64,000 nucleotides of DNA from Escherichia coli 042 (lineage in GTDB: Bacteria > Pseudomonadota > Gammaproteobacteria > Enterobacterales > Enterobacteriaceae). This document shows positions 1-64,000 of this stretch, in pieces. A model generated the notes under the pieces. The model saw only the letters and a list, made by a program, of their open reading frames with translations. It made no database searches and was not told where the DNA came from. The stretch lies in assembly GCF_000027125.1 (NCBI RefSeq), contig NC_017626.1; one strand, written 5' to 3'. Numbering within the stretch: position 1 is the first letter of the stretch; every line of letters starts with the position of its first letter. Position numbers and translations under genes: made by a program.

Positions 1-159
1 ACCAGACTTAGCGCCTTTCCCAGTGGGCGTAATTGTTACAGACAGTCTGGACATGGACAGCGCGGAGAAACCGGAGCGTACATGTCGTACGTGAGGATTT
101 CGAGCACTGCCCAGGGCCAAACTGGCAAATAAAATAGCCTGATGGGATAGGCTGTTAGC
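1..159 (-). CDS. Partial ORF downstream of glrK running off the window edge; expected gene here is yfhG/qseG but frame and start are unresolved
   Basis: Hand translation of the minus strand: one frame is open across 1-159 and upstream into glrK; another frame has an ATG overlapping the glrK stop (TAATG) but gives only a 47-aa ORF. Not in ORF track. Confidence 0.3.
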
Positions 160-160
160 A

Positions 161-1588
161 TTATTTCGTGTTTTTCGACGACGGCAATTCAATGCGGAAG
201 CAAACGTCTTGCCCGCTCTCGTCGACCAGATACAGTTCCCCTTGCATACGGCGAATACAATCCCTGGCAATGCTTAATCCCAGACCGCTGCCCTTCACCG
301 CCCCTTTTCGCTGGTGGCTTCCCTGAAAAAAGGGTTCAAAGATCATGGCGCGTTCCTCTTGCGGAATGGGTGTGCCTGTATTGATGACATCAATATAAAC
401 CCGCGCGCCATGTAAACTGCTGCGAAGGCAAATGTTACCGGATTCAGTCCCGTAGTGCACAGCATTGGAGTAAAGATTATCCAGTACGCTCATCAGCAGC
501 ATTGGCTCCGCCAGGCAAGCTGTTGCTTGGAGATCGACGTCGGTATGCATCATTTTAGCCCGTGCGGGCAGGCTATGAGCAGAAACTACTGTCTCCACCA
601 GCGGTGCTAATTCAACATTCTCCAGTTCCACCGCACTGTCCGCCTGTTTACGGTTGTAATCAAGCAGTTGTTCGATCAGTTTTTGCAAATTGCGGCTGCT
701 GCTATCGAGGATGCTCACCACCTCTTTTTGCTCTGGCGTAAGCGGCCCGACAACCTGGTCAGCCAGTAATTCAGTGCCCTCGCGCATACTTGCCAGCGGC
801 GTTTTTAATTCATGAGATAAATGTCTTAAGAATTGATGACGTTGGGATTCCAGCCATGACAGGCGCTCACTTAACCAAAGAATACGTTGCCCAACCGAGC
901 GTAACTCGCTCGGTCCACTGAACGAGACACTATTGCCCAGAGAACGCCCTTCCCCCAGCCGGTTGATCATGCGCTCGATATTTTTCACCGGACCGATAAT
1001 CATCCTCGTGAAAAGTAGCACCATCACCAGACTCACCAGAAATAACACCAGCGATTGCCAACCAAAATATTGCCCACGTTCGGCGATTTCACGCTGAAGT
1101 TGCTGCCCACGAGAGAACACCACTGTGCGCGTGGCCTGCACCATTTCGGTATTGGCACTGGCAAAGGCTTCAAGACGCGCGGCGGCGGCGGCATCGGGAC
1201 CACTGTTGTTACACTGAAGTTGGGCCAGATTGTTCAAGTCCTGACGCAATGCCTGGTAAAGTTTATCGTCTGGCAGTACGCCTGCGTGGGCATCGAGCAT
1301 TTCGCTGTAACGCTTGCGCTGGCTTTGATAAACCTTCGCAAGCGTAGGGTCGTCCAGCACGCAATACTGACGGTAGCTACGCTCCATCTCCAGTGCCGCG
1401 TTGGTCATCGCTTCACTACGCCGGGCATCAATAAGCGTAGTGCGGTTAACCAGCGCCGCCTGATCGCTAAGTGCATTCAGGCTTTGCCAGGCTTGCCATG
1501 CCAGCACCAACAGGGGTAGCAGAATCAGCAAAAATGCCAGCATTACCAGTTGTCGTAATGAGCGGGGAAAAACGGGCCAGCGTTTCAA
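161..1588 (-). CDS. glrK: Sensor histidine kinase GlrK (QseE)
   Basis: ORF 161..1651 translation recognised (transmembrane N-terminus, HELKTPLASM H-box, ATPase domain). Start trimmed to TTG at 1588 (..TLKRWPVF..), giving 475 aa. Confidence 0.85.
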   Translation of the reverse strand: MKRWPVFPRSLRQLVMLAFLLILLPLLVLAWQAWQSLNALSDQAALVNRTTLIDARRSEAMTNAALEMERSYRQYCVLDDPTLAKVYQSQRKRYSEMLDAHAGVLPDDKLYQALRQDLNNLAQLQCNNSGPDAAAAARLEAFASANTEMVQATRTVVFSRGQQLQREIAERGQYFGWQSLVLFLVSLVMVLLFTRMIIGPVKNIERMINRLGEGRSLGNSVSFSGPSELRSVGQRILWLSERLSWLESQRHQFLRHLSHELKTPLASMREGTELLADQVVGPLTPEQKEVVSILDSSSRNLQKLIEQLLDYNRKQADSAVELENVELAPLVETVVSAHSLPARAKMMHTDVDLQATACLAEPMLLMSVLDNLYSNAVHYGTESGNICLRSSLHGARVYIDVINTGTPIPQEERAMIFEPFFQGSHQRKGAVKGSGLGLSIARDCIRRMQGELYLVDESGQDVCFRIELPSSKNTK

Positions 1589-2066
1589 GGTGTTACTCTC
1601 GTCAGACGCGAATAGCCTGATGCTAACCGAGGGGAAGTTCAGATACAACAAAGCCGGGAATTACCCGGCTTTGTTATGGAATAAGGCGGTGCCTAACTCG
1701 ACGTTTCGCCCGATGGTTGATATAGCTACGCTGATATCAGAAGTTGGACGGCAGGCACCTTGTTGTGCGTCATTCGAATTTTATGTAGCACGTCCCGAAG
1801 GGGCTGACATAAGTCGGTGAATGAGCCACTGGTTACTATTATGCAGTAACTGTGCCAATAAAGAAAATAGTTTGGTAACGTACTGATTATACGCCGCTTT
1901 GAGGGATTTATGGCTTCTTCGCTATTTGAATGTAAATCAGCCACTGTGTCGCTAAAAAGAGACAACTTAAGATAAACTTATTAGATAATATTAAAATCAA
2001 TAAGTTAAATGTCGCCAGAAAGCGACACGGCACACCACCCATTGTCGTGATTTACAGACACAAAAA

Positions 2067-2088
2067 AGCTCCCGAAGTTGGGAGCTTA
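2067..2088 (-). terminator. Rho-independent terminator downstream of purL
   Basis: GC hairpin aagctccc-gaagtt-gggagctt followed by a T-run on the minus strand. Confidence 0.6.
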
Positions 2089-2109
2089 TAATAGCGGTTG
2101 GTGCTTAAT

Positions 2110-2139
2110 GCCGGATGCGGCGTGAATGCCTCATCCGGG
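2110..2139. repeat. REP / palindromic unit
   Basis: gccggatgcggcgtgaatgcctcatccggg matches the enterobacterial REP consensus; lies just 3' of purL. Confidence 0.7.
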
Positions 2140-2163
2140 CTGCAAAACCAATGGGCTGACGAC

Positions 2164-5100
2164 TTACCCCAACTGCTTACGCGCATTGCGGAAAATGCGC
2201 ATCCATGGGCCATCCTCGCCCCAGTTTTCCGGATGCCAGGAGTTGCTGACAGTACGGAAAACACGTTCCGGGTGCGGCATCATAATGGTGACTCGACCAC
2301 TTTCAGTCGTGACTGCCGTAATACCATTCGGAGAACCGTTCGGGTTAGCCGGGTAGGTTTCAGTGACTTTGCCGAAGTTATCGACATAGCGCAGTGCCAC
2401 CAGCCCTTTGCTTTCCAGTGCCGCCAGATGCGCCGCATCACGCACTTCCACGCGCCCTTCACCATGAGATACAGCAATCGGCATTTGCGAGCCCACCATC
2501 CCCTGCAACAGCAGAGACGGGCTTTGGGTTACTTCAACCAGGCTGAAACGCGCTTCAAAGCGATCGGAGGTATTGCGCACAAAACGTGGCCACAACTCAC
2601 TACCTGGGATCAGTTCGCGCAGATTAGACATCATCTGGCAACCGTTACATACCCCCAGCGCCAGCGTTTGCGGACGGTGGAAGAAGGTTGCAAACTCATC
2701 GCGTACACGGTCATTGAACAGGATAGACTTCGCCCAACCTTCACCGGCACCCAGCACATCACCGTAGGAGAAACCACCGCACGCGACCAGGGCGTGGAAA
2801 TCCTCCAGGCCCGTGCGTCCAGCCAGCAGGTCACTCATATGCACATCGATTGCATCGAAGCCTGCACGGTGGAAAGCAGCCGCCATTTCAACATGCGAGT
2901 TCACGCCCTGCTCACGCAGTACGGCAACTTTCGGACGTGCGCCAGTAGCAATATACGGTGCTGCCACATCTTCGTTGATATCGAACGACAGTTTCACATT
3001 CAGGCCCGGATCGGCGTCGTTGGATTTCGCCTGATGTTCCTGATCGGCACATTCAGGGTTGTCACGCAGGCGCTGCATCTGCCAGGTAGTTTCTGCCCAC
3101 CAGACACGCAACGTGGTGCGGCTTTCGCTGAATACAGTCTGCCCGTTGGCGGTAATCACAAAACGGTCACCGGAAACCGCCTGGCCAACATAATGGACGC
3201 AATCAGCAAGGCCATGCAGTGCCAGTACCGCTTCAACTGCTTTACGGTCAGCGGCTCGAACCTGAATCACCGCACCCAGTTCTTCGTTAAACAACGCCGC
3301 CAGGCGATCGTCACCCAGAGTGGCGATATCCGCGTCAATGCCGCAATGACCAGCAAAGGCCATTTCCGCCAGCGTTACCAGCAGGCCGCCATCAGAGCGG
3401 TCGTGGTACGCGAGCAGCTTACGCTGTGCTACCAGCGCCTGAACCGCGTCATAGAAACCTTTCAGTTGCGCGACGTCGCGTACATCTGCCGGTTTGTCGC
3501 CAAGCTGACGATAAACCTGCGCCAGCGCCGTTGCGCCCAGCGCGTTATTGCCTTTGCCCAGATCAATCAGCAGTAATGCGTTATCTTCGGTAGAAAGCTG
3601 CGGCGTGATGGTGTGACGCACATCTTCCACACGGGCAAATGCAGAAATCACCAGCGACAGCGGCGACGTCATTTCGCGCTCTTCGTTACCTTCCTGCCAG
3701 CGGGTTTTCATCGACATAGAGTCTTTACCCACCGGGATCGTCAGGCCCAGCGCCGGACAAAGTTCTTCGCCCACAGCTTTAACGGCTTCATACAGGCCCG
3801 CATCTTCACCAGGGTGGCCTGCCGCCGCCATCCAGTTGGCGGAAAGTTTAATGCGTTTGATATCGCCAATCTGTGTTGCGGCAATATTGGTTAACGCTTC
3901 ACCGACCGCCAGACGGGCAGAGGCGGCGAAATCCAGCAGCGCAACCGGCGCACGCTCGCCAATCGCCATCGCTTCACCATAGTAGCTGTCAAGGCTGGCG
4001 GTAGTGACCGCGCAGTTAGCGACCGGCACCTGCCACGGACCCACCATCTGATCGCGCGCTACCATGCCGGTTACGCTGCGGTCACCAATGGTCACCAGGA
4101 AAGTTTTCTCCGCCACGGTCGGCAGGTGCAGCACGCGTTTCACCGCGTCAGCAATGGTAATCCCTTCACGAACCAGCGCATCACCCTTCGCTTTCAGCGT
4201 TTGTACTTCGCGGGTCATCTTCGGCGTTTTACCAAGCAGTACGTCCAGCGGCAGATCGATCGGCTGATTATCAAAATGACGATCGTGCAAAGAAAGATGC
4301 AGTTCTTCGGTCGCTTCACCAATCACCGCGTATGGCGCGCGCTCACGCTTACACAGTTCGTCAAACAGCGGTAACTGATCGGCAGCAACCGCCAGCACGT
4401 AGCGTTCCTGGGATTCGTTACACCAGATTTCCAGCGGGCTCATGCCCGGTTCGTCGCTCAGGATATCGCGCAGTTCGAATTTACCGCCGCGCCCGCCGTC
4501 GCTCACCAGTTCCGGCATGGCGTTAGAAAGACCGCCTGCGCCAACGTCGTGGATAAACAGGATTGGGTTGGCATCACCAAGCTGCCAGCAACGGTCGATC
4601 ACTTCCTGGCAGCGACGCTCCATCTCCGGGTTGTCGCGCTGTACGGAAGCGAAGTCGAGGTCGGCATCAGACTGACCAGACGCCATGGAAGACGCCGCGC
4701 CGCCGCCAAGACCGATGTTCATTGCCGGGCCGCCGAGAACGACCAGCTTCGCACCAACGTTGATCTCGCCTTTTTGTACGTGATCGGCACGAATATTGCC
4801 GATCCCGCCCGCCAGCATGATCGGTTTGTGATAACCGCGCAGCTCTTCGCCATTGTGGCTGTTCACTTTTTCTTCATAAGTACGGAAGTAGCCGTTCAGT
4901 GCCGGACGACCAAATTCGTTGTTAAATGCCGCGCCGCCCAGCGGGCCTTCGGTCATGATGTCCAGCGCGGTGACAATGCGCTCAGGCTTACCGAAATCTT
5001 CTTCCCACGGCTGTTCGAAGCCTGGAATTCGCAGGTTGGAAACGGAGAAACCTACCAGACCAGCTTTCGGCTTTGCGCCACGCCCGGTGGCACCTTCATC

Positions 5101-6051
5101 GCGGATTTCACCGCCGGAACCGGTCGCCGCGCCCGGCCACGGAGAAATCGCCGTCGGGTGGTTGTGAGTTTCGACTTTCATCAGAATATGCGCCGGTTCC
5201 TGATGGAAATCGTAGCGGCCCGTTTCGTGGTCAGCAAAGTAGCGGCCCACTTCAGACCCTTCCATGACGGCGGCGTTATCTTTATAAGCAGAGAGAACGT
5301 GATCCGGCGTAGTTTCGAAGGTATTTTTGATCATCTTGAACAGCGATTTCGGCTGCTGTTCACCGTCGATAATCCAGTCGGCGTTAAAAATTTTGTGGCG
5401 GCAGTGCTCAGAGTTCGCCTGAGCGAACATATACAGCTCGATGTCGTTCGGGTTACGACCAAGCTTTGTGAAAGCATCCTGCAGATAGTCGATTTCATCT
5501 TCCGCCAGTGCCAGGCCAAGACGCAGGTTAGCGTCGATTAGCGCCTGACGGCCCTGTCCCAGCAAATCAACGCTGGTGACCGGAGTCGGTTGATGGTGTG
5601 CAAACAGCTGCTCTGCATCATCTAAAGCAAAAAAGACCGTTTCCATCATGCGGTCGTGCAGTACAGCGGTAACTTGCTGCCATTGTTCATTGGTCAGCGT
5701 ACCGGCTTCTATATAGTAAGCCACGCCGCGCTCAAGACGGTTTACCTGTTGCAGCCCGCAGTTATGGGCAATATCGGTCGCTTTCGAAGACCAGGGAGAG
5801 ATGGTGCCAGGACGCGGGGTCACCAGCAGGAGTTTGCCTTGCGGGGCGTGGCTGGCGAGTGCCGGGCCATATTTCAGCAGGCGTTCAAGTTGTGCGTGCT
5901 CATCATCGTTTAACGGCGCATTGAGGTCAGCAAAATGGACATACTCGGCGTAAATAGTGTGAACCGGGAGCCTGGCAGCCTGAAAACGTGCCAGCAGTTT
6001 GTTGATTCGGAATGCCGACAATGCAGGCGAACCACGCAGAATTTCCATCAT
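2164..6051 (-). CDS. purL: Phosphoribosylformylglycinamidine synthase
   Basis: ORF 2164..6159 translation is PurL (FGAM synthetase with C-terminal glutamine amidotransferase). Start trimmed to ATG at 6051 ([14 protein letters not shown]), 1295 aa. Confidence 0.95.
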
Positions 6052-6126
6052 AAGTCTCTCGTCTTCTAAGCTTTCGGTGTACCCAAGGGGGGAAACGGGC
6101 GTCATTATAAAGAATCTGATGCGCTG

Positions 6127-6142
6127 ACGAAACCGTTTGCGT
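6127..6142. promoter_or_regulatory. Candidate PurR operator upstream of purL
   Basis: acgaaaccgtttgcgt is a 16-bp near-palindrome resembling the PurR box, about 80 bp upstream of the purL ATG. Confidence 0.5.
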
Positions 6143-6307
6143 GGAAATAAAATCACCATCGCGAATTAGCAACGCGTGCCGCCAATGGCTGTAATAAGTT
6201 GCCAACTGGCGCAGGTTTACGCAAAATGCCGCTCATTTATGAGTAAACCTTTCACTATTATTACGTTTTTTCAAGCTGGGACGCGCACGACACAGAGAAT
6301 TAACTAA

Positions 6308-8409
<2,102 letters not shown>

Positions 8410-8421
8410 CTATGCTTTACT

Positions 8422-9057
8422 CTATTCCAGTTGCTGGAGTTCACCGCGCGGGGTTACCCGCCAACGATGCTGGCAGAAATAAAGCAGCGGGTTGTCCTGA
8501 TTACTGTCGCTATAGCCACTGTACAGCCGCAGCGGCGTGCCGATTTTGCGCTCCAGTTGCGCGACCTTTTCATGTCCCAGACAACGCATCGTCAACACCC
8601 AACCACCATAGCCACGCTGAATTTGGCTGGCGATAAGATTAACCCGCGGCAGCCAGGGCGTATCGAAATAAACCGCTTCAACCAGCGGCTGCGGAGAGCC
8701 GGTAATCAACCAGATATCAGCATCGGAACTTAACAGGTAGGTGGTTAATCGCTCCTGAACCAGCGGAAAGGCGGTAACATTGTCACGAAACCAGCGTACG
8801 AAATCGGCCTGCAACGTCTGTAAACGTGCTTCATTGTGACCAAAAGTGCACCCCCACAGAAGCAGACTCATCGGCCAGCGTGCCGCACGACCTTTTATCA
8901 ATAACGCAATGGCAATGATCGGCAACAGCGGCAGGACAAGTAACGCATTCAGCGGTTGGCGATGCAGTAAATAACGCAAAAAACTGCCGAACATATCCTG
9001 CTGATGCAATGTTCCATCTAAGTCAAAAAACACCACACGACGCTCGTGAGTTGCCAA
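8422..9057 (-). CDS. pgpC: Phosphatidylglycerophosphatase C (HAD family)
   Basis: 211-aa ORF with HAD motif FFDLDGTL. Confidence 0.88.
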   Translation of the reverse strand: MATHERRVVFFDLDGTLHQQDMFGSFLRYLLHRQPLNALLVLPLLPIIAIALLIKGRAARWPMSLLLWGCTFGHNEARLQTLQADFVRWFRDNVTAFPLVQERLTTYLLSSDADIWLITGSPQPLVEAVYFDTPWLPRVNLIASQIQRGYGGWVLTMRCLGHEKVAQLERKIGTPLRLYSGYSDSNQDNPLLYFCQHRWRVTPRGELQQLE

Positions 9058-9265
9058 ACCATACTCCTCTGGACTGAAACATCCTGATTAATTTTCGCTA
9101 CTACATAGCCTAACAGATAGATCATCACTTTTCCGGCAACAATCGACCACATCATGGCTAACTGGAATTTTTAATTCATGGCAATTAGCGGCAATGGAAT
9201 ATAAAATTCACGCGCGTGTGTCTCATATTGCCTGTTGTCGCCACTATTTCATCGCGAGGAAAGAT

Positions 9266-10114
9266 ATGAACGGCTTACTTCGTATCCGTCAGCGTTACCA
9301 GGGGCTTGCCCAGAGTGATAAAAAACTGGCGGATTATCTGCTGCTACAACCTGATACGGCGCGCCATTTAAGCTCTCAGCAACTGGCCAACGAAGCCGGA
9401 GTCAGTCAGTCCAGCGTCGTGAAGTTTGCGCAAAAACTCGGCTATAAAGGTTTTCCGGCACTTAAGTTGGCGTTGAGTGAAGCGCTGGCAAGCCAGCCGG
9501 AATCTCCCTCCGTGCCCATTCATAACCAAATCCGCGGTGATGATCCGTTACGGCTGGTCGGCGAAAAACTGATTAAAGAAAATACTGCCGCCATGTACGC
9601 AACGCTAAACGTTAATAGTGAAGAGAAGCTGCATGAGTGCGTGGCAATGTTGCGCTCTGCACGGCGGATAATTCTGACCGGTATTGGCGCTTCGGGTCTG
9701 GTGGCGCAAAACTTTGCCTGGAAGCTGATGAAGATTGGCTTCAATGCTGCCGCAGTGCGCGATATGCATGCGCTACTCGCTACAGTACAGGCGTCTTCCC
9801 CTGACGATCTGTTATTAGCCATTTCCTACACCGGTGTACGACGCGAGTTAAACCTGGCGGCAGATGAGATGCTGCGAGTGGGCGGAAAAGTGCTGGCGAT
9901 TACCGGCTTTACTCCCAATGCCCTGCAACAGCGTGCTTCTCATTGCCTATATACCATTGCCGAAGAACAAGCGACAAACAGTGCTTCAATCTCTGCTTGC
10001 CACGCGCAGGGAATGTTAACGGATTTGCTGTTCATTGCGCTGATTCAGCAGGATCTGGAACTGGCACCAGAACGTATTCGTCATAGTGAAGCGCTGGTGA
10101 AAAAACTGGTCTGA
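9266..10114 (+). CDS. yfhH: RpiR/SIS-family putative transcriptional regulator YfhH
   Basis: ORF 9194..10114; start trimmed to ATG 9266 with RBS gagg upstream (MNGLLRIRQRY.., 282 aa). Confidence 0.8.
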   Translation: MNGLLRIRQRYQGLAQSDKKLADYLLLQPDTARHLSSQQLANEAGVSQSSVVKFAQKLGYKGFPALKLALSEALASQPESPSVPIHNQIRGDDPLRLVGEKLIKENTAAMYATLNVNSEEKLHECVAMLRSARRIILTGIGASGLVAQNFAWKLMKIGFNAAAVRDMHALLATVQASSPDDLLLAISYTGVRRELNLAADEMLRVGGKVLAITGFTPNALQQRASHCLYTIAEEQATNSASISACHAQGMLTDLLFIALIQQDLELAPERIRHSEALVKKLV

Positions 10115-10133
10115 GTAAAGAATGCGCGTATAA

Positions 10134-10430
<297 letters not shown>

Positions 10431-10573
10431 TATTCTGCTCCTGGAGTAGACTATTGTTGACTTTATAGTGTGAGCCTTCAGGTTCTTATATTTATTTTAG
10501 TGATGTTATCATAAATATCAATTATTTCATGAATGATAACACTATCTGTATAAGCACTTATTTATAATTATTA

Positions 10574-10608
10574 AAGGCGCGCCTGGCTGGTTAACCTGAC
10601 GCGCCTTA
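10574..10608 (-). terminator. Hairpin 3' of shoB (probable shoB mRNA terminator)
   Basis: aaggcgcg ... cgcgcctt inverted repeat followed by an A/T-rich tract on the minus strand. Confidence 0.45.
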
Positions 10609-10624
10609 AGTACGTTTCCTTATG

Positions 10625-10705
10625 TTATAAGAACAGAAGGATCAGCTGTAAAACAGCAATGATGATTTTGATGACCCGTTTAATCAGGTATCGGCAATCA
10701 GTCAT
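10625..10705 (-). CDS. shoB: Type I toxin ShoB (26-aa hydrophobic peptide)
   Basis: Hand translation of the minus strand gives MTDCRYLIKRVIKIIIAVLQLILLFL*, which I recognise as ShoB. Not in ORF track (too short). Confidence 0.85.
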   Translation of the reverse strand: MTDCRYLIKRVIKIIIAVLQLILLFL

Positions 10706-11029
10706 TCGTTTTTCCTTAAACAAGGAATGCAGCCGTTCAGATTAGCCCTTACATCTCCCCAAAACTGAACGTGCGAGTTATTGAGGGTGCATGCTGCACT
10801 CCACACCAGAGCTTTGACGACACCACTCGTTTCAATGGGGGAATTCTGTGGCATGGTATAAAGCACAGCATAATCGCCAATAACGAAGCCAATTTTAATG
10901 TACTTCCGAATTGGCGGTCACGTTAATCTTTCCATCAATATTGTTTTCTTCGTAAAGGCTCGAGTTTTTATGCTAAAGATTACAAGTTGCTTGTAAAAGA
11001 TAACCGCCCTGATCCATAATCGCTCTTGT

Positions 11030-11108
11030 TGAGGGTGCGTGCTGCACAAAATTAAAGTTAAAAAGTAAAACCCCCGTTCCTTACCAGTTCGGGGGTTTTA
11101 CTTTATAA
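11030..11108 (+). ncRNA. ohsC: Candidate OhsC antitoxin sRNA (approximate ends)
   Basis: Plus-strand segment holding the second copy of a 19-nt direct repeat (11039-11057) shared with the shoB 5' region (10781-10799), ending in a hairpin plus T-run; -10-like cataat at 11025-11030. Confidence 0.45.
11081..11108. terminator. Bidirectional terminator (acpS operon / candidate ohsC)
   Basis: cccccg ... cggggg hairpin flanked by an A-run and a T-run. Confidence 0.6.
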
Positions 11109-11124
11109 AGAGAACGGTATTATT

Positions 11125-11505
11125 TTAACTTTCAATAATTACCGTGGCACAAGCATAGTGGCGTTCATCTGCCAGCGTTACATGCATATTTACAACGCCG
11201 AGCTTTTCCGCCAGTTTTAATGCCTCGCCCCACAGTCGCAGCCGTGGCTTACCAAGCTCATCGTTAAATACTTCAAACTGATTAAACGCCAGACCATTGC
11301 GGATCCCGGTGCCAAACGCTTTTGCTGCGGCTTCTTTTACGGCAAAGCGTTTCGCCAGAAAACGCACCGGCTGGTGGTGCGTTTTCCAGATTGCCCATTC
11401 GTTATCGTTTAATACGCGGCGTGCCAGGCGCTCACCGGATCGGGCGATCACCGCTTCAATGCGAGCGATCTCCACAATATCCGTACCTAAACCTAATATT
11501 GCCAT
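11125..11505 (-). CDS. acpS: Holo-[acyl-carrier-protein] synthase
   Basis: 126-aa ORF recognised as AcpS. Confidence 0.93.
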
Positions 11506-12236
11506 TAGCCACGCGCTTCCAGCATCAAACGCTTCATTTCTGCCACCGCATCTTTCAGTCCGGTCATCACTGCACGACCAATAATGGCATGACCGATATT
11601 CAGTTCATGCATCTCAGGGAGGGCGGCAATGGCTTTCACGTTGTGATAGGTCAGACCGTGTCCGGCGTTAACTTTCAGACCGAGACTTGCGGCAAAGGTC
11701 GCGGCTTTGGCGATACGCGCCAGCTCTTGCGCCTGTTCGGCGTCAGTTTTGGCATCAGCATAGCAACCGGTGTGGATCTCGATAAACGGTGCGCCAACCT
11801 CTGCCGAAGCTTTGATCTGCTCTTCATCGGCGTCGATAAACAGAGAAACCTGGATCCCGGCCTCCGCCAGACGTTTGCAGGCATCGCGCATTTTTTCACG
11901 CTGTCCAGCGACGTCCAGGCCGCCTTCGGTTGTTACTTCCTGACGCTTTTCCGGTACCAGGCAGCAAAAATGTGGCTTCGTCTCAACGGCGATCGCCAGC
12001 ATCTCTTCGGTCACCGCCATCTCCAGATTCATGCGGGTATCCAGCGTCTGACGCAGGATGCGCACATCGCGGTCAGTAATGTGGCGGCGATCTTCACGTA
12101 AATGCACGGTAATGCCGTCTGCTCCCGCCTGCTCGGCAATAAACGCCGCCTGCACTGGATCCGGGTAAGCAGTACCGCGTGCGTTACGCAGCGTTGCAAT
12201 ATGGTCAATGTTGACGCCTAACAGTAATTCAGCCAT
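11505..12236 (-). CDS. pdxJ: Pyridoxine 5'-phosphate synthase
   Basis: ORF 11505..12251; start trimmed to [12 protein letters not shown] (243 aa). Confidence 0.93.
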
Positions 12237-12247
12237 GACAATCCTCA

Positions 12248-12976
12248 TCATTCATAATGTGTTTTCACCGTTCGCTTAGGCATAAACTGCCGGAACAGTT
12301 CCCTGCTCTTTAATGGTTTACCGCCAAGATACGGCTTAAGCGCCATGCGGGTAAAGCGTTTCGCGGCGCGTAGTGTGTCTGCGTCAGGAAATTCCCGCGC
12401 GTTTAACGCTTTTAACTGCCTTCCAGTGAACGTTTTATTGTCGATAACGACGCTTGCGATAAACCCTTTTTCTTCGCGATAACGATACGTCATGGTGTCA
12501 TCTACCGGCTCGCCGCTACCCGCACAATGGGTAAAATTGACGCCATAGCCCAGATGCCCGAGCAGTGCCAGTTCAAAGCGGCGCAGCGCGGGTTCTGGCG
12601 TACCAGTGGCACCTGCAAGAGACTGAATGCAGTGCAAGTAATCGAAAAAGAGTTCAGAGAAGCGCGTCTCGTATTCCAGCACGCGGGAAAGAAGTTCGTT
12701 GATGTACAAACCGCTGTAAAGGGTGATACCGCTTAATGGCAGCGCCAGCGAGACAGCTTCGGCACTGCGCAGTGTTTTGACTTCACCACGCCCACCGAAG
12801 CGAAGCAAGAGAGGGGTGAAAGGTTGTAATGCACCTTTCAGAGTAGAGCGTTTAGAGCGTGCGCCTTTGGCAACCAGACGCACGCGACCCGATTCCTCCG
12901 TGAAGACGTCCAGCATCAGGCTCGTTTCGCTCCACGGGCGACTATGCAGGACAAATGCGCGCTGCCAGCCTTCCAT
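12248..12976 (-). CDS. recO: DNA repair protein RecO
   Basis: 242-aa ORF recognised as RecO. Confidence 0.93.
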
Positions 12977-12987
12977 CGGAGTTACTC

Positions 12988-14600
<1,613 letters not shown>

Positions 14601-14602
14601 TC

Positions 14603-14698
14603 AGCACACGAAACAGACCTGATATACATGGCTCTGCTAACTGCTTCGCTGCAGTTTCAGTTTACCGGTATATGGGGACCAACGCTGTTTCGTGTGCC
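14603..14698 (-). promoter_or_regulatory. rnc leader stem-loop (rncO-like RNase III autoregulatory site)
   Basis: 12-bp inverted repeat cacacgaaacag (14605-14616) / ctgtttcgtgtg (14685-14696) in the 5' leader of rnc. Confidence 0.6.
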
Positions 14699-14842
14699 GT
14701 GGCAACCTGGAGGTGCCAACCTTAAACTTCGGGGGAATATTCTATACACAACGACGGGGGATGTCGTTAGCCACGGGAGATTTATCTCATAAATAATTCA
14801 CGTTGTCGCCATAACGGCGACAACGTGAACGAAGATGGGCTA

Positions 14843-15817
14843 TTAATGGATGCCGCCAATGCGACTTAAGCGCACACCTGTCGGCCATTCGCCTTCTTGC
14901 TTATCGAAGCTCATCCAGATAGCCGTTGCCCGACCGACCAGATTCGCTTCCGGCACAAAGCCCCAGTAACGGCTGTCCGCGCTGTTGTCGCGGTTGTCAC
15001 CCATCATGAAGTATTGTCCCGGAGGAACAATCCAGGTTGCCAGTTGTTGCCCTGGCTGCTGGTAATACATCCCCACCTGATCCTGCGCAATCGGCACTGT
15101 CAGAATGCGGTGCGTCACATCACCCAGTGTCTCTTTACGCTCGGAAAGACGAATTCCATTTTCTTTGGTTTCGTTTTTCGGCACTTCAAAGAATCCGCTG
15201 GTCGCTTCCCCACCATTACGGCGTGAGAAGGTCTGAACGAAATCGCTCGGTTCCACGTTTGAGTAGGTGACCGGCAGCGCGTTTTCACACGCCTGGCCGG
15301 AACTGCATCCCGGTTGAATCGTCAGCTCTTTTGAGACCGGATCGTAAGTGACTTTATCGCCCGGTAAACCCACCGCGCGCTTGATGTAATCAAGCTTTGG
15401 ATCTTCCGGATATTTAAAGACCACGATATCGCCGCGTTTCGGATGACCGGTTTCGATCAGCGTTTTCTGGTAGATAGGATCTTTAATGCCATAAGCAAAC
15501 TTCTCTACCAGAATAAAATCACCGATTAACAGAGTCGGCATCATCGAACCTGACGGGATCTGGAACGGTTCATAAATAAACGAACGCACAATCAATACGA
15601 TAGCCAGTACCGGAAAAACAGAAGCACCGGTTTCCAGCCAGCCAGGCTTCGGCGCAACCTTTTTCAACGTTGCTTTATCCAGTGAGTCACCGGCAGCCGC
15701 CTGCGCCGCTGCCTGACGTTCCCGCCGTTTAGGTGCGAAAAAGAATTTATCCACGCACCATAAAATGCCCGTCACTAGTGTGGCAATCACCAGAATCAGG
15801 GCAAACATATTCGCCAT
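14843..15817 (-). CDS. lepB: Signal peptidase I
   Basis: 324-aa ORF recognised as LepB. Confidence 0.95.
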   Translation of the reverse strand: MANMFALILVIATLVTGILWCVDKFFFAPKRRERQAAAQAAAGDSLDKATLKKVAPKPGWLETGASVFPVLAIVLIVRSFIYEPFQIPSGSMMPTLLIGDFILVEKFAYGIKDPIYQKTLIETGHPKRGDIVVFKYPEDPKLDYIKRAVGLPGDKVTYDPVSKELTIQPGCSSGQACENALPVTYSNVEPSDFVQTFSRRNGGEATSGFFEVPKNETKENGIRLSERKETLGDVTHRILTVPIAQDQVGMYYQQPGQQLATWIVPPGQYFMMGDNRDNSADSRYWGFVPEANLVGRATAIWMSFDKQEGEWPTGVRLSRIGGIH

Positions 15818-15832
15818 GCCAACTCCTAAGGG

Positions 15833-17632
<1,800 letters not shown>

Positions 17633-17829
17633 AAAGTATGATTATTGTGCCTTAATGCCCGGTTAACCAGGCTTTTAGAAGTCGCTGTTCTGAGCTTAAC
17701 GTCTGTATTAATAGAAACGCCGCATTCTACACTACAACATTGAGGCGAGGAAATGTTCATACCGTATGGATTGTGGTATCTGGAAACGTCCTCGCATTTG
17801 TTATGCAAAATGCAACAAAGCCAGTGAAA

Positions 17830-18309
17830 TCACTGGCTCGCGTCTTCCGAAGATGTTTCAAATCGCACAAGGCCAGGCGGCAATGCCACGCTTAAGATGA
17901 TCGGTTGCCATTCAGACCGGGCAGCAAACTTTCGAGAGCCGCCACGTGCAATCAGGAATCCACCAACGCCACCGAGAATCGCACCGCATAATGCTGCAAT
18001 ATCTGAAGCAAAGAGTAGCTGAAATAGTGAAGCGATGAGGAATAGTCCCACCAACGGCGACATATAAACCAGTAATGCGGAGCTAAGCAGGCTGCCTTCG
18101 GCGATCCCCAATTCCACTTTTTGCCCCGGCACTAACGGTTCATCACAGGGTACGACAATGGTATGCGTGGTTTGCGGGCCAAGTTTATTCAACACGCGGC
18201 TACCGCAACCGGCGCGTGAAGCGCAGCTGCTGCATGAGGCTTTAACATCACAACTAACCAGCGCCTGCCCGTTTTCCCAGGAGATGACGGTAGCCCACTC
18301 TTTGATCAT
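17830..18309 (-). CDS. rseC: Sigma-E regulatory protein RseC
   Basis: 159-aa ORF; position in the rpoE-rseABC operon. Confidence 0.9.
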   Translation of the reverse strand: MIKEWATVISWENGQALVSCDVKASCSSCASRAGCGSRVLNKLGPQTTHTIVVPCDEPLVPGQKVELGIAEGSLLSSALLVYMSPLVGLFLIASLFQLLFASDIAALCGAILGGVGGFLIARGGSRKFAARSEWQPIILSVALPPGLVRFETSSEDASQ

Positions 18310-19262
18310 TGCGCTGCCCCGAACTTAATATTCTCGGCAATGCGTTTCGCCGTTTGCGGCGGCAGTTCACCGACAATGGTGATTTCGGCGTTATCACGTA
18401 CGCTTGTACTGACGGTTCTGCGTCCGGTGCGCAACATCTGATCGGTGCTCGATGGCGTAGCGCGGTTAACGTTTACCGAAAAGCTGAATAATCCGTCGGA
18501 ATAGAGACGTGATTCGATAGGCATGTTGTCCATCGTCGGTAGCGGACGTCGACTACTGGAAACTTCGCTAAAACCCTGTGGCAACCAGGTTGGCGTCCAG
18601 CTGAATTTAGCTTTTTCACCTACAGGAACAGAAAGCAACGGCGGCAAATTTGCCTTCGCCAACGTCTGCATACTGCTGCTGATATCCTGATTGACATTAA
18701 AAGCAATCACGCGAAATTGTTCCAGCGTTTCACCATCGCGATCAAGGAGATCAACCCGCATCGGTAATTTCGATTCGGTGTCCATCCACACGATGTAGCT
18801 GTAGCGTGTACCATCTCGGGCAACCACACGAATGACTTCGCAAAGACGATCAGCAATACGCGTGCGCCCGACGGAGATAAAGTCGTAGTAAGGAGAAAGG
18901 CGTTTGAAATCGGTATAGATGAGCGATGGTAGAGAATCAACAATGTAATCGCCATTAAGCGTGAACGGTTCAAGTCCCGGTTCAAAATAGCTGATTTCAT
19001 TGCCGCGCTGTACCACTTCCCGGCGCGGGCCATCCATTTGCAACAATTGTGCAAGAGGACGGTTATCGAGGCGTGCATGTCGATAACGCAGAGACTCAAC
19101 ACCCTGTTTATTGATGCTGATGAATGACAGCTCGTAATTCAGTGACTGACTGGCCAGGTTCATCTGCTGTAATAACGCCCCGGACGCGGGAGTGGCCGAG
19201 GCGTTAGCAGAGAATAACAGGCTACCTGTCACTAATGACATGGCAAACCAAAGTTGCTTCAT
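18306..19262 (-). CDS. rseB: Sigma-E regulatory protein RseB
   Basis: 318-aa ORF with signal peptide. Confidence 0.92.
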   Translation of the reverse strand: MKQLWFAMSLVTGSLLFSANASATPASGALLQQMNLASQSLNYELSFISINKQGVESLRYRHARLDNRPLAQLLQMDGPRREVVQRGNEISYFEPGLEPFTLNGDYIVDSLPSLIYTDFKRLSPYYDFISVGRTRIADRLCEVIRVVARDGTRYSYIVWMDTESKLPMRVDLLDRDGETLEQFRVIAFNVNQDISSSMQTLAKANLPPLLSVPVGEKAKFSWTPTWLPQGFSEVSSSRRPLPTMDNMPIESRLYSDGLFSFSVNVNRATPSSTDQMLRTGRRTVSTSVRDNAEITIVGELPPQTAKRIAENIKFGAAQ

Positions 19263-19912
19263 TACTGCGATTGCGTTCCTAAAGTTTGAATTCCTGGCAC
19301 CTGTACAGCGGCTTGCTGAGTTTGCGCCTGCTCAAACTGAAGCTGTTCAGAGTGGAGTCGGCGTTGCAGTTCGTAATCCTGCAACATTGCATTAATGCGA
19401 CGACGCTGCTCCTGTACCTGCTGCTGTTGACCATTATTTGCGGTCGCTTCAGAAGGTACTCCCAAGCTAACCGGGCTGGCTTTACCCATCATCGGCAGTG
19501 TATTAAATACCGGCGTTTCGGGCTGCTGGGACGTTTCAGATTGTCCATTATAGTGCTGGACCCCAACGATAACTGCAAGCGATACGCATGCTGCTACGCC
19601 CATTTGGGTAAGCTGTGCCGCCCACGGACGTACTTTCTGCCAGAATGGCATTTTCTGCCATTGATGCGGCGCAGGCTGGGCTTCCGGGATCAATGTCGCC
19701 GGTTGACGTACTGGCTCTTCTTCAATGGCGGCCATCACGCGTGAAGAGATATCGAAATGGAGCACCTCGGGAGTATCACCCCGCATTGAGTCACGGATTA
19801 AGTGATAGCTTTCCCAAGTTTTCTGCATTTCTGGGTTATGAGCCAGTTCGTTAAGCAGCTCACTATCCAGCGTTTCGCCATCCATTAAAGCGGAAAGTTG
19901 TTCTTTCTGCAT
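19262..19912 (-). CDS. rseA: Anti-sigma-E factor RseA
   Basis: ORF 19262..19948; start trimmed to MQKEQLSALMDGE (216 aa). Confidence 0.92.
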   Translation of the reverse strand: MQKEQLSALMDGETLDSELLNELAHNPEMQKTWESYHLIRDSMRGDTPEVLHFDISSRVMAAIEEEPVRQPATLIPEAQPAPHQWQKMPFWQKVRPWAAQLTQMGVAACVSLAVIVGVQHYNGQSETSQQPETPVFNTLPMMGKASPVSLGVPSEATANNGQQQQVQEQRRRINAMLQDYELQRRLHSEQLQFEQAQTQQAAVQVPGIQTLGTQSQ

Positions 19913-19944
19913 GCCTAATACCCTTATCCAGTATCCCGCTATCG

Positions 19945-20520
19945 TCAACGCCTGATAAGCGGTTGAACTTTGTTATCAATAGCTTCCCTCGCTCGGAAGA
20001 TACGTGAACGCACCGTACCTACCGGACAATCCATGATAGCGGCTATCTCTTCATAGCTCAGGCCATCCAGCTCCCGCAAGGTTATTGCCATGCGTAAATC
20101 TTCCGGGAGGGACTCAATAGTTCGGAAAACTATCTGTCTCAGTTCTTCTGACAACATTAAGTTCTCAGGGTTCGAAATTTCTTTCAACGCGCCGCCACTT
20201 TCGAAGTTTTCAGCTTCAATGGCATCCACATCACTGGAAGGTGGACGACGCCCCTGAGCAACCAGGTAATTTTTCGCTGTATTTACAGCAATCCGATACA
20301 GCCATGTATAAAAAGCGCTATCTCCCCGGAACGAATCCAGCGCACGATAGGCTTTAATAAAAGCTTCTTGTACCACATCGGGAACATCACCCGACGGCAC
20401 ATAGCGGGAAACCAGACTCGCCACTTTATGCTGATAGCGCACTACCAGTAAGTTAAAGGCTTTCTGATCTCCCTTCTGGACCCGTTCAACCAGGACCTGG
20501 TCCGTTAACTGCTCGCTCAT
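19945..20520 (-). CDS. rpoE: RNA polymerase sigma-E factor
   Basis: ORF 19945..20553; start trimmed to MSEQLTDQVLVERVQKGDQ (191 aa). Confidence 0.95.
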   Translation of the reverse strand: MSEQLTDQVLVERVQKGDQKAFNLLVVRYQHKVASLVSRYVPSGDVPDVVQEAFIKAYRALDSFRGDSAFYTWLYRIAVNTAKNYLVAQGRRPPSSDVDAIEAENFESGGALKEISNPENLMLSEELRQIVFRTIESLPEDLRMAITLRELDGLSYEEIAAIMDCPVGTVRSRIFRAREAIDNKVQPLIRR

Positions 20521-20602
20521 CCGAGGTAAAGTCTCCCCAAACCAAATTTCCACGCGCTATCGAAACGCCACTCCATTAGCTGCAATTTGAGCAAGCAAAG
20601 GG

Positions 20603-20630
20603 TTAGAGTGTCTCGTTTTTGTAAAGTTCC
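20603..20630 (-). promoter_or_regulatory. Sigma-E-dependent rpoE promoter
   Basis: Minus strand reads GGAACTT, 16-nt spacer, TCTAA, matching the sigma-E consensus. Confidence 0.7.
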
Positions 20631-20903
20631 GTAACGCATCTGTTTTTGTTTGTCATGCTGTAGACGGATCATTATCTATCATTATAAGTCTACAGAATCT
20701 GAACATCGCATTATCTGTGTAGAAATGCCCATTTAACTGCCTGAAGAGTAACCCAACGGCCTTTTTATTTCACCACCTAATCCTCCACCAGCCAGTAACT
20801 TCTCTTTTTCTCGCCGCCCTGCGTCAGCGTGTTTAGCCACTGTAACAAATATTAAAATAGTAGGTGTTTAATCGCACAACATGATGCTATGCTGACCAAA
20901 CCG

Positions 20904-23272
<2,369 letters not shown>

Positions 23273-23403
23273 GAAAATAAAACCTTGCAGGAAAAACGGC
23301 GATAGCACCGGGTGAGAACAATACCCGAGAAGCGATATCCATACAAACAGATGAAGATTGCAGCCGTAACGTCTATAATCAGCGCCCCACACAGAGGTAG
23401 AAC

Positions 23404-24738
23404 ATGACTGTAACGACTTTTTCCGAACTTGAACTCGACGAAAGCCTGCTGGAAGCACTCCAGGATAAAGGTTTCACTCGCCCGACCGCCATTCAGGCTG
23501 CCGCCATTCCGCCTGCGCTCGATGGCCGTGATGTACTCGGTTCTGCGCCGACAGGCACCGGTAAAACGGCGGCGTATCTGCTGCCAGCGTTGCAGCACCT
23601 GCTCGATTTCCCACGTAAGAAATCCGGTCCGCCGCGTATTTTGATCCTCACCCCAACTCGCGAGCTGGCGATGCAGGTGGCCGATCATGCCCGCGAACTG
23701 GCGAAACATACGCATCTGGATATCGCCACCATCACCGGCGGCGTAGCCTATATGAACCACGCGGAAGTGTTCAGCGAAAATCAGGACATCGTGGTCGCCA
23801 CGACCGGACGTTTGCTGCAATACATAAAAGAAGAGAACTTCGATTGCCGCGCGGTTGAAACTCTTATCCTCGACGAAGCAGACCGTATGCTGGATATGGG
23901 CTTCGCTCAGGATATCGAACATATTGCTGGCGAAACGCGCTGGCGTAAACAGACCCTGCTCTTTTCCGCAACGCTGGAAGGCGATGCGATTCAGGACTTT
24001 GCCGAGCGTCTGCTGGAAGATCCGGTGGAAGTTTCTGCGAATCCCTCCACCCGTGAGCGCAAAAAGATCCATCAGTGGTATTACCGCGCCGATGATCTTG
24101 AGCATAAAACCGCGTTGCTGGTGCACCTGTTAAAACAGCCTGAAGCGACTCGCTCAATTGTGTTTGTGCGTAAGCGTGAGCGTGTGCATGAGCTGGCAAA
24201 CTGGCTGCGCGAGGCGGGCATCAACAACTGCTATCTCGAAGGTGAGATGGTACAAGGCAAGCGTAACGAAGCGATCAAGCGTTTGACCGAAGGCCGCGTA
24301 AACGTACTGGTTGCCACCGATGTTGCTGCACGCGGTATCGACATTCCTGATGTCAGCCACGTCTTTAACTTCGATATGCCGCGTAGTGGTGATACTTATT
24401 TGCACCGTATCGGACGTACCGCGCGCGCCGGTCGTAAAGGCACCGCAATTTCGCTAGTGGAAGCCCATGACCATCTGCTGCTAGGCAAAGTTGGCCGTTA
24501 TATTGAAGAGCCAATTAAAGCTCGCGTAATTGATGAGTTACGCCCGAAAACGCGTGCACCAAGCGAGAAGCAGACCGGCAAGCCATCGAAGAAAGTGCTG
24601 GCTAAACGCGCCGAGAAGAAAAAAGCTAAAGAGAAAGAGAAGCCGCGAGTGAAAAAACGCCATCGCGATACCAAAAATATTGGTAAGCGCCGTAAACCAA
24701 GCGGAACGGGCGTGCCACCGCAAACGACAGAAGAGTAA
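23404..24738 (+). CDS. srmB: ATP-dependent RNA helicase SrmB (DEAD-box)
   Basis: 444-aa ORF with [12 protein letters not shown] and SAT motifs. Confidence 0.95.
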
Positions 24739-24740
24739 TC

Positions 24741-24768
24741 TTAATTCCGGGTTTAAGCCCGGAATTAA
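24741..24768. other. 11-bp-stem hairpin 3' of srmB
   Basis: ttaattccggg-tttaag-cccggaattaa; no clear T-run on either strand. Confidence 0.5.
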
Positions 24769-24790
24769 AAGTGCTGGCAAACGCAAAACT

Positions 24791-24819
24791 GCCTGATGCG
24801 CTACGCTTATCAGGCCTAC
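24791..24819. repeat. REP / palindromic unit
   Basis: gcctgatgcgctacgcttatcaggcctac, REP-like palindrome. Confidence 0.65.
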
Positions 24820-24854
24820 ATGGCTCATGCAATATATTGAATTTGCACGATCTT

Positions 24855-24874
24855 GTAGGCCGGATAAGGCGTTC
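24855..24874. repeat. Left half of a REP/palindromic unit split by the IS (right half at 26317-26335)
   Basis: gtaggccggataaggcGTTC [IS] GTTCacgccgcatccggca; removing the IS and one GTTC restores a canonical REP. Confidence 0.75.
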
Positions 24875-25398
24875 TGAACTGCACCCCAAATGTTGGACAT
24901 AATCTGACATCTGAAGGTGCAGTTTATGAAACATTCATTTGAAGTAAAACTTGCCGCTGTAAATCATTACCTGGCTGGTCATGCAGGCATCATTTCTACG
25001 GCAAAACTCTTTCAACTTTCTCACACCAGCCTCTCACACTGGATTAATCTTTTTCTTCTTCACGGTCCTCGGGCACTGGATTGCAGACACAAGCGTAGCT
25101 ATTCTCCTGAAGATAAACTTTGCGTGGTTCTTTATGCTCTCGGGCATTCTGAGTCTCTACCCCGGGTAGCTGCCCGGTTTAACATTCCCAGCCACAACAC
25201 GGTTAAAAACTGGATAAAAGGCTACCGCAAATCTGGTAATGAGGCCTTTATCAGGCGCAGGAAGGAGAAAAGCATGACCCGTTCTGATGATACCCATGAA
25301 AACGAGGCAAACATGACGCCGGAAGAGATGAAGAATGAGCTGCGTTATCTTCGCGCAGAAAATGCATATCTGAAAGCCATGCAGGAGCATCTCCTGGA

Positions 25399-26306
<908 letters not shown>

Positions 26307-26357
26307 GTTCACGCCGCATCCGGCATGAACAAAACGCACTTCGTCGACAAGTTGGGT

Positions 26358-26388
26358 GCCGGGTTTAAGCCCGGCATTATTTTTATCC
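26358..26388 (+). terminator. Hairpin plus T-tract, plus-strand orientation (possible native srmB terminator displaced by the IS)
   Basis: gccgggtttaagcccggc followed by attatttttat; shares a 16-nt core with the hairpin at 24748-24763. Confidence 0.5.
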
Positions 26389-27264
26389 CGGCAAAAAACA
26401 CTCTTCAACACACTGAATAAAAGTGTGCATCGCCGGGCTAACCGCTTTTCCAGCATGGTGTGCGCACATGGCCGTAATGGTCTGCGACTGTTCGCCAAAA
26501 GGCAATTCAATTAATTCTCCGCTCTCAAGCTCTTTTTCCACCGCAAAGCGGGGCAAGTAACTGACCCCGATATTCGCCGCGACACAACGCTTGATGCTTT
26601 CGATACTTATAAGCTCAATGGTGTTTTCCACCGTGATCCGCCGCTGTCGCAGCGTGCTCTCAAATATCTGCCGGAAGACACATTGCGGTTCGTTGATAAT
26701 AAAGCTACAGGCGTTATGTCTTCCCGGCTCAGTAAAATCGACATCTGCAATTTGTGGTGAAGCCACCAGCACCAGCGATTGTTCACCCAACTCCCGTCGG
26801 TTCAAAGCATCATCATTTCCTACGCGATAAAAGACGCCAACATCGGCCTCATCATTCAGTAGTGCATCACGGATCACGTAACAGTTCAGCGACTGCAACG
26901 ATAAACGCACTTTTGGTGCGCGTTGCCGAAAACGCTGCAACACCTCCGGCATTCGGTAAGAGAGCAACGTTTCGCCCGAAACAACGCGTAGTTCCCCGTC
27001 CGGATCCGACTCTTTTTTGGCAGCCTCACGAAGCGTATCCATCACTCGGGTAAGTTCATAGATGTGCGGCAGCAGCTTTTTTCCTTCGCGAGTGAGGCAC
27101 ATCCGTCGACCAATTTTCTCAAACAACTGTACCGAGAACTCCTGTTCAAGCTGCTGAATATGAAAAGTCACCGTCGATTGTGTACAGCACAATTTTTGCG
27201 AAGCTCGCAAAAAGGAACCCTCTTCCACCACGGTTTTAAGCGTAATAAAACGGCGCAGATCCAT
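26383..27264 (-). CDS. yfiE: LysR-family transcriptional regulator YfiE
   Basis: ORF 26383..27309; start trimmed to MDLRRFITLKTVVEEGSF (293 aa). Confidence 0.88.
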   Translation of the reverse strand: MDLRRFITLKTVVEEGSFLRASQKLCCTQSTVTFHIQQLEQEFSVQLFEKIGRRMCLTREGKKLLPHIYELTRVMDTLREAAKKESDPDGELRVVSGETLLSYRMPEVLQRFRQRAPKVRLSLQSLNCYVIRDALLNDEADVGVFYRVGNDDALNRRELGEQSLVLVASPQIADVDFTEPGRHNACSFIINEPQCVFRQIFESTLRQRRITVENTIELISIESIKRCVAANIGVSYLPRFAVEKELESGELIELPFGEQSQTITAMCAHHAGKAVSPAMHTFIQCVEECFLPG

Positions 27265-27366
27265 AACTCCAAACCTATCAAAAATATCGAATTCAGAATG
27301 TAAAAACATTCATTTTTTTAAATGTTCCGTGTCGGGTACTGTCTACCAAAACAGAGGAGATAACAA

Positions 27367-27954
27367 GTGACACCGACCCTTTTAAGTGCTTTTTGGACTT
27401 ACACCCTGATTACCGCCATGACGCCAGGACCGAACAATATTCTCGCCCTTAGCTCAGCCACATCGCACGGATTTCGTCAGAGTACCCGCGTGCTGGCAGG
27501 GATGAGTCTGGGATTTTTAATCGTCATGTTGCTGTGTGCGGGAATTTCGTTTTCACTGGCTGTTATCGACCCGGCAGCAGTGCATCTGTTGAGTTGGGCA
27601 GGAGCGGCATACATTGTCTGGCTGGCGTGGAAAATCGCTACCAGTCCAACAAAGGAAGACGGACTTCAGGCAAAACCAATCAGCTTTTGGGCCAGCTTTG
27701 CTTTGCAGTTTGTGAACGTCAAAATCATTTTGTATGGCGTTACGGCACTGTCGACGTTTGTCCTGCCGCAAACGCAGGCGCTAAGCTGGGTAGTTGGCGT
27801 CAGCGTTTTGCTGGCGATGATTGGGACGTTTGGCAATGTGTGCTGGGCGCTGGCGGGGCATCTGTTTCAGCGATTGTTTCGCCAGTATGGTCGCCAGTTA
27901 AATATCGTGCTTGCCCTGTTGCTGGTCTATTGCGCGGTACGCATTTTCTATTAA
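27367..27954 (+). CDS. eamB: Cysteine / O-acetylserine exporter EamB (LysE family)
   Basis: 195-aa multi-pass membrane ORF (MTPTLLSAFWTYTLITAMTPGPNN). Confidence 0.9.
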   Translation: MTPTLLSAFWTYTLITAMTPGPNNILALSSATSHGFRQSTRVLAGMSLGFLIVMLLCAGISFSLAVIDPAAVHLLSWAGAAYIVWLAWKIATSPTKEDGLQAKPISFWASFALQFVNVKIILYGVTALSTFVLPQTQALSWVVGVSVLLAMIGTFGNVCWALAGHLFQRLFRQYGRQLNIVLALLLVYCAVRIFY

Positions 27955-27955
27955 C

Positions 27956-27992
27956 GAAAAAAAGCGGAAGAAGTCGCCCTCTTCCGCTTAGT
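27956..27992. terminator. Bidirectional terminator between convergent eamB and grcA
   Basis: agcggaag ... cttccgct hairpin flanked by A- and T-rich runs. Confidence 0.6.
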
Positions 27993-28009
27993 AACTTGCT
28001 ACTTAAGCC

Positions 28010-28393
28010 TTACAGGCTTTCAGTAAAGGTACGAGCGATAACGTCGCGCTGCTGTTCCGGAGTCAGAGAGTTAAAGCGAACTGCATAACCGGATACACGG
28101 ATGGTCAGCTGCGGATATTTTTCCGGATGCTTAACTGCATCTTCCAGAGTTTCACGACGCAGAACGTTAACGTTCAGGTGTTGACCACCTTCAACGCGAA
28201 CTTCTGGTTTCACTTCTACTGGAACTTCACGGTACTCAATGTCACCCAGTTTGCTTACTGCAACCACTTCGTCTTCTGCAAAACCTGCTTTCGCAACGAT
28301 GCAACGCGCTTCGCCTTTTTCGCTGTCCAGCAGCCAGAAAGAGTTCAGCAGATCGTCATTAGCGGCTTTAGTAATCTGGATACCTGTAATCAT
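28010..28393 (-). CDS. grcA: Autonomous glycyl radical cofactor GrcA (YfiD)
   Basis: ORF 28010..28489; start trimmed to [20 protein letters not shown] (127 aa); C-terminal glycyl-radical motif RVSGYAV. Confidence 0.92.
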
Positions 28394-28499
28394 GTGATGC
28401 CTCCCCGGCAAAATTATTGATTTGTTCAGCCTGTCGCGGCCAATTGGTAAAACCATTGTTGCTTGAGTGTATATATACTCCTCAATCACCCTTGATTCT

Positions 28500-28513
28500 T
28501 TGATTTAAATCAA
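28500..28513. promoter_or_regulatory. FNR box (promoter-proximal) of grcA
   Basis: Perfect TTGAT-ttaa-ATCAA palindrome. Confidence 0.75.
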
Positions 28514-28552
28514 TAAAAAACACATATCGAGTGTGGTCACAAATGGGTTTTA

Positions 28553-28566
28553 TTGTTTTACATCAA
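28553..28566. promoter_or_regulatory. Second FNR-like box upstream of grcA
   Basis: TTGTT-ttac-ATCAA, centred 53 bp from the first box. Confidence 0.6.
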
Positions 28567-28696
28567 CTTATGCAGGTGTGAAATTTTACCAATTTACATT
28601 TTTTTGCATGTCTTTTTGTCTATAAAATGAGCATGATTTTGTTCTGTAGAAAGAAGCAGTTAAGCTAGGCGGATTGAAGATTCGCAGGAGAGCGAG

Positions 28697-29386
28697 ATGG
28701 CTAACGAATTAACCTGGCATGATGTGCTGGCAGAAGAGAAGCAGCAACCCTATTTTCTTAATACCCTTCAGACCGTCGCCAGCGAGCGGCAGTCCGGCGT
28801 CACTATCTATCCACCACAAAAAGATGTCTTTAACGCCTTCCGCTTTACAGAGTTGGGTGACGTTAAAGTGGTGATCCTCGGTCAGGATCCTTATCACGGA
28901 CCGGGACAGGCGCATGGTCTGGCATTTTCCGTTCGCCCCGGCATTGCGACACCGCCGTCACTGCTGAATATGTATAAAGAGCTCGAAAATACTATTCCCG
29001 GCTTCACCCGCCCTAATCATGGTTATCTTGAAAGCTGGGCGCGTCAGGGCGTTCTGCTGCTCAATACCGTCTTGACGGTTCGCGCAGGTCAGGCGCATTC
29101 CCACGCCAGCCTCGGCTGGGAGACGTTTACAGATAAAGTCATCAGCCTGATTAACCAGCACCGCGAAGGTGTGGTGTTTTTGTTGTGGGGATCACATGCG
29201 CAAAAGAAAGGGGCGATTATAGATAAGCAACGCCATCATGTACTGAAAGCACCGCATCCGTCGCCGCTTTCTGCGCATCGTGGATTCTTTGGCTGTAACC
29301 ATTTTGTGCAGGCAAATCAGTGGCTGGAACAACGTGGCGAGACGCCGATTGACTGGATGCCAGTATTACCGGCAGAGAGTGAGTAA
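28697..29386 (+). CDS. ung: Uracil-DNA glycosylase
   Basis: 229-aa ORF with UDG motifs GQDPYH and HPSPLS. Confidence 0.95.
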
Positions 29387-29433
29387 ATTTGCGGGAAAAC
29401 GCCGGATGGCAGAGTTACCACCCGGCTGATTTA

Positions 29434-30471
29434 TCAGGCTTTATTCTGACGCCACCATTCACCAAGTAAAACGCCGGTTGCGACAGAGATATTTAGCCCG
29501 GCAACGTTGCCAGTACCATCAATCTTCACGCGCAAATCGTTCGGATCGCGTGCGGCATCCGGTAACCCTTCATATTCCTGACCCAACACCAGCACCATTT
29601 TCGCTGGTAGACTGGTTTTGAACAGCGGTTTACCCTGCTCGCTGGAAGTGGTCACCACGGTGTAACCCGCCTGTCGGAAATCATCCAGCACGTTAACAAT
29701 GTTGTCGCCAGTAATCGGCTGAACGTGCTCTGCGCCGCCTTCTGCGGTACGGATAGCCGCACCCGATTCCAGCAGTGCCGCATCCTGCACCACAACGCCT
29801 TTCACGCCGAAGTGCGCACAGCTGCGCATCATGCCCCCCAGGTTATGCGGGTTAGATTCGTTTTCCAGGGCCAGTACACAATCCTGCGCGCCTGCCTGGC
29901 TTACCCACTGCTGCACGGTTGTACCGTTACGCTTTTTGATCAGGAAGCAAACGCCGCCGTGATGTTCCGTGCCTGACGCTTTTGTCAGTTCCGCTTCATC
30001 CACCACATGGTACGCTTTGCGGTTTGCCGCCATCCAGCGCAAGGCTTCTTTAAAACGCGGCGTTACACTCTGGATAAACCAGGCGCGAACAATCGCTTCC
30101 GGACGGCTCTGGAACAGTGCCTGACATGCATTTTCGCCGTAGACGCGGGTTTCTTCCGCACGCTGACGACGCAAAACTTCCGGATCAATAAAACTTTTAC
30201 CACTTATGCCACCGTGATCGGCCTTTTCCGGCGTCTCATCACCCGGCGCGCGGGAAACTGTACGCCAGGGCGACTCTTCCCACTTGCGGTCACGGGGCTG
30301 ACTTTGTTTGTCATCGCGGGCGGGGCGACGGCCACCGTCAGCACGAGATTTTCCTGGACGCCCGCCCCCTTTCCCGGTACGCGGGTTGTGGGTACGTTTA
30401 TCAGAATCATCATCACTGCGGACATACATCACTTTGACCTTGCCGCTTTTACCTTTCATTTCATCGTTCAT
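29434..30471 (-). CDS. yfiF: SpoU-family RNA methyltransferase YfiF
   Basis: ORF 29434..30546; start trimmed to [14 protein letters not shown] (345 aa); basic Gly/Arg-rich N-terminus, C-terminal SPOUT fold. Confidence 0.85.
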
Positions 30472-30677
30472 GCTTTTCTCCACCAGCGCTGCGCGAAGCG
30501 CGCAGATTACCCGAAGTGCGCGCGGTTCGCCATGATTTCGTACCAAAGCCTGCGACTATCATACCTATTGAATAAAACAGATTGTTGTCTGGAACAATGT
30601 CCCCGATAATATGTAACATATTAGAAACATACCGGCGTCGTTGCCGATAAGTCTCCTTACTCATCCCGAGGTTAGTT

Positions 30678-31097
30678 ATGAATACCGTTTGTACCCATTG
30701 TCAGGCCATCAATCGCATTCCCGACGATCGGATCGAAGATGCGGCAAAATGCGGACGCTGCGGTCACGACTTGTTTGACGGAGAGGTTATTAATGCGACC
30801 GGTGAAACGTTCGACAAATTGCTGAAAGATGATCTACCTGTGGTGATCGACTTCTGGGCACCGTGGTGCGGTCCCTGCCGTAATTTCGCACCAATTTTTG
30901 AAGATGTCGCGCAAGAGCGTAGCGGTAAAGTGCGCTTTGTGAAAGTGAATACCGAAGCTGAACGTGAATTAAGCAGCCGCTTTGGAATTCGTAGCATACC
31001 GACGATCATGATTTTCAAAAACGGTCAGGTTGTCGACATGCTTAATGGCGCAGTACCGAAAGCGCCGTTCGACAGCTGGCTGAACGAATCTCTTTAA
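30678..31097 (+). CDS. trxC: Thioredoxin 2
   Basis: 139-aa ORF with N-terminal zinc-finger cysteines (CTHC..CGRC) and WCGPC active site. Confidence 0.95.
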
Positions 31098-31165
31098 TCT
31101 TACCGGGGCGCATCTTGTGCCCCGTTTTCTCCTCTGCGACAATGGCGTTTTTTCGACACTCTCTT

Positions 31166-31864
31166 ATGACCGAAAACGCTGTTCTCCAGTTACGCGCCGA
31201 GCGTATTGCGCGCGCAACACGTCCTTTTCTTGCCCGCGGAAATCGCGTTCGTCGCTGCCAACGCTGTCTTTTGCCAGAGAAATTATGTCTCTGTTCGACA
31301 ATTACCCCAGCACAAGCAAAAAGTCGCTTTTGTTTGCTGATGTTCGACACCGAGCCAATGAAGCCCAGTAATACCGGGCGTCTGATTGCTGATATTTTGC
31401 CTGATACCGTTGCGTTTCAATGGTCGCGTACCGAACCCTCGCAAGATTTGCTGGATCTGGTGCAAAACCCGGACTATCAACCAATGGTGGTCTTTCCCGC
31501 CTCGTATGCTGACGAGCAACGGGAAGTGATCTTCACACCACCTGCCGGTAAGCCACCGCTGTTTATCATGCTCGATGGCACCTGGCCAGAAGCTCGCAAG
31601 ATGTTTCGTAAAAGTCCGTATCTGGATAATCTTCCCGTCATTTCCGTCGATCTTTCCCGGCTTTCTGCCTATCGCCTGCGTGAAGCCCAGGCTGAAGGCC
31701 AATATTGTACTGCCGAAGTAGCCATCGCACTGTTAGATATGGCCGGCGATACCGGGGCGGCGGCAGGGTTAGGCGAGCATTTTACCCGCTTTAAAACACG
31801 CTATCTGGCAGGAAAAACGCAACATCTGGGTAGCATCACAGCAGAACAGTTAGAAAGCGTTTAA
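31166..31864 (+). CDS. yfiP: DTW-domain protein YfiP (tRNA acp3U transferase TapT)
   Basis: ORF 31115..31864; start trimmed to MTENAVLQLRAER (232 aa); DGTW motif present. Confidence 0.82.
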   Translation: MTENAVLQLRAERIARATRPFLARGNRVRRCQRCLLPEKLCLCSTITPAQAKSRFCLLMFDTEPMKPSNTGRLIADILPDTVAFQWSRTEPSQDLLDLVQNPDYQPMVVFPASYADEQREVIFTPPAGKPPLFIMLDGTWPEARKMFRKSPYLDNLPVISVDLSRLSAYRLREAQAEGQYCTAEVAIALLDMAGDTGAAAGLGEHFTRFKTRYLAGKTQHLGSITAEQLESV

Positions 31865-31895
31865 AATCATTCGGTCACTTCTGCGGGAGACCGGT

Positions 31896-34556
31896 ATGAG
31901 TCAGCGAGGACTGGAAGCACTACTGCGACCAAAATCGATTGCGGTAATTGGCGCATCGATGAAACCCAATCGCGCAGGTTACCTGATGATGCGTAACCTG
32001 CTGGCGGGAGGCTTTAACGGACCGGTACTCCCGGTGACGCCAGCCTGGAAAGCGGTGTTGGGTGTGTTGGCCTGGCCGGATATTGCCAGCTTGCCCTTTA
32101 CACCCGACCTTGCGGTTTTATGTACTAATGCCAACCGTAATCTTGTTCTTCTGGAAGAGCTCGGCGAGAAAGGCTGTAAAACCTGCATTATTCTTTCCGC
32201 CCCGGCATCGCAACATGAAGATCTCCGCGCCTGCGCCCTGCGCCATAACATGCGCCTGCTAGGACCAAACAGTCTGGGCTTACTGGCTCCCTGGCAAGGT
32301 CTGAATGCCAGCTTTTCGCCTGTGCCGATTAAACGCGGCAAGCTGGCGTTTATTTCGCAATCGGCTGCTGTCTCCAACACCATCCTCGACTGGGCGCAAC
32401 AGCGTGAGATGGGCTTTTCCTACTTTATTGCGCTCGGCGACAGCCTGGATATCGACGTTGATGAATTGCTCGACTATCTGGCGCGCGACAGTAAAACCAG
32501 CGCCATCCTGCTCTATCTCGAACAGTTAAGCGACGCACGACGCTTTGTTTCGGCGGCCCGTAGTGCCTCTCGCAATAAACCGATTCTGGTGATTAAAAGC
32601 GGACGTAGCCCGGCGGCTCAACGTCTGTTGAACACCACGGCAGGAATGGATCCGGCGTGGGATGCGGCTATTCAGCGTGCCGGTTTGTTGCGGGTACAGG
32701 ATACTCACGAGCTGTTTTCGGCGGTGGAAACCCTCAGCCATATGCGCCCGCTGCGTGGCGACCGGCTGATGATTATCAGCAACGGTGCTGCGCCTGCCGC
32801 GCTGGCGCTGGATGCCTTATGGTCACGCAATGGCAAGCTGGCAACGCTAAGCGAAGAAACCTGCCAGAAACTGCGCGATGCACTGCCAGAACATGTGGCA
32901 ATCTCTAACCCGCTCGATCTACGCGATGACGCCAGCAGTGAGCACTATATTAAAACGCTGGATATTCTGCTCCACAGCCAGGATTTTGACGCGCTGATGG
33001 TTATTCATTCGCCCAGCGCCGCTGCTCCCGCAACAGAAAGTGCGCAAGCATTAATTGAAGCGGTAAAGCATCATCCCCGCAGCAAGTATGTTTCTCTGCT
33101 GACGAACTGGTGTGGCGAGTACTCCTCGCAAGAGGCACGACGATTATTCAGTGAAGCCGGGCTGCCGACCTATCGCACGCCGGAAGGAACCATCACTGCT
33201 TTTATGCATATGGTGGAGTACCGGCGTAATCAGAAGCAACTACGCGAAACGCCGGCGTTGCCCAGCAATCTGACCTCCAATACCGCAGAAGCGCATCTTC
33301 TGTTGCAACAGGCGATTGCCGAAGGGGCTACGTCGCTTGATACCCATGAGGTTCAGCCCATCCTGCAAGCGTATGGCATGAACACGCTCCCCACCTGGAT
33401 TGCCAGCGATAGCACCGAAGCGGTGCATATTGCCGAACAGATTGGTTATCCGGTGGCGCTGAAATTGCGTTCGCCGGATATTCCACATAAATCGGAAGTT
33501 CAGGGCGTCATGCTCTACCTGCGTACAGCTAATGAAGTCCAGCAAGCGGCAAACGCTATTTTCGATCGCGTAAAAATGGCCTGGCCGCAGGCGCGGATCC
33601 ACGGCCTGTTAGTGCAAAGTATGGCTAACCGTGCTGGCGCTCAGGAGTTGCGGGTTGTGGTTGAGTACGATCCGGTTTTCGGGCCGTTGATCATGCTGGG
33701 CGAAGGCGGTGTGGAGTGGCGTCCTGAAGATCAAGCCGTCGTCGCGTTACCACCGCTGAACATGAACCTGGCCCGCTATCTGGTTATTCAGGGGATCAAA
33801 AGTAAAAAGATTCGTGCGCGCAGTGCGCTACGCCCATTGGATGTTGCAGGCTTGAGCCAGCTTCTGGTGCAGGTTTCCAACTTGATTGTCGATTGCCCGG
33901 AAATTCAACGTCTGGACATTCATCCTTTGCTGGCTTCTGGCAGTGAATTTACCGCGCTGGACGTCACGCTGGATATCGCGCCGTTTGAAGGCGATAACGA
34001 GAGCCGGCTGGCAGTGCGCCCTTATCCACATCAGCTGGAAGAGTGGGTAGAATTGAAAAACGGTGAACGCTGCTTGTTCCGCCCGATTTTGCCAGAAGAT
34101 GAGCCACAACTTCAGCAGTTCATTTCGCGAGTCACCAAAGAAGATCTTTATTACCGCTACTTTAGCGAGATCAACGAATTTACCCATGAAGATTTAGCCA
34201 ACATGACGCAGATCGACTACGATCGGGAAATGGCGTTTGTAGCGGTACGACGTATTGATCAAACGGAAGAGATCCTCGGCGTCACGCGTGCGATCTCCGA
34301 CCCTGATAACATCGATGCCGAATTTGCCGTGCTGGTTCGCTCGGATCTCAAAGGGTTAGGCTTAGGTCGACGCTTAATGGAAAAGTTGATTACCTATACG
34401 CGAGATCACGGACTGCAACGTCTGAATGGTATTACGATGCCAAACAATCGTGGCATGGTGGCGCTGGCCCGCAAGCTCGGGTTTAACGTTGATATCCAGC
34501 TCGAAGAGGGGATCGTTGGGCTTACGCTAAATCTTGCCCAGCGCGAGGAATCATGA
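31896..34556 (+). CDS. patZ: Protein lysine acetyltransferase PatZ / Pka (YfiQ)
   Basis: 886-aa ORF with CoA-binding / acyl-CoA-synthetase-like N-region and C-terminal GNAT domain. Confidence 0.92.
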   Translation: MSQRGLEALLRPKSIAVIGASMKPNRAGYLMMRNLLAGGFNGPVLPVTPAWKAVLGVLAWPDIASLPFTPDLAVLCTNANRNLVLLEELGEKGCKTCIILSAPASQHEDLRACALRHNMRLLGPNSLGLLAPWQGLNASFSPVPIKRGKLAFISQSAAVSNTILDWAQQREMGFSYFIALGDSLDIDVDELLDYLARDSKTSAILLYLEQLSDARRFVSAARSASRNKPILVIKSGRSPAAQRLLNTTAGMDPAWDAAIQRAGLLRVQDTHELFSAVETLSHMRPLRGDRLMIISNGAAPAALALDALWSRNGKLATLSEETCQKLRDALPEHVAISNPLDLRDDASSEHYIKTLDILLHSQDFDALMVIHSPSAAAPATESAQALIEAVKHHPRSKYVSLLTNWCGEYSSQEARRLFSEAGLPTYRTPEGTITAFMHMVEYRRNQKQLRETPALPSNLTSNTAEAHLLLQQAIAEGATSLDTHEVQPILQAYGMNTLPTWIASDSTEAVHIAEQIGYPVALKLRSPDIPHKSEVQGVMLYLRTANEVQQAANAIFDRVKMAWPQARIHGLLVQSMANRAGAQELRVVVEYDPVFGPLIMLGEGGVEWRPEDQAVVALPPLNMNLARYLVIQGIKSKKIRARSALRPLDVAGLSQLLVQVSNLIVDCPEIQRLDIHPLLASGSEFTALDVTLDIAPFEGDNESRLAVRPYPHQLEEWVELKNGERCLFRPILPEDEPQLQQFISRVTKEDLYYRYFSEINEFTHEDLANMTQIDYDREMAFVAVRRIDQTEEILGVTRAISDPDNIDAEFAVLVRSDLKGLGLGRRLMEKLITYTRDHGLQRLNGITMPNNRGMVALARKLGFNVDIQLEEGIVGLTLNLAQREES

Positions 34557-34669
34557 GTAAGGTACTGGAAATGTTGACCACTTAATCGGGACTGGTGTTA
34601 TTATTGCCCGCTTATGTCGTCTGCATTGCACAGAGGACCCTTCAATGAACAGAGAAGAAATGCACTGTG

Positions 34670-36025
34670 ATGTTGTCAAAATTTAAGCGTAATAAACATC
34701 AACAACACCTTGCCCAACTACCCAAGATTTCTCAATCAGTTGATGATGTCGATTTCTTTTACGCTCCCGCCGACTTCCGGGAGACGCTGCTGGAAAAAAT
34801 AGCCAGCGCGAAGCAGCGCATTTGCATTGTCGCCCTGTATCTCGAACAGGATGACGGTGGCAAAGGCATTCTGAACGCGTTGTATGAGGCTAAAAGGCAG
34901 CGTCCGGAACTGGATGTGCGGGTGCTGGTCGACTGGCATCGTGCACAACGTGGACGCATTGGCGCTGCGGCATCTAACACTAACGCTGACTGGTACTGCC
35001 GCATGGCGCAGGAAAATCCGGGCGTAGATGTTCCGGTTTATGGCGTTCCAATCAATACCCGTGAAGCCCTTGGTGTTCTGCACTTTAAAGGCTTTATCAT
35101 CGACGATAGCGTACTTTATAGCGGTGCCAGCCTGAACGATGTTTACCTGCATCAGCACGATAAATATCGCTACGACCGTTATCATCTTATCCGTAACCGT
35201 AAGATGTCAGACATTATGTTTGAATGGGTTACACAGAATATTATGAATGGCCGCGGCGTTAATCGTCTGGATGATGTTAATCGGCCAAAAAGCCCGGAAA
35301 TCAAGAACGATATTCGTCTGTTCCGCCAGGAGCTGCGTGATGCCGCTTATCATTTCCAGGGCGATGCCGACAACGATCAGCTTTCCGTAACGCCGTTGGT
35401 AGGTCTGGGGAAATCGAGTCTGTTGAACGAGACCATTTTCCATCTTATGCCTTGTGCCGAGCAGAAACTAACCATCTGCACACCATACTTCAACCTGCCA
35501 GCAATCCTTGTGCGCAATATCATCCAGTTACTGCGCGAAGGGAAAAAGGTCGAAATTATTGTTGGTGATAAAACCGCGAATGACTTCTACATTCCGGAAG
35601 ATGAACCTTTCAAGATAATTGGCGCATTGCCTTATCTCTATGAGATCAATCTGCGTCGTTTCCTGAGCCGTTTGCAGTATTACGTCAATACTGACCAGTT
35701 AGTGGTTCGGTTATGGAAAGATGACGACAACACCTATCACCTGAAAGGGATGTGGGTTGATGATAAGTGGATGTTGATCACCGGTAATAACCTGAACCCG
35801 CGCGCCTGGCGTCTGGATCTGGAAAACGCCATTTTGATCCACGATCCGCAACTGGAGCTTGCGCCACAGCGAGAGAAAGAACTGGAGCTGATCCGCGAGC
35901 ATACCACCATCGTTAAGCACTATCGCGATCTGCAAAGTATTGCCGATTATCCGGTGAAGGTTCGTAAACTCATCCGTCGTTTGCGCCGTATCCGCATCGA
36001 CCGATTAATTAGCCGCATCCTGTAA
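34670..36025 (+). CDS. pssA: CDP-diacylglycerol--serine O-phosphatidyltransferase
   Basis: ORF 34667..36025 (MMLSKFKR..); 451 aa if started at the second Met. Confidence 0.93.
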   Translation: MLSKFKRNKHQQHLAQLPKISQSVDDVDFFYAPADFRETLLEKIASAKQRICIVALYLEQDDGGKGILNALYEAKRQRPELDVRVLVDWHRAQRGRIGAAASNTNADWYCRMAQENPGVDVPVYGVPINTREALGVLHFKGFIIDDSVLYSGASLNDVYLHQHDKYRYDRYHLIRNRKMSDIMFEWVTQNIMNGRGVNRLDDVNRPKSPEIKNDIRLFRQELRDAAYHFQGDADNDQLSVTPLVGLGKSSLLNETIFHLMPCAEQKLTICTPYFNLPAILVRNIIQLLREGKKVEIIVGDKTANDFYIPEDEPFKIIGALPYLYEINLRRFLSRLQYYVNTDQLVVRLWKDDDNTYHLKGMWVDDKWMLITGNNLNPRAWRLDLENAILIHDPQLELAPQREKELELIREHTTIVKHYRDLQSIADYPVKVRKLIRRLRRIRIDRLISRIL

Positions 36026-36070
36026 TCACAACCCCGTCCTGTACGGGGTTTGTTTTTTGGAGGCCACGTT

Positions 36071-36394
36071 TTGCGTATTCTTTTTGTCTGCTCGCTATTG
36101 TTACTTTCTGGATGCAGCCATATGGCTAACGATAGCTGGAGCGGGCAGGATAAAGCTCAACACTTTATCGCCTCGGCGATGCTTTCCGCCGCCGGAAATG
36201 AATATGCACAGCATCAGGGGATGAGTCGCGATCGCAGTGCCACTTTCGGGCTGATGTTCTCTGTTGGGCTGGGCGCGTCAAAAGAACTTTGGGATAGCCG
36301 CCCCGAGGGGAGCGGCTGGAGCTGGAAAGATTTTACCTGGGATGTCGCCGGTGCAACTACCGGCTATACCATCTGGCAACTGGCGCATCACTAA
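36071..36394 (+). CDS. yfiM: Lipoprotein YfiM
   Basis: ORF 36050..36394; likely TTG start at 36071 after a GGAGG RBS; lipobox LLSGCS. Confidence 0.75.
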
Positions 36395-37689
36395 AGACGC
36401 ATCCCTTTTCCTTTACGGTGCAATGTTAGTGAAACCAGAAACGCCACCACGGCCATCAAGGTCACATACCAGAAGAAGGCTGTTTCCATTCCTATTGATT
36501 TCAGTGACAACGCTACGTACTCTGCTGAGCCACCAAATATCGCATTAGCGACGGCATACGACAGACCAACACCTAATGCGCGAACCTGGGCCGGGAACAT
36601 TTCAGCCTTCAGTATTCCACTGATTGAAGTATAAAAACTCACTATCAGCAGGGCGCACATCACCAGACCAAAAGCGGCATAAGGCGAAGAAACGTTCTGC
36701 AATGCTGAGAGAATAGGAACGGTAAAAATGGTTGCCAGAGAACCGAAACATAACATTGAGGTACGACGACCAATCTTATCCGACAGCGCGCCAATAAGTG
36801 GTTGAATAAGCATGAATACAAACAATGCGGCAGTCATAATGCCACTCGCCACGTTGGCATGCATTCCCGCAGTATTTACCAGATACTTCTGCATATAAGT
36901 GGTGAAGGTATAGAAACAAAGGGAGCCCGCAGCGGTAAAACCGAGAACCATGATGAATGCACGGCGATTGCGCCATAATCCTTTCAGAGATCCAGCTTCT
37001 TTTAAAGCGCGTGTTTCTTGTTGTGAAGTTTCATCTAACTGACGACGTAACCACAACGCCACAACAGCTAACACAGCTCCTAACGCGAAAGGAATACGCC
37101 ATCCCCACTCTCTAAGTGCAGCGTCTTCCATGGTGTGTTGTAAAACCACGACAACCAGTAGAGCTAGCAGTTGCCCGCCGATCAACGTCACATACTGAAA
37201 TGATGCGTAAAAACCTTTGCGCCCTTCAACGGCAACTTCACTCATATAGGTGGCGCTGGTGCCATATTCTCCGCCAACGGATAATCCCTGGAATAAACGA
37301 GCAAGAAGCAATAATGCCGGAGCCCAGGTACCGATTGTTTCGTAGCCTGGCAAACAGGCGATAACCAGTGAGCCGAAACACATCATACACACCGATAACA
37401 GCATCGATTTTTTGCGACCATGTTTATCTGCTATGCGGCCAAATAGCCAACCGCCTATCGGGCGCATCAGAAATCCCGCAGCAAAAACACCTGCTGTTTG
37501 CAGTAGTTGAGTCGTCGTGTTCCCGGAAGGGAAGAAGATGTGGGCGAAGTAGAGTGAACAGAACGAGTAGACATAGAAATCGAACCACTCGACCAGATTA
37601 CCTGAAGAGGCCCCCACAATTGCCCAAATGCGGCGACGAGTATCACTACTTGTCAGTTTGCTGTCTGCCGTTACAGTACTTTCAGCCAT
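36391..37689 (-). CDS. kgtP: Alpha-ketoglutarate permease (MFS)
   Basis: 432-aa ORF recognised as KgtP. Confidence 0.95.
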
Positions 37690-37958
37690 GCCATTATGTC
37701 TCCTGCCGTAATCCGATGCTTTTGTCGGTCGCTGTTGTTTATTTTTTTGGCAAAGAAAATGTTATACATTTGTTGCATATCATTATGCAACCTTAACCAT
37801 GAATTTAGTTAGCAGGAAAATGGTTATTAAGGAGCTTAAGGATAGATTTCTGGTAAGGAGGAAGTATGGAAGTGGGCAATTTGGGGAAGCCGTATTCGCT
37901 GTTGAATCTGGCTTATGTGGGGGGATAATGCGGATATTTACACTCGCCGCAACTCTTC

Positions 37959-37995
37959 GTAGGTCGGGTAAGACGCGCCAGCGTCGCATCCGGCC
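37959..37995. repeat. REP-like palindromic unit
   Basis: gtaggtcgggtaagacgcgccagcgtcgcatccggcc. Confidence 0.55.
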
Positions 37996-38012
37996 TTCTT
38001 CTGCTCCAGCGC

Positions 38013-38040
38013 AAAAAGGCCATCCTGACGGATGGCCTTC
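38013..38040 (-). terminator. rRNA operon terminator
   Basis: ggccatcc-tgac-ggatggcc hairpin with T-run on the minus strand, just 3' of the 5S gene. Confidence 0.7.
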
Positions 38041-38051
38041 TGCTTAATTTG

Positions 38052-38171
38052 ATGCCTGGCAGTTCCCTACTCTCGCATGGGGAGACCCCACACTACCATC
38101 GGCGCTACGGCGTTTCACTTCTGAGTTCGGCATGGGGTCAGGTGGGACCACCGCGCTAAGGCCGCCAGGCA
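38052..38171 (-). rRNA. rrfG: 5S ribosomal RNA
   Basis: 120 nt, near-identical to the E. coli 5S sequence as I remember it (reverse complement). Confidence 0.95.
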
Positions 38172-38262
38172 AATTCTGTTTATCAGACCGCTTCTGCGTT
38201 CTGATTTAATCTGTATCAGGCTGAAAATCTTCTCTCATCCGCCAAAACATCTTCGGCGTTGT

Positions 38263-41166
<2,904 letters not shown>

Positions 41167-41359
41167 TCACAACCCGAAGATGTTTCTTTCGATTCATCAT
41201 CGTGTTGCGAAAATTTGAGAGACTCACGAACAACTTTCGTTGTTCAGTGTTTCAATTTTCAGCTTGATCCAGATTTTTAAAGAGCAAATATCTCAAACAT
41301 CACCCGAAGATGAGTTTTGAGATATTAAGGCAGGTGACTTTCACTCACAAACCAGCAAG

Positions 41360-41435
41360 TGGCGTCCCCTAGGGGATTCGAACCCCTGTTACCGCCGTGA
41401 AAGGGCGGTGTCCTGGGCCTCTAGACGAAGGGGAC
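41360..41435 (-). tRNA. gltW: tRNA-Glu in the 16S-23S spacer
   Basis: 76-nt exact match to E. coli tRNA-Glu (GTCCCCTTCGTCTAGAGGCCCAGGACACCGCCCTTTCACGGCGGTAACAGGGGTTCGAATCCCCTAGGGGACGCCA) on the minus strand. Confidence 0.95.
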
Positions 41436-41520
41436 GTATCAGCCTGCTTCGCAAGACGCCTTGCTTTTCACTTTCTATCAGACAATCTGTGTGAGCACTG
41501 CAAAGCACAGTTCTTTAAGG

Positions 41521-43062
<1,542 letters not shown>

Positions 43063-43243
43063 AAAAGTTTGATGCTCAAAGAATTAAACTTCGTAATGAA
43101 TTACGTGTTCACTCTTGAGACTTGGTATTCATTTTTCGTCTTGCGACGTTAAGAATCCGTATCTTCGAGTGCCCACACAGATTGTCTGATAAATTGTTAA
43201 AGAGCAGTGCCGCTTCGCTTTTTCTCAGCGGCGCGGGGTGTGC

Positions 43244-43271
43244 ATAATACGCTTTCCCGCTACAGAGTCAA
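43244..43271 (-). promoter_or_regulatory. rRNA operon promoter P2
   Basis: Minus strand TTGACT, 16-nt spacer, TATTAT, then GCACACC, as in rrn P2. Confidence 0.7.
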
Positions 43272-43360
43272 GCATTTTTTGCTTTTCTCTGTTGAGATTC
43301 TCAGGAGAACCCCGCTGACCCGGCGGCGTGTTTGCCGTTGTTCCGTGTCAGTGGTGGCGC

Positions 43361-43388
43361 ATTATAGGGAGTTATTCCGGCCTGACAA
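43361..43388 (-). promoter_or_regulatory. rRNA operon promoter P1
   Basis: Minus strand TTGTCAGGCCGGAATAACTCCCTATAATGCGCCACCACTG; A/T-rich UP/FIS region continues to about 43460. Confidence 0.8.
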
Positions 43389-43472
43389 GCGAAAAATATA
43401 AAAACTTTATCGTTCGCTCATTTTTCAGGCAAAACATCTTAAATATAGTCTTTTCCGTCTAATTTATAGACA

Positions 43473-43499
43473 AAAACGAGCCCCGAAGGGCTCGTTTTA
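43473..43499 (-). terminator. clpB rho-independent terminator
   Basis: aaaacgagccc-cgaa-gggctcgtttt hairpin with T-run immediately 3' of the clpB stop. Confidence 0.8.
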
Positions 43500-43502
43500 T
43501 CA

Positions 43503-46076
43503 TTACTGGACGGCGACAATCCGGTCTTCATTAACTTCCAGGCGAATAACTTTACCCGGAACCAATTCACCAGACAGTATTTGCTGTGCCAGCGGGTTTT
43601 CGATCTGCTGCTGGATAGCACGTTTCAGAGGACGTGCACCATAGACCGGATCGTAACCGTTCTCGCTCAGCAGTTTCAGCGCCTCGTCAGAAATGTGGAT
43701 TTCATAACCACGTTCTTCCAGACGTTTGTACAGACGTTTCAACTGAATCTGCGCAATCGACGCAATGTGCTGTTCACCCAGCGGATGGAAGACCACCACT
43801 TCATCGATACGGTTAATGAATTCCGGACGGAAGTTATGGCTTACCACACCGAGCACCAGCTCTTTCATGTGCGCATAATCCAGTTCACCGAAGCGTTCCT
43901 GAATCAAATCGGAACCGAGGTTAGAGGTCATAATGACAACCGTATTACGGAAGTCGACCGTTCTCCCCTGCCCGTCAGTCAGACGCCCATCATCCAGTAC
44001 CTGCAACAGAATGTTGAAGACATCCGGATGCGCTTTTTCCACTTCATCCAGCAGTATGACGGAATACGGACGACGACGCACCGCTTCGGTCAGGTAGCCA
44101 CCTTCTTCATAACCGACATATCCCGGAGGCGCACCAACCAGACGAGACACCGAGTGTTTCTCCATAAACTCGGACATATCGATACGGACCATCGCCTCGT
44201 CGCTATCAAACATAAAGTTCGCCAGCGCCTTACAAAGCTCAGTTTTCCCCACACCCGTTGGGCCGAGGAACAGGAATGAACCAATCGGGCGATTCGGGTC
44301 AGCAAGCCCTGCGCGGCTACGACGAATAGCGTTAGATACCGCATCAACCGCTTCGTTCTGACCAATAACGCGATGGTGCAGCTCTTGCTCCATACGCAGC
44401 AGTTTTTCGCGCTCGCTTTCCATCATGCGAGAAACCGGAATCCCCGTCCAACGCGCCAGCACTTCAGCAATTTCGGCGTCGGTCACTTTATTACGCAACA
44501 GACGCATAGTTTTGCCTTCGAGCTGCGTTGCGGCTTCCAGTTGCTTTTCCAGTTCCGGGATTTTGCCGTATTGCAGTTCAGACATCCGCGCCAGGTCCCC
44601 CACACGGCGAGCCTGTTCAATAGCGATTTTCGCCTGTTCCAGTTCCGCTTTAATGGTCTGCGTACCAGAAAGCGATGCCTTCTCTGCTTTCCACTCTTCT
44701 TCTAACTCAGAGTACTGACGTTCTTTGTCGCTCAGTTCTTCGTTGAGCATATCCAGACGTTTTTTACTGGCTTCATCAGACTCTTTCATTAACGCCTGTT
44801 GTTCCAGTTTGAGCTGGATGATACGGCGATCGAGTCGGTCGAGTTCTTCTGGTTTTGAGTCAATCTGCATACGAATGCTGGATGCTGCTTCATCGATCAG
44901 GTCGATGGCTTTATCCGGCAGCTGACGGTCAGCAATGTAGCGATGTGACAACGTCGCCGCTGCAACAATTGCCGGGTCAGTAATTTGCACATGGTGGTGC
45001 AGCTCGTAACGTTCTTTCAGGCCACGCAGAATCGCAATGGTATCTTCAACAGAAGGCTCGGCAACAAACACTTTCTGGAAACGACGTTCCAGCGCAGCAT
45101 CTTTTTCGATGTACTGGCGATATTCGTCAAGCGTCGTGGCACCTACGCAGTGCAATTCACCACGCGCCAGCGCCGGTTTCAGCATGTTTCCGGCGTCCAT
45201 TGCGCCATCTGCTTTACCCGCGCCGACCATGGTATGTAATTCGTCGATAAACAGGATGACGTTGCCTTCCTGTTTAGCAAGATCGTTAAGTACGCCTTTT
45301 AAACGTTCTTCAAACTCACCGCGATATTTCGCCCCAGCCACCAGCGCGCCCATATCCAGCGCCAGTACGCGGCGGCCTTTCAACCCTTCCGGCACTTCGC
45401 CGTTGATGATACGCTGCGCCAGACCTTCAACGATGGCAGTTTTACCGACGCCTGGTTCACCAATCAGTACCGGGTTATTTTTAGTACGACGTTGCAGCAC
45501 CTGAATGGTACGGCGAATTTCTTCATCACGACCAATCACCGGATCGAGTTTACCCTGTTCGGCTCGTTCGGTAAGGTCGATGGTATATTTTTTCAAAGCC
45601 TGACGTTGGTCTTCAGCACCTTGATCGTTCACGCTTTCACCTCCACGCATTTGTTCAATCGCTTGAGTAATGTTGGCGGTGGTCGCCCCTGCTGCTTTCA
45701 GGATGTCGGCCAGCGTGCCGCGAGACTCAAGTGCCGCCAGAACGAACAGTTCTGACGAGATAAAGTTATCACCACGTTTTTGCGCCAGCTTGTCGCAAAG
45801 ATTAAGAACGCGCACCAGATCCTGTGATGGCTGGACATCACCACCAGTACCTTCAACCTGCGGTAAACGATTTAATGCCTGATTGATATCTGTGCGCAAC
45901 TGGCCAGCATTAATGCCAGCGGATGTTAATAAAGGACTAACCGAACCCCCTTCCTGATTCAGCAGGGCGCTCATTAAATGAAGTGGTTCGATGAATTGGT
46001 TGTCGTGCCCGAGTGCAAGTGATTGGGCATCGGCAAGAGCAAGCTGGAATTTATTAGTAAGACGATCCAGACGCAT
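43503..46076 (-). CDS. clpB: Chaperone / disaggregase ClpB
   Basis: ORF 43503..46088; start trimmed to [18 protein letters not shown] (857 aa); two AAA+ modules ([16 protein letters not shown]). Confidence 0.96.
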
Positions 46077-46114
46077 AACTCCTCCCATAACGGATCAAAG
46101 TTGCTACTGGAGAT

Positions 46115-46144
46115 TAAATGAGGTCATCCCTCAATTATTCAAGG
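46115..46144 (-). promoter_or_regulatory. Sigma-32 heat-shock promoter of clpB
   Basis: Minus strand CCTTGAA, 14-nt spacer, CCTCATTTA. Confidence 0.7.
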
Positions 46145-46205
46145 TTATTGACCAGATTAATGTGAAAAGAAAATCACGCGTACCGGATCGTCTTGATTCT
46201 TTAGG

Positions 46206-46937
46206 TTATATCAGCCAAATGAAACTTGCCATACGACCGGTGGTCTTGTCGCGACGATAAGAGAAGAAAGTCTCATTTTCCGTATATGTACAACGGTCAC
46301 CGCCGAAAATTTGTTCGACACCGACGTTCGCCAGACGCTGCCGGGCAAGGAGATAAATATCCGCCAGATACTTATCACCATGCTGAATGAAAGCTGTACT
46401 CGCTTTGGCGTCTACTGCCATAAACGCCTCGCGAACCTCCGCCCCCACTTCAAACGCGCGTGGACCAATTGCCGGCCCTAACCAGGCGAGAATATTTTCC
46501 GGATTATCAGCAAAACAGGAAACCGTCTCTTCCAGCACGCCTGAGCACAGTCCACGCCAGCCAGCATGAGCGGCGGCGACTTCCGTTCCCGCTCGATTGC
46601 AAAACAGCACGGGGAGGCAGTCGGCAGTCATCACTGCGCAAACCGTGCCCGGCGTGTTGCTATAAGAGGCATCTGCTCGTTTTGAGGCATAAGGTTCGCC
46701 AGTAAGCTTAAGCACATCTTTGCCGTGTACCTGCTCAAGCCAGACCGGTTTTGAAGGCAAACTGCCCGCAGCAAAAAGTCGCTTGCGATTCTCCTCAACG
46801 TGATCCGGGTTATCGCCACAATGAGCACCGAGGTTGAGCGAGTCATACGGGGGCAAGCTCACGCCGCCGATACGAGTGGAGCTACAGGCCGCAACACCTT
46901 TTGGCAGCGGCCACTGCGGGACAATCAGCTTACTCAT
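46206..46937 (-). CDS. pgeF: Purine nucleoside phosphorylase / laccase-domain protein PgeF (YfiH)
   Basis: 243-aa ORF recognised as YfiH. Confidence 0.9.
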   Translation of the reverse strand: MSKLIVPQWPLPKGVAACSSTRIGGVSLPPYDSLNLGAHCGDNPDHVEENRKRLFAAGSLPSKPVWLEQVHGKDVLKLTGEPYASKRADASYSNTPGTVCAVMTADCLPVLFCNRAGTEVAAAHAGWRGLCSGVLEETVSCFADNPENILAWLGPAIGPRAFEVGAEVREAFMAVDAKASTAFIQHGDKYLADIYLLARQRLANVGVEQIFGGDRCTYTENETFFSYRRDKTTGRMASFIWLI

Positions 46938-47914
46938 AACCAGTCCACTTCATCCTTATGCTCTTCGAAATCGGCGCGCATCACCTCAATCAGCTCCACC
47001 ATATCTTGTGGAATAGGCGCATGCCATTCCATTTCGATGCCGGAGATCGGGTGATAAAGACGCAGCATGGTTGCATGTAGCGCCTGGCGGTCAAACTTAC
47101 GCAGCGTGGAGATAAACGCTTCCGAAGCACCTTTTGGCGGACGCGGACGGCCACCATAAACCGGATCGCCCACCAGCGGATGAGTGATATGGGCCATATG
47201 CACGCGGATCTGGTGCGTACGTCCGGTTTCCAGACGCAACCGCAGACGCGTGTGCACACGGAAGTGTTCCATGATGCGATAGTGAGTGACCGCCGGTTTG
47301 CCCATGGGATGTACCGCCATGTGAGTACGTTTGGTCGGGTGGCGGCTGATTGGTTCATCTACTGTACCGCCAGCGGTCATATGACCAATTGCCACCGCTT
47401 CATACTCACGAGTAATTTCACGCCGTTGCAAAGATTCGACTAAACGCGTCTGAGCCGGAACGGTTTTTGCCACAACCATCAGGCCGGTGGTGTCTTTATC
47501 CAGACGATGGACGATGCCCGCACGCGGTACATCGGCAATGGGCGGATAATAATGAAGCAACGCATTCAGTACCGTGCCATCCGGGTTACCCGCGCCAGGA
47601 TGTACCACCAGGTCGCGTGGTTTATTAATGACGATGATATCTTCATCTTCATAGACGATATCCAGCGGGATATCCTGCGGTTCAAAACGCGCTTCTTCTT
47701 CAATCTCAGCGTTGATGGCAACCTGCTCGCCACCCAATACTTTTTCTTTCGGCTTATCACAAACTTTGCCGTTAACCAGCACGCGCTGGTCGAGGATCCA
47801 TTCTTTTATTCGCGAACGTGAATAATCCGGGAACATTTCGGCCAAAGCCTGATCTAAGCGTTGACCGAGTTGGTTTTCGGACACCGTTGCAGTGAGCTGT
47901 ACTCGTTGTGCCAT
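46934..47914 (-). CDS. rluD: 23S rRNA pseudouridine synthase RluD
   Basis: 326-aa ORF with S4 domain and HRLDKDTTGL catalytic motif. Confidence 0.95.
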   Translation of the reverse strand: MAQRVQLTATVSENQLGQRLDQALAEMFPDYSRSRIKEWILDQRVLVNGKVCDKPKEKVLGGEQVAINAEIEEEARFEPQDIPLDIVYEDEDIIVINKPRDLVVHPGAGNPDGTVLNALLHYYPPIADVPRAGIVHRLDKDTTGLMVVAKTVPAQTRLVESLQRREITREYEAVAIGHMTAGGTVDEPISRHPTKRTHMAVHPMGKPAVTHYRIMEHFRVHTRLRLRLETGRTHQIRVHMAHITHPLVGDPVYGGRPRPPKGASEAFISTLRKFDRQALHATMLRLYHPISGIEMEWHAPIPQDMVELIEVMRADFEEHKDEVDWL

Positions 47915-48048
47915 ATATACTGCTTCTTCGTTTATCGTTGGGGTTTTACGGCTTTGCCGTTTAATATAGTGTGCTATTGTAGCTGGTCTTAACCGGGAGC
48001 AGGAACAGAGAATCTCCCGTATTACATTTTGAGGAAAGTCAAAACGTC

Positions 48049-48786
48049 ATGACGCGCATGAAATATCTGGTGGCAGCCGCCACACTAAGCCTGTTTTTGG
48101 CGGGTTGCTCGGGGTCAAAGGAAGAAGTACCTGATAATCCGCCAAATGAAATTTACGCGACTGCACAACAAAAGCTGCAGGACGGTAACTGGAGACAGGC
48201 AATAACGCAACTGGAAGCGTTAGATAATCGCTATCCGTTTGGTCCGTATTCGCAGCAGGTGCAGCTGGATCTCATCTACGCCTACTATAAAAACGCCGAT
48301 TTGCCGTTAGCACAGGCTGCCATCGATCGTTTTATTCGCCTTAACCCGACCCATCCGAATATCGATTATGTCATGTACATGCGTGGCCTGACCAATATGG
48401 CGCTCGATGACAGTGCACTGCAAGGGTTCTTTGGCGTTGACCGTAGCGATCGCGATCCTCAACATGCACGAGCTGCGTTTAGTGACTTTTCCAAACTGGT
48501 GCGCGGCTATCCGAACAGTCAGTACACCACCGATGCCACCAAACGTCTGGTATTCCTGAAAGATCGTCTGGCGAAATATGAATACTCCGTTGCCGAGTAC
48601 TATACAGAACGTGGCGCATGGGTTGCCGTCGTTAACCGCGTAGAAGGCATGTTGCGCGACTACCCGGATACCCAGGCTACGCGTGATGCGCTGCCGCTGA
48701 TGGAAAATGCATACCGTCAGATGCAAATGAATGCGCAAGCTGAAAAAGTAGCGAAAATCATCGCCGCAAACAGCAGCAATACATAA
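48049..48786 (+). CDS. bamD: Outer-membrane assembly lipoprotein BamD (YfiO)
   Basis: 245-aa ORF with lipobox LAGCSG and TPR-like repeats. Confidence 0.95.
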
Positions 48787-48803
48787 CAGAAACCTGAAAC
48801 ACA

Positions 48804-48833
48804 AAACGGCAGCCTTGAGCTGCCGTTTTTTTA
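48804..48833 (+). terminator. bamD terminator
   Basis: aaaacggcagc-cttg-agctgccgtttt hairpin plus T-run. Confidence 0.8.
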
Positions 48834-49001
48834 TTCTGTTTGTTGTGAAACTGAAGCGATTTAGTCACTATCGATCTCATCAAATATGGCTCGCTTTGAG
48901 ATATTCCTCAAGTAAAAAAACACCTCTTCCTGCGATTTCTCACAAAAAAGATTCGTTGACAAAAAGTGACAAAATTATGAGATTTCCATCACACATTTTG
49001 A

Positions 49002-49397
<396 letters not shown>

Positions 49398-49420
49398 TCC
49401 TTTATATTGAGTGTATCGCC

Positions 49421-49446
49421 AACGCGCCTTCGGGCGCGTTTTTTGT
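49421..49446 (+). terminator. raiA terminator
   Basis: aacgcgcc-ttcg-ggcgcgtt hairpin plus T-run; TTGACA -35-like hexamer for pheL follows at 49446-49451. Confidence 0.8.
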
Positions 49447-49500
49447 TGACAGCGTGAAAACAGTACGGGTACTGTACTGAAGTCACTTAAGGAAACAAAC

Positions 49501-49548
49501 ATGAAACACACACCGTTTTTCTTCGCATTCTTTTTTACCTTCCCCTGA
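49501..49548 (+). CDS. pheL: pheA leader peptide (Phe-rich)
   Basis: Hand translation: MKHTPFFFAFFFTFP* (15 aa, 7 Phe). Not in ORF track. Confidence 0.9.
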   Translation: MKHTPFFFAFFFTFP

Positions 49549-49594
49549 ATGGGAGGCGTTTCGTCGTGTGAAACAGAATGCGAAGACGAACAAT

Positions 49595-49625
49595 AAGGCC
49601 TCCCAAACCGGGGGGCCTTTTTTAT
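49595..49625 (+). terminator. pheA attenuator terminator
   Basis: aggcctccc-aaacc-ggggggcct hairpin followed by TTTTTTATT. Confidence 0.8.
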
Positions 49626-49647
49626 TGATAACAAAAAAGGCAACACT

Positions 49648-50808
49648 ATGACATCGGAAAATCCGTTACTGGCGCTGCGCGAGAAGATAAGCGCGCTGGA
49701 TGAAAAATTGCTGGCGTTACTGGCAGAGCGGCGCGAACTGGCCGTCGAGGTGGGCAAAGCCAAACTGCTCTCGCATCGCCCGGTACGTGATATTGATCGC
49801 GAACGCGATTTGCTGGAAAGATTAATTACGCTCGGTAAAGCGCACCATCTGGACGCCCATTACATTACTCGCCTGTTCCAGCTCATCATTGAAGATTCCG
49901 TATTAACTCAGCAGGCTTTGCTCCAGCAACATCTCAATAAAATTAATCCACACTCTGCCCGCATTGCTTTTCTCGGCCCCAAAGGCTCCTATTCACATCT
50001 TGCCGCTCGTCAGTACGCTGCGCGTCACTTTGAGCAATTCATTGAAAGTGGCTGCGCCAAATTTGCCGATATTTTTAATCAGGTGGAAACCGGCCAGGCC
50101 GACTATGCCGTCGTACCGATTGAAAATACCAGCTCCGGTGCCATAAACGACGTTTACGATCTGCTGCAACATACCAGTTTGTCGATTGTTGGCGAGATGA
50201 CGTTAACTATCGATCATTGTTTGTTGGTCTCCGGCACTACTGATTTATCCACCATTAATACGGTCTACAGCCATCCGCAGCCATTCCAGCAATGCAGCAA
50301 ATTCCTTAATCGTTATCCACACTGGAAGATTGAATATACCGAAAGTACGTCTGCGGCAATGGAAAAGGTTGCACAGGCAAAATCACCGCATGTTGCTGCG
50401 TTGGGAAGCGAAGCTGGCGGCACTTTGTACGGTTTGCAGGTACTGGAGCGTATTGAAGCGAATCAGCGACAAAACTTCACCCGATTTGTGGTGTTGGCAC
50501 GTAAAGCCATTAACGTGTCTGACCAGGTTCCAGCGAAAACGACGTTGTTAATGGCGACCGGGCAACAAGCTGGTGCGCTGGTTGAAGCATTGCTGGTACT
50601 GCGCAACCACAATCTGATTATGACCCGTCTGGAGTCACGCCCGATTCACGGTAATCCATGGGAAGAGATGTTTTATCTGGATATTCAGGCCAATCTTGAA
50701 TCAGCGGAAATGCAAAAAGCATTGAAAGAGTTAGGGGACATCACCCGTTCGATGAAGGTATTGGGCTGTTACCCAAGTGAGAACGTAGTGCCTGTTGATC
50801 CAACCTGA
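49648..50808 (+). CDS. pheA: Chorismate mutase / prephenate dehydratase (P-protein)
   Basis: 386-aa ORF recognised as PheA. Confidence 0.96.
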
Positions 50809-50811
50809 TGA

Positions 50812-50846
50812 AAAGGTGCCGGATGATGTGAATCACCCGGCACTGG
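50812..50846. terminator. Bidirectional terminator between convergent pheA and tyrA
   Basis: gtgccgg ... ccggcac hairpin. Confidence 0.55.
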
Positions 50847-50850
50847 ATTA

Positions 50851-51972
50851 TTAGTGGCGGTTGTCATTCGCCTGACGCAATAACACGCGGCTTTCACTCT
50901 GAAAACGCTGTGCGTAATCGCCGAACCAGTGCTCCACCTTGCGGAAACTGTCAATAAACGCCTGCTTATCGCCCTGCTCCAGCAACTCAATCGCCTCGCC
51001 GAAACGCTTATAGTAACGTTTGATTAACGCCAGATTACGCTCTGACGACATAATAATGTCGGCATAAAGCTGCGGATCCTGAGCAAACAGTCGCCCAACC
51101 ATCGCCAGTTCAAGGCGGTAAATCGGCGAAGAGAGCGCCAGAAGTTGCTCAAGCTGAACATTTTCTTCTGCCAGGTGCAGCCCATAAGCAAAAGTAGCAA
51201 AGTGGCGCAGAGCCTGAATAAACGCCATATTCTGATCGTGCTCGACAGCGCTAATACGATGCAGCCGAGCGCCCCAGACCTGAATTTGCTCCAGAAACCA
51301 TTGGTATGCTTCCGGCTTACGTCCATCACACCAGACCACAACTTGCTTTGCCAGGCTACCGCTGTCCGGGCCGAACATCGGGTGTAACCCCAGCACCGGA
51401 CCATCATGCGCCGCCAGCATGGCCTGTAATGGTCCATTTTTCACCGATGCCAGATCGACCAGAATACAATCTTTCGGTAAAGGCGGTAATTTGCCAATAA
51501 CTTGTTCAGTAACGTGGATGGGCACACTAACAATCACCATTCCGGCATCGGCAACAATATCAGCCGCTCGATCCCAGTCATGTTGCTCCAGAATCCGCAC
51601 CTGATAACCCGAGAGTGTCAGCATCTTCTCGAACAGACGTCCCATCTGACCGCCACCACCAACGATAACTACCGGGCGTAACGCAGGACAAAGCGTTTTA
51701 AATCCTTTGTCGTTTTCACTGGAGTAAGATTCACGCATCACCCGACGCAAAACATCCTCAATCAGATCTGGCGGTACACCCAGAGCTTCCGCCTCTGCAC
51801 GACGCGAGGCCAGCATAGATGCCTCGCGCTCCGGAACATAAATAGGCAGTCCAAAGCGGCTTTTCACCTCGCCCACTTCAGCAACCAGTTCCAGACGCTT
51901 CGCTAATAAATTCAGCAGCGCTTTATCGACTTCATCAATTTGATCGCGTAATGCGGTCAATTCAGCAACCAT
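50851..51972 (-). CDS. tyrA: Chorismate mutase / prephenate dehydrogenase (T-protein)
   Basis: 373-aa ORF recognised as TyrA. Confidence 0.96.
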
Positions 51973-51982
51973 AATAAACCTC

Positions 51983-53053
51983 TTAAGCCACGCGAGCCGT
52001 CAGCTGCCCGTTCAGATCCTGATGAATTTCACGCAGCAAGGCATCGGTCATTTCCCAACTAATGCAGGCATCGGTTACGGATACACCGTATTTCATTTCA
52101 CTGCGCGGTTGCTCGGAAGACTGATTGCCCTCGTGGATATTACTTTCGATCATCAGACCAATAATTGAGCGATTGCCATCTTTGATTTGAGCAACCACGG
52201 ATTCTGCCACCGCAGGCTGACGGCGATAATCTTTATTGGAATTACCGTGGCTGCAATCTACCATCAGAGACGGGCGCAGTCCCGCCTGTTCCATCTCTTT
52301 TTCACATTGCGCAACATCCGCAGGGCTATAGTTCGGCGCTTTACCACCGCGCAGGATCACATGCCCGTCCGGATTCCCCTGAGTTTGTAGCAACGCAACC
52401 TGCCCTGCCTGGTTAATGCCAACAAAACGGTGCGGCTGGGCGGCGGCACGCATAGCGTTAATTGCCGTTGCAAGGCTGCCGTCGGTGCCGTTTTTAAAAC
52501 CAACCGGCATGGAAAGCCCGGAGGCCATTTCACGGTGAGTTTGCGATTCCGTTGTACGAGCACCAATTGCTGACCAGCTAAACAGATCGCCCAGGTATTG
52601 CGGGCTATTTGGATCTAACGCTTCCGTCGCCAGTGGCAGTCCCATATTCACCAGCTCAAGCAGCAATTTACGCGCGATCTGCAGCCCGGCTTCTACATCA
52701 AAAGAGCCATCCATATGGGGATCGTTAATCAACCCTTTCCAACCGACAGTGGTACGGGGTTTTTCAAAATAGACGCGCATTACCAGATAGAGGCTATCGC
52801 TGACCTCTGCGGCAAGGGCTTTAAATCGACGAGCATATTCCAGAGCAGTTTCCGGCTCATGAATGGAACAAGGACCACATACTACCAGCAGACGAGGATC
52901 GCGCCCGGCGATAATATCTGAAATGGTTTTACGCGAGTCAGCAATCTGGGCTTCTTGTTGCAGGCTTAATGGAAAAGCGGCCTTCAGTTGTTCCGGAGTC
53001 ATTAAAACTTGTTCGTCGGTAATATGTACGTTATTCAGCGCGTCTTTTTGCAT
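51983..53053 (-). CDS. aroF: DAHP synthase, Tyr-sensitive
   Basis: ORF 51983..53122; start trimmed to [15 protein letters not shown] (356 aa). Confidence 0.95.
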
Positions 53054-53148
53054 GATGGCGATCCTGTTTATGCTCGTTTGCGATAGTTGATCCTCAGCGA
53101 GGATGACGTAACGATAACACATAAAGTAAAGTTTTCAATCCATATTTC

Positions 53149-53217
53149 GTACACTTTTCTTTACATAAGCAATTTAATCGCGCTTTTAACCCTTGTAACT
53201 GTATAAATAAATTTACA
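53149..53217. promoter_or_regulatory. TyrR-box-like palindromes in the aroF promoter region
   Basis: TGTATA-aataaa-TTTACA (53200-53217) and cGTAcA-cttttc-TTTACA (53149-53166) resemble TGTAAA-N6-TTTACA. Confidence 0.55.
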
Positions 53218-53262
53218 CCACCTTTGAAAACAATCCGCTATGCTTTGAAAAAGGAGAAAGAA

Positions 53263-53628
53263 ATGATGAAAAAGTTTATCGCCCCCTTGTTGGCTTTACT
53301 GGTTAGCGGATGTCAGATTGATCCTTATACTCACGCGCCAACCTTGACCAGCACCGACTGGTATGATGTTGGTATGGAAGATGCGATATCGGGCAGCGCC
53401 ATAAAAGATGACGATGCATTTAGCGATTCACAGGCGGATCGCGGTCTATACCTTAAAGGATATGCCGAAGGACAAAAGAAAACTTGCCAGACCGATTTTA
53501 CTTATGCCCGAGGACTTTCCGGTAAAAGCTTTCCTGCCAGCTGCAACAATGTTGAAAATGCCAGCCAACTGCATGAAGTATGGCAAAAAGGGGCTGATGA
53601 AAATGCCAGCACAATACGATTAAATTAA
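53263..53628 (+). CDS. yfiL: Lipoprotein YfiL
   Basis: ORF 53224..53628; start trimmed to MMKKFIAPLLALLVSGCQ (lipobox), 121 aa. Confidence 0.8.
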   Translation: MMKKFIAPLLALLVSGCQIDPYTHAPTLTSTDWYDVGMEDAISGSAIKDDDAFSDSQADRGLYLKGYAEGQKKTCQTDFTYARGLSGKSFPASCNNVENASQLHEVWQKGADENASTIRLN

Positions 53629-53777
53629 TTAAACCCCCGCAAATAAATTAAGCATGAGATTTTACTCATTGTGTTTTATTTCTCACATTGATGACGACCG
53701 CATGAAAGAATGATATTTTAATGAGCATTCTGAAAAAATATCGATGCATTTCGAGCGAAGATGGTGAGGATCCCTGA

Positions 53778-54296
53778 ATGCGTTTTTCTCACCGACTGTT
53801 CTTACTGCTGATTCTCCTGCTGACGGGAGCACCAATACTCGCTCAGGAACCTTCTGACGTTGCGAAAAACGTGCGTATGATGGTTTCCGGTATTGTCAGT
53901 TACACCCGCTGGCCTGCGCTATCAGGGCCACCAAAGTTATGTATCTTTTCATCTTCACGTTTTAGTACCGCCCTACAAGAGAATGCCGCGACATCTTTGC
54001 CTTATCTGCCTGTCATCATTCACACTCAACAAGAGGCGATGATTTCAGGCTGCAATGGTTTTTATTTTGGCAACGAGTCACCGACATTCCAGATGGAATT
54101 AACCGAACAATATCCGTCAAAGGCGTTATTATTAATTGCCGAACAAAATACCGAGTGCATTATTGGTAGCGCCTTTTGTCTGATCATCCACAATAATGAC
54201 GTCAGATTTGCCGTAAACCTGGATGCCTTATCGCGTAGCGGTGTAAAGGTCAACCCGGACGTCTTAATGCTCGCACGGAAGAAAAATGATGGATAA
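53778..54296 (+). CDS. yfiR: Periplasmic repressor of DgcN, YfiR
   Basis: 172-aa ORF with signal peptide. Confidence 0.88.
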
Positions 54297-55512
54297 CGAT
54301 AATTCTCTTAATAAGCGCCCCACGTTTAAAAGAGCATTACGCAACATCAGTATGACCAGCATATTTATCACTATGATGCTGATCTGGTTGCTGCTTTCCG
54401 TGACCTCGGTGCTGACCCTGAAACAGTACGCGCAAAAAAACCTGGCACTGACAGCAGCAACAATGACTTACAGTCTGGAAGCAGCGGTCGTTTTTGCCGA
54501 TGGCCCTGCAGCAACTGAAACACTGGCGGCGCTGGGGCAGCAAGGGCAATTTTCAACTGCAGAAGTGCGTGATAAGCAGCAAAATATTCTGGCATCCTGG
54601 CATTACACCCGTAAGGATCCAGGCGATACTTTCAGTAATTTCATAAGCCACTGGCTCTTCCCTGCCCCCATCATTCAGCCGATTCGTCACAATGGTGAAA
54701 CCATTGGCGAAGTACGCTTAACCGCTCGCGACAGTTCAATCAGCCATTTTATCTGGTTTTCGCTCGCCGTACTAACCGGTTGTATTCTGCTGGCATCAGG
54801 CATCGCAATTACCCTCACCCGCCATTTGCACAATGGTCTGGTGGAAGCATTGAAAAATATCACCGATGTCGTGCATGACGTACGTTCCAACCGCAATTTT
54901 TCCCGACGAGTTTCGGAAGAACGTATCGCTGAGTTTCACCGCTTCGCACTCGACTTCAACAGTCTGCTGGATGAAATGGAAGAGTGGCAGCTTCGTTTAC
55001 AGGCCAAAAATGCGCAGCTTCTACGTACCGCGCTACATGACCCATTAATCGGGCTGGCTAACCGCGCAGCGTTTCGTAGCGGCATCAACACGTTGATGAA
55101 CAATTCCGATGCCCGAAAAACGTCGGCGTTACTATTTCTTGATGGCGATAATTTCAAATATATCAATGATACCTGGGGTCATGCGACGGGCGATCGTGTC
55201 CTGATTGAGGTGGCAAAACGGTTAGCTGAATTTGGCGGGCTGCAACATAAAGCATACCGCATAGGCGGCGATGAATTTGCGATGGTCCTCTTTGGTGTAC
55301 AGTCGGAATCCGAAGTACAGCGGATTTGCTCAGCACTGACACAAATCTTTAATCGCCCGTTTGATCTTCATAATGGTCATCAGACCACCATGACATTAAG
55401 CATTGGTTACGCGATGACCATTGAGCATGCCTCTGCGGAAAAATTACAAGAGCTGGCCGATCACAATATGTATCAGGCCAAACACCAGCGTGCCGAAAAG
55501 CTGGTGAGATAA
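54286..55512 (+). CDS. dgcN: Diguanylate cyclase DgcN (YfiN)
   Basis: 408-aa ORF with transmembrane segments, HAMP-like region and GGDEF domain (RIGGDEF). Confidence 0.92.
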
Positions 55513-55527
55513 CAAGGATATATCGAT

Positions 55528-56010
55528 ATGATAAAGCACCTGGTAGCACCCCTGATTTTCACCTCGCTAGTACTGACTGGCTGCCAGTCCCCTCAGGGAA
55601 AGTTTACTCCTGAGCAAGTTGCCGCTATGCAATCTTATGGATTTACTGAATCCGCCGGCGACTGGTCGCTGGGATTATCAGATGCCATTCTGTTCGCAAA
55701 AAATGACTACAAATTGCTCCCGGAAAGCCAGCAACAGATCCAAACCATGGCAGCCAAATTGGCCTCGACAGGGCTAACGCATGCCCGTATGGATGGACAC
55801 ACCGACAACTATGGTGAAGACAGTTACAACGAAGCCTTATCATTGAAACGGGCGAATGTCGTGGCCGATGCCTGGGCTATGGGTGGACAAATTCCGCGCA
55901 GCAATCTCACCACACAGGGTTTAGGAAAAAAATATCCCATAGCCAGTAACAAGACCGCCCAGGGCCGCGCCGAGAACCGCCGCGTCGCAGTGGTGATTAC
56001 TACCCCTTAA
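55528..56010 (+). CDS. yfiB: OmpA-family outer-membrane lipoprotein YfiB
   Basis: 160-aa ORF with lipobox LTGCQS and OmpA-like C-domain (NRRVAV). Confidence 0.9.
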   Translation: MIKHLVAPLIFTSLVLTGCQSPQGKFTPEQVAAMQSYGFTESAGDWSLGLSDAILFAKNDYKLLPESQQQIQTMAAKLASTGLTHARMDGHTDNYGEDSYNEALSLKRANVVADAWAMGGQIPRSNLTTQGLGKKYPIASNKTAQGRAENRRVAVVITTP

Positions 56011-56086
56011 AACACGAACAAACAGATAAAAAAAGGGCCAGCCAATTGGCCAGCCCTTCTTAACAGGATGTCGCTTAAGCGAAACC

Positions 56087-56437
<351 letters not shown>

Positions 56438-56475
56438 TTAATCTCTTATCCTGGGTAAACTGATATCTCGGGGGC

Positions 56476-57243
56476 TTACGCCATCCCATCATGTTTATGT
56501 TGCTGTTGTGCGTGTTCCGTTTTGAACTCCGCCAGCAACCTTGCTTGCTCTTCAGTCAGAGCCAGGTTTTCCAGAAGTTCAGGTCTTCTAAGCCAGGTAC
56601 GGCCCAGCGACTGTTTCAAACGCCAGCGACGTATCTCGGCATGGTTGCCCGACAGTAACACTGACGGAACTTCCATCCCTTCTAACACCTCAGGCCGCGT
56701 ATAGTGCGGGCAATCCAGCAATCCTTCAGCAAAGGAATCTTCCGTTGCCGAAGCTTCATGTCCCAGTACTCCCGGAATAAACCGGGAAACGGAGTCAATC
56801 AGCGTCATTGCTGGTAACTCACCACCACTGAGAACGTAATCGCCGATTGACCATTCTTCGTCAATTTCGGTTTGGATCACGCGCTCATCTATACCTTCGT
56901 AGCGACCGCACACCAGAATCAATTTTTGATTCGTTGCCAGTTCACTGACGCCCGCTTGATCAAGCTTGCGTCCCTGTGGTGAAAGATAAATCACCTTTGC
57001 GCCTTCACCCGCCGCGGCTTTTGCTGCATGAATGGCGTCCCGCAAGGGTTGCACCATCATTAACATCCCCGGTCCGCCGCCGTAAGGACGATCGTCCACA
57101 GTACGGTGCCGGTCATGCGTGAAGTCGCGAGGACTCCAGCTCTGGATGCTCAGCAGGCCATTTTTAACTGCCCGGCCAGTTACCCCGTAATCGGTAATTG
57201 CGCGGAACATTTCAGGAAACAGGCTAATTATGCCAATCCACAT
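56476..57243 (-). CDS. trmD: tRNA (guanine37-N1)-methyltransferase
   Basis: 255-aa ORF recognised as TrmD. Confidence 0.96.
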
Positions 57244-57273
57244 AGCGCCGTCTTTTACCGTTTATCCGGTGGT

Positions 57274-57822
57274 TTAAAAACCAGGATCCCAATCTACTTC
57301 GATTGAACGAGTAGTGAGATCGACTTTCTTGATAACCTGCCCATCGAGGAACGGTACGAGACGTTCCTTGATACCAAACGCATCTTTCAGGTTTGCCTTA
57401 ATGACGAGAACGTCATTAGATCCGGTTTCCATCATATCGACGACTTTACCGAGATCGTAGCCTTCAGTGGTTACTACCTGGCAGCCCATCAGGTCTTTCC
57501 AGTAGTAGTCACCCTCTTCAAGCTGAGGCAGCTGCGATGAATCCACGACAATTTCACAATTCGTCAGCAGGTTCGCCGCATCACGATCGTCAACGCCTTT
57601 CAGCTTGATGATCATGTCCTGATTGTGGTGCTTCCAGCTTTCCAGCTGGACTTGCTGCCACTGACCCGCCTTCTGGATAAACCAGGGCTGATAGTCAAAA
57701 ATGCTTTCGGCGTCTTCGGTGGAAGAAAACACTCTGAGCCACCCACGAATACCGTAAGACGAACCCATTTTTCCCAAAACGATGGGATCAACAGGTGCTT
57801 GCGCGGTGAGTTGTTTGCTCAT
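57274..57822 (-). CDS. rimM: Ribosome maturation factor RimM
   Basis: ORF 57274..57831; start trimmed to [13 protein letters not shown] (182 aa). Confidence 0.93.
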
Positions 57823-57840
57823 CATGACCACCGTGACAGA

Positions 57841-58167
<327 letters not shown>

Positions 58168-58225
58168 TTACTGATTTCTGGAGAAAATGCAATCAGCAGT
58201 TAATAACTCTGTCGCATAAGGTCAT

Positions 58226-59587
58226 TTAGCGACCAGGAAATCCCGGCGGCATCATACCCTTCATGCTTCTCATCATCTTCGCCATTCCGCCCTTCTTCAT
58301 TTTCTTCATCATGCGCTGCATGTCGTCGAACTGCTTCAGAAGGCGGTTAACGTCCTGTACCTGCATCCCGCAACCGGCGGCGATACGACGCTTACGCGAA
58401 CCTTTGATGATTTCTGGCTTAGCGCGCTCTTTCATCGTCATCGAGTTGATGATGGCTTCCATACGCACCAGCACTTTATCGTCCATCTGCGACTTGACGT
58501 TATCCGGGATCTGCCCCATGCCCGGCAGCTTGCCCATCAGGCTAGCCATGCCGCCCATATTTTTCATCTGGCGCAGCTGCTCAAGAAAGTCGTTGAGATC
58601 GAAGCCGTCGCCTTTTTTCAGCTTGCTGGCTAATTTCTCTGCCTGCGCGCGGTCAACTTTGCTTTCGATATCTTCGATCAGTGACAGTACGTCGCCCATG
58701 CCGAGAATACGCGACGCGATGCGGTCCGGATGGAACGGCTCCAGCGCCTCAGTTTTCTCGCCAACACCGAGGAACTTGATCGGTTTGCCAGTGATGTGAC
58801 GAATAGAGAGCGCCGCACCACCGCGGGCATCGCCGTCCACTTTGGTCAAGACTACACCGGTAAGCGGTAACGCTTCATTGAATGCTTTTGCCGTATTGGC
58901 CGCATCCTGACCGGTCATGGCGTCAACCACAAACAGGGTTTCAACCGGATTAATCGACGCATGGACTTGTTTGATCTCATCCATCATCGCTTCGTCAACG
59001 TGCAGACGACCAGCGGTATCCACCAGCAGCACGTCGTAGAATTTCAGTTTGGCTTCTTTCAGCGCCGCGTTAACGATATCTACCGGCTTCTGACCAACAT
59101 CAGAAGGGAAGAAATCAACGCCCACCTGCTCTGCCAGCGTCTCAAGCTGTTTGATTGCCGCCGGGCGATAAACGTCGGCGGAAACCACCAGCACTTTCTT
59201 CTTGTGCTTCTCGCGCAGGAACTTACCGAGTTTACCAACGCTGGTTGTTTTACCGGCACCTTGCAGGCCCGCCATCAGCACGACCGCAGGCGGTTGCGCA
59301 GCCAGGTTCAGGGTCTGGTTCTCTTCGCCCATCGCCGCAACCAGTTCGTTACGGACGATTTTGACGAACTCCTGCCCCGGCGTCAGGCTCTTATTAACTT
59401 CATGACCAACCGCTTTCTCTTTTACGCGATTGATAAACTCACGCACTACCGGCAGAGCGACGTCCGCCTCCAGCAGCGCCATGCGCACTTCGCGCAGCGT
59501 ATCTTTTACGTTGTCTTCAGTGAGGCGTCCACGGCCACTGATATTGCGCAGCGTGCGCGACAAACGATCGGTTAAATTATCAAACAT
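58226..59587 (-). CDS. ffh: Signal recognition particle protein Ffh
   Basis: 453-aa ORF with NG-domain GTPase motifs and Met-rich M-domain. Confidence 0.96.
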   Translation of the reverse strand: MFDNLTDRLSRTLRNISGRGRLTEDNVKDTLREVRMALLEADVALPVVREFINRVKEKAVGHEVNKSLTPGQEFVKIVRNELVAAMGEENQTLNLAAQPPAVVLMAGLQGAGKTTSVGKLGKFLREKHKKKVLVVSADVYRPAAIKQLETLAEQVGVDFFPSDVGQKPVDIVNAALKEAKLKFYDVLLVDTAGRLHVDEAMMDEIKQVHASINPVETLFVVDAMTGQDAANTAKAFNEALPLTGVVLTKVDGDARGGAALSIRHITGKPIKFLGVGEKTEALEPFHPDRIASRILGMGDVLSLIEDIESKVDRAQAEKLASKLKKGDGFDLNDFLEQLRQMKNMGGMASLMGKLPGMGQIPDNVKSQMDDKVLVRMEAIINSMTMKERAKPEIIKGSRKRRIAAGCGMQVQDVNRLLKQFDDMQRMMKKMKKGGMAKMMRSMKGMMPPGFPGR

Positions 59588-59753
59588 TGTCTCTCGCCTG
59601 GGGTGGAAACGGTTGGCCGCAATCGCGACACATCATCAGTATTTTGCCGCAGTATAACATGAAGGCGTCTTTGTTGTTATGCAACGGTTGGAGCTGCGTT
59701 CACCTAACGCTATACTGCTTCTCTTTCTTATTGCTCAAACTGTCGACCTTACT

Positions 59754-60545
59754 ATGCCCGTTTTTGCTCTGCTCGCGCTTGTCGCCTACTCCGTCAGTCT
59801 TGCGCTGATTGTTCCCGGTCTGCTGCAAAAAAACGGCGGCTGGCGGCGCATGGCTATTATTTCTGCGGTCATCGCGCTGGTCTGCCACGCAATCGCTCTG
59901 GAAGCCCGCATCCTGCCCGACGGTGATAGCGGACAAAACCTCAGCCTGCTGAATGTTGGTTCATTGGTCAGTTTGATGATCTGTACGGTAATGACCATTG
60001 TAGCTTCTCGCAATCGTGGCTGGTTGCTGCTACCCATTGTCTATGCCTTTGCGCTTATCAACCTGGCGCTGGCGACCTTCATGCCCAATGAATACATCAC
60101 CCATCTGGAAGCTACGCCTGGGATGCTGGTGCACATTGGCTTATCGCTCTTTTCCTATGCCACGCTGATTATCGCCGCCCTGTACGCGCTGCAACTGGCG
60201 TGGATTGATTACCAACTGAAGAACAAGAAGCTGGCGTTTAACCAGGAAATGCCGCCATTGATGAGTATCGAGCGTAAAATGTTCCACATCACACAGATTG
60301 GCGTGGTGCTGCTAACGCTCACTCTTTGCACTGGCCTGTTCTACATGCACAACTTATTTAGCATGGAAAATATCGACAAGGCCGTGCTCTCTATCGTGGC
60401 GTGGTTTGTCTATATTGTGCTGCTGTGGGGACATTATCATGAAGGATGGCGTGGACGCCGCGTCGTCTGGTTTAACGTTGCGGGTGCAGTCATTCTGACA
60501 CTGGCCTACTTCGGCAGCCGAATTGTCCAGCAGTTAATCAGCTAA
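59754..60545 (+). CDS. ypjD: Inner-membrane protein YpjD (cytochrome c assembly family)
   Basis: ORF 59679..60545; start trimmed to MPVFALLALVAYS (263 aa); multi-pass membrane protein. Confidence 0.8.
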   Translation: MPVFALLALVAYSVSLALIVPGLLQKNGGWRRMAIISAVIALVCHAIALEARILPDGDSGQNLSLLNVGSLVSLMICTVMTIVASRNRGWLLLPIVYAFALINLALATFMPNEYITHLEATPGMLVHIGLSLFSYATLIIAALYALQLAWIDYQLKNKKLAFNQEMPPLMSIERKMFHITQIGVVLLTLTLCTGLFYMHNLFSMENIDKAVLSIVAWFVYIVLLWGHYHEGWRGRRVVWFNVAGAVILTLAYFGSRIVQQLIS

Positions 60546-60589
60546 ACCCAGAAAAGGAGTTTCCCCTGGAACACATTTCTACTACTACG

Positions 60590-61852
60590 TTGATCATTAT
60601 TCTGATCATCATGGTGGTCATTTCAGCCTATTTTTCCGGGTCCGAAACCGGAATGATGACTCTCAACCGCTATCGTCTGCGACATATGGCGAAACAGGGT
60701 AATCGCTCGGCCAAACGCGTCGAAAAATTGCTGCGTAAGCCAGACCGCCTGATTAGCCTGGTGTTAATCGGCAATAACCTGGTCAATATTCTTGCCTCCG
60801 CGCTCGGCACTATTGTTGGGATGCGTTTGTACGGCGATGCGGGCGTGGCAATTGCGACTGGTGTGCTGACTTTTGTCGTACTGGTTTTTGCTGAGGTATT
60901 GCCGAAAACCATTGCCGCGCTGTACCCGGAAAAAGTCGCTTATCCGAGTAGTTTTCTGCTGGCTCCGCTGCAAATTTTGATGATGCCGCTGGTCTGGTTG
61001 CTGAACGCTATTACCCGCATGTTAATGCGCATGATGGGCATCAAAACCGATATCGTGGTCAGCGGCTCTTTGAGCAAAGAAGAGTTGCGCACTATCGTGC
61101 ATGAATCGCGCTCACAAATTTCCCGTCGCAATCAGGATATGCTGCTGTCGGTGCTCGATCTGGAAAAAATGACCGTTGATGACATCATGGTGCCGCGCAG
61201 TGAAATTATCGGTATTGATATCAACGATGACTGGAAATCGATTCTGCGCCAACTCTCCCACTCACCTCACGGGCGCATCGTGCTCTACCGTGATTCGCTG
61301 GACGACGCCATCAGTATGCTGCGAGTACGTGAAGCCTGGCGGTTGATGTCGGAGAAAAAAGAGTTCACCAAAGAAACCATGCTGCGCGCCGCGGACGAGA
61401 TCTATTTTGTGCCTGAAGGTACGCCGCTCAGCACGCAGTTGGTAAAGTTTCAGCGCAACAAAAAGAAAGTCGGCCTGGTCGTCAACGAATACGGAGACAT
61501 TCAGGGGCTGGTGACGGTTGAAGATATTCTGGAAGAGATTGTCGGCGATTTCACTACCTCGATGTCGCCAACACTTGCCGAAGAGGTCACGCCGCAAAAC
61601 GACGGTTCAGTGATTATTGATGGCACCGCCAACGTGCGGGAAATCAACAAAGCCTTTAACTGGCATCTACCGGAAGATGATGCCCGCACTGTTAATGGCG
61701 TCATTCTTGAGGCACTGGAAGAGATCCCGGTCGCGGGCACCCGTGTACGTATTGGCGAGTACGACATCGACATTCTCGACGTACAGGACAATATGATTAA
61801 GCAGGTAAAAGTTTTTCCTGTGAAACCGCTGCGCGAGAGTGTGGCGGAGTAA
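60590..61852 (+). CDS. yfjD: CNNM/CorC-family membrane protein YfjD (DUF21-CBS-CorC_HlyC)
   Basis: 420-aa ORF as in the track (TTG start); an upstream in-frame CTG at 60566 with an AAGGAG RBS would add 8 aa. Confidence 0.82.
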   Translation: MIIILIIMVVISAYFSGSETGMMTLNRYRLRHMAKQGNRSAKRVEKLLRKPDRLISLVLIGNNLVNILASALGTIVGMRLYGDAGVAIATGVLTFVVLVFAEVLPKTIAALYPEKVAYPSSFLLAPLQILMMPLVWLLNAITRMLMRMMGIKTDIVVSGSLSKEELRTIVHESRSQISRRNQDMLLSVLDLEKMTVDDIMVPRSEIIGIDINDDWKSILRQLSHSPHGRIVLYRDSLDDAISMLRVREAWRLMSEKKEFTKETMLRAADEIYFVPEGTPLSTQLVKFQRNKKKVGLVVNEYGDIQGLVTVEDILEEIVGDFTTSMSPTLAEEVTPQNDGSVIIDGTANVREINKAFNWHLPEDDARTVNGVILEALEEIPVAGTRVRIGEYDIDILDVQDNMIKQVKVFPVKPLRESVAE

Positions 61853-61859
61853 CGAAAAC

Positions 61860-61883
61860 GGCCCTGCATTCGCATGCAGGGCC
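61860..61883. terminator. Bidirectional terminator between convergent yfjD and grpE
   Basis: Perfect cggccctgcat-tcg-catgcagggccg hairpin. Confidence 0.75.
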
Positions 61884-61906
61884 GTGAATTATTACGAAAA
61901 CAGAAA

Positions 61907-62524
<618 letters not shown>

Positions 62525-62544
62525 TCATCTCGCTAACTTCGCTT

Positions 62545-62573
62545 ATTATGGGGATCAGTTTCAGGGTTTCAAG
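62545..62573 (-). promoter_or_regulatory. Sigma-32 heat-shock promoter of grpE
   Basis: Minus strand CTTGAAA, 13-nt spacer, CCCCATAAT. Confidence 0.8.
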
Positions 62574-62621
62574 GGAAGCACTCACATTGTCATCAATCTT
62601 CGCAACAAGGACCTCGGAAAA

Positions 62622-63500
62622 ATGAATAATCATTTCAAGTGTATTGGCATTGTGGGACACCCACGTCACCCCACTGCACTGACAACACATGAAATGCTCT
62701 ACCGCTGGCTGTGCACAAAAGGTTACGAGGTCATCGTTGAGCAACAAATCGCTCACGAACTGCAACTGAAGAATGTGAAAACCGGCACACTCGCGGAGAT
62801 TGGGCAACTGGCTGATCTCGCAGTAGTCGTTGGTGGCGACGGTAATATGTTGGGCGCGGCGCGCACGCTCGCGCGCTACGATATTAAAGTCATCGGCATC
62901 AACCGTGGCAACCTGGGTTTCCTGACTGACCTTGACCCCGATAACGCCCAGCAACAATTAGCCGATGTGCTGGAAGGTCACTACATCAGCGAGAAACGTT
63001 TTTTGCTGGAAGCGCAAGTCTGTCAGCAAGATTGCCAGAAACGCATCAGCACGGCGATTAACGAAGTGGTACTTCATCCTGGCAAAGTGGCGCATATGAT
63101 TGAGTTCGAAGTGTATATCGACGAGATCTTTGCGTTTTCTCAGCGTTCCGATGGACTGATTATTTCGACGCCAACTGGCTCCACCGCTTATTCCCTCTCT
63201 GCGGGCGGTCCTATTCTGACACCCTCTCTGGATGCGATTACCCTGGTGCCCATGTTCCCGCATACGTTGTCAGCACGACCACTGGTCATAAACAGCAGCA
63301 GCACGATCCGTCTGCGTTTTTCGCATCGCCGTAACGACCTGGAAATCAGTTGCGACAGCCAGATAGCACTGCCGATTCAGGAAGGTGAAGATGTCCTGAT
63401 TCGTCGCTGTGATTACCATCTGAATCTGATTCATCCGAAAGATTACAGTTATTTCAATACATTAAGCACCAAGCTCGGCTGGTCAAAAAAATTATTCTAA
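62622..63500 (+). CDS. nadK: NAD kinase
   Basis: ORF 62445..63500; start trimmed to [14 protein letters not shown] (292 aa); GGDGN motif. Confidence 0.95.
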
Positions 63501-63517
63501 TTTTACGCCAGCCTCTT

Positions 63518-63559
63518 TACTGTATATAAAACCAGTTTATACTGTACACAATAACAGTA
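63518..63559. promoter_or_regulatory. Tandem LexA (SOS) boxes upstream of recN
   Basis: TACTGTATATAAAACCAGTT (63518-63537) and TACTGTACACAATAACAGTA (63540-63559), both CTG-N10-CAG. Confidence 0.8.
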
Positions 63560-63585
63560 TTGGTTTTTCATACAGGAAAACAACT

Positions 63586-64000
63586 ATGTTGGCACAACTG
63601 ACCATCAGCAACTTTGCTATCGTTCGTGAGCTTGAGATTGATTTTCATAGCGGCATGACCGTAATAACTGGCGAGACCGGCGCGGGTAAATCTATTGCAA
63701 TAGATGCCCTCGGCCTTTGTCTCGGTGGTCGCGCTGAAGCCGACATGGTGCGTAATGGCGCTACTCGCGCTGACCTGTGCGCCCGTTTTTCACTGAAAGA
63801 TACGCCAGCGGCTCTGCGCTGGCTGGAAGAAAACCAGCTTGAAGACGGTCATGAATGTTTGCTTCGTCGCGTAATCAGTAGCGATGGTCGCTCACGAGGT
63901 TTTATCAACGGTACAGCGGTTCCTCTGTCACAACTGCGCGAACTGGGTCAGTTGCTGATTCAGATCCATGGTCAGCACGCTCATCAGTTACTCACCAAAC
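63586..64000 (+). CDS. recN: DNA repair protein RecN (5' portion; continues beyond the window)
   Basis: Hand translation from ATG 63586: [37 protein letters not shown].. (Walker A). Not in ORF track because no stop falls in the window. Confidence 0.9.

What the first reader, a model, noticed from the sequence alone, without database searches (positions are those of the whole stretch)
60553..60592. Non-ATG initiation candidates: yfjD (CTG vs TTG), and TTG starts for tadA, glrK and yfiM
For yfjD the ORF begins at TTG 60590 with no obvious RBS, whereas an in-frame CTG at 60566 is 6 nt downstream of AAGGAG, so the N-terminus may be 8 aa longer (LEHISTTT..). Similar situations: tadA TTG at 8364 after GGAG, glrK TTG at 1588, yfiM TTG at 36071 after GGAGG. 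The ORF-track extended starts are probably artefacts, and the true starts matter for signal-peptide and topology prediction.
Basis: seen in the sequence. Interest (0 to 1): 0.25.

Follow-up and report, generated by a model that had tools for sequence, protein, structure and literature searches.

The report
Known CTG start codon of yfjD
The E. coli membrane-transporter gene yfjD really does begin at a rare CTG codon behind a strong ribosome-binding site, and tadA, glrK and yfiM begin at TTG, but all four starts are already in the curated E. coli K-12 annotation, so the finding is correct and ordinary.

Summary
AAGGAG (60554-60559) lies 6 nt before an in-frame CTG (60566). The TTG at 60590 has no ribosome-binding site. 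The TTGs at 8364(-), 1588(-) and 36071(+) are as described.

RefSeq and MG1655 annotate yfjD as 428 aa from this CTG. EcoGene 3.0 reports that start-codon mutagenesis confirmed the CTG, while mutating TTG codon 9 had no effect.

My comparison of 79 Enterobacteriaceae species agrees. Codon 1 is always CTG, TTG or GTG. Codon 9 is an ordinary Leu codon and cannot act as a start in 22 species. Codons 2-8 show 306 third-position changes against 5 at positions 1 and 2.

The tadA, glrK and yfiM TTGs equal the curated starts. They are backed by published tetracycline ribosome profiling (tadA, yfiM), a mapped transcription start (glrK) and orthologue DNA. The longer ORF-track starts fall in a -10 promoter box (tadA) or in terminator T-tracts (glrK, yfiM).

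One mildly new point emerged. Across species, CTG goes with a full AAGGAG motif and TTG/GTG with weaker motifs (75/79 concordant), which suggests compensation.

The parts
60543..60545 (+). ypjD stop codon TAA, 20 nt upstream of the yfjD start. No terminator or promoter match lies between the two genes.
60554..60559 (+). Shine-Dalgarno AAGGAG for yfjD, with a 6-nt spacer to the CTG
   Evidence: dG -8.2. It is conserved at a fixed distance in 79 species.
60566..60568 (+). CTG (CUG) initiation codon of yfjD/corB
   Evidence: Curated and RefSeq annotation. EcoGene 3.0 mutagenesis. In 79 species this position is CTG 36 / TTG 30 / GTG 13.
60566..61852 (+). yfjD CDS, 428 aa plus stop. It is a CNNM/DUF21 + CBS + CorC_HlyC transporter, identical in protein sequence to K-12 WP_010723175.1.
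60569..60589 (+). Codons 2-8 (EHISTTT), the N-terminal tail before TM1. This stretch is coding: across 79 species there are 306 third-position changes against 5 at positions 1 and 2.
60590..60592 (+). TTG, an internal Leu9 codon (the former annotated start). It has no SD.
   Evidence: dG +2.4. In 22 of 79 species it is CTC/CTA/CTT/TTA. Mutating it had no effect on expression.
60611..60613 (+). ATG, internal Met16. Automatic gene callers that disallow CTG wrongly use it as the start, which truncates TM1.
   Evidence: P0241, P0243, P0255
7861..8364 (-). tadA CDS from TTG 8364, 167 aa plus stop
   Evidence: TetRP reads were 47/57/30 at the TTG against 0/0/0 at the old ATG, and an N-terminal peptide was found. 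Orthologues have TTG or GTG here.
8373..8376 (-). GGAG Shine-Dalgarno of tadA, 8 nt before the TTG. GGAGT is conserved in six genera.
8395..8401 (-). TATAATG: a perfectly conserved -10-like hexamer whose last bases form the spurious extended ATG (8397) of tadA
   Evidence: The ATG is out of frame in 3 of 6 genera.
161..1588 (-). glrK (qseE) CDS from TTG 1588, 475 aa plus stop
   Evidence: The TTG is invariant in six genera. The transcription start is 25 bp upstream.
1648..1651 (-). Extended in-frame TTGs (first bases 1651 and 1648; codons span 1651..1646). They are the T-tract of the glmY terminator, not starts.
36059..36063 (+). GGAGG Shine-Dalgarno of yfiM, 7 nt before the TTG
   Evidence: dG -9.3
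36071..36394 (+). yfiM CDS from TTG 36071, 107 aa plus stop. It is a lipoprotein with the lipobox LSGC.
   Evidence: Orthologues have GTG or ATG at this position.
36050..36052 (+). Extended TTG inside the T-tract of the pssA terminator, an ORF-track artefact

Best explanation
yfjD (corB, a CNNM-family Mg2+ transporter homologue) is translated from the CUG at 60566.

Mechanism (inferred from general knowledge of bacterial initiation): the 30S subunit is positioned by the strong AAGGAG Shine-Dalgarno 6 nt upstream. Initiator fMet-tRNA then reads CUG with a first-position mismatch, giving a 428-aa protein that starts fMet-EHISTTT before TM1. The TTG at 60590 is simply Leu9. CUG initiates at only about 1-2% of AUG efficiency, so the strong SD, and possibly coupling to the ypjD stop 20 nt upstream, compensate to give a low, fixed output.

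Their longer ORF-track forms are artefacts of in-frame triplets inside a promoter -10 box or terminator T-tracts.

Shown: the codon identities, their conservation and the published experiments. Inferred: the compensation, the coupling and the expression set-point.
For: yfjD:
- Annotation starts at this CTG in K-12 W3110, MG1655 and four other strains.
- EcoGene 3.0 (PMC3531124) states that start-codon mutagenesis with protein fusions confirmed the CTG. Mutating TTG codon 9 had no effect.
- In 79 species, codon 1 is CTG 36 / TTG 30 / GTG 13, so it is always start-capable and switches between Leu and Val codons. Codon 9 is CTG 50 / CTC 11 / TTG 7 / CTA 6 / CTT 4 / TTA 1.
- Codons 2-8 show 306 third-position differences against 5 at positions 1 and 2, and EHISTTT is identical in 74 of 79 species.
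- SD dG is -8.2 before the CTG and +2.4 before the TTG.
- Distant CNNM homologues align to the 428-aa form with N-terminal offset 0 in 41 of 110 and within 1 in 61 of 110. Only 3 of 110 have an offset of 7-9, which is what the TTG start would predict.
- CUG efficiency of 1-2% of AUG comes from Hecht et al..

tadA:
- TetRP reads sit at the TTG and not at the ATG, and an N-terminal peptide was found.
- Orthologues have TTG or GTG with a conserved GGAGT.
- The upstream ATG lies within a conserved TATAAT and is out of frame in 3 of 6 genera.

glrK:
- The TTG is invariant in six genera.
- The upstream region carries indels, while downstream changes are synonymous.
- The transcription start is 25 bp upstream.

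yfiM:
- TetRP supports the TTG.
- Orthologues have TTG, GTG or ATG at this position, and the lipobox is conserved.
Against: - The EcoGene mutagenesis is cited there as unpublished data, so I could not see the primary result.
- I found no ribosome-profiling or N-terminal peptide record for YfjD itself. Supplements searched had nothing.
- The motif alone is not statistically unusual.
- glrK has only a weak SD (-3.4), and I found no direct initiation data for it.
- The TetRP signal for yfiM is weak (0/16.7/2.3).
- Translational coupling to ypjD is untested. In some genera (Raoultella, Intestinirhabdus) the ypjD stop is not within 40 nt of the start.
Confidence: 0.93

Rival explanations
1. The TTG at 60590 (the older annotation) is the true yfjD start, giving a 420-aa protein. 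On this view the upstream CTG/SD pairing is coincidental.
For: It is the first canonical start in the open frame. The bare AAGGAG-N-CTG motif occurs at chance frequency. The Pfam CNNM domain starts at residue 11 of the long form, so either start would keep the full domain.
Against: There is no SD (dG +2.4). The codon cannot act as a start (CTC/CTA/CTT/TTA) in 22 of 79 species. The eight upstream codons evolve as coding sequence. Mutating the TTG had no effect on expression.
Confidence: 0.02
2. Dual or conditional initiation. The CUG is the main start, but a shorter isoform arises from TTG9 or ATG16 under stress. One route would be MazF cleavage at the ACA sites at 60571-60575, which would remove the SD and the CUG.
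For: The MazF-regulon paper lists yfjD with a cleavage 17 nt upstream of its start codon. That fits ACA at 60571-60575 measured from the old TTG. TTG at codon 9 is found in the Escherichia lineage and only a few others (7 of 79).
Against: Neither TTG9 nor ATG16 has an SD. Mutating the TTG had no effect under the conditions tested. A start at Met16 would truncate TM1. The specialised-ribosome model behind the MazF-regulon idea is, to my knowledge, disputed.
Confidence: 0.04
3. For tadA, glrK or yfiM, the longer ORF-track form (178, 496 or 114 aa) is the real protein.
For: The frames are open. For tadA the upstream codon is an ATG, it is conserved in all six genera, and RefSeq uses it for Salmonella and Trabulsiella TadA.
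Against: tadA: there are zero TetRP reads at the ATG, the ATG is part of a conserved TATAAT, it is out of frame in 3 of 6 genera, and it has no SD (+0.2). glrK: the extended TTGs are the glmY terminator T-tract and lie upstream of the mapped transcription start. yfiM: the extended TTG lies in the pssA terminator T-tract and is absent from orthologues.
Confidence: 0.02

Closest known systems
yfjD (b4461, UniProt P37908) CTG start, as curated by EcoGene / GenBank U00096 and RefSeq WP_010723175.1
   Same: It is the same gene, codon and protein. The window's YfjD is 100% identical in amino acids to the K-12 protein, and the annotated start coincides with 60566.
   Different: Nothing of substance. 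The window strain differs from K-12 by 25 synonymous nucleotides in the gene.
[quoted passage not shown]
   Same: It is a rare CUG initiation codon in a low-abundance E. coli protein, recognised through conservation and the ribosome-binding site and then tested by mutagenesis.
   Different: It is a different gene and protein family, and I did not examine the hda locus here.
AUU starts of infC and pcnB (non-canonical E. coli starts)
   Same: They are near-cognate codons read by the initiator tRNA at about 1-2% of AUG efficiency.
   Different: In infC the AUU underlies IF3 autoregulation (my knowledge). No regulatory role is known or shown for the yfjD CUG.
Start-site re-annotations from tetracycline-inhibited ribosome profiling (Nakahigashi et al. 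2016, PMC4909307)
   Different: yfjD and glrK are not in that table, which lists only starts that differ from the 2006 annotation.

Membership tests
Genes initiated at a non-AUG near-cognate codon (CUG) | The near-cognate codon is in frame, downstream of the in-frame stop and upstream of any canonical start | tested here: met
   The in-frame stop is at 60473, the CTG at 60566 and the first canonical start at 60590.
Genes initiated at a non-AUG near-cognate codon (CUG) | A Shine-Dalgarno sequence lies at 5-9 nt | tested here: met
   AAGGAG with a 6-nt spacer and dG -8.2. It is conserved in 79 species.
Genes initiated at a non-AUG near-cognate codon (CUG) | Orthologues carry only start-capable codons at this position, and these interchange irrespective of the amino acid encoded | tested here: met
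   CTG 36 / TTG 30 / GTG 13 in 79 species.
Genes initiated at a non-AUG near-cognate codon (CUG) | The codons between the candidate and the next canonical start evolve as coding sequence | tested here: met
   306 third-position differences against 5 at positions 1 and 2.
Genes initiated at a non-AUG near-cognate codon (CUG) | Expression is lost when the codon is mutated, or an initiation peak or N-terminal peptide is seen | not testable with these tools
   EcoGene 3.0 reports the mutagenesis result as met, citing unpublished data. I found no profiling or peptide record for YfjD.
CNNM / CorB (HlyC/CorC) transporters | CNNM (DUF21) transmembrane domain, CBS pair and CorC_HlyC domain | tested here: met
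   Pfam PF01595 (residues 11-184, E 8e-54), PF00571 and PF03471.
TTG-initiated genes (tadA, glrK, yfiM) | A conserved start-capable codon and SD are present, while the upstream sequence is non-coding, out of frame or carries indels in orthologues | tested here: met
   tadA: TTG/GTG with GGAGT, and the ATG is out of frame in 3 of 6 genera. glrK: TTG in 6 of 6 genera. yfiM: TTG/GTG/ATG.
TTG-initiated genes (tadA, glrK, yfiM) | Experimental initiation signal at the codon | not testable with these tools
   Published TetRP supports tadA strongly (with an N-terminal peptide) and yfiM weakly. For glrK I found only a mapped transcription start 25 bp upstream.
Bacterial lipoproteins (YfiM) | An N-terminal signal peptide ending in a lipobox L-[AST]-[GA]-C | tested here: met
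   [14 protein letters not shown]|C is produced only if translation starts at TTG 36071. The lipobox is conserved in 13 orthologues.

The most novel reading that the evidence does not exclude
Across Enterobacteriaceae, the yfjD/corB initiation region seems to switch repeatedly between two equivalent configurations. One is a weak CUG start with a full AAGGAG Shine-Dalgarno. The other is a stronger UUG or GUG start with a weakened AAGGA[A/C/T] motif. No species has AUG.

This would be a clean natural example of compensatory co-evolution that holds the translation initiation rate of a membrane Mg2+ transporter at a low set-point.

Evidence: 32 of 36 CTG species carry AAGGAG or AGGAGG, against 0 of 43 TTG/GTG species. 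Mean SD dG is -8.1 for CTG against about -6.0 for the others. The NJ gene tree implies about 9 start-codon switches and about 8 SD switches. The 75/79 concordance was never reached in simulations of independent evolution on that tree, where the maximum was 63.

Caveats: the two sites are 7-12 nt apart and fully linked, the tree is a single-gene NJ tree, and no expression was measured.
Probability: 0.5. Interest if true: 0.3.

Novelty: already known. Interest (0 to 1): 0.12.

Why it matters
Correct start codons fix the N-terminus, and the N-terminus sets topology and targeting.

- For YfjD, the CTG start leaves TM1 intact with a short tail before it. Automatic gene callers that disallow CTG begin at Met16 and cut into TM1 (P0241, P0243, P0255).
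- For YfiM, the TTG start restores a lipoprotein signal peptide that the old ATG start removed.
- For TadA, it defines the 167-aa protein (N-terminus [11 protein letters not shown]), which to my knowledge is the form used in adenine base editors.

All of this is already in the curated E. coli K-12 record, so the finding has no discovery value. Its practical use is as a reminder that public databases still carry mis-started orthologues. Examples are truncated YfjD calls and the 183-aa Salmonella TadA, which starts inside a -10 box.

Tried and rejected
- Chance test of the bare motif AAGGAG-N5-8-CTG: 1 observed against 1.18 expected. The motif alone proves nothing.
- RNA folding of 60526-60625: no significant structure (z -1.67). 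I dropped the idea of a regulatory hairpin around the SD and CUG.
- Promoter and terminator scan between ypjD and yfjD: nothing found. This is consistent with an operon but is not proof.
- Direct initiation or N-terminal data for YfjD: Meydan et al. has no supplements held. The TetRP tables lack yfjD and glrK. Giess et al. and the Salmonella riboproteogenomics paper returned no hits. The Kim et al. transcription-start tables returned no hits.
- Pfam domain boundary as a discriminator: the CNNM model starts at residue 11, so it is compatible with both starts.
- ATT at 60575 as an alternative start: the SD would be 15 nt away, so I rejected it.
- A first MAFFT run on the 80 CDS timed out. I replaced it with an ungapped register check.
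- One protein look-up (Klebsiella TadA, P0047) had no contig on record.

Full report
**What the window is.** It is an E. coli chromosome segment running from glrK through glmY, purL, mltF, tadA, pssA, yfiM, rrnG, ffh, ypjD, yfjD and grpE to nadK. It is 99.8% identical to several complete genomes over 30-42 kb. It is collinear with MG1655 2.687-2.752 Mb.

**Observation.**
- The ypjD stop TAA (60543-60545) is followed by AAGGAG (60554-60559), the spacer TTTCCC, and an in-frame CTG (60566).
- The first canonical start in the frame is TTG 60590, eight codons later. The in-frame stop upstream is at 60473.
- Predicted pairing with the 16S 3' tail is -8.2 kcal/mol before the CTG and +2.4 before the TTG.
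- The other three sites are also as stated. tadA has TTG at 8364(-) after GGAG. glrK has TTG at 1588(-). yfiM has TTG at 36071(+) after GGAGG.
- The ORF-track extended starts are glrK TTG 1651, tadA ATG 8397 and yfiM TTG 36050.
- The bare motif AAGGAG-N5-8-CTG is not rarer than chance, with 1 found against 1.18 expected. The sequence pattern alone is therefore only a lead.

**yfjD: what is known.**
- RefSeq annotates yfjD as 1287 nt (428 aa), which means it starts at this CTG. This holds in K-12 W3110, MG1655 and the four other strains I opened. Those include strains whose yfjD DNA is only 93-96% identical to the window.
- The EcoGene 3.0 paper (PMC3531124) says the CTG start was predicted from conservation and the ribosome-binding site. 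[quoted passage not shown]
- In the same experiments, mutating the previously annotated TTG at codon 9 had no effect. The paper calls this the second confirmed CTG start in E. coli K-12, after hda.

**yfjD: independent comparative test.** I fetched the locus from 79 Enterobacteriaceae species.
- Codon 1 is CTG in 36 species, TTG in 30 and GTG in 13. It is never ATG and never a codon that cannot start. It switches between Leu and Val codons, as only a start codon would.
- Codon 9 is CTG 50, CTC 11, TTG 7, CTA 6, CTT 4 and TTA 1. This is an ordinary Leu codon, and it cannot initiate in 22 species.
- Codons 2-8 differ from the window at 306 third positions but at only 5 first or second positions. 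EHISTTT is identical in 74 of 79 species.
- More distant CNNM homologues (35-50% identity) align to the 428-aa form with an N-terminal offset of 0 in 41 of 110 and within 1 in 61 of 110. Only 3 of 110 show the offset of 7-9 that a TTG start would predict.
- Those distant homologues begin with a similar M-[DENT]-x-[ILV]-[PS] tail.
- The Pfam CNNM domain starts at residue 11, so domain boundaries do not discriminate between the two starts.

**Mechanism.**
- Shown: the codon, the SD and the conservation, plus the reported mutagenesis.
- Inferred from general knowledge: the initiator tRNA reads CUG with a first-position mismatch under IF3 scrutiny.
- CUG gives about 1-2% of AUG output, against 10-100% for GUG and UUG (Hecht et al.).
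- No RNA structure and no promoter or terminator separates ypjD from yfjD. Coupling to ypjD termination 20 nt upstream is therefore plausible but untested.

**A mildly new observation.**
- Across the 79 species, a full AAGGAG or AGGAGG accompanies 32 of 36 CTG starts and 0 of 43 TTG/GTG starts. Mean SD dG is -8.1 against about -6.0.
- On an NJ gene tree the start codon changes about 9 times and the SD class about 8 times, in the same places.
- Simulated independent evolution on that tree never reached the observed 75/79 concordance; the maximum was 63.
- This suggests compensation that holds a low expression set-point.
- The sites are tightly linked, the tree is from a single gene, and no expression was measured.

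**tadA.**
- The curated start is this TTG, giving 167 aa.
- TetRP (PMC4909307, Table S2) lists tadA as re-mapped to a TTG 33 nt downstream of the 2006 ATG. Reads were 47/57/30 at the TTG against 0/0/0 at the ATG, and an N-terminal peptide matched the new start.
- In six genera the position is TTG (4) or GTG (2), with a conserved GGAGT upstream.
- The upstream ATG is the end of a perfectly conserved TGTGTATAATGC, which contains a -10-like TATAAT. It is out of frame in 3 of the 6 genera.

**glrK (qseE).**
- The curated start is this TTG, giving 475 aa.
- The TTG is invariant in six genera. The sequence upstream diverges with indels. Downstream, KRWPVFPRSLRQLV is conserved with synonymous changes.
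- The extended TTGs at 1651 and 1648 are the T-tract of the glmY terminator.
- Göpel et al. (PMC6075780) place the qseEGF transcription start 25 bp upstream of the start codon. They also note that QseE is nearly undetectable, which fits a TTG with a weak SD.

**yfiM.**
- The curated start is this TTG, giving 107 aa.
- TetRP moved the start 51 nt upstream to it, on a weak signal.
- Orthologues have GTG (Salmonella) or ATG (Enterobacter, Kosakonia, Pluralibacter) at this position.
- The former ATG at codon 18 is CTG in Salmonella.
- Only the TTG start yields the conserved lipoprotein signal peptide and lipobox.
- The extended TTG at 36050 lies in the pssA terminator T-tract.

**Verdict.** Interest is low. 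The only item beyond the record is the covariation between SD strength and start codon.

Noticed in passing
In the MG1655 annotation of this region, 61 CDS use ATG 53, TTG 5, GTG 2 and CTG 1. Four of the TTG genes (glrK, mltF, tadA, pgpC) lie within about 8 kb.
   Followed up: partly
window 8395-8401 (-); loci L087, L091 near 10001: The in-frame ATG upstream of tadA is part of a TATAAT hexamer that is conserved in six genera. RefSeq models for Salmonella (183 aa, a cluster of 1091 members), Trabulsiella and Kluyvera TadA start at that ATG, so they are probably over-extended annotations.
   Followed up: partly
window 60300-61900: The ypjD-yfjD stretch is at most 98.9% identical to any of 5,426 complete E. 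coli genomes, whereas 30-42 kb of the same window is 99.8% identical to some of them. yfjD DNA varies from 91.8% to 98.8% identity among the E. coli strains I compared, yet the protein is essentially invariant: 75 nt and 0 aa differences against strain UID2404240036. This points to strong purifying selection with high synonymous or recombinational diversity.
   Followed up: partly
window 60611; proteins P0241, P0243, P0255: Public gene-caller products for E. coli-like yfjD begin at Met16 (MVVISAYF...). CTG is not an allowed start for those callers, so the products lose half of TM1.
   Followed up: yes
window 60571-60575: The MazF-regulon paper (PMC5001579) lists yfjD with a cleavage 17 nt upstream of its start. 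That fits the ACA sites inside codons 2-4 if it is counted from the old TTG, and such a cut would remove the SD and the CUG.
   Followed up: no
window 49604-49626 (+): Among 48 long ORFs, this is the only other non-canonical upstream candidate with a strong apparent SD.
   Followed up: yes
window 59679 vs 59754 (+): The ypjD ORF-track start (ATG 59679, 288 aa) is longer than the curated 263-aa protein (ATG 59754). This is another extended-ORF artefact next to the finding.
   Followed up: no
window 36071-36394: The window's YfiM is only 91% identical to the main E. coli/Shigella cluster (2242 members) but 98% identical to a small E. coli cluster (65 members). This is unusually divergent for a 107-aa core lipoprotein.
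   Followed up: no

What the first reader, a model, noticed from the sequence alone, without database searches (positions are those of the whole stretch)
63518..63559. Two adjacent consensus LexA boxes ahead of recN
TACTGTATATAAAACCAGTT and TACTGTACACAATAACAGTA sit 2 bp apart, 25-70 bp upstream of the recN ATG, consistent with the tight multi-operator SOS repression known for recN. A third, weaker box may lie around 63555-63575 (aacagtattggtttttcataca) but has a poor CAG half.
Basis: partly seen in the sequence, partly recalled or inferred. Interest (0 to 1): 0.25.

Follow-up and report, generated by a model that had tools for sequence, protein, structure and literature searches.

The report
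Known LexA operators of recN promoter
These are the textbook binding sites through which the LexA repressor keeps the E. coli DNA-repair gene recN switched off until DNA is damaged; the finding is correct but ordinary, and the "possible" third site is also a known one.

Summary
TACTGTATATAAAACCAGTT (63518-63537) and TACTGTACACAATAACAGTA (63540-63559) lie 2 bp apart, 48 and 26 nt before the recN ATG (63586). A LexA matrix was built from 16 published E. coli boxes, with recN left out. It ranks these two boxes first and second of all 20-mers in the 64-kb window. Third is TATTGGTTTTTCATACAGGA (63558-63577), the known third recN box.

The boxes overlap the promoter. The -35 TTTACT and the -10 TATACT each share TACT with a box's left arm. 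The published K-12 start site maps to 63549/63550, inside box 2. Boxes 1 and 2 keep a 22-bp spacing in 104 of 105 scorable recN upstream regions from Enterobacterales. The 46-nt promoter segment is exact in 5379 of 5426 complete E. coli genomes.

The only local peculiarity is a natural A-to-T polymorphism at 63560 in box 3. It is absent from those 5426 genomes but present in two draft assemblies.

This is the already-described LexA repression of recN. Interest is low.

The parts
62622..63500 (+). nadK (NAD kinase) coding sequence, the upstream neighbour; its stop is at 63498-63500
   Evidence: ORF ending at 63500. The RefSeq nadK CDS of 879 nt ends at the equivalent position in matching E. coli records.
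63516..63521 (+). -35 hexamer TTTACT of the recN promoter; its last 4 nt (TACT) are the first 4 nt of box 1
   Evidence: This is the only sigma-70-like site found in 63300-64000. CTTTACTG is present upstream of recN in 114 of 119 loci.
63518..63537 (.). LexA box 1, TACTGTATATAAAACCAGTT; covers the -35 hexamer and the promoter spacer (about -31 to -12)
   Evidence: Rank 1 of all 20-mers in the window, 25.6-27.5 bits. Listed as the recN LexA motif in PMC3009722. Scores at least 12 bits in 115 of 117 orthologous upstream regions.
63538..63543 (+). -10 hexamer TATACT, 16-bp spacer after the -35; its last 4 nt are the first 4 nt of box 2
   Evidence: Promoter scan. TATACTGT is near-invariant in 114 aligned loci. 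It lies 6-7 nt upstream of the mapped start site.
63540..63559 (.). LexA box 2, TACTGTACACAATAACAGTA; covers the -10 hexamer and the transcription start (about -9 to +11)
   Evidence: Rank 2 in the window, 17.7-21.5 bits. Centre-to-centre distance to box 1 is 22 bp in 104 of 105 loci.
63549..63550 (+). recN transcription start, transferred from K-12 (1-nt uncertainty from the coordinate convention)
   Evidence: SMRT-Cappable-seq lists b2616 with a TSS at 2751758 forward (PMC6131387 suppl. file 4). The MG1655 recN ATG is at 2751795 and corresponds to window 63586.
63558..63577 (.). LexA box 3, TATTGGTTTTTCATACAGGA (weak; the K-12 form is TAATGG...); shares TA with box 2 and covers the 5' UTR and the Shine-Dalgarno (about +10 to +29)
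   Evidence: Rank 3 in the window, 15.0-16.5 bits. It ends 8 nt before the ATG, the same geometry (8, 26, 48) as the three Salmonella recN boxes in Table 1 of PMC8072944. That paper calls it a known box that FIMO misses.
63560..63560 (+). Natural A-to-T polymorphism at position 3 of box 3
   Evidence: The alignment to five E. coli genomes shows A in all of them. The 31-mer with T is found in 0 of 5426 genomes and the A form in 5376. The T form is present in GCA_026221415.1 and GCA_036600215.1.
63574..63577 (+). Shine-Dalgarno AGGA, 8 nt before the ATG, inside box 3
   Evidence: Read directly from the sequence. ACAGG is conserved in 114 of 117 loci.
63586..64000 (+). recN coding sequence, first 138 codons (runs off the window end)
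   Evidence: NCBIfam NF008121 RecN equivalog, residues 1-138 aligned to profile positions 1-138, E = 1.6e-86. RefSeq annotation of the matching records agrees.

Best explanation
The 60 bp at 63518-63577 are the LexA operator array of the recN promoter.

In undamaged cells, LexA dimers occupy box 1 (over the -35 hexamer and spacer) and box 2 (over the -10 hexamer and the start site). A third dimer binds more weakly at box 3, over the early transcribed region and ribosome-binding site. Together they exclude RNA polymerase and keep recN almost silent.

DNA damage activates RecA, LexA cleaves itself, the sites empty, and recN is strongly transcribed from a start at 63549/63550.

The positions, the motif quality, the promoter overlap and the conservation are shown here. 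LexA occupancy and induction are shown by others for the identical K-12 sequence. The contribution of box 3, and any cooperativity between dimers, are inferred.
For: - **Motif quality.** The three boxes are ranks 1-3 of all 20-mers in the 64-kb window, using a matrix trained without recN.
- **Promoter overlap.** The -35 TTTACT and -10 TATACT each overlap a box's left arm by 4 nt. The 22-bp box period therefore equals the hexamer plus the 16-bp spacer.
- **Start site.** The K-12 TSS at 2751758 maps to 63549/63550, inside box 2.
- **Unbiased conservation.** 119 recN upstream regions were selected by coding sequence alone. Box 1 scores at least 12 bits in 115 of 117. Box 2 does so in 53 of 54 Enterobacteriaceae and 14 of 14 Yersiniaceae. 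Spacing is 22 bp in 104 of 105.
- **Right arms are conserved too.** The right arm of box 1 (CCAGT) lies in the promoter spacer, where sigma-70 imposes no sequence, yet it is about 90% or more conserved.
- **Species-level invariance.** The 46-nt promoter with boxes 1 and 2 is exact in 5379 of 5426 E. coli genomes.
- **Literature on the identical K-12 sequence.**
  - Box 1 was recovered by MEME upstream of UV-induced genes (PMC3009722).
  - recN has 36-fold lexA dependence (PMC11228462).
  - A LexA repressor footprint is seen at recNp in a mutagenesis reporter screen (bioRxiv 10.1101/2025.05.13.653802).
  - recN-lacZ is de-repressed in a lexA deletion strain (PMC6015884).
  - recN has 'three SOS boxes' (PMC10714372).
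Against: - There are no binding or expression data for this particular strain.
- Box 3 breaks the 'invariant' CTG-N10-CAG core. It reads TTG here and ATG in K-12 (core quoted in PMC11228462).
- Box 3 is missed by FIMO (PMC8072944).
- Box 3 scores below 12 bits in 48 of 54 Enterobacteriaceae.
- Box 3 is split by an inserted repeat in Cedecea without loss of boxes 1 and 2.
- The whole box 3 segment is conserved, T-rich spacer included, so conservation does not single out LexA contacts.
- At the lexA promoter, a second operator had a negligible effect on regulation (PMC7440846). 'More boxes means tighter repression' is therefore plausible but not proven for recN.
- Read-through transcripts from the nadK promoter reach recN. 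These start upstream of the boxes.
Confidence: 0.93

Rival explanations
1. Only boxes 1 and 2 are functional operators. On this view the box 3 segment is conserved because it is the recN 5' UTR and ribosome-binding region, and its resemblance to a LexA box is residual or incidental.
For: The whole segment is conserved, including the T-rich spacer and the AGGA Shine-Dalgarno, not just the LexA-contact triplets. The CTG half is ATG, TTG or GTG in most loci. Scores are below 12 bits in 48 of 54 Enterobacteriaceae. An ERIC-like insertion removes its left half in three Cedecea loci. FIMO does not detect it.
Against: It is the third-best LexA match in 64 kb. TG at box positions 4-5 sits in exact LexA register with the CAG in 112-113 of 117 loci. 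It becomes a full CTGT-N8-ACAG box in Erwiniaceae, exactly where box 2's right arm has decayed. The dinG operator listed in PMC3009722 has the same TATTGG left arm. The 5' UTR shows no significant RNA structure that would otherwise explain the conservation (z = -0.70). The literature counts it as a box.
Confidence: 0.3
2. DnaA co-represses recN through a DnaA box that overlaps a LexA box, so the array is a dual LexA/DnaA operator.
For: PMC6015884 reports a DnaA box overlapping a LexA box in the recN promoter. It also reports 2- to 3-fold higher recN-lacZ in a dnaA(A345S) mutant, additive with lexA deletion. One-mismatch DnaA-box matches lie at 63521-63529 (- strand, TTATATACA) and 63564-63572 (+ strand, TTTTTCATA).
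Against: One-mismatch DnaA-box matches are at about chance frequency in the window (129 found, 109 expected). There is no exact match in the promoter. The effect reported is small, and no direct binding to recN DNA is described in the section read.
Confidence: 0.15
3. The boxes are a chance by-product of an AT-rich promoter and have no repressor function.
For: The intergenic region is 68% A+T. The left arms of boxes 1 and 2 double as the promoter hexamers.
Against: Box 1 is expected 8e-5 times per window and box 2 0.03 times. The non-promoter right arms are conserved across Enterobacterales. LexA-dependent expression is documented.
Confidence: 0.01

Closest known systems
E. coli K-12 recN promoter and operators (Rostas et al. 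1987, Nucleic Acids Res 15:5041; site list of Fernandez de Henestrosa et al. 2000). Both are cited from reference lists and memory; neither full text is held in the library.
   Same: Same gene and same neighbours (nadK upstream). Boxes 1 and 2, the -35 and -10 hexamers and the spacing are identical base for base. There are three boxes, ending 48, 26 and 8 nt before the ATG.
   Different: There are two single-base differences in the 85-bp intergenic region. One is A-to-T at 63560, position 3 of box 3 (TAATGG becomes TATTGG). The other is G-to-A at 63582, between the Shine-Dalgarno and the ATG.
Salmonella enterica recN: three SOS boxes at 8, 26 and 48 bp from the ATG (PMC8072944, Table 1)
   Same: Identical geometry, with a weak third box. 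The published heterology index is 12.97 for Salmonella box 3. My recomputed values are 11.1 for the window's box 3 and 12.2 for the K-12 form.
   Different: The box sequences differ in their spacers. In Salmonella, box 2 is the stronger of the first two (heterology index 7.72 against 8.82). In E. coli, box 1 is the stronger.
The lexA gene's own double operator, and the overlapping double operators of colicin genes (cited in PMC7440846)
   Same: These are multi-operator SOS promoters in which adjacent LexA dimers cover the core promoter.
   Different: recN has three sites rather than two. Its 22-bp period is locked to the -35/-10 hexamers, and its third site lies downstream of the start over the ribosome-binding site. 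That colicin boxes overlap more extensively is my recollection and was not tested here.
dinG LexA operator TATTGGCTGTTTATACAGTA (listed in PMC3009722, Table 4)
   Same: Its left arm is TATTGG with an intact ACAG right arm. This is exactly the arm composition of the window's box 3.
   Different: The spacer sequence differs. dinG has a single operator, whereas this is the third site of an array.

Membership tests
Gammaproteobacterial LexA operator (SOS box) | 20-bp imperfect palindrome resembling TACTG(TA)5CAGTA, with the core CTG-N10-CAG | tested here: met
   Box 1 has CTG...CAG and matches the consensus at 16 of 20 positions. Box 2 has CTG...CAG, matches at 15 of 20, and has both arms perfect. 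They score 25.6 and 17.7 bits, ranks 1 and 2 in the window.
Gammaproteobacterial LexA operator (SOS box), applied to box 3 | Core CTG-N10-CAG | tested here: not met
   Box 3 reads TTG-N10-CAG (ATG in K-12), so the strict core is broken. It is still rank 3 in the window (15.0 bits) and resembles the dinG operator arm. I file it as a weak or degenerate operator, not a canonical one.
Gammaproteobacterial LexA operator (SOS box) | Position overlapping or adjacent to the promoter of the regulated gene | tested here: met
   The -35 and -10 hexamers overlap boxes 1 and 2. The published K-12 start site maps inside box 2.
Gammaproteobacterial LexA operator (SOS box) | Conservation upstream of orthologous genes | tested here: met
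   In 119 loci chosen by recN coding sequence only, box 1 scores at least 12 bits in 115 of 117. Box 2 does so in 86 of 117 overall and in 67 of 68 Enterobacteriaceae plus Yersiniaceae. Spacing is fixed at 22 bp.
Gammaproteobacterial LexA operator (SOS box) | Physical binding by LexA (footprint, EMSA or ChIP) | not testable with these tools
   Only literature on the identical K-12 sequence is available. A LexA repressor footprint at recNp is reported in bioRxiv 10.1101/2025.05.13.653802. Rostas et al. 1987 is cited for LexA regulation but its text is not held.
SOS regulon gene | Induction by DNA damage that depends on LexA cleavage | not testable with these tools
   Literature for K-12: recN is 19-fold induced by AZT with 36-fold lexA dependence (PMC11228462), is UV-induced (PMC3009722), and is de-repressed in a lexA deletion strain (PMC6015884).
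recN (SMC-like DNA repair ATPase) as the regulated gene | The downstream ORF is a RecN orthologue starting at the stated ATG | tested here: met
   NF008121 RecN equivalog, residues 1-138 aligned to profile positions 1-138, E = 1.6e-86. The score is below the full-length cut-off only because the window ends. RefSeq calls recN at the same start.

The most novel reading that the evidence does not exclude
The third operator may be an evolutionarily tunable element. This E. coli lineage carries a rare A-to-T change at 63560. It raises the box 3 score by 2.3 bits and gives the box the TATTGG arm of the proven dinG operator, which might lower basal recN expression or delay its induction. Across Enterobacterales, box 2 and box 3 appear to trade strength. 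In Erwiniaceae the right arm of box 2 has decayed while box 3 is a full CTGT-N8-ACAG (Spearman -0.40, not corrected for phylogeny). That would suggest selection on total LexA occupancy downstream of the -10 rather than on any one site.
Probability: 0.25. Interest if true: 0.2.

Novelty: already known. Interest (0 to 1): 0.08.

Why it matters
It matters little beyond correct annotation. The finding re-identifies one of the best-known SOS promoters. Its practical value is as a positive control: a reader working from raw sequence located real operators, and a simple matrix recovers all three recN boxes as the top three hits in 64 kb. The comparative data add a small point of design logic. Each promoter hexamer is embedded in the left arm of a LexA box, which explains why the 22-bp spacing is invariant. 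The data also show that the weak third box varies between lineages.

Tried and rejected
- **Primary paper.** Rostas et al. 1987 (PMC305946) is not held, so the primary footprint evidence is cited second-hand.
- **Start-site sources.** Thomason et al. 2015 is not held. The stored Cappable-seq supplements (PMC4782308) contain no entry for the region. The start site came from the SMRT-Cappable-seq supplement instead.
- **Loose core pattern.** CTGT-N8-ACAG with one mismatch is not enriched in the window (27 found, 19 expected), so I rejected it as a test and used a full 20-nt matrix.
- **RNA structure.** I folded the 5' UTR (63550-63610) to see whether structure explains box 3 conservation. It does not (z = -0.70).
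- **DnaA boxes.** One-mismatch DnaA-box matches inside boxes 1 and 3 occur at chance frequency, so the sequence neither supports nor excludes the published DnaA proposal.
- **The T at 63560 as an error or artefact.** I rejected this because two independent draft assemblies carry the identical promoter.
- **Shigella as the source.** I suspected this from the 98.9% best identity. The exact GrpE protein is annotated as E. coli in public records.

Full report
**1. What is in the sequence**

The last 1.5 kb of the window reads grpE (- strand), nadK (+ strand, stop at 63500), an 85-bp intergenic region, and then an ORF that runs off the window from an ATG at 63586.

- Megablast against 5,426 complete E. 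coli genomes finds the 401-nt region once per genome. RefSeq annotates nadK and recN with exactly these boundaries.
- The 138 codons present align to positions 1-138 of the RecN equivalog NF008121, E = 1.6e-86.
They end 48 and 26 nt before the ATG.

**2. Is it more than chance?**

I built a LexA matrix from 16 E. coli boxes printed in Table 4 of PMC3009722. The recN entry was left out so that the test is not circular.

| Site | Coordinates | Score (symmetric matrix) | Expected per window | Rank |
|---|---|---|---|---|
| Box 1 | 63518-63537 | 25.6 bits | 8e-5 | 1 |
| Box 2 | 63540-63559 | 17.7 bits | 0.03 | 2 |
| Box 3 | 63558-63577 | 15.0 bits | 0.13 | 3 |

- All 63,981 positions were scored on both strands, and the next hit scores 12.3-12.5 bits.
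- Re-computed heterology indices are 4.1, 9.2 and 11.1, or 12.2 for the K-12 form of box 3. They rank the boxes in the order I recall from the published K-12 list. The index of 3.5 printed for recN's best box in PMC11228462 also agrees.
- The minimal core with one mismatch allowed is not enriched. It is the full-length match that counts.

**3. The third box**

- The matrix places it at 63558-63577 (TATTGGTTTTTCATACAGGA), sharing its first two bases with the end of box 2.
- In this register the CAG half (63573-63575) is intact, and the CTG half is the defective one (TTG).
- It ends 8 nt before the ATG, so the three boxes sit at 48, 26 and 8 nt. This is exactly the geometry tabulated for Salmonella recN in PMC8072944. 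[quoted passage not shown] **4. Relation to the promoter**

- The only sigma-70-like site in 63300-64000 is TTTACT (63516-63521), a 16-bp spacer, and TATACT (63538-63543).
- Each hexamer shares its last four bases (TACT) with the left arm of a LexA box. The 22-bp centre-to-centre distance of boxes 1 and 2 is therefore the same as the hexamer-plus-spacer period.
- SMRT-Cappable-seq lists the recN (b2616) start at MG1655 coordinate 2751758 (supplementary file 4 of PMC6131387). The MG1655 recN ATG is at 2751795, so the start maps to window 63549, or 63550 if the table is zero-based. That is 6-7 nt after the -10 and inside box 2.
- Relative to that start, box 1 spans about -31 to -12, box 2 about -9 to +11, and box 3 about +10 to +29. 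Box 3 includes the AGGA Shine-Dalgarno (63574-63577).
- The same table lists nadK-recN read-through transcripts starting at 2750765. I found no terminator-like site between nadK and the promoter. For those transcripts LexA could act only as a roadblock, which is an inference.

**5. Comparative evidence**

To avoid selecting on the boxes themselves, I scanned one genome per species for a degenerate back-translation of the first 13 RecN codons. It returned Enterobacterales plus two Aeromonas and one Plesiomonas, and 119 loci had enough upstream sequence.

Boxes 1 and 2:
- Box 1 scores at least 12 bits in 115 of 117 scorable loci.
- Box 2 does so in 53 of 54 Enterobacteriaceae and 14 of 14 Yersiniaceae.
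- The two centres are 22 bp apart in 104 of 105 cases.
- CTTTACTG...CCAGTTTATACTGT is close to invariant.
- The right arm of box 1 lies in the promoter spacer, where RNA polymerase imposes no sequence. Its conservation is the part that specifically argues for repressor binding.
- Loci that at first seemed to lack the boxes (Cedecea, Budvicia) have them further upstream. In three Cedecea loci a 57-122-bp repeat that I recognise as ERIC-like is inserted between box 2 and the CATACAGGA remnant.
- Within E. coli, the 46 nt covering the promoter and boxes 1-2 are exact in 5,379 of 5,426 genomes.

Box 3:
- The site keeps the LexA register in nearly all loci. TG at box positions 4-5 occurs in 112-113 of 117, when aligned on the CAG.
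- Position 3 varies: A in 68 loci, C in 29, T in 12, G in 8.
- It reaches 12 bits in only 6 of 54 Enterobacteriaceae but in 16 of 32 Erwiniaceae. There it is a full CTGT-N8-ACAG, while box 2's right arm has decayed to CCAT.
- Box 2 and box 3 scores are negatively correlated (Spearman -0.40). This figure is not corrected for shared ancestry and should be read as a lead only.
- The whole box 3 segment is conserved, including its T-rich spacer and the Shine-Dalgarno, so conservation alone cannot separate LexA binding from a translation-initiation constraint.
- The 5' UTR shows no significant RNA structure.

**6. What is particular to this window**

- The intergenic region differs from K-12 at two bases: 63560 (A to T, position 3 of box 3) and 63582 (G to A).
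- The T at 63560 is found in none of the 5,426 complete genomes, tested with a 31-mer centred on it. The control with the A form finds 5,376.
- It is not an error. Two draft assemblies, located through the window's exact GrpE protein, carry an identical promoter. That GrpE is annotated as E. coli in public records.
- The window as a whole is from a lineage poorly represented among complete genomes, with a best identity of 98.9% over 8 kb.
- The change raises the box 3 score by 2.3 bits and reproduces the TATTGG arm of the dinG operator. Whether that changes LexA affinity is untested.

**7. Mechanism**

The best-supported account is the standard one.

- LexA dimers on boxes 1 and 2 occlude the -35, the -10 and the start site. 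A weaker third site extends coverage over the initial transcribed region.
- RecA-stimulated LexA self-cleavage frees the promoter.
- Published work on the identical K-12 sequence shows:
  - UV induction (PMC3009722);
  - 19-fold AZT induction with 36-fold lexA dependence (PMC11228462);
  - de-repression in a lexA deletion strain (PMC6015884);
  - a LexA repressor footprint at recNp in a mutagenesis reporter screen (bioRxiv 10.1101/2025.05.13.653802);
  - 'middle' induction timing (PMC5999292).
- The idea that three operators give especially tight repression is plausible, and PMC10714372 says recN expression is 'strictly limited'. But it is inferred. At the lexA promoter a second operator had a negligible effect (PMC7440846).
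- A proposal that DnaA co-represses recN through a box overlapping a LexA box (PMC6015884) cannot be judged from sequence. The only DnaA-like 9-mers have one mismatch, and such matches occur at chance frequency.

**8. Verdict**

- This is the known recN operator array, so novelty is 'already known' and interest is low.
- The only mildly new points are the rare box 3 polymorphism and the lineage-dependent balance between boxes 2 and 3.

Noticed in passing
window 27337-27356: TACTGTCTACCAAAACAGAG is the fourth-best LexA-matrix hit in the window (12.5 bits) and has a perfect CTGT-N8-ACAG core. It lies in the divergent intergenic region between a LysR-family regulator (26383-27309, - strand) and the cysteine/O-acetylserine exporter eamB (27367-27954, + strand; NF007653). 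It is more likely a LysR-type dyad than a LexA site.
   Followed up: partly
L053, L089, L095 (Cedecea), recN upstream regions: A 57-122-bp repeat that looks like an ERIC element is inserted in the recN 5' UTR, between box 2 and the CATACAGGA/Shine-Dalgarno remnant of box 3. Boxes 1 and 2 are intact but lie 83-171 nt from the ATG.
   Followed up: partly
Erwiniaceae loci, e.g. L023, L027, L037, L075, L091: The right arm of box 2 has decayed (TACTGTATGAAAAACCATAT), while the third site is a full box (ATCTGTTTTTTCATACAGGT). Box 2 and box 3 scores are negatively correlated across 117 loci (Spearman -0.40, not phylogeny-corrected).
   Followed up: partly
window 63500-63586, and MG1655 2750765: There is no terminator-like site between the nadK stop and the recN promoter. 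A published long-read data set lists nadK-recN read-through transcripts that start upstream of all three LexA boxes (PMC6131387 supplement).
   Followed up: no
window 56000-64000: This 8 kb is only 98.9% identical to the nearest of 5,426 complete E. coli genomes. The window therefore comes from an E. coli lineage that is under-represented among complete assemblies. Its GrpE protein is identical to entries annotated as E. coli, including CBG35646.1.
   Followed up: partly
window 63582: There is a second intergenic difference from K-12: G to A, 4 nt before the recN ATG, between the Shine-Dalgarno and the start codon. It is shared with E. coli strain 7/2.
   Followed up: no
L014, L024 (Rosenbergiella): Box 1 is degenerate here (TACTCAGTAAAAAAGAGGTT, with both the CTG and the CAG lost), while box 2 is near-consensus (25.5 and 23.8 bits). 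This is the reverse of the usual hierarchy.
   Followed up: no
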